Assembly (NCBI GenBank): GCA_964247055.1 | Contig: OZ176050.1 | Location: 5,890,001 to 5,954,000, forward strand | Direction: 5' to 3' | Origin: Paragordius varius | Lineage: Eukaryota > Animalia > Nematomorpha | Length of the DNA: 64,000 bases | Part shown: piece after piece, positions 1 to 64,000 of the stretch | How the letters are laid out: each line of letters opens with the position of its first letter | How positions within the stretch are numbered: position 1 is the first letter of the stretch | Program-made: the position numbers and the translations under genes | The notes under the pieces: generated by a model | What the model saw: only the letters and a program-made list of their open reading frames with translations | The model's database searches: none | Told to the model about the DNA's origin: nothing

Positions 1-502
1 GAATTACGCTTAGCTAATTTAAAAGCACAAATAAATTTTGAAAAATATAACAGAAACGCTTTGTTCACAGAAAAATCAGATAAAAATGATGATTTTTTAA
101 TTAGGAGGTTGAATAAATTTTAAATTAAGGAAGAAGCAAAAACAGGATGAAATATTGAATAGATCTGTACATTTAACTACTGGTATGAAAGATATTACCA
201 AATTTATTGCTAAAAGTGTCAAACATAGCGAAGATAATTTAAATTTATTAGGTATAAATCTTTTAATTGTAGCCGAGTCATCCAACAAAATTTCCAGCAC
301 TAATAAAGAACTCAAAACTATGGACATTAATTTAATACATTCCAAAAAACTTTTGCAAAAATTCGAAAGACGGCATTTAACTGATAAATTACTTATAGGT
401 CTGGCCATCATATTTTTCTTTCTCACAGTTTTATATATTGTTATAAAACGTGCTAGTATTTGGGGCCTTTTGAATCCCCGAAAATTGATACCCTTTTTAT
501 AA
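1..502 (+). CDS. BNIP1: SEC20/BNIP1-like ER SNARE, 3' part (5' end outside window). Exons 1-107, 130-251, 273-502; introns of 22 nt (108-129) and 21 nt (252-272).
   Basis: Spliced translation ELRLANLKAQ...FLIRR|KKQKQDEIL...NLNLL|AESSNKI...KFERRHLTDKLLIGLAIIFFFLTVLYIVIKR matches the Sec20 domain plus C-terminal TM of BNIP1 (LRKANL...YNRRELTDKLLIFLAL...TVLYIVKKR). Both GT-AG introns remove exactly the non-homologous stretches. Confidence 0.85.
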
Positions 503-2191
503 ACTATATAAATAAATTATTTTTACGAATAATTGTTATTTTATTGTATAAAAAACGATCATCTTAAATTTTACTTTATACAAATAATATACTTTTTTAT
601 TTAAAATCAATAATTTTTATCCATGTTTAACATTTTTTCATTTAAAAAACTTTTTAAATTAAGGATGGAATATTTGAAACCTATAATATTTATTCAAATC
701 ACTTTTATTAGTTTGATATGATTTTTGCATTATAAAAATGTGTGTATGAAAATTTAAAGAAATATAAAATTTTTATTATATAATACAATTTGTGCCCAAT
801 TGTTATCAAATATTACGGCTAAAGTATTAGAGAGCTGAAGGAATTTAACGTTTTGAGATTCTCAAACAATTTTTGTATAGTCATCCAAAAATGTTAATTT
901 TCTAAAAGTATATGAAGAAATGAACAAAATAAACAGGCTTTCGAATCTGAAACCCAATTCTTAATATTTTTGCAAAAATCAACCCGTGTCGGTTTCAACC
1001 GTTCAGAAACCGCTACCGTTCCGGCTACACAAGGTAGTTTAAAATAAAAAAGTTATTGTCCACTTCGTTCCCTTTTTGACCTGATTATTTAAAAGACAGA
1101 ACCAATTCCTCAAAAATGCGGTTGCTTATGCCGTTACGCATATAGTCGAAGGATGCATTAAAATTTCAAGAAAAAAATATGGCTCGCTATTATTTATTGA
1201 TACAAACGCATTAAAGGATACTGTTCATAATTTTAAAATTATTAAAAAAATATAATATTTAGTCTTTATTTCATTAAGCAAACTTACATTTATTCCCCAT
1301 CAGTCAATATATCCAAAAAGTGAAGAAACTACTCATTGATTATAATTTGGCCAACATTACAATGGCCTTACCAACTCAAGTTTTTTTTTAATACAGAGCA
1401 TATATATTTTCAGATTGGAATTAGTTTGACCACTATCCAATCTTAAGGCACGATAAGGATTTTTAATAAATATGATAAATGATATAAATAAACATCATTG
1501 CCTTTGTACTTTTTTCACCATGCATTTAGTCATTATATCTTTTCCAATAAATTGTATTTGACTGAAATTAGTTGATATCAAAGGTTTTTATATTAAAAGT
1601 TTTATACAGAAACCAATATAGGAACCGTTTCTAAATGTCAATTACTGGTTCATTCACTAAAAATATAATAAAAAATTATTTGGCCAGTAATGGGCTCTAA
1701 AATAAGTAAAAAAAAAATTACAAAGTGAGATTATAGATTAGAACATAAATATAGAATTATAAATTATTATTGTTATGTTCGCATTGAATTTATGTAAAGT
1801 TTTGGGCTCTGTTATAAAAAATTACAGTATGACATCTATGCGCCTTTTTCACATTGGTCAATTGATAACACAGTAGCGTGTGTTCTTAAACAATTTTTGT
1901 CCATAATTAAAGAAACAAAAGGAAAAAACTGTTCACTACTGTCCAGTGGCCAACAATAAATGGATCAGAAAAAATGCGCATACTATAACTTTCTCGATAT
2001 CTTATTAGAAGATAATTGAGTTTAAAGTTTTGATGATTTTAAGAAATAAAATATGAAATCGAAGAAATAATGTTAGGAGGGATAAATTTACGGTATATAT
2101 ATAACGTCATATTCAAGAATAAATCAATCATTAAGAAAGGTGTTAACTTGCTTACAAAGTCCTACCATTAATCCTTGTTAAGTACAAGAAA

Positions 2192-3365
2192 TCTATATAT
2201 TTATAAAAATGGAAAATGCTGGCTTTGTGATCTGGTACCGGAAAACCGGTAGACCCATTCATATCCAAACATCGAAAAAATATAATCATTAACGAATGCC
2301 CCGACAATAGCTTCGCCCTTTTTTGAAATATGCCCCCAGTTCGGGCCCACCCCGTGTGAAAAACGGGTTGAGACAATTTTCTGGCGAACGTGTTGGACCA
2401 TTCAATTTCAAATATGATTTTTGTTTACTTATTTTTGATCGCGCCGAACATAGTCGACTCACTTTTTTGATTTAGGCCCTCTTTTTACCGCTACCCCCGC
2501 AAAATGCCATTTTTTTCAAAAAAAACAAAGTCCACAAAAATAATTTTTTGATTGTATTTTTTTGCCCAAGGTATGAGACTGTAAAAATTTAATAAGGATT
2601 TTTCGTATTCCCTGGTAAAAGGCAAAAATTTTAGTCAAGCGTTTCTTTGATGATAGCTGCTGAGTAAGGAGTATCTATCATATGCATAGGATGTTAAAAA
2701 ATATATGGATAATAAAACATTATTTATGGTAATCTATATATTTATAAAAATGGAAAATGCTGGCCTTGTGATCTGGTACCGGAAAACCGGTAGACCCATT
2801 CATATCCAAACATCGAAAAAATATAATCATTAACGAATGCCCCGACAATAGCTTCGCCCTTTTTTGAAATAGGCCACCAGTTCGGGCCCACTCCGTGTGA
2901 AAAACGGGTTGAGACCACTTTCTGGAGAACGTGTTGGATCATTCAATTTCAAATATGATTTTTGCTTACTTATTTTCGAATGCGCCGAACATAGTCGTCT
3001 CGCTTTTTTGATTTAGTCCCTCTTTTTACCCGCTGCCCCCGGGTTTTTTTTCAAAAGTCCACAAAAATCGTGTCTTTGAGACTTGTTTCTGGAGAACGTT
3101 TTGGATCATTTAATTTACAATATGATTTGTGTTTACTTATTTTCGATTGCGCCGAACATAGTCGTCTCGCTTTTTTAATTTAGTCCCTCTTTTTACCCGC
3201 TCCCCCCGTAAAATTCCATTTTTAAAAAAAGCCCACAAAAATAATTTTTTAAATCTATTTTTCTCCCAATTAAACAATATATTAGTATGAATACACCGTT
3301 TTAAAATTCCTATAAAATCACATCTATTAAATAATATTTCGAAATAATCCACATATGTGGATCAT
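2192..3365 (+). mobile_element. Non-autonomous Helitron (family A), composite, 3'-truncated
   Basis: A|TCTATATATTTATAAAAATGG 5' end at 2192, repeated at 2733. Body matches the copies at 21969-23905, 43195-44905 and 55615-56503. The 3' hairpin/CTAG end is missing here. Confidence 0.75.
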
Positions 3366-3730
3366 TTGCGCTCATTTATTTCTAAATTGGAGTATGAATA
3401 TTTCGATATATCAAACTGCTAGCAATATTTGTCATTATTATATGGTACACAGCTATTGTTGTGACACAAAAAATATTTTAGGCAGCTCTTCATAATTTTT
3501 AGTGAAAAGGTTTATGATCGTAATGTTTTTTTATGGCCCTAAATATTAAATTATTTTTTTCAATTTAGAAAAATATTAATTATATTTTAAAACTAATTTT
3601 GATATCTATTTCATCATTTAGGAAATCCGTTTGATTTTGTTTTTCACTTATAGAATTACTTTTATTACAATGATTTCCAGGTTTTTTCTTAAAAACTATA
3701 CTTTGATTTTAATCCTACCCACCATGATGA

Positions 3731-3777
3731 ATATATATATATATATATATGTATTTATATATATATATATATATATA
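3731..3777. repeat. (TA)n microsatellite, interrupted
   Basis: Directly visible TA run upstream of MOGS. Confidence 0.9.
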
Positions 3778-3789
3778 ACTCGGTGACCA

Positions 3790-3842
3790 TTGAGACAAAA
3801 ATATTTAACTCGGCCTGCCAAATATTTTTGGTGATTACCACT
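3790..3842 (-). mobile_element. hAT terminal remnant
   Basis: Minus strand CAGTGGTAATCACCAAAAATATTTGGCAGGCC resembles the end CAGTGGTACTCACCAAAAAAATTTGACGGGCC of the hAT element at 31637. Confidence 0.5.
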
Positions 3843-3927
3843 GTTTTTAACAGAGAATAGAGTTTGGCCTAAAAGCCGAACGAACAGTTGTAAGATGTAA
3901 GCTCGTTTTACACGCATATTTATACAG

Positions 3928-10381
<6,454 letters not shown>

Positions 10382-13300
10382 ATTACCCGATTTATGAATG
10401 TGACAAAACAATTTTTAGTCTACCTTATGAACAATATCTTATTTTTATGATAGTACTTTTATAGTTAGTCAATATGACCATTAATTTAATAAATATATAT
10501 GTATTTTGATACTTTTTAAATAAAAATAAATCTATGCAATTCATGAGTTTTATATACTTTCTACTAATGCAAATTGTTTAATCTATTTTAATCCAGGCTA
10601 GATCACAAAAGTTAGATCAAAGAATGTATTAAAATTGAAACAAAAAAGCCGCTATTGCGTGATATAAATTTTTGAATTTTAAATAAAAAAATATTTTTTA
10701 TAAACGATCTTTATAAAATCAAAGCAATATTTTGGTAAATGTTTATGATGTATTCCAAATTTGGACCATGCCTGAAAATTAAAATACACTATTCTACCCA
10801 ACTTAATATCTCTGAACATATCTTAAGCCTCAAATTTTGATGAAACCTCGCCAAACTCAATTTTTAGTTTTAATATCAAAGTAACTGTTTTCCATTGAGA
10901 GTACGAAGAATACTTTAAAATTTGAACGGCTACATATTTTCATTGGCATCGAATTGTGTCTAGAATTGTTTTAGTGTTAAATACTCCATACATAATGATA
11001 AATTATGCCTTAACATAAAATTAAACATTTTGAACTAAATTTTTGTTACAAATATTAGCATATTTTTATCGCGCGCGATTTTGCTTAATATCAAGTCAGC
11101 CACGTATTTTATTCATGTTAAAATTTTTGGATACCTACATCAAAAGAATGATGAAAATTTTTTAATTTTGAATATGTATAATTTATACTAACAAAATATT
11201 ATGATTTAAATTCCATATATTATATAACTTGCGTTAAAAATTTTCGATTTTTACTGTCTCAAACATATGCCGCGAGACTTTGTTTTAGGCTTTCAAGTGT
11301 GGATATTTTTTATAAATTTCCCAAATTAATTAATTATTTTTTAAAAAAATCCAAATAAGACTATTGCGGATAAAAAAACAGTTTTTTAATTTTTCGCTAG
11401 TTTCATCTACATTATAGGTTATCATTACTTAAAATAAAATGATTATTATTATATAAATTTATCCTTAATACTCACCGGATTGGACTATACTTATTTCAAT
11501 AAATTTTAAATAATTTTTTTTATTTAATAATATTATAGCAATGCACCCAGATTTTTGAAGGTGTTAGTTTTTTGTTATAAAAGATGAATTTGCATATATT
11601 TTCCCACAGGTATTCTAATACTAATGTGCCAAAAATAATTAAGATCAATGTAAATTTTTAACTTAAATTTTAAGCCATTTTGTAGACGGTTTCGATTCCA
11701 AAACCCATTTTGAACCGTTTAAAATGCACAAACATAACAATCAATCAATCTTATATTCCACATTTTTTAATATTCAACAGCAAATAAATTTTTTGTGTAA
11801 GTTTATCGATAACTATATCCCCAAAGTTTGACTTAACGTCGATATTGAATTCAATATTATTATAATTTTTATTAAACAAACAACAAACTCTTACATATAT
11901 AATAATACGTAATATAATTTATTTTAGCGTTTCTTCAAGATAGATTCTATAATCATAATTTGCATTTTTATTAAAAAAAAGTTTACTCATTTTTGACAAC
12001 TTGCGATTGTTTAATCGTCGTGAAATTAATTGGATGAGTAATTTATTTTATATTATGTTTAAAATTTGTTTGGTTTTCTTGTAATAAAAATAATCTTGTC
12101 TCATGGGATTTTTCTTTCTGTTAACATTCATGGCACTTTTTACTTATTATTAGTGTTCATGATTGATTTTTCAAAAACTTTAAATTAATGATCCTGATCA
12201 TTTCATAATATAGCATATACAAAATAAATTGGATCTAACATTTATTTATGATATTGAGCTTATGAAGCAAAATGCAATTATTATTTTATGACCAAAGTTT
12301 TTTTAATATCCTTAATTGGTAACATAAAAAGTCTAGAGTTGGTCGAAATCTAAGCTCTCTTCATTTTTTTCTCTCATATTGAGTTTAACTAACCAAAAAC
12401 AAAATTTTCAAATATATATTTATGCCACACGCACATACTATATGTGTTAGTAGCGGCTTAATTAATTTAGTGTCTTTTTATTATCACAAAGAAGAATCTT
12501 TTTCATCATATTTTTATTAGCTTTTTATATACTTTGTAGTTTGAATTAGATTATTAAAAGTTTCCATATTTCATTTTAAAAAATATTATACTTAAATTTA
12601 TGATACTACTATTTCATTTTATTGGTTTTTTCAACACAAACTAAAAATATTGGATGATAATTTTTGCCGTATCAAACCCTAATTTAGTTTTAATTAAAAT
12701 GTAAAAAATAACATTTAAGTATTACTAAAATTAATAAATGGTTGGATATTTTAAAATATGTGTTTTTAACAAATGCAAGTAAATACCCTAAAACGAGCTA
12801 CATATTTATACGGTTTGACTGCGAGTTATATTGTTATTGCCAAATAAAGTCATTTTGCGCTCTATTTGAAAGTGCTTAAATTAAAATTATATTTTTGAAT
12901 TAGGTGATACTCAAACCGTGGCCCTAAAAGTGCTTGTGTTTCTGACCCTGAATCATATAAGTTTTTTTATGTGTTAATTATGAATATAAATATCTGAAAA
13001 TACGTCAAACAGCTATGAAATTTTGATCGGTTTAATATGGTTCACGGCCCTTGAGACAAGGTAGATATTTTTTACGGCCTTTTAAATTTTTTTGGGATCA
13101 CTTGATTAGATTGTAGAGTCCATGATATCCTTCCGTCAATCCTAATTTTATTAATTCGATCACTATAGAATTGATAGATTTGACTCGGTATGTTTCAAAT
13201 GGCCGTAAATTATATTCATTGTTTGCATAACCCAAAAGAAATTACTTTTTTAATAATATTTCCTATGCGATAATTTTTTTAAATATATCTAGAATAGAGA

Positions 13301-13801
13301 GAGAGGATAGAAATAGTAGATAATTTTTATCGTGATCAAATATATTTTTTAGTTAGCCTTAATAATAATGATCAAAGTAATAATTTCGACTATCATTTTT
13401 GCCAACTAGAATTTGATTAAATGCGTTTGTAATTACTTCAGTTAAACTAAAAGCTAGCTATTTCTCACTTAATAATAATTACATGGTGGAAAATACATAA
13501 ATAATGCAAATTATATTGGCTATCGATGTATCCCTTTTGCTGCATGTTTCAAAAATATTTGGCATAATGATAAGACCACTTTTCTATTCTTAGAAATCCA
13601 ATAAACGAAAATAATAAGAACGATGATTATGATTGTTATAAATATACAAATAAATGAAAGTATTTGTCCATGCTGTTTTGCTATTTAAATTATACGCTTG
13701 TCTGTGTCGCATCCATTTTTTTACCGTTTCAAAAAAAAAATTTTTGTAATTTTTTTATCTCATTTTAACTTAAAAATTTATCATTCCTTCACGAATAAAC
13801 C

Positions 13802-16800
13802 ATGGGAGTCTTTGTTTCAGTTGCCCGGCCTGACGATCCTTTATCAAATGATGACGATGAAATATATTTAAATGCCCCATTTCCTGGAAACAAAAATCAA
13901 AGTTATAACTTTACATATATTTTAAATAATTTTTTGGTCCTGAATTAAATATTTTTCCCATACCATAACATTGTAAAAACTATACTCCAAATTTTGAAAA
14001 AATAGTTTAATCTTTTATAAATCAAAGTAATATTACAACTCTTATTGGAGCCCTGGCAAATATTTTTATGTGGAACTTGATTAAATGTTTGGTAAGAATT
14101 AGCGATTCAAATTATACCCAATATTTTTAATTTAAGCTATCTAAAACAACTAAAATTATCAAATAATTTTAATATTAAAAATATATTTGCGATAGGTGTT
14201 ATTTTATCAAGAGATACAGTTAATTTATGGACTTAATAAATATGGTAATGTAAAAACATTATCATACCGTCATTTACAATTAAAAATTTTTTTTGTTTAT
14301 TTTAATCCACCGCTAAACTTTCTACAGCTCATGGAGTGAAAAATGTAATAATAGGTTAACTTACATTCATTTAAGCATATCTTGAATGCATAATAAGATA
14401 TTTACTTGAAACCTCTGCCATCAATATTGGAGGTAGCTTTTAGTTGAGTAATTATGTGAACGACACGGATCTAAACTCGACTTTTATTGTAAATGATATA
14501 AGTATAAAGTTTACTTTTTTTTCATATGGGTAATAAATTACAATTAAGATCGGAATGTCTTAATGACATACCAAAGTGATGAATCCTATAGGTGTCCAGT
14601 AACAAATGCTAACAACTGCACAAACTAGATAAAATGAACAATAACCATTACAAAAACGCCCTTTGAAAAAATTGGTATTTTGCCGACATCAATTTAGATA
14701 ACTATGTAAGATTTATTTCTAACACCTTATAACTATAAAATCAATGATTTAAAAAAGAAAAATATAACTCCAGATTCGGAATAAAATCTAAATAAAAAGG
14801 AAGACGAAACGCCAACATATCGACCATGAACAAAATTAAACCTATTCTTTATTCTTCAAAATTTCGGCGACTAAAGCCTCTTTTCTGCCACTTCATAATT
14901 ACTAAAAATAATATTCGTAAGGTTTACGGGATTTATTAGCTTCTCTGTGACCCAATAAATTATGGTTTTGGTATATTTTTTGCGATTGGTATTAATTTTG
15001 AGTTGTTTCTAAATCACATAACCAATATTAGAAGTCAATAAATTTTAGCTAATACCTCTTCCTTTAATTAAATCATATTTATTAATTAGAAATTCAAAAT
15101 GGAACCAGCGGATACCAAAAGAAATCTGTCGGTAAAACCGGAAAATTGAATGAAATGGGAATAGTATCGTCTACTGAGCATAAAATTTATTTGTCACTTG
15201 CCAATAGACGAAGTTTTATTTTTAAATATAATTTTAATTTTCAGATATTTTATTATTTTTGGCTAAAAAGCCCATTAGCCACAGAATCAAAAATTAAAGT
15301 CACTTGGGGTATAAAGTCTGATTTTACACATTGTTTATAGTGAATATAAATTTTTTTCTTTATGAATAATAAACATAAGAATAAATAATGTGTATAGATG
15401 ATAAATATAATAATATGATTCAATAAGCTTTACTTTCAAAAGTGAAACATTTAAACTTCCAAAACTGCGTTTTTGATAAATATAGAATTTTGATGGTTAA
15501 TAATTAAATATGATATAAATAAACATGTTGTAGCGTTTTTTATCGTTAGTCTTAGAACCATATCCTTTGAGTAATTTAATGTGGTGCTATGAACTGGGGA
15601 AAATATAATTAATTATTTTGAAATATCAAACTAAATAAATTAATATTTCGCTGGATACTTTACCGCAAAAAAGTATAAAATAAAGCAAGTTAAAATATAT
15701 GATTTTTTATAACGGCAATGTGCAATAGAATTATATAAAACCACAAAATATGAAAATTATTACCATTTAATATATGTATAAAACTTTACCGCTATAAAGA
15801 ATTTTATTGTAAAAAATGGAATTAGATGCTCTTCCAAGGACCTAAGATATAGACGTAATAAAATTTAATGTATTTTATCTATTTGCAACCAGTCAAAAAT
15901 ATTTATAAATATATAAATTTTGTCAGACAGTATTGTTAAAAATCTTTTCCGACTAAAATGCTACACAACGCTCAGTTTGTTTTCTGAAAGCCGTTGGTTT
16001 TATTTAAAAAATACTGAAAAACATACTATATTTTATAATTATACAAATTTTTATATATCATTTTATAATAGAAAACATTCAAACACTTTCTCACGAAACA
16101 GGTTTCGCGAAAAATGAGCTGAGATTATATTATCGAGCATTCAAACAGGTGTATGTACATTCTAAATTTATAGATATGCCCGTCTGGCTATATGACATTT
16201 AATCATTTCCGCGAAATTTTTAAATTGATATTCCCCGAACAAAGTATATAAATTTTTTTGAGAAAGATCTATTTTGGCAGGGATTTATTCTGTCATTTAT
16301 TATAATTTGGTAGGAAAAATTATTCAAGTCATTATTAAAACGGTCAAAAATAGGATGCTATTGGTTATTTAAATAATTTATATAAAAGAATTAGTTGTTA
16401 CTTATTTAATAGGTAGAACGCCTTCATTGATAAAATGACGAAAGGTTGAACCTTTTATTTATATTAAGTTGTGTCATGTCGTTCGTTGGACAAGAAAACG
16501 TGCTTTTCCAAATTAACACATAAATTATTTATTTAATTTGTTGTGCGCATCTTTCATGCAAATGCAAATTATATTATTATAATATTTATAATAAATTAGA
16601 TTCTTATCAATATGCCTACTACATTTTTCAAAGCTTTGATCAAAATGGTTACGGATTTTTAACTTTTGAAGTATAATAACGTTGTATCCTTAAAGCTAAA
16701 TATATTTATATTATATATATATATTACTTACTTTATAAATTAAAGTTTCATCATTTCCCACATATCTGGTTCTTTGTAGGATTACATTATGAATTTGTCC

Positions 16801-18037
16801 GTAATAAGCAAAGGAACATACATGGACAAATTAAATTGGATTTTTGATTTATATGACATTGACAGAGATGGTAAAATTGGTGAAAGGGATTTCAGAAATC
16901 TCGTCTTATCCATTTTTGAATTGCAACTGAATGTTAGGGATGAACCTCAAACGGTTCACAAAACACACTCTACGACGACACACACGCTGAAAACTCCACT
17001 AATTTTGAGTTATTCGTTAGCTGAATCAAATAAAAAACCGTACTATAAATTGGATGATATTTTAGTCAAAGTACAATCATTATATAAAGTAATACTTTAA
17101 TATATCGTATTACCGTAATTAAATTGAAAAATAGCACATAAATTAATAATATATATAATTTTATACAATAATTCAAAAAATATTTTACAAGTGTTTTCAC
17201 CAGAATTTAAATTTGGTAAAGATACGAATTATATGTATCATAAATGACTTGAATTAAAAAACCTCATTAAATTAAAACGTTTAACTAACATGGCCCCACC
17301 CTTTATCTTGTCCTATAATTATACAAAATCGCAAATACATTAAAAGTTTGGGATGTAAAATATTTCATTGCATATTTGATATTTTTTTAAAAAATTGTCG
17401 CTGCAATGGTCATTAGTAAATATAGCTAAAATATTTTTATTATAGAATATAAATTTAACAGTTTTTATTGTTTTTCGAAATCGTCAGTTGGTTAGCATTT
17501 ATAGTAAAAAAAATTAACTGAAATCATACGGACAAAACGTAATAATATAAAGACAAATATTTTTTTCTAAAAGACAACCATACTTTTTAAATCTTGATTA
17601 AAAATATAACACATTGTTTAAAATGACAAAATGTAAAATAGATATATGTAACTAACACAATGAATTTTATATTTTACAATTGTAATTAAATAGCTAATAT
17701 GGGAAATATTAAGGTTTAAGAAGTATGGTTGTCTTTTCAATAAAAACATTTGTCGTGATATTTTTACGTTTTGTCCGTATAATTTCAGTTTTTATTGTAA
17801 TTACAATTTTTATGTATTATTTTAAAATTAAAATTTGTATAAATGGTTATATATAGTCTTTTTGCTTTTATCTATTAGAATTTCGCCGATAATCAACAAT
17901 ATTTGACCCGCAATCAATTTTTTCAGGTGGCTCGAAAGGTATATTTTTTTAATTTTTATAATTAATGTTTACAATATATTGCATAATTATAGTTGAACAT
18001 AGAAAGCAAACTTTCCAGCATTGAATCGTTTTTTTGA
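13802..18037 (+). CDS. Neuronal calcium sensor / KChIP (calsenilin)-like EF-hand protein. Core exons 16111-18037 are firm; N-terminal exons (13802, 15089) are tentative.
   Basis: GFAKNELRLYYRAFKQ|ICPSGYMTFNHFREIFKLIFPEQ|..YAYYIFQSFDQNGYGFLTFE|DYIMNLSVISKGTYMDKLNWIFDLYDIDRDGKI follows the KChIP/NCS pattern (FTKKELQSLYRGFK, CPTG, AFD.DG.G.I.FEDF, KLKWAFNLYDINKDG). Stop TGA 18035-18037. Candidate first exon MGVFVS... at 13802. Confidence 0.75.
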
Positions 18038-19868
18038 CATGACCAAATTTTTTATCACATTATATTAAATAAACTTTTTATTAAAATACATGTATTTGAT
18101 CCGATTTCTGCGATAAATTAAAAAGTTTAAATAAAAGCTTTCTCCTAGGTCCATCCATTATTTTCTCGGTCGTTCTAATGTGAACACATGAGCGGGTTTT
18201 CGCAGTATGATATAGCTTTAAAAAAGTTTTTGCAGGTTATTGCACATATATGATTTTTTAATTTTAAAAATCATTATGGTTTATGCCGGTTACAATAACT
18301 TAGAAAAATATAAAACTCATATTTAACGGTTATATTACAAAAAAGACCTTATCTTTAAATCAAGAATATGCATGATAATTTCATATTATTCTTTTATCTT
18401 TAATAAGTAGCAGAAAAGCGGACGCATCTAAGTTGGTAAAAAATGGCAAAATGGTATAAAATTAATTTTGAGCAAATGATTTCCGAAAAAATCAAAATGC
18501 GAATCATTCCAAACTTTAACAACTGTCATTTCAATGATCTTACAAAACTTACAATAAGAGAGTTAAATAAATAATGGCTAACGGGGCATATGATATAAAT
18601 ATAGAGTTCTGGAAACTGTGGGTGGGATATTTGAAAAGTTATTAAACCAAACAAACATATGAAAGGTATTATCGAGCGAACGGGAGATTTTATAAGATGC
18701 ATATTTTAAAAATAAAGTGGGGTTAAAAGAATGTAATAATTACATGGGCATTGCAAGGGCCATACCTGATCGTTAAATGTTATTAAGGATTTAAAAATTA
18801 GTAAGTATATAAGTATCATTTTGTTATCCCAGAAAACTAGGTTATGTTTAATAGAAGTCTTAAAATTGTATCTTTAAGACAATTTTCTGGAAAACGTGTA
18901 GGTCCATAGAAATTCGAATAATTTTTACGAATGGGTTGAACACAAATCAACCAGTTTTAACTGAGACTATAAATATATTTAGATGCTCCTTCGTTAAAAT
19001 TGCAAAAAATAAATCCAATCTATATTTGGCACAAGTAATCAGGTTTAATAATAAATAGTAGTCCCTGTATGAAGGCAACAATTTTAGCCTAGTGTTTTTT
19101 AATTAGCTTTTGGCTCCTCACCCTCTATAACACCATATAAAGATAACGTGATTTTGAAGCCTATTTTCGCCAAAGTTATAGGAGCATATGAATTCAATAA
19201 TGGTTTTGATATCACGCATAAAAATTGTAGTTAAAGCTCCTTTTTAATCAAATGGTTGTTTTTTCCAGTTTAAAGGCAAAATGTTGGTGAGGTTTTTAAT
19301 GAGTCCATGGTTAGGGCACACCTTTAAATATACCACCATATAATTATTACATGACTGCGTACTTCTATAATGACACTAAATTAAATGGCTAATTAGAAAT
19401 CATGTGGGAGGCAAATGATATTTCAATCTATCTATTCTACGATACTTGCAAACAATATAGGATTAGGAATTTCTATTAGCATCATTTTTTCAGCTTGCTT
19501 ATGTCATCAATGTCATTTTAAATTGAAACGATCAACATTTTGCAATTATGAGTTTGCCGGACCGATACATTCAATTGTATAAAAGAATAATATGTATTTA
19601 TTTAATATAAAATACTAAATAATGTGTGTGACTCTTTAATTGTTTTGTATATCAGAAAATATTTGAAGTAAAATTTAACAAAGAATAATCTACAATTTTA
19701 ATTGTTAATAAGGATATATTTCATTGATTATGTGCAATGTTTTGATGATAGTAAAAAAATATAAAATACTTAAAAATGATGATACGAGCAAGAAGAGATC
19801 TTAAATCAAACAATTGAGCATTTAACAATAAGGAGAGTGGAAATATATAACGTATTAAAAAATATTAT

Positions 19869-22800
19869 TCAATTGAGATCTATTAATCGCATATTGCTTT
19901 GTTTGAGATCTGAAAGAGAACCCTCTACCAAACAACTGAGTTCTTGGAAATGAATTAGCAATCTATTCCACAAGGGTTGTGTTGCTAACACCTCCCCATT
20001 CCCAATTATGATTAACCCAAACCTTAGATTTTGTGAAAATAATAAAACAATGCAAAAGTTTATTTAATAAATGATATCAGGTTTATAAGTTTCCCTATTT
20101 AAATGATAACATTAAATATTTAACAAATAATTTAATTTACTTTGCCCGCGTTAATGATACATTTAAACGGCGTGGATCGCTCAAAAATCCGATTTCGCAT
20201 TTTTCATTTGATCTGACACACGACAATATTATGTAATCCTTTTCTCGTCCTTGAAACGTGTCCACATTAGCAATTTCTATGCCCTTTAAACGTATGATAG
20301 AGAGCGAATCACATATGATATAATACATTTACGCAATTAGTATCAGTATAATGATATTAATATACTTGATAAAGTTTGGTCCCCTTTTTACTACGGATAT
20401 GATTGACAATGTATTCGCGCTGCCCTTCATAAGGCGTAATGACCCCAATTTGATCGGGTTTAATACCAGATGATAGAAGTTTAGTGATGGCTTCTTCCAC
20501 ATTTTTCGCCTCAATCTGGTTCATAAAGGTCGTAGCATGACGTTTCTTTTCTTGTCCATTTGTTGTGAGGAATATCATGGGACATTTTGGGTTAGGCCAC
20601 AGGGATTGGACAGATTCTTGCTTTCTATCATCTTAAAAATATTAATTTTCTTGATTAACAAACAAAGAAACAATATAAAAATACACCTAATTTAAACCAA
20701 TCTTTACAGGTAATTCAGTTTACCTTCCAACACCCCATTGTTAAGCATGCCTTTGTAAAACTCATTTGAAGGAAATAAAGCTAGACTAGGATGCATTCGA
20801 TATTGCACATCAAGACAGGTAGGTAGTTTTCCTAAACGCAACAATCTTTCAAACAAGGGTAAATTTAATCCTGATTTACTACTTCGGGGGCACATAACCA
20901 CAGGTCCCAGTTGGCATTGATCACCAACCAAAATAACCTAGAACGCAGTTAAAAACGCATTATATCATTGAGTAAGACAAAAAATGATGATAAAGTGGTG
21001 TCCCCACTTGTTTTATGTCAGAAAAATTTGCGATGGGGATAAGCGTTTCGGGCTCAGTGGCTTGTGTTGCTTCATCGATTATCAATGCATCTATTTTCTG
21101 TTCTTTAAACATGTAACTACCGGCCCCAATACACGTGGTACAAATAACATTAGCACCTTCTAGAACTTTCTGTTCATAGTTGTGTAGTAAAGCAATGTAT
21201 ATTCGATTTTGTTCGGAGGTTAAACAGTCACCGTTTATTTTCATGCGGTGTAGTTCCTTTGAATAAAAAAACATTATTTTTTAAGTAATAAATCAATTCT
21301 AATGTACCAATTTCTTAATCGATCATAGTTCGTATATAGCTGTTTAAAGCATATAGATGTGCTAAACATATTTGGATTTAATATTGCACATAGTTTGAAA
21401 ATTATTTTATTAGCCTACCATCGCAATTAGAAGTCATAGTACTTCCTATCGAGCAATAAATGGCTGCATGAAACGAAATTTTTAAGATTCGGATTTAATT
21501 TTATTTTAAAAGTGTAAAAGCAAATTACATATTACATGTTGGTTAATTTAGATTGTATGTTTACGTTAAATTTTTGGAAAAACTGCCAATAAAAGACCCA
21601 GCATGTTTATGGTAATAGTGCATAAAGTAAATAAATGTGATGCTCTTAATAATTGTGGTATGTAATATACCTTAAACAAATCGTTACTAATTTGGTTGAC
21701 TAAAATGTGAAGCGATATGGAGGAGAGAGGCGATTCCAAAGTCTGTCTATTCCTGGACATAACCCTAACAACGTTTAAACCTAAATCTTTGATCTTTAAA
21801 GCCAAATTATCAACTGCATTGTTACTGGCACCACAAACCAATACGCGTTTCTGCATTTTTACCAGGTAATACACAATAGTGGCTGACGTGACTGTTTTTC
21901 CAGTTCCTGGTGGTCCCTGTACAATAAATACATTTTTAAGCAAAGTTTACTTGCCTGAATAAATAAAACCTATATATTTATAAAAATGAAAAATGCTGGC
22001 TTTGTGATCTGTTTCCGGAAAATCGGTAGACCCATTCAAATCCAAATATCGAAAAAATTAATCATTAATGAATGCCCCGACAATAGCTTCGCCTTTTTGG
22101 GCCCCTAGTTCTGGCCTACCCCGTTTAAAAAACGGGTTTTTTGAAAACAAAAGTCCACAAAAATCGAATCTTTGAGACAATTTTCCGGAAAACGTGTTGG
22201 ACCATTCGATTTTAAATATGATTTTTTACTTATTTTCGATTGCGCCGAACATAGTCGGCCCGCTTTTTTAATTTAGGCCCTCTTTTTACCCGCTCCCCCC
22301 GTAAAAAGCCATTTTTTCAAAAAAATTAAGTCCGCAACAATAATTTTTTGAATCTATTTTTCGCCCAAGGTATGAGACCGTAAAAATTCAATTAGGATTC
22401 CAGATATTCCCTGTTAAAAGGCAAAAATTTTAGTCAAGCGTTTCTTTGATGATAGCTGCTGGGTAAGGAGCTACCTGCGAAAAACTGACCCGTCTTATCC
22501 AGGACAATGAGTTTAATAGCTGCTTAAAACATTACCCGTAACAAGGCAAATATTGAGATCATGCGGTTTTTTAAAATTAGCCATTAATTATGCCCTTCCC
22601 GCCCTGAAAAATGCGCCACCATAGAATAATTTTTTAATTTTGAGGCAACTTTACCGAAAACTAAAGGGAGCATATGGAATTAATCATGATTCCACGTATT
22701 CTCCGTAAAAAGGCAAAATTTTAATCAAGCGCCTTTTTTGTATCAGCCTCTGGGTAGGGAGCTACCCGTCTACAACTGCGCCACCATAACAAAATTGCGT

Positions 22801-25800
22801 TGTTTAGGAGATAATTTTCAGAAAATTTATCAGGCCATATAAGTTATTATAAGGCCCTAGAATATTACCCATAAAAAGGCAAAAATTTAAGTAAAGCGGT
22901 TTTAAATTAGCGGTTAAATAGGCTCTAGGTAGGGGGCTACCCGCGTAAAAATACGTGACTATATCGGTACAGCATGCCTTTGGAGCCAAATTTCAGAAAA
23001 CTTATGAGACTATGTGAGTTCAATAAGGGCTTAAAATTTTTTAATATAGGGGATTATTTCAATGAGTCGCTAAGAAAAGTTTTACCCCCTTAAAAATCGC
23101 ACCATAGAACAATTTTTTGGTTTTGAAGCAATATTTCCAAGAAAACATATGGACATTATAATTCCAGATAATCCCCATATAAATACAAAAATTTTGCCCG
23201 ACGCTTTTTTATGCCTGCCTCTGGGTAAGAAGCTACCCGCCAAAAACTGTGCCACTATATAGAAATTGCGTTGTTTTGGAGCTAATTTACAGAAAATTTA
23301 TAAGATATGAGCCCATTAAAAGCTTGAAAAATTACCCGGTAAAAATAAGGTCGGGCGATTTTCATAGCCGTTTATTTGGGGCCTTTATGTCCTAAAAATA
23401 CACCATCATATAACGATTATTTACTGTTGAGGTATTTTTTCGAATAACCCATGAGACGATGGTCTCAAAGATAATTCCAAATATTTTCCCTATAAAGGCA
23501 AAAAATTCTAGCGCTTTTTCGATATAGGCCTATCGGTAGGGGTCTACCGGTTTAAAACTGAGATGCCATACAAAAATGGCATGGCTTTGGAGCTAATTTT
23601 CAAAAAATTTAAAGCCATACGAGTTTAATAAAGGCTTTAAATATTACCCATAAAAAGGTAAAAATTATAGTATAGCGGTTTTTCCCGTTAGCCGCCAATT
23701 TGGGGCCTTTACACCAGTAAACAATATATTAGTATGAATGCACCGTTTTGAAAATCTTATGAGTTCATAGCTATTAAATGTTTCGAAATAATCCACATAT
23801 GTGGATTATTTTTTGTCCCTTTTTTCAAATAGCCCCCCCCCCCCCCCCCCCCCAGAAGTCCAAAGGACATCCTCGGGTCGCGTAGCAGCACGAGATTTAC
23901 GCTAGTAATATAATAGATATGTTTTTTGTTAGGGTTATTCGAAACAAGAAACATACATTTAACAAAATGTTTAAAACCAATTTATCGATAGATTGATGGA
24001 TAAAAATAACCACATTATAAAAGGGCAAAAATGTTAAATTAAATGTGAACAAGATACATTTTAGCGAGCATCAATTTTAAAAAATAATTTATCTAATATA
24101 ATAATATCGGTTATCAAAATTTGTTTCAAATAGTGTACCTGAAACTTTTTGATTAAAACTTGAATAATGTTTTAAACTATATGGAATTTGGAATCGAATT
24201 GGATAATATGATATTTAAATAAATCTATTAATTAAAACATATTTATATTATATAATACGACGGATAAGGTATATAAATATGATATCTCGATTAGCCAACT
24301 ACTACCCTACCTGGATTAGGGTAAATGGCTGTTTAATTGCCTTCATAACAGCATTGTGTTGAGATTCGTTTAAATTTGGTAAAAGAGAATTGGTGATTTT
24401 TTTAACCGGTATAGTGGTAACCCTTCCCCCGCCGGAACAATTGCCAATTATGTGTTGAAAGATGTCGTTGCACATGACAAAACGTGAGAGACCCTTTAGT
24501 GCTGCTTTCATTCTAGATTCAAGTTTATGGAATATAAATAATATATGTTTTGTGTATCTAATTAATCATGAAAAATATAAATTAACAACCAAGTTAAAAA
24601 AAATCATAAAGCATAGCGAAGCATAATTAGGCACGAACGTATAATGAATTTTTAAACATACATTTTTTGTGCAACGGTTTATATTTTAAATAAAATATTA
24701 ATAAAATTATGTTAGCCGAAATAGTTGTATATGTTAAAAAAAATATTTCCCACTTTTATATATATCCGGGATTGAGACAGCTTCCAAATCTAAAAAAACG
24801 CTTATTATTTAAATGAATAATTAACAAAATTTGCTGCACATTATAATTAAGGCATAAAATATAATTAACATGTTCGTTTAATTAGCGGTTTATTAAAAAT
24901 CCAAGACGGCCAAAAGTTCGAAAGAATTTATTGACATTTATATTGATAATATTGGATAATGTGCTTTAACGCTAAAGGCTATTTTAACTTGGCCTTATAA
25001 CATATCTAGTATCTGTGATATAATATCGCTTTGGGGTATAACAACCACCAAATGATTATAAAGTGATAAATCAATTCTGAAAATGTTTGATTGAACACAC
25101 TATGTTTTTAGAGACGAATTAGGTATTAATTACATCGTGTCTCCACCTTTTTAAGCAACTCTGGAAATTAAAAAATGATATCGGACAAAATTTCAGAGAA
25201 AATATTACATGGTAATAAAAGAACAAGTATATTTTTAAATAAATTACATTCCATACAGTAGCAAAAAATAAAACCATGATCGGATTATGAAACTGTATAC
25301 TTTCAAACAAAAGACTTTAGTTAAATTTACACTAAATCATTTTAAGTCTTCCTAAAACCGTGACTTATTGTTACTTGTAACAATTTAAGACATATACTGT
25401 GAGATATAATAAACCCATCGCTTAATATTACCTATCATGTGATGTAGAATTCCATTCAAATTGTACAGTAAATCCAGAAATAGGATATATTGGCGGAATG
25501 AATTTTTGAACAAACCCCAAAAAATCAACAACCATTTCTCCTTTAGAATTAGGCAACTCTACTATTTTTCCTTGAAACTTGACTTCTTTCGATGACCATA
25601 ATTTCTTTTTATTGTGTTTATCTAATAAAATATACTATTGGACACAAAAAACTGTGAATTTTCAATATTAAACTATTTTGCCGATAAATTTCTATTTTTA
25701 ACAAAACGGACAGCATTTAAGCTAGTTAGTCACATATTATAATGTGGGAACGGATCATTTTTAAAAAACGCAAAATTAAATGCACTACCGTTTATTAAAA

Positions 25801-28800
25801 ATATTTATAAAATTATTAAACATTTAATTTTCAATATTTAACATCAGGGGTTAACAAAAGATGTGGTTGTTTTAATATCTAGTAGATAATTGTATTTTCA
25901 AAGATTTAAAGAAGCAATAACAATATATTATCGGTAGTTAGATCGTTAGATATAAGATAAAATGGCAATATAAATTCATTCTAAAACACAAAAAATGTTT
26001 GTACTTGTATTGGGTAAAAAGCCCATGGATAAAGTATTGGAGATATTCATTATATCGCCTTCCATTAATTTCAATTCTATATTGATAATGTGAAAATATA
26101 TTTTGCACACCATACTGCCCTCTCATAAACTTTAAGAACCAAACTAATATATATATATATAACAAACTAAGAAAGTTTTTAAAAAGTTTTTCAACCCATC
26201 AGAACGGACCGGTTAAATTTTAAACAAAATAATTGTCTACGTTTAAACCAGGGATGTCCAACACAATTGGCTTCATGAACCGCATTTTCGGATCAAAAAA
26301 TCGGGGGGGGGGGGGGGGGGGGGGCGTATTCCCAAAATATATGGGCATTAACGAATATTTTATTAGAAGTCAAACCTAAGACTGTAAAAACTACTATTTA
26401 TTTTAGCATTTTTTGGCAGTTCATTGTCAGTAAAAGATATATCCAGAAAATTTGTTAAAGAAAATCAATCTTACTTAGATTTCGTAAAATTTTGCATTTG
26501 AAATTTCTCGCAGCAGAAATATTTTGGAGGGCCGCGTGTTGGCCACCCCTGGTTTGACATAATAATATAATGGCTAAAAAATAAGTATAAAAAATTCATT
26601 AAATGTGCATTTGGATTTAAACGCTTGTAGATATACATAAAAAATGGTAAATACTTGATATAGTTTTGGGAAAAATGATGGTAAACCTTTTGTGCGTTGT
26701 CCATATTATAGTTATGTTTGTGAAAATTGGTGTCTCTATCGCCTTTTTATTATAATCAGCATCCCATCTAATAGGGTTGATTAAAAAGTAAAAAAAGTTG
26801 TACTCTAAGAAATTATTAAATGTTTAAATATACAATGTATAACTAAATAAAGTTTTAAACATAAATACATCAAGAAATTAAAATATACCGAAACATATAT
26901 TTTGAAAAGATATTTTTTTAAATCTCACACCCAAAGATAACAATTGAGTAAAATATGATTGAGTGATACCATCATTTTTTTACTTTGCAACATAAAACGC
27001 TATTTTTTATTTAAAAAACCAAGATTAAAAAAAAGAATGTTTTTTTCAAAAAAACATTGGTCTTTTAGTTTTTACGTTTTATCTTTATAATTTCAGTTTT
27101 ACTGTATTTTATTTTGCCCAGAATTAAATTTGGATATTATTGGGTTGGAATTGGTTGAAAAAATTACAGATACCCTTTAATCAGTGACATCTAACGTGAA
27201 AGTCGTAAAAGGGAATGCGTAAAAAAATACATTTTCTTTTTACATATGCTGGAATTATTTGATTTCACAATAGAAAATTACCTTTTTAAAACCATTTAAA
27301 GGAAGAAGAACCCAAAAATAATTTAAATTATGACATAGTGGCTATCGATTTTGAGGGGGCGTAACAAAAGAATGAAATTACAAAAATTAAAATCATAGAG
27401 AATGTCGTTATTGACCGATGCTGAAATATTGACAATGCGAATAAATGTGTTTATTAAACCCAAAAAAGATATTAACTATATTTTTCGAATCCATATAATC
27501 GGGTTAATTAAAAAAAACGGCCATTCTTTAAAATAAATTATAATTAGTAAAAAGTCCAAACTCGATAAGTTGTAAAAATTTATCAGTGTATTCCTTTTCA
27601 TTTTCGTATCTTATTTTGCTTTTGAATTGCGCTTGATCTCTAACTGCCTGTTTTTTTCTCTCAATAATTTCATTCTAAAGAAATGTATATGTAAATTTTT
27701 ATCGTACATTCATTATTTAGAGTTAATATTATAAATATTAAGGGAATACTTTCAATAACTTTTCAATTTCTGTCATTTTTTGAGCCGTGACAAGTCTCAG
27801 GGGCGGTATTTTACAAAATTTCGGATGTATGCCTCCCTTAGAAATCAATGATTCCCATTTTTTACGATCCCTATAAGAAAAATTGTATTATCAAATAAAA
27901 TAAACCATTTTTTATCCCATTTGCAATTTTCAGGCGCTGGTTTGCATACGACAGGGTAAATATTTTTGCAATTGTAGGGTAAAAATCCTAACTCAAAAAC
28001 ATTTTTTGATGCACAGTTGCAACATTTTAACGGTATAATCGCTTTACTGCCCGATATCCCTACAGAGACATGATTGGCCCGTACTAAGTGATTGATGATA
28101 TGGCTAAAAGGATACATACGTTGATACATTATAAAAATTCCATGTTTAAAAGTGACTTAATTTCAAATAATATTTTAGTTTTATTAAAAAAAAGTTTCAC
28201 AAACATGGTGAAAATCGCATATTTGTAATATAGATTTTTAATTTATGCAACACAATAATAAGTTATGATTTTTTTCAAATTACAGATTATAGATATGCTT
28301 AACTAACGTGTACAAAACAAATAATTCATAATCAAAATAATTGTTAATTTAATTTTAATTTAAAAATTAAACCTTGTAGTTCCGCCCCCATTACAAAACC
28401 ATTTCTCACATACCGTACAAAATACAAGGGAATCCCGATCGTCTATAAGACAATAACTATGCAGTGTGAGTAAAAATATATTGGTAATTTTTCATTTAGC
28501 ATTTACAGTTCAATAAATCGAAATAAGCCAATTCACAAAATCAATTATATATTTAAATAATAAAATCATGTAACATTTTAGAAAATTTCACAAGCGATTT
28601 TTGCTGGCAAGAAGTTTAGATGATCCTTATTAGTCTTTTTTGAAAAGGATTTTTGAGGCACAAAAATAAATGGAAACCATATTTTATAATAAGATTCACA
28701 GTCAGGATTGTTTTTTATTAAATTCCATGTTGGTCTCTGGAAAACTAACTTAAAATGTTAAATATTTTAGAAAACAGATTTGCAAATCATATACGCCAGT

Positions 28801-29303
28801 TCGGAGATATATAAAATGCAATTATAATTGAAATATTTAAGCAATTAAAAGATTATAATTTTAGGCGAGATATGACTTGTAAAAATAGGTAGAATAACTC
28901 TTTTCCTCTTGTTAATTACTGAATATATAAAATCAAAAAATGGCTGGCAAAAACTTAAAACGGATTCACAATAAAATCTTTATCATAAAGGTCATAGGAA
29001 CTCATATTATCATAGTTTTCATAAAGAATACTAATCTAATCAAACGAAAATATTGGGTGCAAAACTAAAAATATTTAAAAAATTAATTAAATATATTCGT
29101 ATAAAATCTAATAAATATAATTTTTAACAATTTTTTCGGGTAATAATTGAAAATATTCTATACCTGCATTTAGATGTTTCGGCAGCAGATTTATCCAACT
29201 TCAATTTTCGAAAAGCATTTGTTAGAGATTCGTCTTCATTTAATTTGGTATTTTCAATATCATCATTTAATTTATTGTTCGTATTCATGATTGCTCCCAT
29301 CAT
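19869..29303 (-). CDS. UPF1-like: Divergent UPF1 paralog (SF1B helicase with CH zinc domain), ~834 aa. Exons 29303-29164, 28456-28373, 28103-27906, 27870-27750, 27674-27562, 26767-26655, 26076-26005, 25621-25432, 24512-24311, 21916-21671, 21256-21008, 20937-20724, 20631-20366, 20283-20141, 20022-19869.
   Basis: All 14 introns are GT-AG with consistent phases, giving 2505 nt with no internal stop by hand. Motifs: CSYC...CTVCEKWFC...[12 protein letters not shown] (CH domain), [53 protein letters not shown]. Confidence 0.9.
21969..23905 (+). mobile_element. Non-autonomous Helitron (family A), full length, in intron 9 of the UPF1 paralog
   Basis: 5' (T>C)CTATATATTTATAAAAATG; degenerate internal subrepeats; 3' poly-C, hairpin region, then CTAG followed by T at 23902-23906. 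Confidence 0.8.
26249..26551. mobile_element. hAT (Buster-type) MITE with internal poly-G, in intron 6 of the UPF1 paralog
   Basis: Ends CAGGGATGTCCAACAC / GTGTTGGCCACCCCTG; flanks gtttaaac / gtttgaca resemble a decayed 8-bp TSD. Related copies at 36988 and 61286. Confidence 0.7.
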
Positions 29304-31636
29304 TTATGATATAAAAATTAGTTTTAGGGCAAAAAATTGTTAAAAATATGAATTTAAAAAAAATATGTATGAAAAAGTTAAAAAAATAGTTTATGGGATC
29401 AAATGCTCTCTTCTATTATTATACAACATAAAGTATTATAATTTAACACTACAAACATGTTGTGAAAAAAACACCATTACCTATCAAAAAGTGAAAGAAA
29501 CAATTAATATTTCTTGTAGCACAATACAAACAAGTAATCCGCACTAAACCAAAATAAAAAAGTGTATGCAAAACCCAAAGAAATAAACTAATATTTGTTG
29601 TTAAATCATATTTACATCTCGAATTTTAAAAACTCCAAGAATCTTGGAATGTAGTCCTTAAATACAGTTTTTGAAGACATTTTACAAACCTTTCGAAGGC
29701 GCAAAATTATCTTTTACCTATTAAAAACGGTTTTCAAAGTTCTTAACAATATTAGAGAGTCCATAGACGATTTATAATATTTTAGAATATAAAATTGGGA
29801 ATCGATAAATCTAAAATTAGTTTTATTTCCTTTTATTACAAAATAGGTTCCGAAAATCATACTCTTCTATCACAATGTAAAACCCAATAACTTTTAGAAG
29901 GCAAACTCTATTAAAAAATCGGTAAACGGATTCTATATTAATTTTATATGAAAAAGGGGTAGAAAAGATCTTTTACACTTTTTTAAACGCGTAAGCGACT
30001 TTATTTTAATAACGTTTCAATACCTTTTAAAAAACCTTTTTAACTAGTCCACAAAGAAAATTCTAATATGTTCTTGTTTTAAACCAAAAATTAACGCTGA
30101 ACAGAAATGTAGGGACAATTTATATTAAGTATGAGTAAGTATACATTGCTAAAAAGTTATTAATTTATTGCTCAATTGCATATAAAACAAAGGGAAATAT
30201 TATTGGCTTATAGTTATTTTTTGCTTTTTACTATTATTAGCCAATAATAATTTTCTTTGCTTCATATGCTATTTGACAATAATTAATAACTTTCTAGCGA
30301 TATATACTCACTCCAGCTTTTAATATTTAGATACAATCAATTTAATAATATAAGATATACAATAAAGTTTCATCCATCATTAAATAAACAAAATTAATAT
30401 TAAATCAAAAAATATAGGAAAAAAATGTTAAATTTCAACCATCAGTTGTTTCTGACTTATACGCTACTGTAAATATTAATCCAGGATCGGCTGTGATATC
30501 ATTATCTATTTTACTACTTTGCTTTCTAACATAAATGCATTTTTGACCCAAAACGTAGGTTTCGTAAATATATCATATATAAAATGATGGTTGTGTACTA
30601 AATTTTTACAAGATAAAACATAAGGAACCATAACTTTACAATTACTTACCATCCAAGTTATTTTATATTCTGTTTGTTGTTTTATCAATCCTGGATTTAT
30701 ACAGTCATGTATACTTTATTTTATCAAAAAATTACTTTTGTTTCGCTAAATGGGTATAAATATTTGGTAAAGAATAGAAAATCAAGATCTCTATTTTATT
30801 AACCATATCATATTCATTACAAGAGTAAAAGAAAAGAAGTGTGGGGGAAGGGGGTAGAAATCTTTGGTAAAAAATGAAAATACAATAACAACTAACCCTT
30901 CACTTAATATTATTGTATAAAAGGGTTGGGAAAATCTTAATTTTTATCTCAATTATATTTTTTTTGTTTTTATATGGGAACGATTTTAAAAGGGATATTC
31001 ACGATAGATGCTATCTATATTAAATAATCAATTTGATCCAATTTCGTTAGGATGTAACCCTGGTATTGCGGGTATTTTTTTGTTTTATAATGTTAGATTC
31101 AGAATATGTTGACGCTGGTATAAGACAGACACAAACTATTGTGACTGGCAACGATGGTTTTTTTTCATTTAGACTTTAGGTGTTAATGAGATCGACGGAA
31201 ATAAATTGATAGTAGAGACTTGTACTGGTGTCCTTGATGGTTTTTTTCCTTTATAATGTTAGATTCGGATTATATTGACGAAGATATAAGACCCACACAA
31301 AATATTGTGCCTGGCAACGATGGTTTTTTTATTTAGACTTAGGTGTTAATGAAATCGGGAATGAAAATATGACAAATTCATTAAACGGTAGAGGAAAAAG
31401 GAAAAGTACCGTTTATGTTAATTTTATAATATAATTTTTGGTCAGGTGAAAAAAAGTCTAAGACCTACAAAATTTTCGGGAATCCCAGAAATCATGAAAT
31501 ATCTTCTCGTCATTTTGTAGATGATTTAAACATGTCTATAAGTTCCATAAATGCTATGAGACGATGCATGGCTCTGGGAATAGAGAAAGAGCCATTGAAA
31601 AAGGGTAAGAAAACGAAATGCAATGAAGGTCTAGTC

Positions 31637-34070
31637 CAGTGGTACTCACCAAAAAAATTTGACGGGCCAAATAAAACATATTTTTTTTTCGAGGGCCATG
31701 AACCTTATAATGGCAAATATTCCATAGCTATTTGACACATACGCACATATTTATACTCTAAATCAGCACAATAAATTTTTTGCGGGTCGCATGTAAATCC
31801 AGCTAAAAATTCGTTTTGCACCATTTAGTTTTAAAAATTAAAATATATTGATAACAACATTTATTTTAATATTAACCAATAATTTTTGACAAATTTGGTT
31901 TCGCCTCATGGCAGGCCATTCTTAATACGTCGTCCATATGATCATTAGTTAAGCGATTTCTGTAAGTATTCTTGATATACTTCATTTTTAAATATGCCGT
32001 CTCACACGAGTAAGTTTATGGAAAAATAGTTAAGATAACTTGAGCACATTTTTTTATATTTTCATATTTATTTGGCACACTTGCCAAAACTCTATATATC
32101 TTTCTTCTCTACGGTTTTCCTTAAATATAGCTTCCAAATTGGAATCATTTTTAAAATCAACGAATTCTTCAATGATAACCGCCTGATCAAAACCGAAAAG
32201 CTCAAGTTGCTTAATGTTGGATATATCCATATGCCATGGATTTTCCACTAACTTTAAGCAATTTTTTATATTTTTTAATTCTTGAAATCTGAATTTCATC
32301 TCATTAGATAAAATGTTAAATGATTGTCTATTATTAAATTAATATCCGCGGTAAATTCCATATTTTCTTTATGAATCGTTTTAAGTGTTGGAAAATGTAG
32401 GAGTGTTTTATCTATAAAATCTTGTTTATATATTATTAATTTTTTTTCAAAAGCAAATATATGATTAGCAAATTGGGTTATTATTTTGCTCCCTTAAAGA
32501 CTTGTTTTAAAAGTACTAGGTTTCTAAGTAATGTCGCAAAGGTAGGCTAATAAAACCCACCATTTGTCACTATTAACCTCGTCAAACTTTCTGTTATCTT
32601 TTATAAATAATAGAATTTCCTGTCTTAAATCAAAAAATATTCAATACTTTGCTAAGGCTTAGCCATCTCACAGCGGTATACAAAAGAATATCATCAAACT
32701 CACTGTGGATATCTTAGAAGGTTTTTGAATTTAATGTGATTGAATTCTCTGCCACGGATGTAGTTAATTATATCCACAACCGTTTTAATTACTAAATTTA
32801 GTGATTCATCTTTTACACGCGAAACCAAGTTTTGCTAATGAATAAAGCAGTGATAATAGATTTTGCAAATTATATTTGTTTTTTAAAAGAGAAATAAACC
32901 CTTTGTTTATTCCAATCATAGAGGGACAGCAATCTATGCAGATCGAAACCAATTTTTTCATAGATATACCATTATTATCGAAAAAGGTGCTAATTACTTC
33001 AAGAAAATCACTGCCTTTTGTGGTATTATTCATTGGTAAAAATTTCAAATATTCCTCGTTGATTATGTTGTCGTTGCAAAATCTCACGAAGAGCGCACAT
33101 TGAGGTGTTGAACTTATATCAGTGCTAGAATCGATTGCAATACTGAAGTATTTGCAATTTTTCAGAGCCAATAATGTATTGTTAAAAATATATTTAGACA
33201 TATCTTCAATGCGTCGAGCACATGTTGAATCAGAAAGTTGAAGTTTTTTAATTTGCCTCATGATTTGATCTTTATTATGGAATTTATCAAATAAAAAAGT
33301 GCAACTATTTATTAAACATTCTTTAATTAGTTGTGAATCAGTAAACGGTTTCATATTTTTTCCTAAAATATGGCAAATTTCATACGAAGCTAATGTTACA
33401 GCTTTTTCCTGGGAAAAAGCTATGGCCATAATAGATTTTTCTTTCTCGTATAATTCCTTAAAATTTTTATATTTTTCATTTCTTTCCTCAAGATTTTCTG
33501 GTAATTTATGAGAATGATGGATTTTAAAATGTCTTTCAATATTGTATTTTTTATAACTATATTATCCTTGCATATAAGGCAGGTAGCAACATTGTTATTT
33601 AAAACGACAAAAAAATTAGTTTCCCATTCTTTTTTAAAGGAGCGATTTTCATCGGATAACGTTTTTTGGCATTAGATGTCATCCTTTGAATTTATGTTTA
33701 AATATTATGTAAAAAAATAGAATATAAATTGAATTATGCTATAAAAAACAGGTCGAAATTTAATGATATTGAGTTGAAAATATTTTATGAGAATGAGTTT
33801 TAAAAATGATGCAGGATAGCAATGAAATGTATGTGCAATGGGTGAAAACAAAAAAGAAATGCAATAAAAATTTCAAAAAGAAAAGAAAAGAAATAACGTG
33901 TGCCCATAAATCATAAATTTTAAAATCATTTTAATGTAGGAAATTTTTCTACATTTCAAATTGGGTAAAAAATAAATATTATTTAAAAAAATTAAATATC
34001 AGTCATAGTGCATTTTTAAAGCACACTTAGGGCCGCATGCGGCCCGCGGGCCGCGGTTTGAGTATCACTG
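31637..34070 (-). mobile_element. hAT DNA transposon (Buster/SPIN-like), 2434 bp, complete ends
   Basis: TIRs CAGTGGTACTCA / CAGTGATACTCA; perfect 8-bp TSD GTCTAGTC (31629-31636 and 34071-34078) with the central TA typical of Buster elements; GC-rich subterminal GGCCCGCGGGCCGC. Confidence 0.92.
31890..33682 (-). pseudogene. Degenerate hAT transposase (GTF2IRD2/ZBED8/SPIN-like) with frameshifts and stops
   Basis: ORF 32806-33429 has KPFTDSQLIKECL, QLSDSTCARRI, YFSIAIDSSTDISSTPQCALFVR and ICIDCCPSMIG. Further fragments at 32054-32299 and 33510-33682 are in other frames. Confidence 0.88.
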
Positions 34071-34416
34071 GTCTAGTCTGTCAGGTCAAAAAAATCCTTG
34101 ATAGTGATTGTGAATTGACTGTCGATGAGATTCTCAAAAAATTACCTAAGAATGGAAAATATCCAAAAAAACCTTATATAAAATATTAAAAATAATAAAC
34201 TACACGCGCAAAAGGTGTATTCAGTTAGATGATATTTTTTTATAAACCTATATAATCCATATTCATTTCCTATGTTTTGCCTTATATATACTCAATTGAT
34301 TACATCCTTATATTTTGTCCGTTATGTTTGTATTATTCATGATATCCTATTAAATAAATTATAATAAATATTTTTTTTACACATTAATATTTAAGTGGTT
34401 AATTTGTTTTGTTTAA

Positions 34417-34987
34417 CACTTGGATACAACACATTCATTTTAGTCCTTCAATTCAAATTAGGGTAGTTGGATACCCCCCTGTTTTAAATTAATTTCTTTA
34501 AAAAATATGGAAGGAATCAAAACCATCCCAAAATTTTGCACTTATATAACATTAAGAAACCGAATTATATAAAAAGTTTTACTCAAAAATACTTGATATT
34601 GCTTATTTTAAGCTAAAGACGAAAGGTAAAAATTTAGTCAACGTGTCATGTGTGCAATGGCAAAATTTAAAAAAATACAAAATAAATCGCTTTTTCTATT
34701 TCTATCAATGTTAGATGTGATTTAAATAAAAAACTAGCTTTAATTTTACCCTTAAAACCAAACGAAGACGACATTTTGTAAATATTTTGTGAAATAAAAA
34801 TAGCGTCGAAGTAGTTAGACATGGAACTTTTTTTCAAAACAAAATTTTAAGATATTTTGGCATATTTATATAATTATTATTAGGATAGAAGCATAAATTC
34901 AAATTGGGACCGTTTCATTTGGTATTTTTTAAAAAATTCTAACTCAAATTTAGTCTGGGGTATGATGCCCCAATTTGAATCTAGGTG
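34417..34987 (+). mobile_element. TTAA-flanked MITE (piggyBac-like), nested in the IS630/Tc1 element
   Basis: TTAA|CACTTGGAT...ATCTAGGTG|TTAA; homologous to 54392-54861 (inverse) and 53161-53476. Confidence 0.65.
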
Positions 34988-35945
34988 TTAAATAAAAAAT
35001 TTGCTATAAAATTAACAAAAATATTACCATTCCCCTTTAACAATATTTTAAGATTTTCATTTTTTTACCAAAGATTTCCGACGCCCTTCCCCCACACTTC
35101 TTTTACTTTTTTGATGAATATTAAATGGTTAATACCATAGAGCTCTTGTTTTTCCATTCTTTACCAAATATTTATACCCATTTGACGAAAAAAGTAAATT
35201 TTTGATAAAATAAAGTATACATGACTGTAAAATTGAGTGCTAAATATTATTTTTTCAAGCCCACATTGGTTTATTAACATAAAATTTTTGAAAAAAAATA
35301 AACCGATGTAACTGGATTATACAGCAGCAAATTATCCATCTAAGGCATGGTTGTGATATTTTTCCAAATAAGGAAATTTTATGAAATTCTGTAATAATTT
35401 ATTTCTTATATCGTGTGCAATAATGGGGGTTAATTTTTTTAACAAAAATTTTTTTTCATGAGATAGCTTATGGCCAGCGAATTCATTTGCCGCAAAAAAT
35501 TTTGTTTGTTTATGACCTAAATTTTCAAATATTGGAAATTCAAAATTGGGCAAAAAGTGAAAATTAAGGATAACATGATAAAAAAATATCATAAAACTTG
35601 AGATATTATGGTTTATCATTTTCGCAGATATTTACAATCTTACATAGCCGAAAATCATATAGTTATGGTTTTTATAGAAATTAAGATCATTTTTCTATCA
35701 CCTTAAAAGACAAAAAATTCTTACTGAAAATATATTAAAATATTTTTCTTAATTATTACTAGCTAAATTGATTATTAAATCTTAACATTAATATTTTATT
35801 TAGTAAAAAACTTATATATCAAAATAAACTAAAAAATATTGTTTTTATTTTCATTCTTTGGGGATCTGGTTCATGAGTGTTTAAAAAAATTATTGTTTTG
35901 GAAATCTTAGATCAGGGGCAATATTTAAAGTATATAAATTAATGC

Positions 35946-36086
35946 AAAATAGGATTTAAAAGTAGTGGAATATCTACCAACAATCCGTATAAATTCATGT
36001 AGCAGTTTGTTTTAACAAAATTAATAATTATACTGGGATTCGGAATTATTTTTGGTTAAAATTCCACTACTTTTAAATCCTATTTT
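35946..36086. repeat. Perfect 26-bp inverted repeat with short spacer (probable MITE)
   Basis: AAAATAGGATTTAAAAGTAGTGGAAT (35946-35971) and its exact reverse complement (36061-36086). Confidence 0.75.
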
Positions 36087-36987
36087 ACATATATATCCAT
36101 TATAATTTCCCCTCATGAAAGATTCCAAAATAAAACAGTAAATTTTTTATACATTCATTGTATTAGATGACAAAAAAAATTGGTTTTATTTTGATATATA
36201 ATTTTTTACTGAATAAAATATGAATGTTAAGTTTTTAATAGTGAGTAGCTAGTAAATAATTAAATAATATTTTAATATAGCAATAAAAAATTTTGTCCAT
36301 TAAGTTATTTTTATAGAAAAACGCGATTTTTTTATCTGAATGATAAAAACCCTAACATTATGATTCAGGCTATTTATAAATTGTAAATATATGCTTAAAT
36401 GATAATAAATCATAATATCTCAAGTTTTATCATTATTTTTTAATTATATTTTAATCTTTAATTTTCCCTTTTTGCCCAATTTTAATTTTCTCAATATTTC
36501 ATAAACCAGGTGGTCAACAAATAAAATTGCAGCAAATGAATTCGTTGATAGGCTATTTCATAAAAAAAATTTTTGCACAGTGTATTATGATTCTATCTTA
36601 AATTATATTAAATAATGCGATGCTGAAAAAATTGTTTAACATTATTAGTTAGGACTAATATGATAAAAATATATATACTTGCTCCATTTTACAAATTTTC
36701 CTATTTTTATAAGCACATTAAAATATCCTGTATTCGACTTGCATTTACTTTCCCTTATAGTAAAAACCATATTTTCTAAAACAGGGGTGCTTAAATATCT
36801 TCGCGGCTGATAATTTTTGGTTATTTTTTCATTTTGTACCCGATTTAGAAGTTATATCTTCTAAATAATTTTAAGTTTTTGATTAAAATCCAATTATTTA
36901 TTTAACATTTTTAGGGCCTTTTTACGTATCGAAAAAAGCGTATTGGACATCCTTGATTTAAAATAATTTCAATCAATCGCTTTAAAC

Positions 36988-37320
36988 CAGGAGTGCCCAA
37001 CACAAATGGCTTTGCGGGCCGCATTTTCCACCAAAAAAAACTCAGCGGCCGCATTTAAAAATATTTAAGCTTTAGTAAACTACTTAGATTTAAAAATTAA
37101 AAATGTAATAACGAAAACAATTATTTATTTTATCACTTTTTGCTAGTTCGTTTTCCGGAAAGACTCAAAAATTGTTTACGAAATATCAATTTTAAGATGA
37201 TTTATTTAATAAGTAGCAATATATTTGCGCATTATGGAATTTCCTATATATTAGGCAATTTTCTATACTTTTAATGGGCCTCAAAAAATATCTCAAAAGG
37301 CGGCATGTTGGAGATCCATG
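36988..37320. mobile_element. hAT MITE, same family as 26249-26551
   Basis: CAGGAGTGCCCAACACAAATGGC... and ...GCATGTTGGAGATCCATG; flanks ctttaaac / tttttaac. Confidence 0.65.
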
Positions 37321-39304
37321 TTTTTAACAAAAACTATAACTTCCATAGACTTTGACTTTAATAAAATATTTTATTAGAATTATACATTCCTATGGAACGA
37401 CTATACAAGATGTAAATCCGGAGTTTAATATGCGCCAAAAAATAAGCATAAATCTACCGACCCCTTACAAAATATTGATTTATTCTTGGTCATTTTAAAA
37501 AACCACAATTTCTAGCAGTAAAGTTTTTGGCCATATATAGATGTAACAGGTTTAAACAGTTTTACATAAAACATATATTATTTTTTGTATCAATCTACAA
37601 GAAATTTAAATACAGTAACGAAAGATATCTTTAGGTCATTTAAGTATTTTAAATGGCTAAAAGACTATTTAATTTACATGTCCGCTGCCATGTAGGTGGT
37701 GAATCGTTTTTATTAGTTACATTTTCAAAATTGTGGAGAATAATTCAGTGTATGTATATAATAAAAAAACTTATACTGTCAACAGGCTAAAAATTTAATA
37801 CCCTTTACTATTTGAAATATTAAAATGGCCAGCACGCGTTATTGTACGCACATTTTTATTATTTTGGAAACTACTTAAATTGATTTTATTTTTAACGAAA
37901 CATATTTCCTTATTTATGGTGCGAAAATTTTCAGGAACAAATTGTGTTTTTATTACTTCGCATATGGTGAAACAATACATTATATGTTTAAACAAAACTT
38001 TTTCAAAAAAATAATGGAGTAGACATGGCCCCTTTATCACCTAATTTCTCCATAGCAATCAATAAAGAATAGTTGCAATCAATATATATTGAAATAGGCG
38101 AAAAAACGCTATCTAAAAAGTTTACGTATGTAGATACAAAACAAATGATAACCTACAAAAAATCGCTATTAGGATGGGTAATATACATCAAAATTAGTGC
38201 TACTGACCCCCAAAAACATATTTATTTTTAGGGTTAAATAGAAATGTTAAAGCGTGATTTGAAATGTTCAAGGGTGAATTTGATGGATATGGAATATAAA
38301 CCAACTTTCCGTTTAATCTGATTTTCAAATGCGTTTAACATCTTAAGTTAGGGCCTCGCTCTAAGATGCTTTAAAACTGAGAGTTTTATTACACGAACTA
38401 TATATCAAACAGTTTATAGAATATGGCTTAAGATCAAGCCAAGTGTCAATTTGCTTATTAAGTTTGTTAAACAAAGGAAACCACAGCCTTATTTCTGGAC
38501 AAATAATTGTTTCCCTTTCTTCCCTGTGAAACTATCGTGAACTGAAAATATATTGATGGTTTTATATGCGAATCCAAATTTGGCACATTTATAGTAAGAA
38601 TATTTATGTTGGTCAATTCACATTTTTGGCCAATCGGCAATACAGTAGCACATGGGTAAAAAAGAATGGTTGAAATTAACAATATAATATCTTACAATAT
38701 TAAATTTGTTCATTTAATTATGAAATCTGTATCACACGCTAGTATTCCAAATGGCCAAAGCGATCGTGTACAATTTTTCCACCATTATTTAAATAAGGAG
38801 TCTGATAAAATCGGAATTCAGACGTTTAAAGATACTTTGAAATAGGCGAATTGTTTATGATAAAAAATAGCAAACTCCATGATATCAAACTTTCGTAAAT
38901 TAGATCGGTCATTGATAATTCCCATCTTATAAAGCGCCGAAGCTGTATTTTTAAAAGGGGACGATGAGCAATATTATAATTTTAAATTATGGTGTTGGCG
39001 TAAGATATATGTATAGATAATAACAAAACAAAAAATCCATGTAAAAAAAATTAAAGTAGATATCTGTATTGAACAATGTTTATATTCTTGAATAAGATAT
39101 GACAAAAAGAAGAAATGAGAAAGTACCTCTGTTAATTCTATGAGTAGGTAGAAAATATTGCACAACGTACCTACCGACTTTTCCATATATATATATGAGC
39201 CCTTACTTACGATCGATCAGATATTGACACAAACTTACGAAACCGTTAAAAACGATCCTAATGTCGGCTTCATCAATTAATCAAATTTAATATCTAAAAA
39301 TATA

Positions 39305-39670
39305 CTAGCTCTGCCTTGTCACGCGTTGCTGTGTCTTATACGACACCATCTTAAGTGATAATAACATATTTTTTCATCCATAAAAACAATAAAAAACCGT
39401 TTATTAAAAGTCTATATACAACATTTTCTGTTTGGTGGCTCATTGACATAGTACCATGAGGTTTTTATAAAAAATGACTTCCAAAATTTTTGACTTTGAA
39501 CGATTTAAAAAAGGTGCGATGGTAAAGAGGTAGGGCGTCGGACTCTAACACTATGTGTAGAGTGCCAGAATTTGAACATCGGAATCGCGTTATTTTTCCA
39601 TTATCAGTCAGTCCTCGGCAGACGTAGCTTTTCCTGATACAATTAAGTCCTTACCCTTAATATAAAAGGA
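39305..39670 (-). mobile_element. Short non-autonomous Helitron (family B)
   Basis: Minus strand ends ...CACAGCAACGCGTGACAAGGCAGAGCTAG|T (3' hairpin plus CTAG) and appears to begin TCCTTTTATATTAAGGG. Confidence 0.55.
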
Positions 39671-40637
39671 AAAAAGTGACTTTTAAACTGTATTTTTTAA
39701 CGGGACAGATTTAAAACCATGATCTGACCATGCGGCCATATAGATTGTCAATGCTTTAAGGTGATTGTTTTTATATTGTGGTATATTTAACATAGAGTAA
39801 GCCCCTACTCAGTGGCTAATTTAAGGGCTGGTCCAAAATATATGCATGCTTAAAGCCTTTAATTTTACACAACTAGTGTGGGGATTTTTAAGATAGAGTC
39901 CTGAGCAGCGGCTAATATAATAGTTCTGGGCTAAATTTTTGACTTTATAGGAATATCTAAAACCACTAATTATTTATAAAAACTAAACATTTCAAAAAAT
40001 TAAATTTTGAGACTTTTTTTAAGAAATGTCATGTACGAGGGGAGCGGTTAAATTAAAAATAAGGGGACTATGTTCGACACATTTTATTAAAATAAAACCT
40101 AATAATGAATTGAATGAAACTACAGTTAATAAAAATAATAGACATAATTTTCTGAATTCTCTTCGTTTAAAATAGAATGGAGGTTTACTGAGAAATTATA
40201 AAAAAAGAGGCTCGACTATTTCGGCACATCTAGTAATAATTGAATTTCCACTTAGTTTTAGTGGGTGTGAAAGTTTTTCAAAAAATTGTCTAAAAACTAA
40301 CCTTTTAGATTTGTATTAATATATAGATTTCATAGTTTTATAATTGATATTGAAAAATATTAACCATGAATAATGATTAATATTGTATAATAACAGTTTA
40401 TTTATTCAAGAGATCTAAATATATCGCGTTAACAAAACCAATTCAAATATTGACATGCATGTGTGCCACGAACGAACCATCATATGTTAAACATTAATTA
40501 ATAAAAATGGTAAAATAAGAATAAAGCTAAAATAATATATATATATAATTAAACAAAATGAATGACAACCTTTTCCCATTCAACTGCATGTACTAACATA
40601 CATCAATAATTGTACTTTTCATTTTGAAAATTAATAT

Positions 40638-52821
<12,184 letters not shown>

Positions 52822-53049
52822 TCTCGAAATCTGAATTGAAGATATAATGAATGTATGGTATATTTAATCGGTGAATCGTATGTATATAACGAGAAAAAAT
52901 GTTATGGGTAAGGATAATATCATAAATGTCCAAAAGATTGAATATTATAATGAAGAGTTCACCTTTAAAATAAATATATAATTAATATTATAAACTTTTT
53001 ATTGTTATAATTTTTAAGTAACAGTATCGCCGTACGCTTCTTGCTCTTT

Positions 53050-56000
53050 ATGGACGGCATATGCGGTTTTAAGTTTGTGATATTAATGAAATATATATGT
53101 TCACATATACGAATGCATCAAGAATTTTATTATGCTTATTATTTTGGGCCATACGACTGATACTTGGATACAACTAGGGTTGTGCAGTTGACTCCTTTTT
53201 CAAAATGTCCGGTCAGACCCAGTCTCTTTATATCAAAGTTGAATGTTATTGTAATAATAAAGTATAATTTTAGGGTTAGAATCAAATAAACACGATATTT
53301 TAGAAAAATTATGATAAAAATGGCGCCAAATTTTTTTCCAAAATTTAGATATTTTGCTTATATATAAAAAATATCAGGATAGAAGCAAAAATTTAAATTG
53401 GAGCCGTTTCTTTAGTATTTTTTTAAAATCAACTTAAATATATTCTGGGGTATTTAAACCCATTTGAATCGGAGTGTTAAGAAAAATATTTACACTTTAC
53501 TAATTGTTTCATATCTAAAAATCGTATAATTATTTCATATGCTTGAGGTTATTTTTGATATTTTGGGTTCATTGCACAGTTTTATGATGGAAACGGTATC
53601 AAAATGCTTGATGATAATAATCACTTTTTCTATATAATTCAATTATGCTAACATCTCCATCACATCGATTTAGTAACATATATTTTCGCCGTTAAATTTA
53701 TATTAAACATAAATTGTTTATTTTTACAGATGTTAACCCATATTTGAAGCCAAGAGCCTCAAAATCGAAATGTGAATGAGAAAAGTGTTTATCATTAAAT
53801 TATATAGAAAAAGTGGTATTATAATATCGTACTTTTCGCAATATCTCGGGTGTTTTGCTTTTATTTAAAAAAAAACTAGCCCATTTCAGAGGTTGCCAAA
53901 AACGAGATATGGGAAGCCAGTATTTAAATATAAAATTTTATAAAAATGTTTTTAGCCATTTATATGTAGTTTATGACATATTTAATCCATATTTTTGGAA
54001 TTTAGCTTTCACAAAATATTTTACTGAAATATGAACTAACTTTGCAATTTTTTATATAAAGATAATTTCCTTATATCACTCCTAAGGCCCAAAACAAAAA
54101 GCACCATGAGAATCCTGATACATTTTATAGAATATATATTTTATCAGGAAATTTTTTGTGTACACTATGTAAATAGATCATAATAAAGCACTTTTACGGC
54201 AGCATGTAATTGGTGATCCGCGAATCGTAACTACTACCTTTGTTATACCGTTATTACCGTACTTCAACATGCCAAATAAACCTCGACAAAACTTTGCTAA
54301 ATTTTGATTTTTAAAGAAATATACATTTTTTGGAAAAATATTTTATTTTTATGTCATCTATGGTGCAATATCGGAATTTTTGCGTCTTTAACACTTCGAT
54401 TCAAATTTTTAAAAAACTATTGAAGGATACGGTCCCAATTTAAAATTATGCTTCATATATTAATAAAAATTATATAAATAAACCAAAATATCTAAAATAA
54501 TTTTATTTTGATAAAAGTTACATGTGAGACTACTTCGAAGCTATTTTAATTTTGCAACATTTTTCAAAATATGTGTTTATTTAATTTTAAATGTCAAATT
54601 AAGGCTTATTTTTTCATTAAATTACATCTAACATTGATAGAAATTTAATGGTTTATTTATTATTATTTTTTTCCAATGCACACATGTTTCGATTAAATTT
54701 TCGCCTTGTTTCACATTAAAATAAGTATTTCAAGTTTTTTGTATAAATTATATATAAGTGCTAAATTTTGCCATATTTTTTAATGTATTTAATTTTAAAC
54801 GGGCCTGGAGTCCACTACTCTAAGAATCGAAGGACTGAAGTAAATGTGTTGTGTCCAAGTGTTAAAAAAACTAGACCATTGCGTATGATACTTAGGTAAT
54901 CCATTTTTAATATAAATTAGAATATGTATATTTAAATTTGGTTTTTATTAATGATTTTAATGAATAATTTTTTTGTAACATATAAATTTAATTTAAAAGA
55001 ATGTGCCGTGATTTTACGATTTTTCAATCGGGCCAATTTGCATAAAAGGCTAAATATCATTTTTTTAATTTAATCAAAGCATAAACCAGGGCTTCTTAAA
55101 CTTTTGTAGTCCCCGACCCCATTTAGATTGCGAGACTCTTAACGGCCGCAACAATTATAAAAGAAAAATAATAGTTTTTCGAATTAACATTTATTTTGTT
55201 GATAATATTTATTAAGATTATTTCGGTTTTGAGAGATTGACAAAAATAAATCTACATTTTTTATAAATTTCTATAACATTTTCTGATTGCCCTGTCACGC
55301 TTCGGTGTGGCGTAGTCTAACCGACAATTATTCTTAATAATTTGCAATAAATAGAGTTAATGGAGATAAAAAATAATTATAAACATTTAATAATAATTAT
55401 TCTTTTACGGGTTTTTGCATAGGCTGAAATATTGTGTACTCGAAATCGACCATATTTAATCTGTCCCTTATTAAAGTTAATATTCAACTATCATTGGTTT
55501 TATTTTAAGATTTTTCTTTTACTAAAGTTATTTGAAATTGTGTTCATACAGCTGGGATCAAGAGATAAAAAGTAAATCTTCTATGGTCCCTTTTAAAGGA
55601 AAGAATGATATTATACTGAACTCGTATGGCTTCTTAAGCTTTTTGAAAATTAGTTCCAAAACTACGCCATTTTGTATGGCGTTTCAGTTTTAAACCGGTA
55701 GACCCCTGCCCATAGACCTATATGGAAAAAGCGCTGAGATAAATTCTTTGCCTTTATAGGGCAAATATTTGGAATCATCTTTGATACCATAGTCTCATGG
55801 GTTATTCGAAAAAATACCTCAACACTAAATAATCGTTATATGATGGCCTAATTTAGGGCATAAAGATCCAAAATTAACGGCTAATAAAAAAATTCTACCT
55901 TAATTTTTACCTAGTTAGGGTTAATATTTCAAGCTTTTAATGAGCTTATATGGCCTTATAAATTTTCTGTAAATTAGTTCCAAAAAAACGCAATTTCTAT

Positions 56001-56582
56001 AGTGTAACGCAGTTTTGGCGTCCTTACCCGGCAGCCAAAATTAAAAAACGCAAGACTATAAAATTATTGCCTTTTAACAGAGAATAACTCTAAACCTTAG
56101 TGAATTTTAACAGTCTCATATCCTGGGCAAAAAACTATTTACTTTTTAAAAAAAATGGCATTTTATGGGGGAACGAGTAAAACGAGAGCCCAAATTAAAA
56201 AAGTAAGCCGACTAGGTTCGGCGCAATCGAAAAAAAAGTAAAAATAATCATTATTGAAATCAAATAGTCCAACACGTTTTCCGGAAATTTGTCTCAAAGA
56301 CATGATTTTTCTGGACCGTTTTTCAAAAAAACCCGTTTTTACAGGGGGTGAACCCGAACTGGGAGCCTAATTCAAAAAAGGGCGAAGCTATTTCGGGGCA
56401 TCCATTAATGATTATATTTTTTTGGCATTTAAATTTGAATGAGTCTACCGTTTTCGGAAACAGTTCACAAAGCCAGCATTTTCCGTTTATACAAATATAT
56501 AGACTATAATGATTGGAATGGAAATGCTGGTATAAACAGTCTTTCCGAAACAGAAGATTTTATGATATATTTAATTTTACAA
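53050..56582 (+). CDS. Tentative 5' exons of the P5B ATPase (53050-53065, 53730-53771, 56503-56582)
   Basis: Phase-compatible GT-AG exons giving MDGIC|DVNPYLKPRASKSK|YYNDWNGNAG...LILQ|VWLPKD. No homology support; ATG would be divergent from the UPF1 ATG 229 bp away. Confidence 0.3.
53161..53476 (+). mobile_element. TTAA MITE, deleted copy
   Basis: (T)ACTTGGATACAAC start and GGAGTG|TTAA end; body similar to 34417-34987. Confidence 0.5.
54392..54861 (-). mobile_element. TTAA MITE (piggyBac-like), inverse copy of 34417-34987
   Basis: TTAA|CACTTCGAT...TGTCCAAGTG|TTAA; reverse complement aligns along the 34.4-35.0 kb copy. Confidence 0.65.
55615..56503 (-). mobile_element. Non-autonomous Helitron (family A), inverse orientation, 3'-truncated
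   Basis: Minus strand TCTATATATTTGTATAAACGGAAAATGCTGGC at 56503; body is the reverse complement of 21969-23650. Confidence 0.75.
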
Positions 56583-57061
56583 GTTAAAAACATTTTTTGG
56601 TATTTTTATCACTCGCATAGTTTAAGAAGCCCTGGCCTAAATCAATATCATATTCTCATTATTTCTATATCAAAAATTTTTATCCCCGATTTCGCTATTT
56701 TTAAAACTACTGAAAAAAGCGTAGTATCTAAGTAAGAAAATTATTTTAAATTTATTTTTAAAGAAAGTTTCATATTAAATTATTACGATCATTCTTTTAA
56801 AATTTTTGCAAGAGGTGTTTATTTAATTCTAACGTTAAGATTTCAGTAAATCTCCAAATCACACATAACATTGATAAAAAGAAAAGGTTGCTTATTTTTT
56901 CGATTTAATGCACAGTGTCATGTTAATTACCCTCAGCTATATACATAAAATAGTTAATAACAAATTTTAAAACAAATTTCGGTGCATCAATATTATATAA
57001 GTGTCAACTTTTCAACGGTTTAATTTTATTCCATATTTTTATAAATATTTGATTTCGAAAG

Positions 57062-60000
57062 GTCTGGCTCCCCAAAGACTCCATGAATCGGAGGACTGAA
57101 ATGAATGTGTAAATGATTATATTTATACTAATCAGCAGTTTTGTTTTTTTCTAACAAATCCATATGATAATTAAAAACGTGCATTTAATTTAAAGTAAAT
57201 ATTTGTTTTAAATTTTAATGGGAAGCTATAAGATTCTTTCAGCAATAAATATGTATACCAAAATATATGATGAAGATGATAATTTCTATCTGGTAATAAT
57301 TTTTTTTATTTCTAGGATTGCTGGGGTTATAGTAAATCAAAATTGTTTGATTTCTTTATGTGGCTACTTAATATTATTTTTTTGGGTTTGCCTTTTATTC
57401 TCTTCAAAATCAAGCCTCACTGGAAACTTATATTTTACAGAGGATGTGATTTTGAAAGCGCCTCTGTCATACTTATAAAAAATGTATATATAATCTATGA
57501 AATTTAGAAATATGATTACGAGGTGTGCAATATAATGAGGAAAAAATTGGAATCTCAATCATCAATGTATTATATATATTTAATATTGATATTAGTGCTC
57601 ATTTTTTTAAGCTCAATAAAGGAGACACAGTTAAATTTAATATATATGTTTATTTTTAGGATAATTCATTTATCATATATTTTGAATATCATTTTTCTCA
57701 ATATTATTGGAATTCATTGGCCGAAATGTTTGAGAAATCGAAGTAATCCATATATTTTATTTAAAGTGGCATCGATAAGTCTTTAACTTGTTATCAACTT
57801 CTCCATTCGTACAAAAACGGTTTATCGCCTAATGAAAGAGATCAAAGGTATAAACTTACAATAAATTACAGATTTAACTTATTTGGACCAAATTTGATTC
57901 ACATAGAAGTTAAATCATATTTTAAACTCTTTATTGAAGAGGTATACAATAAATCATTATTTATATTTTTAAAAATATAAAATTTGCAAATAAAATTTAA
58001 TTGGATCAGGTAATGAGCCCCTTTTACATATTCCAAGTATTCAGTGTTATCCTTTGGCTTTGTGATAATTATTATTATTATGCGGCATGTATAATCCTAA
58101 TAACAACTATGTCCATTGCTATTTCTTTGTACGAAATGAAAAAGGTTAGTTTTTAGTACATATATAATTATGCCTTAGGCGCAAAATTGTTATTTAAAAG
58201 TAAAATCATTTCAGAAACCTTTATAAAATGTTGAAACCTTTGTTTTTTTAAACTTTGGGAAAAAATCTGTTTGTTACCTGTTTGTCGTGCGAATTGTCAT
58301 AAAAAATTTTTCACGTATTTATCTCCTATTTGTACTTTACGCTAAATTTATATAACAGTGTATATAAAAGAAATTTACATGTATTTATTTTTGTAGCAAA
58401 ATATTTCGATCCGCGATATGGTTAGTAAAGGTGGAGACACCAACTCAAACATTATCGTTAACCAACACGACCCTGGTTCATTGCTTAAAGGTAAGAAAAT
58501 TGTTGTATCGAATATGGATATTCCATTAGATTATTAATTTTAATATGACTTTACCGGTAAATATAATAAATTACAAAATTTTTAAATTATCATGCTTAAA
58601 ACGAATCATAATTATAAAGGGTAACTCCAGGGTTCGGAGTTTTATACCACGAAGTAATTCACATTCATAAAAATTAATTATAGGATTCGTTTTGATATTT
58701 TTCATCACCAGTTTTAATACACAGTTTATCATGACAATGCGTAAATTTTCACATGTTAATGTTTAATTTAACCATAATTTTTATCAAAAAGAACAATTGG
58801 TTGTCAAACCCCAAATAATGAATAACTCTCGCCTTGTTCCCGGTGATCTTATTTCGCTTAATATCAAAAGAGGTTATATAATGCCCTGTGATGCCGTTTT
58901 AGTTGCTGGGACATGTATTGTTAATGAAAGTGTTTTGACTGGTAAGCACCTTTTAATATTATATTTTTGTTTCTATAATTAACAGTGTGAATAAATGATA
59001 TATATTGCTCATGAAATGTTGTCAGATAGCTTTTAATAAAAAGCAATTTTATTGGAGGAAAGAAAAAAAACAAAAATATATTTTTTATATTGATCAAAAT
59101 TTGAGCCAATCCTATTGCTCTTTACTGTTAATCGTTTGACAATCAATAAACTTAACAGTGTTTTTTCCATAATTTTGATGTATGGATAAAATTAATATGA
59201 AATTGTGCGCAATACATTTAGTACTCGAAAAAAATTAATTAATTACCATTTCGAAATTAAAAATGGTAAATGAATATAAAAAATTAACCAGGCTAAACAA
59301 TATTATTTATTGTTAAGCAACAAAAACGTATGTTATAATCATATATTCGCAGTATCGAATTCACGATTAAGATATATTTACGTTACAAAAACTTTTAATT
59401 GTAACATCCTTATAATTTATTACCACTAAAGATATATTATATACCCTTTAATTTAAATCCAATTTTTTCGCATTAAATTGTAAATGATTAATTAATTAAA
59501 TTATCATTGTGATGAAAAATACAAAAGCGGTTTAGAAATTTTATTTTTGATGTTAAATTATCCCAAAAATATTTACCAATATTTGTATATGTTAACATGT
59601 TTTAGGCGAAAGTGTTCCCATTATAAAAACTGCAATTAGCAATCAAGGATGTGATACTGAGATATTTGATTCAAATGTCCACAAAAAACACGTCTTATTC
59701 GCAGGCACAGAAATTTTATCTGCTCGGCCACCGGCCTCGTCAAACAATGTTAGTGATATTAACGAGGAAAATACCAATCAGTAAAATCAACATTTTTGTA
59801 ATATACACTTTCGTTTAAATTTAATAAAAATAATCATGGGGTCTATATTTACAGATATGTTTTTTGAGATAATACTAGGCTGTTTTGCTGTTAATTAGAT
59901 TTCGTTTTTCGAAACATATAGTTTAATGCGAGAAAAAAATATGTTTGCTATATTCATTCGCATTTATATTTTTTGGATATAATTATGAGCCACAACAATT

Positions 60001-63000
60001 TGATACTAATTTACCATTCTGTATAGATTTAAATAAGGCTTAGTGCCCCCTTTATATGGTTTTATTTTGTTGAACACTGCGCATAAGATATACCTAAAAT
60101 TGGAATAAATGAATTTTTCAGATTTGAATGCTGATAATCTTAGATTAACTATGATAAAAACTAAGGGGGAATATAAGTGCTATGTAGTAAAAAATTAACT
60201 AGATAAATTATTTTATTTGTTGAGGAATAAATGGTATATACTAAATGTTGGTAAAATGGCGCTTTAATATTAAATTAACTTTATCTATTTTAACAATTCT
60301 GATTCATTTTTCAAATTATAAATTCAAATATATATTAAGCCCCTTATGTGTATTAAATTAATCCCTTGAAATTATTAAATATTCGATCTCATGCAAATAA
60401 GGACTCCTTTTGTGTGAATATCTATTTTTTATAGCCTCCATTAGGTTAATTATATGGAACTCGACACATAATGTAGCTATTGTATATTATTATATTAACA
60501 AATTTGTTTGAATAAAAAATCTGTAATTAAATAATTTATATATATATATGAGTGTTCCTTTATAAAAAAATGCATTTGTCAACACTTAAATAAATAATAT
60601 AATTATGTTTAGGATTATTAATTTTTATCTAAAAGGCAATTTACCTTGAAATTTTATGTTTTTTCCCATTTTAAAACCGAATCCCCTTTAGTAATGAAGA
60701 GACGACACGTGCCATTAGCCCAGATCTTATAACGGATTTGGAAAATCAAAATGCAAGTACTGGTTATGTCGATCAATTAGCCTCATTGCATCAAAGTTCG
60801 ACAGCTCTTGCTATTGTCATAAAAACGGGTATTTTTATATTTTTTTAATTTTTCTAGCAGAGGATAAAACGTTTTAGATTTTTTAAGTTTGATTATTTCA
60901 ATTAAACTATAACGCAATTAAATATTAATTTTTGGATGCAAAATTTTTTGCCTATAACAGTTGAGTTATGATTGATTAGTACTTTATTATATATATAAAA
61001 AACATTTTGGCATCATAGTCACTGTAACAATTTACACGATTATATGATAATAAATGCTTTTAGGATTTTCAACTACCAAAGGCCAATTAGTTCGTTCCAT
61101 TTTGCATCCGAATCCGATTGGATTTGAATTTTATAAGGATAGTTTAAGGTTTGTGGCCGTTCTTGCATTCTTAGCCGGCTTTGGTATGGTATACAGTGTC
61201 TATGTTTTGTGGCTAAGAAAGGTTAACATTATTGAATACATATTAATCTATAAAAACACGTTTTAATAAAAACACGAGTTTAAGTTAGGGGTGTCCAACA
61301 CAAATTTTTACGCGGGCTGGTTCAGTAATTTTTAGTTTTTTGATTTCGGATGATAAATAATTGTATAATTTTGATTGAACCACAATTTATCTTTAAACAT
61401 TTTTAAGGGCACTTGTGCACACCGAGTTAAGCGTATCGGACATCCCTGGTTTAGATTAATGTAAATGTATTTTGTGCAAATTGGCATAAAGATTAGTATA
61501 ATATACGTATAATCCCAATTTAGCACACAAATTATATTACTTAAAATATATTTAGCCTCATATACGTATAACCTCAATAGAATCAATCATAATTTAGCAA
61601 ACACATATTATTAATTATCAACAAAAAAATAAATTTTTTTCTTTTCTTGCATATGTGAAAAAAAATAGGCTTCGATCGCCACTATCATAATCCGAACGCT
61701 TGATGTAATAACGATTGTGGTTCCTCCTGCCTTACCAGCCGCTATGACTGTGGGCACGGCTTATGCTCAGCGCCGTTTGAAACGGGCTAAACCCGCGGAT
61801 GGTGGACCTATATTCTGTATTTCACCTCCTCGCATAAATATTAGTGGTCGGATAGATTTGGCCTGTTTTGATAAGGTAATTTTAAGTTTTTTTTGCAATT
61901 AATATAATGAAAATATAGAAGTCAACCGAATTTAAAATTTTCAGAAATATAAAAAATATGATCTCTTTACATCTCCACGCATAGTGGTCGCATAGATTTG
62001 GAATGTTTTGATAAGGTATCTAAGTTTTTTTGTTAATTAATAATATAGGAATTCTGTTTTATAATTTTTTGAATCTTAGAGAAAATTTTTTTGTTAAATT
62101 AGGTCAATAATGTCAATGAAAATATATAGTGATATGTCAAACCCTTAATGAAAATATTAAACAAAATTTGAAACACTTTTAGTATCACTTTGCTATTTTT
62201 TATGAAAAAATATACTACTGCTATAATCCATAGTTACCAGTTTTCGATAAGGATAATATTTTTTGGTATTATTTTTTATTTATATACATTGTAAATTGTT
62301 TTTTGTAAATATATATCCAGTAATACATTCAAAATGATTTCATATACATTTAGACTGGTACATTGACGGAAGAGGGCTTAGATTATTGGGGTGTAGTACC
62401 ATTACAAAAAATGGCTAACAAGTATTATTTACTAGCGAATTCATATTTTATTAATTTGAATATATTATATGATAAAGTTATATAACATTTAATTGACATT
62501 ATCTGGGTTTTTCTTTTAGGTATGTTATGTATAATGGTTTAGTTTTTTTTGAAATTTTTCAGAATTTCCCAGAATTCTAACTCTACTTATAAATTTTAAA
62601 CTAATCCTGACTTTTATCATCCAATACTATATAATTAACGTTTCCTGCTAATTTTGAGATCGAGATCAGGATAAAAACCATTTTTTAAGCTTATTAATAT
62701 AAACGACAATATCCAATAAAATTAAACATTTTTCATTTTTTTCCAATAAATATAATAACTTTGTAAATAATTATGATATTTATAATAGTAATAAGTTTTT
62801 ATTTAATTCGTATTTATCCCTGCTACTTTATCTTATAAAATAATTTTTGTTAGATTGGGACAACTCGTAAAAAACGTTGGTATTTGGGCCTCTTTGACAA
62901 ATATCAGTAATGATGGTGGTTTGGGAGAATCTCTTAATATGTATAGATATTTATATGATAGTTAATTTGAATGTCATTTATTAACAGTCAAACCCTTTTT

Positions 63001-63896
63001 TGTAAAATACGTAATACTATCCAAAAAATATTGTAATAAGAATCATACTTTTAAATTTGGATATAAATATAGTATATAGATTAGCATGAACCCAAATTAT
63101 TAGTAATATCCAAACTTATCTATTAATTCAAACACATGTCTAATGAATTTTCCAGAAAAACTGAAAAATTAGTTTTACCCTTATTTATAGGCATAAATAG
63201 TATGTTACAAAAAGATATAAAGTCATTTTTAACATTAATCGCTTTTGTAAAAAATCGGGTTAACTCTAAATAATCCGTATAATATCAGGTTTTTGTTACA
63301 TATATGAATTTTATTTTTTATTTTTAGTGATGACCAAGATCGTAAATTATTATTGTATTGCATGGCATCTTGTCACAGTTTAACATTGGTTGATGGCGAG
63401 GTGTGTGGAGATCCGTTGGAACTTAAAATGTTTCAAGCAACTGATTGGGTTAATTTTTAGTTTTAACACGCACGCTTTCTTATTTTCCATGCCTTAAATT
63501 TAGTTTATGAAAATAAAATGATTATTTAAATTTCGAGTACTTTTTAAAACTTTTTTAGTGTTTTTTTGAATGATAATAATTTTTTAATGGTTTATGCATT
63601 CAATTTAAAAACTAATTATTTGATGTAAGTTGAAAATAGTTGTTACAGTATTGAATTAAAAACTGTTTAGGGTAAAATAATTTAATGTGTTAAATTTGTG
63701 TCTTGTTTTATATATGTATAATGAAGGCCAACTGTCAAATATATATATATAATAAAACAGATTTTGGAAGAACCTAATCCATTATTGTCGCCTGATTCAT
63801 CCCTCCTTCCCACCATTGTTAAACCTAAATTACAATCTTCAACATTGAACTTTGTTGAAGAGGATCCGAACACAATACTTAATTTGATCGAAATAG
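57062..63896 (+). CDS. ATP13A-like: P5B-type ATPase (ATP13A2/3-like polyamine transporter family), continues beyond the window
   Basis: Exons encode CWGYSKS (57316), [26 protein letters not shown]...MPCDAVL...NESVLTG|ESVP, TG|[18 protein letters not shown] (P5B signature), CFDK|TGTLT (phosphorylation site split by an intron) and MASCHSL...GDPLELKMF. Confidence 0.93.
61286..61448. mobile_element. Short hAT MITE in an ATP13A intron
   Basis: TAGGGGTGTCCAACAC ... TATCGGACATCCCTG; flanks gtttaagt / gtttagat. Confidence 0.6.
61967..62040 (+). repeat. Local duplicate of the 3' end and donor site of the preceding ATP13A exon
   Basis: AGTGGTCGCATAGATTTGGAATGTTTTGATAAG|GTATCTAAG versus the original AGTGGTCGGATAGATTTGGCCTGTTTTGATAAG|GTAATTTTAAG ending at 61876. 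Confidence 0.75.
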
Positions 63897-64000
63897 GTTT
63901 TTATTTTTATACGTAAATAAAACTTCATTATATTACTTTTTTAATGAACACTAAAATCAGTTAATTTTCATACCATTTATTTTAATATCTGTTTCGTGGA

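Follow-up and report, generated by a model that had tools for sequence, protein, structure and literature searches.

The nonsense-mediated decay (NMD) of faulty mRNA has UPF1 as its central motor, which is usually unique in a genome. The locus considered here, a window of 64,000 nucleotides from the AT-rich genome of the animal Paragordius varius, raises the question of whether a second, strongly divergent UPF1 gene (hereafter the paralog) stands next to the canonical one and, if so, from where it descends and what its product could do.

At the level of open reading frames, only fragments of a helicase are visible, which the initial annotation had spliced by hand into a complete 15-exon protein of about 834 amino acids, devoid of any frameshift or stop. 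Spliced protein-to-genome alignment confirms this gene, which is carried by the minus strand from 29303 to 19869. Its joined coding sequence is composed of 15 exons separated by 14 GT-AG introns and contains 834 codons and one terminal stop, without frameshift, and all 28 splice dinucleotides are intact. The aligner, which rebuilt eight annotated UPF1 proteins of other animals exactly from their loci, finds 14 coding exons in colinear order on this strand of the window (28456 to 19869); exon 1 (29303-29164) was placed by hand. If a weaker acceptor is used between exons 7 and 8, the protein has 825 aa instead. The GC content is 36.8% in the exons versus 28% in the introns. The features of the gene are the following.

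29164..29303, minus strand: exon 1, with the ATG at 29303-29301, a coding length of 46 codons and 2 nt, and a GT donor at 29163; an in-frame TAA immediately precedes the ATG, and a short acidic N-terminus extends up to the Cys that opens the CH domain.
28373..28456, minus strand: exon 2, CH domain with the first zinc knuckle (Pfam UPF1_Zn_bind, 33.3 bits, and spliced alignment).
27906..28103, minus strand: exon 3, CH domain including CCNC (Pfam UPF1_Zn_bind, 41.6 bits).
27871..27905, minus strand: micro-intron of 35 nt, GT-AG, read directly; the canonical intron at the same position has 291 nt.
27750..27870, minus strand: exon 4, in which the CH domain ends and the stalk begins (spliced alignment).
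27562..27674, minus strand: exon 5, stalk; the position of its 3' intron (phase 2) is common only to the canonical neighbour.
26655..26767, minus strand: exon 6, domain 1B (WDADYNKK...ITIIW).
26005..26076, minus strand: exon 7, loop of domain 1B; the 825-aa model uses another donor, at 25988.
25432..25621, minus strand: exon 8, domain 1B (including GKIVELPN); the 825-aa model uses a weaker acceptor, at 25577.
24311..24512, minus strand: exon 9, stalk helix, ending in ...TLIQ.
21950..23950, no strand assigned: very high-copy repeat, occupying most of the 2394-nt intron 9.
21671..21916, minus strand: exon 10, RecA1 with motifs I (GPPGTGKT) and Ia (Pfam AAA_11, 56.9 bits).
21008..21256, minus strand: exon 11, domain 1C and motif II (IIDEATQ) (Pfam AAA_11, 65.3 bits).
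20724..20937, minus strand: exon 12, motifs III and IV (VQYRMHP) (Pfam AAA_12).
20366..20631, minus strand: exon 13, RecA2 with motif V (ITPYEGQR) (Pfam AAA_12, 54.3 bits).
20141..20283, minus strand: exon 14, motifs Va and VI (Pfam AAA_12, 78.9 bits).
19869..20022, minus strand: exon 15, last part of the helicase core, followed by the stop TGA at 19871-19869, with no C-terminal tail.

The repeat of intron 9 has further copies in a canonical intron (about 43200-44960), as indicated by cross-locus protein matches, and similar ORF translations are found at about 2150-2950 and 56160-56510. Its word depth reaches up to millions in the DNA runs, and high-copy repeats are abundant in this genome. 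When the 64-kb window was scanned for Rfam families and tRNAs, no match was obtained.

For the canonical neighbour, the features are the following.

40696..54241, minus strand: canonical UPF1, conserved and full-length, with N- and C-terminal extensions; the ends of its tail exons are uncertain.
52483..52507, minus strand: micro-intron of the canonical gene, 25 nt, GT-AG; the paralog intron at the same position has 707 nt.

This canonical UPF1 has 65-70% identity with the UPF1 of molluscs, cnidarians and vertebrates; past its helicase core, it continues with KLVNxxNPGARF..DAREA and then a long tail. The paralog does lie downstream of it on the same strand, as first described; the spacing of 11.3 kb given at that time is rather about 11.4 kb, and is best stated as about 11-12 kb, since it hinges on the C-terminal exons of the canonical gene, where conservation is poor.

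The paralog belongs to the UPF1 (RENT1/Nam7/SMG-2) family. Every UPF1 domain is present, i.e. CH, stalk, 1B (in UPF1 a beta-barrel carried by the stalk helices), RecA1 with its 1C insert and RecA2, together with helicase motifs I, Ia, II, III, IV, V, Va and VI. UPF1_Zn_bind (PF09416; cutoff 25 bits) is recognised on two separate exons (33.3 and 41.6 bits), and AAA_11 and AAA_12 exceed their Pfam cutoffs on single exons; Pfam 1B gave no match on short single exons. When the spliced protein is compared to domain profiles made from 54 UPF1s, it scores 96.9 bits for CH, 96 and 108 for RecA1, 287 for RecA2 and 68.7 for the stalk/1B region (E 3e-17 at Z=1e6), the match to 1C being weak (21.3 bits, E 0.013); shuffled controls score nothing. 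In PDB searches, the CH exon (exon 3) and the RecA2 exon (exon 13) match only UPF1/NAM7, and exon 11 (1C/motif II) matches UPF1/NAM7 at 1e-11 versus 3e-5 for the next family, a Sen1-like helicase. Assignment to another SF1B helicase (IGHMBP2, SETX/Sen1, MOV10, ZNFX1 or DNA2) was rejected, as the CH domain is present and the UPF1/NAM7 matches are far stronger.

The identity to the canonical neighbour is 45.3% over 790 aligned residues, and it is very unevenly distributed. In the motif V-VI exon (exon 14), 38 residues out of 48 are identical, exactly as counted by hand in the initial annotation, versus 25-37% in the stalk/1B exons, for which roughly 30% had been estimated. Zinc sites 1 and 2 keep all their ligands, and site 3 keeps three, the fourth (Cys) being displaced by 3 residues. 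Two stretches of the CH domain that mutant data mark as UPF2-binding determinants read differently here, LKCC standing in place of LECY and IY in place of VV. The GRGNTSGSH loop has a 2-aa deletion, and a 23-aa insertion of the canonical exon-10 region is absent. At its two ends, the protein is considerably shortened: it starts 45 residues ahead of the CH domain and ends 10 residues past the helicase core, with neither the conserved N-terminal region nor the post-helicase KLVN..DAREA segment. It contains no S/T-Q cluster, and the N- and C-terminal S/T-Q regions are both missing. In animal and plant UPF1, these S/T-Q-rich regions are phosphorylated by SMG1; they are not a feature of yeast Upf1.

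From where does this gene descend? Trees built from sequences do not suffice to place it, its branch being 6-8 times as long as that of the canonical copy. With different sets of taxa, these trees shift the paralog between the long branches of protists, outside animals, and Trichinella, and it is about equally far from all animal UPF1s (41-45% identity). A sister grouping with the neighbour is not rejected, with a p-AU of 0.8 in one data set and of 0.099 in a second one, where it is 18 lnL units worse. Among 49 deviations of the canonical neighbour, 11 are shared with the paralog, compared to 6-13% in other long-branched taxa, which gives mild support for the neighbour.

As the trees are erratic, intron positions were used to infer descent. 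The 14 intron positions of the paralog are those of the canonical neighbour: 13 coincide in alignment column and phase, and the remaining one, which falls in the variable loop of 1B, is at most one codon away from its counterpart; there, both genes also admit a phase-1 model that uses an identical 'ag|ATAAA' acceptor. The match of all 14 introns claimed initially is thus upheld, as 13 exact ones and one within one codon. When eight other animal UPF1 genes are compared, three intron positions of the pair are absent from all of them and, conversely, five positions found in three to six of these genes are missing from both copies. None of the nematode-specific UPF1 introns occurs in the paralog. 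Because of the 14 shared introns, the three unique positions and the five shared absences, the paralog is a lineage-specific, DNA-level duplicate of UPF1, and is neither a retrocopy nor an ancient subfamily. The tandem duplication at the DNA level that had been proposed is therefore supported both by introns at parental positions and by gains and losses common only to the neighbour; as these are confined to the pair, the duplication is dated to this lineage.

Ten sequencing runs were obtained by run searches, and five of them contain the paralog locus, which has so far been met in runs under two species labels only. These five runs behave like DNA, their contigs running uninterrupted across introns. 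In DNA run X1, from another individual, ten out of ten exonic differences are synonymous (five in exon 10, two in exon 12 and three in exon 14), with 5 differences in 222 intronic nt. Such an outcome has a probability of about 3e-7 under neutrality (pS about 0.06, pN 0). The count includes the best-supported variants only, a divergent exon-15 contig with 18 mismatches and 11 gap letters being unclassifiable and kept outside it. A run under the second species label carries the locus with about 1-3% differences in contig pieces. Because all ten exonic differences are synonymous, the coding sequence of the paralog is under purifying selection. The uneven divergence described at first is borne out, the ATPase core being best kept, and the selection itself is backed by present-day variation. 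The RNA-labelled runs, which are tiny and whose reads were aligned to the paralog only, gave a single match of 38 nt; on both sides of it, the contig has no counterpart in the window and resembles another helicase of this superfamily.

What is firm for the paralog is that the gene is intact, that it encodes the domains of UPF1, that it has intron gains and losses in common with its neighbour and that present-day variation indicates purifying selection. Its function can be inferred only, and we favour, with moderate confidence, a functional lineage-specific tandem UPF1 duplicate that would act as a specialised, tail-less helicase and not as a redundant NMD factor. According to this proposal, a DNA-level duplication would have copied the whole UPF1 gene, introns included; one copy would have stayed conservative and the other evolved 6-8 times faster, retaining all ATPase/helicase motifs together with the zinc-knuckle CH domain and inserts 1B and 1C, but shedding both S/T-Q regions. 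Motif conservation predicts an ATP-dependent 5'-3' RNA helicase, and the paralog is most likely an ATP-driven helicase of the UPF1 type acting without SMG1 tail phosphorylation. Being tail-less, it would neither be switched by this phosphorylation nor recruit SMG5/6/7 through phospho-tails, and its CH surface is altered at UPF2-binding positions. It could serve in RNA remodelling or decay as a specialised helicase independent of phosphorylation, perhaps restricted to a stage or a tissue. Neo- or sub-functionalisation, which the initial annotation pictured as a second RNA-surveillance branch or a modulator of NMD, is plausible.

A more specific version, which we put forward tentatively, is that the paralog could be a natural 'separation-of-function' UPF1, catalytically competent, freed of the tails that signal to SMG1/SMG5-7 and altered at its UPF2 surface, maintained beside a normal UPF1. 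It could then run an RNA surveillance or remodelling pathway uncoupled from classical NMD, or tune NMD. The regulation of UPF1 by its CH domain, UPF2 and tail phosphorylation has mostly been dissected with engineered truncations. The paralog is in effect a natural truncation mutant, in which motor and CH domain have been kept by selection, both tails are gone and the regulatory surfaces have diverged fast. It could therefore reveal which UPF1 activities are useful alone, and how an essential, single-copy RNA helicase gets duplicated and specialised in an animal.

Alternatively, the paralog might be a modulator or decoy of NMD, binding the RNAs or partners of the canonical protein (UPF2, release factors) without emitting the SMG5/6/7 signal, and so damping or redirecting NMD. 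There is a parallel in mammals, where UPF3A has been reported to oppose UPF3B. The combination of a kept CH domain and RNA-binding core with the loss of both S/T-Q tails would suit such a role, as would the selection acting on the gene, and the tandem arrangement could allow dosage co-regulation. A pure decoy would nevertheless not need the catalytic motifs, which are all retained, and the changed CH positions (LKCC, IY) are among the UPF2-binding ones. We consider this alternative unlikely.

Lower in our ranking, and unlikely as well, comes the recruitment of a fast-evolving UPF1 copy against transposon or viral RNA, as a germline or genome-defence helicase comparable to MOV10/MOV10L1 and ZNFX1 in other animals. 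Its very long branch is in line with this idea, as is a divergence that mostly affects regulatory and surface domains (identities of 40% in CH, 35% in 1B and 28% in 1C) and not the ATPase core, in a genome full of high-copy repeats. Present-day variation is however synonymous only, with no sign of ongoing diversifying selection.

We regard as very improbable a decaying or non-functional duplicate, still open by chance. The tiny RNA libraries yielded no paralog transcript, and the branch length, lost tails and altered third zinc site could be read as decay; on the other hand, 834 codons in 15 exons that stay open at 45% identity are far beyond neutral drift, splice dinucleotides and helicase motifs are intact, and the ratio of synonymous to non-synonymous variation is 10:0. 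A processed (retro)copy or pseudogene was likewise rejected on the basis of the 14 introns at parental positions, the lack of disablement and this same ratio. Least probable of all is an ancient UPF1-like subfamily, or another SF1B family (IGHMBP2, SETX, MOV10, ZNFX1), merely adjoining UPF1: the tree positions outside animals or with Trichinella and the near-equal distance from all animal UPF1s would fit it, but the UPF1-specific CH domain, the PDB searches (two out of three giving UPF1/NAM7 only, and the third UPF1/NAM7 far ahead), the intron set identical to that of the neighbour with its unique positions and shared absences, the unrejected sister grouping and the database search described below all speak against it.

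Returning to the tandem duplicate, relatives were sought elsewhere. When exon 13 is compared to 1.84 billion representative proteins, none of the best 150 of 773 matches clearly resembles the paralog more than the canonical copy, the sole exception among these being a weak fragment of 89 aa; a word-indexed search with the same exon gives three fragments at 51-53% identity. Protein searches with exon 13 found no orthologue in another genus, and a literature search found no account of such a UPF1 copy in animals. In Hymenolepis, there is no second UPF1 within 10 kb downstream. A 1959-aa 'UPF1' model of Schistosoma japonicum, considered as a fused divergent pair, actually consists of two near-identical canonical copies.

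Compared to canonical UPF1 (human UPF1/RENT1, yeast Upf1/Nam7), the paralog has the same domain order and all the SF1B motifs. It differs in the loss of the tails and of KLVN..DAREA, in the shifted zinc site 3 and in the changes at UPF2-contact positions, and it is only 41-45% identical to any UPF1, whereas its neighbour reaches 65-70% with the UPF1 of other animals. UPF3A/UPF3B and MOV10/MOV10L1 are RNA-surveillance pairs in which one duplicate is regulatory or germline-specific; they are models for a possible role of the paralog, although they belong to different protein families. In animals, UPF1 is a single-copy gene only roughly speaking, as the snail Batillaria attramentaria and some fish carry second copies. 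The second UPF1 of Batillaria is 75-79% identical to the first, and some teleost 'UPF1-like' copies are about 90% identical to the main UPF1. These duplicates are, as here, extra UPF1 genes in an animal genome; they are however 75-90% identical to their partners and about 930-1090 aa long, unlike the paralog, which is 45% identical to its own and shortened at both ends. Finally, the ciliate Tetrahymena is described as having two UPF1 homologues (PMC5499736) and, as far as this description goes, resembles our case in having more than one UPF1-family gene per genome; it represents an independent event in a protist lineage, unlike the animal duplicate found here.

The window is AT-rich (GC about 24-36% in 2-kb steps), intron-bearing and animal-like, and its minus-strand helicase fragments cluster, in the ORF lists, at two sites (about 19.9-29.3 kb and about 41-53 kb). 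When the stop-free segments of both sites are compared as protein, they give colinear significant matches that begin at the Cys-rich N-terminus and continue to where the helicase core ends. Applied to the genomic loci of eight annotated UPF1 proteins from other animals, a purpose-written spliced protein-to-genome aligner (BLOSUM62 scoring, GT/GC-AG introns, three phases) reproduced every protein exactly, and its junction calls are thus trustworthy where proteins align. Upstream lies a conventional UPF1 (the canonical copy), which has N- and C-terminal extensions and shares 65-70% identity with UPF1 of molluscs, cnidarians and vertebrates. For the downstream gene (the paralog), spliced alignment recovers 14 coding exons between 28456 and 19869, to which one was added from sequence reading:

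29303-29164, minus strand: paralog exon 1, with an in-frame TAA before the ATG

The GT donor of this exon joins in phase 2 to 'x|YC'. The coding sequence is then complete, as the initial annotation had proposed, with 15 exons, 834 codons, a single terminal stop and 14 introns of 35-2394 nt, all GT-AG; an alternative model of 825 aa uses a weaker acceptor where exon 7 meets exon 8. GC content is 36.8% in the exons versus 28% in the introns. Alongside introns that are hundreds to thousands of nt long, each gene has a GT-AG micro-intron, of 25 nt in the canonical copy (52483-52507) and of 35 nt in the paralog (27871-27905). The corresponding introns measure 707 nt in the paralog and 291 nt in the canonical copy, respectively, indicating that intron sizes have shifted greatly since the duplication.

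Family membership is supported at several levels. Pfam UPF1_Zn_bind is above cutoff on two separate exons of the Cys/His-rich zinc (CH) domain, as are AAA_11 and AAA_12 on the helicase exons. Domain profiles made from 54 UPF1 proteins were run on the spliced paralog protein, giving 96.9 bits for CH, 68.7 for stalk/1B, a weak 21.3 for 1C, 96+108 for RecA1 and 287 for RecA2, while none of the shuffled controls scored with these profiles. In solved-structure searches, the CH and RecA2 exons match only UPF1 and yeast Nam7, and the 1C/motif II exon matches UPF1/Nam7 at 1e-11, the next helicase family following at 3e-5. Every helicase motif is intact; zinc sites 1 and 2 retain their ligands, and site 3 retains three, its fourth Cys lying three residues further on.

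Across 790 aligned residues, the paralog is 45.3% identical to the canonical copy. This divergence is as uneven as first described (38/48 in the motif V-VI exon and roughly 30% in stalk/1B), since by exon we measured 38/48 for motif V-VI, 63% for motif III-IV and 25-37% for stalk/1B.

Identity by domain (paralog versus canonical copy; canonical copy versus mammal)
CH: 40%; 76%
Stalk/1B: 35%; 62%
1C: 28%; 65%
RecA1: 45-56%; 79-81%
RecA2: 61%; 79%

The protein starts 45 residues ahead of the CH domain and stops 10 residues past the core, so that the regulatory tail regions are absent: the conserved N-terminal region, the KLVN..DAREA segment and the entire C-terminal tail, all present in its neighbour, are missing from it. 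In the CH domain, LECY and VV, which we take to be UPF2-binding determinants of UPF1, are replaced by LKCC and IY, whereas they are unchanged in the neighbour.

The coding sequence shows purifying selection. Two DNA-like runs, one with the same species label and one with a second label, contain the locus, in contig pieces about 1-3% off the window. In the first run, three contigs carry, counting the best-supported differences only, ten exonic and five intronic differences from the window. All ten exonic ones are synonymous (nine in the third codon position, one between the Leu codons CTA and TTA), in a count made without one more divergent contig over exon 15. As synonymous sites represent 22% in the affected codons, the chance of 10/10 is about 3e-7; on these best-supported differences, pS is about 0.06, pN 0 and intron divergence about 0.02. 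Present-day variation thus supports the purifying selection initially claimed.

As to origin, the sequence trees on their own are not decisive for the paralog's place. Its terminal branch is of 5-7 substitutions per site versus 0.7-0.9 for the neighbour, its composition is deviant, and it groups with long-branched protists in two data sets and with Trichinella in a third. Forcing it sister to the neighbour improves the likelihood in a 56-taxon set (+14 lnL, p-AU 0.8) and worsens it, yet without rejection, in a 31-taxon set (-18 lnL, p-AU 0.099). Rare shared substitutions are mildly in favour of the neighbour as its relative.

Intron positions are decisive. A single alignment was used to map introns in UPF1 genes from eight other animals (Nematostella, Lingula, Branchiostoma, Rotaria, Hymenolepis, Trichinella, Nippostrongylus and Neocloeon). 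The match in position and phase announced for all introns is exact for 13 of 14; the fourteenth lies at most one codon from the neighbour's, and both genes can also be modelled in phase 1 there, with an identical 'ag|ATAAA' acceptor. Three introns common to the two copies, located in the stalk, the 1B loop and ahead of 1C, have no counterpart among the eight other genes, and both copies lack introns 307(2), 428(1), 637/640(2), 679(0) and 955(0), each present in three to six of the eight. No nematode-specific intron of this map occurs in the paralog. These common gains and absences show that the duplication copied, at the DNA level, a gene already modified in its lineage, which upholds the proposed tandem duplicate and rules out an ancient UPF1 subfamily. 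A retrocopy is ruled out by the introns at the neighbour's positions.

Repeats in the introns of both UPF1 genes also match each other when stop-free segments are compared as protein. The repeats and neighbouring genes are:

21950-23950, about 43200-44960, 2150-2950 and 56160-56510, strand not given: very high-copy repeat family, filling introns of both UPF1 genes and present elsewhere in the window
32806-33429, minus strand: 207-aa ORF in the spacer between the UPF1 genes, with a weak DUF4371 match (19.4 bits, below cutoff), probably a transposase remnant
4058-10381, plus strand: glycosyl hydrolase family 63 gene, mannosyl-oligosaccharide glucosidase-like (weak Pfam match, one exon)
16789-17100, plus strand: EF-hand calcium-sensor-like gene

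The repeat family reaches a word depth of up to millions in the DNA runs and contains many internal rearranged joints; some copies carry a poly-G/C run. Paralog intron 6 includes, at 26300-26330, a homopolymer of about 28 C as read on the gene's strand.

In the RNA-labelled runs, which are tiny, the sole match to the paralog covers 38 nt within the motif V-VI exon. The RNA contigs that carry it, 1.9 and 2.6 kb long and from two of these runs (X6 and X8), show 5 mismatches over window 20240-20277. Outside the match these contigs resemble a different helicase of the superfamily; as their flanks match nothing in the window, they are probably the mRNA of another SF1B helicase, from the same or a contaminating organism.

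The paralog is thus a genuine UPF1 duplicate that is intact, under selection and strongly divergent, and has no regulatory tails. From its sequence, it would most likely be an ATP-driven UPF1-type helicase, independent of SMG1 tail phosphorylation. It may act as a second surveillance branch, as a modulator of NMD or in transposon defence.

No relatives of the paralog were found in the protein collections searched, and the literature search returned no paper on a divergent UPF1 paralog in an animal. A public 'UPF1' model of Schistosoma japonicum (P0179, 1959 aa) consists of two UPF1 copies fused head-to-tail; it was rejected as a divergent paralog because these are nearly identical, and probably arose as an artefact of assembly or annotation. 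Two UPF1 homologues are reported for Tetrahymena (PMC5499736). UPF1, initially described as normally single-copy in animals, is not strictly so, since a second copy exists in Batillaria attramentaria (P0068, P0180, P0184), 75-79% identical to the first, and in a teleost, at about 90% identity, both being mild duplicates.

Follow-up and report, generated by a model that had tools for sequence, protein, structure and literature searches.

In the hairworm Paragordius varius, a second, minus-strand UPF1 gene ends directly after its helicase core, and we regard this end, with a probability of roughly 60%, as the genuine 3' end of a working tandem UPF1 duplicate that has evolved fast and encodes a core-only protein acting outside the SMG1 cycle. 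[quoted passage not shown] To our knowledge UPF1 is usually single-copy in animals, and a full-text literature search turned up no account of an animal UPF1 paralog. Both the paralog and the canonical copy lie within the stretch of 64,000 nucleotides of contig OZ176050.1 that was analysed (the window), and all coordinates below are positions within it.

The paralog occupies positions 29303-19869 of the minus strand and is assembled from 15 exons into a single clean frame of 2505 nt encoding 834 amino acids, with splice sites usable throughout and no disruption of the frame. Exon 1 (29164-29303) begins at the ATG at 29303, which has an in-frame TAA directly upstream, and supplies a 46-aa N-terminus that ends in the first Cys of a CxxC pair. 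Exons 2-5 (28456-28373, 28103-27906, 27870-27750 and 27674-27562) encode the CH zinc-knuckle domain and a linker; an intron of 35 nt lies in this region, where the canonical copy has one of 291 nt. The divergent 1B/1C region is spread over exons 6-8 (26767-26655, 26076-26005 and 25621-25432; overall span 25432-26767), and exon 9 (24311-24512), placed by junction enumeration in a continuous frame, completes domain 1C/stalk. A repeat-filled intron of 2394 nt follows, and after it come exon 10 (21671-21916) with the Walker A motif GPPGTGKT, exon 11 (21008-21256) with a helicase motif, exon 12 (20724-20937) with the QYRMHP motif and one more, exon 13 (20366-20631) with part of RecA2, exon 14 (20141-20283) with helicase motifs V and VI, and exon 15 with the stop (20022-19869; coding 20022-19872), which forms the end of RecA2. 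The final codon is AAT (N) at 19874-19872, and the stop is TGA at 19871-19869. The host genome is AT-rich, with micro-introns of 22-35 nt and multi-kb introns.

That the paralog stops right after the helicase core had been noticed in an earlier reading made from the letters of the DNA (the sequence-only reading), and this observation is confirmed. The human UPF1 crystal construct 2wjv is 800 residues long, and residues 1-45 of the last exon match its positions 754-798; the exon also aligns, with its best score, with the ends of yeast NAM7 cores. Since both alignments extend to where the crystallised cores finish, the paralog stops where the helicase core does. Between the conserved LVEG motif and the stop there are 16 residues, whereas 96-316 aa follow this motif in all 12 full-length UPF1 representatives examined. 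At the other end, the 46-47 aa that precede the first CH cysteine pair contain no Q at all, which bears out the earlier description of an N-terminus of about 46 aa free of SQ/TQ. The further claim that both tails had been lost stands for the C-terminal extension, which is absent, but not for the N-terminus, which has been shortened and altered rather than deleted: it is half the length of the canonical one and has neither the acidic patch nor the 'ELPxHAC' motif found there. The whole paralog holds only three S/T-Q, all of them inside folded domains, which leaves no terminal motif for SMG1 or another kinase of the PIKK family.

Database searches were run exon by exon, and joined spliced models served solely to build alignments and trees, to count S/T-Q and to estimate dN/dS. 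UPF1_Zn_bind (PF09416) matches the exon at 28102-27908 (E 1.6e-10; 41.6 bits, cut-off 25), and in a PDB search the CH domain aligns with the human CH structures 2iyk and 2wjv; 9 of its 10 invariant Cys/His are kept, the remaining His having become Ser. Five exons score above the cut-off for the SF1 helicase core, exons 10 and 11 matching PF13086 (AAA_11; E 3.4e-15 and 9.6e-18) and exons 12, 13 and 14 matching PF13087 (AAA_12; E 1.7e-14 for exon 13 and 4.8e-22 for exon 14). Walker A, DE(x)TQ and motifs III, V and VI are all present and the catalytic motifs are intact, and in having a CH domain and an SF1 core with all its motifs the paralog resembles canonical UPF1/SMG-2/Nam7. In the 1B/1C region, exons 6-8 are homologous to canonical exons 7-9 and align with them, and a Pfam scan, made for exon 8 alone among the exons of the 1B stretch, showed no match to UPF1_1B_dom. 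Overall, 180 of 227 near-invariant UPF1 columns are retained; the 47 altered positions include two Trp, several Arg and one CH-domain His, and some conserved partner interfaces may have been lost with them. All PDB matches are to UPF1/NAM7 and all named matches in the protein libraries are to UPF1 or 'regulator of nonsense transcripts 1', so that the paralog's closest relatives are UPF1 proteins and not MOV10, SMUBP2, SETX, HELZ or ZNFX1.

The canonical UPF1 gene lies in tandem 11 kb upstream, at 52821-40638 of the minus strand, and encodes 1297 aa. Its exons 1-15 (43044-52821) contain the N-terminus, CH domain and helicase core, introns 1 and 2 being 24 and 25 nt long; the last helicase exon (43043-42861) is followed by tail exons at 42267-42134, 41950-41328, 41097-40943 and, optionally, 40758-40638, a tail for which the paralog has no counterpart. 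This C-terminal extension amounts to about 360 residues, and the canonical termini carry seven S/T-Q in all. Every motif named in the sequence-only reading could be located, CSQL27 and LTQS67 in the N-terminus and PTQQ1081, SSQQ1091, ESQD1225, TTQD1258 and ATQK1270 in the tail, the last two by way of the optional final exon, as otherwise the frame ends ...ARTTT. Shuffling shows that neither count stands above chance, with 2 S/T-Q in the N-terminus against 0.79 expected from composition (p 0.17) and 5 in the tail against 3.2 expected (p 0.21), and SMG1 may thus be largely irrelevant to the difference between the copies. It had been argued that the paralog cannot use phospho-dependent recruitment of decay factors; the absence of terminal S/T-Q agrees with this, but the premise that the canonical termini are phosphorylation tails is not supported by these counts. 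Neither a C-terminal S/T-Q extension nor N-terminal S/T-Q, two features of the SMG1-regulated UPF1 of animals and plants, is found in the paralog. When the two copies are aligned, 'LSLTQSM' of the canonical protein faces 'ESLTNAF', and one ancestral TQ therefore appears to have become TN in the paralog.

All 14 intron positions are common to the two copies, which indicates duplication at the level of DNA. Identity between them is 45% overall, 59% between the last exon of the paralog and residues 1-46 of the canonical exon at 43043-42861, and 83% in exon 14; synonymous sites are saturated (pS 0.775), and the duplication cannot for this reason be dated. Judged on its sequence, the paralog is an old tandem duplicate that has evolved fast. 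A tree constrained to place the paralog and its own canonical copy as sisters was 11.65 log-likelihood units above the free quick tree (p-AU 0.80). The paralog branch is about seven times longer than the canonical branch, and the grouping of the paralog in free trees with a phylloxera sequence (P0021) and then with P0123 was rejected as a long-branch artefact. A word search with exon 13 gave three generic fragments of 51-53% identity, and an exhaustive HMMER search for orthologues with the same exon gave 756 matches, which did not exceed 55% identity and without exception resembled the canonical copy more than the paralog. The control search with the homologous canonical exon found nothing above 74%, which means that close relatives of this genome are absent from the protein libraries, and the lack of a paralog orthologue among the matches cannot therefore be counted as absence. 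The two best ENA contigs come from metagenome eukaryotes, each with a single compact UPF1.

The coding sequence of the paralog is under strong purifying selection today. Contigs of other sequenced individuals at this locus, which are genomic given that they cover introns and intergenic DNA, served as the source of polymorphism, and among the exonic differences listed, with 111 variants lying outside the list, 15 of 16 are synonymous (three in exon 14, two in exon 12, five in exon 10, and five in exon 11, which also has the one non-synonymous change), against a neutral expectation of about 21% synonymous. Five indels are listed in the gene body and all of them are intronic. The 15:1 ratio and the confinement of indels to introns are incompatible with neutral decay, and with 15 undisrupted exons, usable splice sites and intact catalytic motifs they make it scarcely credible that this is a decaying or unexpressed duplicate truncated by a premature stop, even if the low overall identity, the 47 changes among 227 near-invariant positions, and the finding that runs of the same species label, guessed to be RNA, contain next to none of the paralog's words would all suit such a duplicate. 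It is also very unlikely that a tail has been missed, with transcripts splicing from or around the last helicase exon to distant tail exons or through many micro-exons. The presence of 24-35-nt micro-introns and multi-kb introns in this genome gives some scope for this, as does a canonical intron only about 9 codons past the position of the paralog stop. However, there is no GT within the 40 nt before the stop, and an enumeration of GT/GC..AG splices, taken one at a time, that lead out of the last exon into the 3.9 kb downstream gave products of no more than 55 aa, all of them AT-rich junk and free of S/T-Q; a tail of several tiny exons joined by micro-introns keeps a small chance. In addition, tblastn with the canonical tail exons found no homologue in positions 1-40000 of the window, ATTAAA signals, at 19702, 19640 and 19606, are found 167-265 nt past the stop, and the neighbouring downstream gene is convergent, on the plus strand, and ends at 17100.

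A genuine core-only product could still act as a competitive NMD antagonist in the manner of UPF3A, binding UPF2, release factors or target mRNPs without recruiting decay factors and thereby damping NMD. The nearly complete set of CH Cys/His, the intact core, the absence of terminal S/T-Q and the tandem position beside the canonical gene, which makes co-regulation possible, would all be in keeping with this, but the paralog's CH domain shares only some 30% identity with its canonical counterpart and, when aligned with the human CH structures, carries LECY to LKCC and VV to IY, at positions with a reported role in UPF2 binding in human UPF1. Moreover, the much longer branch suggests changed function more than simple mimicry, and Tetrahymena Upf1b bound no NMD factor, and on balance we consider an antagonist unlikely. 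A further possibility, to which we give a real if minor chance, is that the canonical termini are not SMG1-regulated either, so that loss of the tail alters autoinhibition, localisation or condensates and has no bearing on SMG1. The chance-level S/T-Q counts speak for it, as does the range of 0 to 14 S/T-Q in the tails of other UPF1 representatives; on the other hand, few sites can suffice for function, and in C. elegans, which belongs to the nematodes, the sister phylum of the hairworms, phosphorylation of SMG-2 depends on smg-1. In other lineages ancient loss of SMG1 accompanies S/T-Q-poor termini, but no animal without the whole SMG1 complex has been reported (PMC5709506). Absence of SMG1 regulation from both copies is compatible with a functional core-only duplicate, and the two can hold together.

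The nearest cases to the paralog are Tetrahymena Upf1b and a set of phylloxera copies, the latter not described in print. These UPF1-like proteins of the grape phylloxera (Daktulosphaira vitifoliae), 660-689 aa in length (e.g. XP_050524410.1), end at the helicase core too, residue 659 of 660 aligning with paralog residue 830 of 834, but they consist of the helicase alone, matching neither UPF1_Zn_bind nor 1B, exist in at least seven copies and have automatic NCBI annotation only. In Tetrahymena thermophila, experiments showed that NMD can do without Upf1b and that this protein associates with none of the known NMD factors (Tian et al., 2017; PMC5499736). Like the paralog, it is a second, more divergent UPF1 beside a conserved one and its C-terminus is without S/T-Q richness (PMC5499736), although it arose in a ciliate by an independent duplication and neither ciliate copy has an S/T-Q tail, hence there is no asymmetry between them. 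The antagonistic vertebrate pair UPF3A and UPF3B also involves a duplicated core NMD factor of which one copy is without an effector-recruiting element (cited in PMC5709506), but since the protein family and mechanism are different the likeness can be taken as an analogy only.

Returning to our preferred reading, that of a functional duplicate with a true 3' end after its core, the protein would consist of a 47-aa N-terminus, the CH domain, divergent 1B/1C inserts and both RecA domains, followed by the stop, and we infer that it is an active 5'-3' RNA helicase that can still be gated through the CH domain. Two elements of canonical UPF1 would be gone from it: the disordered C-terminal stretch, which keeps the helicase in check and in its phosphorylated form serves as the docking site of SMG5/SMG7, and the N-terminal TQ on which SMG6 docks, with the consequence that the protein would act outside the SMG1 phosphorylation cycle. 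The most likely role would be one in sub- or neo-functionalised RNA remodelling or decay and not that of the main NMD effector, comparable to Tetrahymena Upf1b. Yeast Upf1, whose partners are Dcp2, Nmd4 and Ebs1, offers a further comparison. It needs neither an S/T-Q-rich tail nor SMG1 to work in NMD (PMC5709506), but differs from the paralog as the sole, essential NMD copy and in having about 120 residues after the core.

A retained core-only duplicate is a natural separation-of-function allele, in which the CH domain and motor have been kept and both termini shed. It is a long shot, though one worth stating, that UPF1 has been split in this animal lineage into a tailed canonical copy and a conserved core-only helicase that runs an SMG1- and phosphorylation-independent pathway of surveillance or RNA remodelling, for which policing the retention of 22-35-nt micro-introns or the abundant transposon transcripts would be a candidate duty. 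Ciliates such as Tetrahymena have very short introns, and such a split might by analogy parallel their combination of tiny introns with two UPF1 genes. More generally, the paralog could reveal the in vivo activity of a UPF1 core uncoupled from the phosphorylation cycle, and could show whether the NMD-independent roles of UPF1 can pass to a dedicated gene.

The paralog, the divergent second UPF1 gene of this locus, encodes a protein that ends where the structured helicase core ends, and we considered whether this reflects a genuine loss of the terminal regions or an incomplete gene model. The locus is AT-rich (24-36% GC), with intron-bearing genes of animal type, and carries two UPF1-like genes head-to-tail on the minus strand, the paralog lying approximately 11 kb downstream of the conserved canonical copy (52821-40638). 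Gene models were built by enumerating all frame-keeping GT..AG pairs between adjacent open pieces and choosing among them by homology between the two copies; database searches were done per exon, with the joined models confined to local scripts. The canonical copy comprises 20 exons and 1297 amino acids. The paralog consists of 15 exons, all on the minus strand (29303-29164, 28456-28373, 28103-27906, 27870-27750, 27674-27562, 26767-26655, 26076-26005, 25621-25432, 24512-24311, 21916-21671, 21256-21008, 20937-20724, 20631-20366, 20283-20141 and 20022-19869), that join into a single unbroken frame of 834 amino acids.

The last exon terminates in a TGA (19871-19869), and its residues 1-45 align to the end of the human UPF1 construct 2wjv (positions 754-798 of 800) and likewise to the ends of yeast NAM7 cores, hence the placing of the stop right after the core. 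Only 16 residues follow the conserved LVEG motif near the end of the core, compared to 96-316 in all 12 full-length UPF1 representatives aligned. At the other end, the 47 amino acids before the first CxxC, which start just after an in-frame TAA, contain no glutamine and thus no SQ or TQ (S/T-Q), as the sequence-only reading had it. The canonical 'LSLTQSM' aligns to 'ESLTNAF' in the paralog, suggesting from the alignment that one ancestral TQ was replaced. The only S/T-Q motifs of the paralog (ESQH394, ATQA557 in helicase motif II, and ATQP798) are all three within folded domains.

The case that would overturn this picture is a downstream SQ-rich exon, and neither tblastn nor single-splice enumeration on the genomic DNA revealed one. 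The canonical tail exons, each searched by tblastn, had no match in 15000-20200 or 1-40000 except the last helicase exon itself, and combining all GT/GC donors of the last exon with all AGs in the next 3.9 kb gave no extension with an S/T-Q, the longest being 55 amino acids of AT-rich junk. There is no GT within the 40 nt preceding the stop, so a micro-intron cannot excise it. ATTAAA signals lie 167-265 nt past the stop and the next downstream gene, an EF-hand gene on the plus strand ending at 17100, is convergent, limiting the room for a missed tail exon to approximately 2.7 kb. A tail built of several tiny exons may nevertheless exist. The EF-hand exon at 16780-17100 (plus strand) reads, on translation, as a putative neuronal-calcium-sensor type. 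Very high-copy dispersed repeats (17522-17895, 18831-19017 and 21823-21999) and further repeat stretches (22000-23300, 43200-44400, 2155-3012 and 56166-56500) reach summed contig depths of 10^5-10^6 in DNA runs, with many joints between 17.5-17.8 kb and 21970, and a related repeat family occupies the long introns of both copies.

The frame itself appears to be under selection. The sequencing runs covering the locus are genomic DNA, as their contigs extend over introns and intergenic sequence; runs guessed to be RNA contained next to none of the locus words. The contigs compared differ from the reference by approximately 1-2% and represent other individuals or very close relatives. Among the differences listed, 16 are exonic in 19869-21916, with 15 synonymous and one non-synonymous against a neutral expectation of approximately 21% synonymous from site counts (binomial probability ~1e-9, hand calculation); all five gene-body indels listed are intronic, with introns accounting for 38% of the span. 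We see no evident reason for a synonymous bias in the variants listed, and the 15:1 excess together with the intron-only indels is strong evidence, at the level of sequence variation, that the modelled frame is translated and constrained.

All 14 introns of the paralog are at positions homologous to canonical introns, which indicates tandem duplication at the DNA level and rules out a retroposed origin. Intron size class is independent of position: the intron splitting a Trp codon after the zinc-knuckle (CH) domain is 35 nt in the paralog (27871-27905) and 291 nt in the canonical copy, and the paralog counterpart of the second of two canonical GT-AG micro-introns (intron 1, 24 nt, 52636-52659; intron 2, 25 nt, 52483-52507; both minus strand) is 707 nt. 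The copies are 45% identical, with synonymous sites saturated (pS 0.775) and a dN of 0.50. In trees the canonical copy is placed among animal UPF1s (Hymenolepis, Trichinella, a fish), whereas the paralog, on a terminal branch of 2.5-2.9 substitutions per site (0.36 in the canonical copy), is attracted to other long branches. Constraining the two copies together raised the log-likelihood of the tree by 11.65 units over that of the free quick search (p-AU 0.80), which, with the tandem position and shared introns, favours an old duplication within the lineage followed by strongly asymmetric evolution. Word and exhaustive protein searches found nothing nearer to the paralog than generic UPF1 (50-55% identity). 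A control search with a canonical exon found nothing above 74%, thus close relatives are missing from the protein libraries and the absence of an orthologue is uninformative. Two eukaryotic metagenome contigs (ENA ERZ25069296 and ERZ19566080), each with one compact UPF1 gene, came nearest in the protein collection, their RecA2 exons being 72-74% identical to the canonical one.

Domain content and nearest relatives place the paralog in the UPF1 subfamily. Pfam detects UPF1_Zn_bind, AAA_11 and AAA_12 above cut-offs in its exons, and Walker A (GPPGTGKT), motif II (DEATQ) and further helicase motif stretches are intact. Of 227 columns that are near-invariant in 13 UPF1s of the canonical type, spanning fungi to animals, it keeps 180, along with nine of ten invariant CH-domain Cys/His; two tryptophans, several arginines and the 'GDPR' loop are among the 47 columns that differ. 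Upstream of the CH domain the paralog has lost both the acidic patch and the 'ELPxHAC' motif. Within that domain the 'NVF' phenylalanine is retained, and 'LECY' is replaced by 'LKCC' and 'VV' by 'IY', positions that matter for UPF2 binding in human UPF1, making it uncertain from sequence whether the paralog would bind UPF2. Two lineage-specific low-complexity insertions of the canonical copy, of approximately 23 amino acids right after Walker A and 35 in domain 1B (47891-48208 and 49260-49497, minus strand), are absent from the paralog.

The paralog lacks any terminal substrate motif for SMG1-type kinases, and to that extent the proposal holds. The contrasting premise, S/T-Q-rich canonical tails, is weaker than stated and partly shaky: the named motifs are all there, but the N-terminus has two against 0.8 by shuffling (p 0.17) and the C-terminal tail five against 3.2 (p 0.21), and tails of other UPF1 representatives have 0-14. 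Two of the seven, TTQD and ATQK, need an optional last exon. The canonical 3' end is ambiguous, in that the frame stops at ...ANNARTTT(TGA) precisely on a GTGAAT donor (40638-40943, minus strand), or else a 184-nt intron leads to a last exon ending ...VGHV. The C-terminal SQ region of human UPF1 also inhibits the helicase, so a paralog without this tail would be regulated through its CH domain alone. Terminal S/T-Q clusters track SMG1 presence across eukaryotes, and no animal examined is without the whole SMG1 complex (Causier et al., 2017, PMC5709506), a pattern that makes SMG1 dependence of the canonical copy plausible.

The earlier suggestion was that the paralog could be a SMG1-independent helicase or a competitive antagonist. 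It is possible, by analogy with UPF3A, that it antagonises NMD; however, the sole precedent backed by experiments, the divergent second UPF1 of Tetrahymena (Upf1b), lies outside NMD and binds none of its factors (PMC5499736). In grape phylloxera (Daktulosphaira vitifoliae), proteins of 660-689 amino acids annotated as 'regulator of nonsense transcripts 1 homolog' likewise stop at the core; unlike the paralog, they have no CH domain. At least seven such UPF1-derived helicase-only proteins (P0021, P0161-P0166; 428-689 amino acids) are annotated on several scaffolds, which suggests that UPF1-like genes without a tail have expanded in this insect, an expansion apparently undescribed so far. A full-text literature search returned no use of 'UPF1 paralog' or 'UPF1 duplication'. 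The paralog fails both defining features of the SMG1-regulated UPF1 type. It is a real, selection-conserved and architecturally distinctive UPF1.
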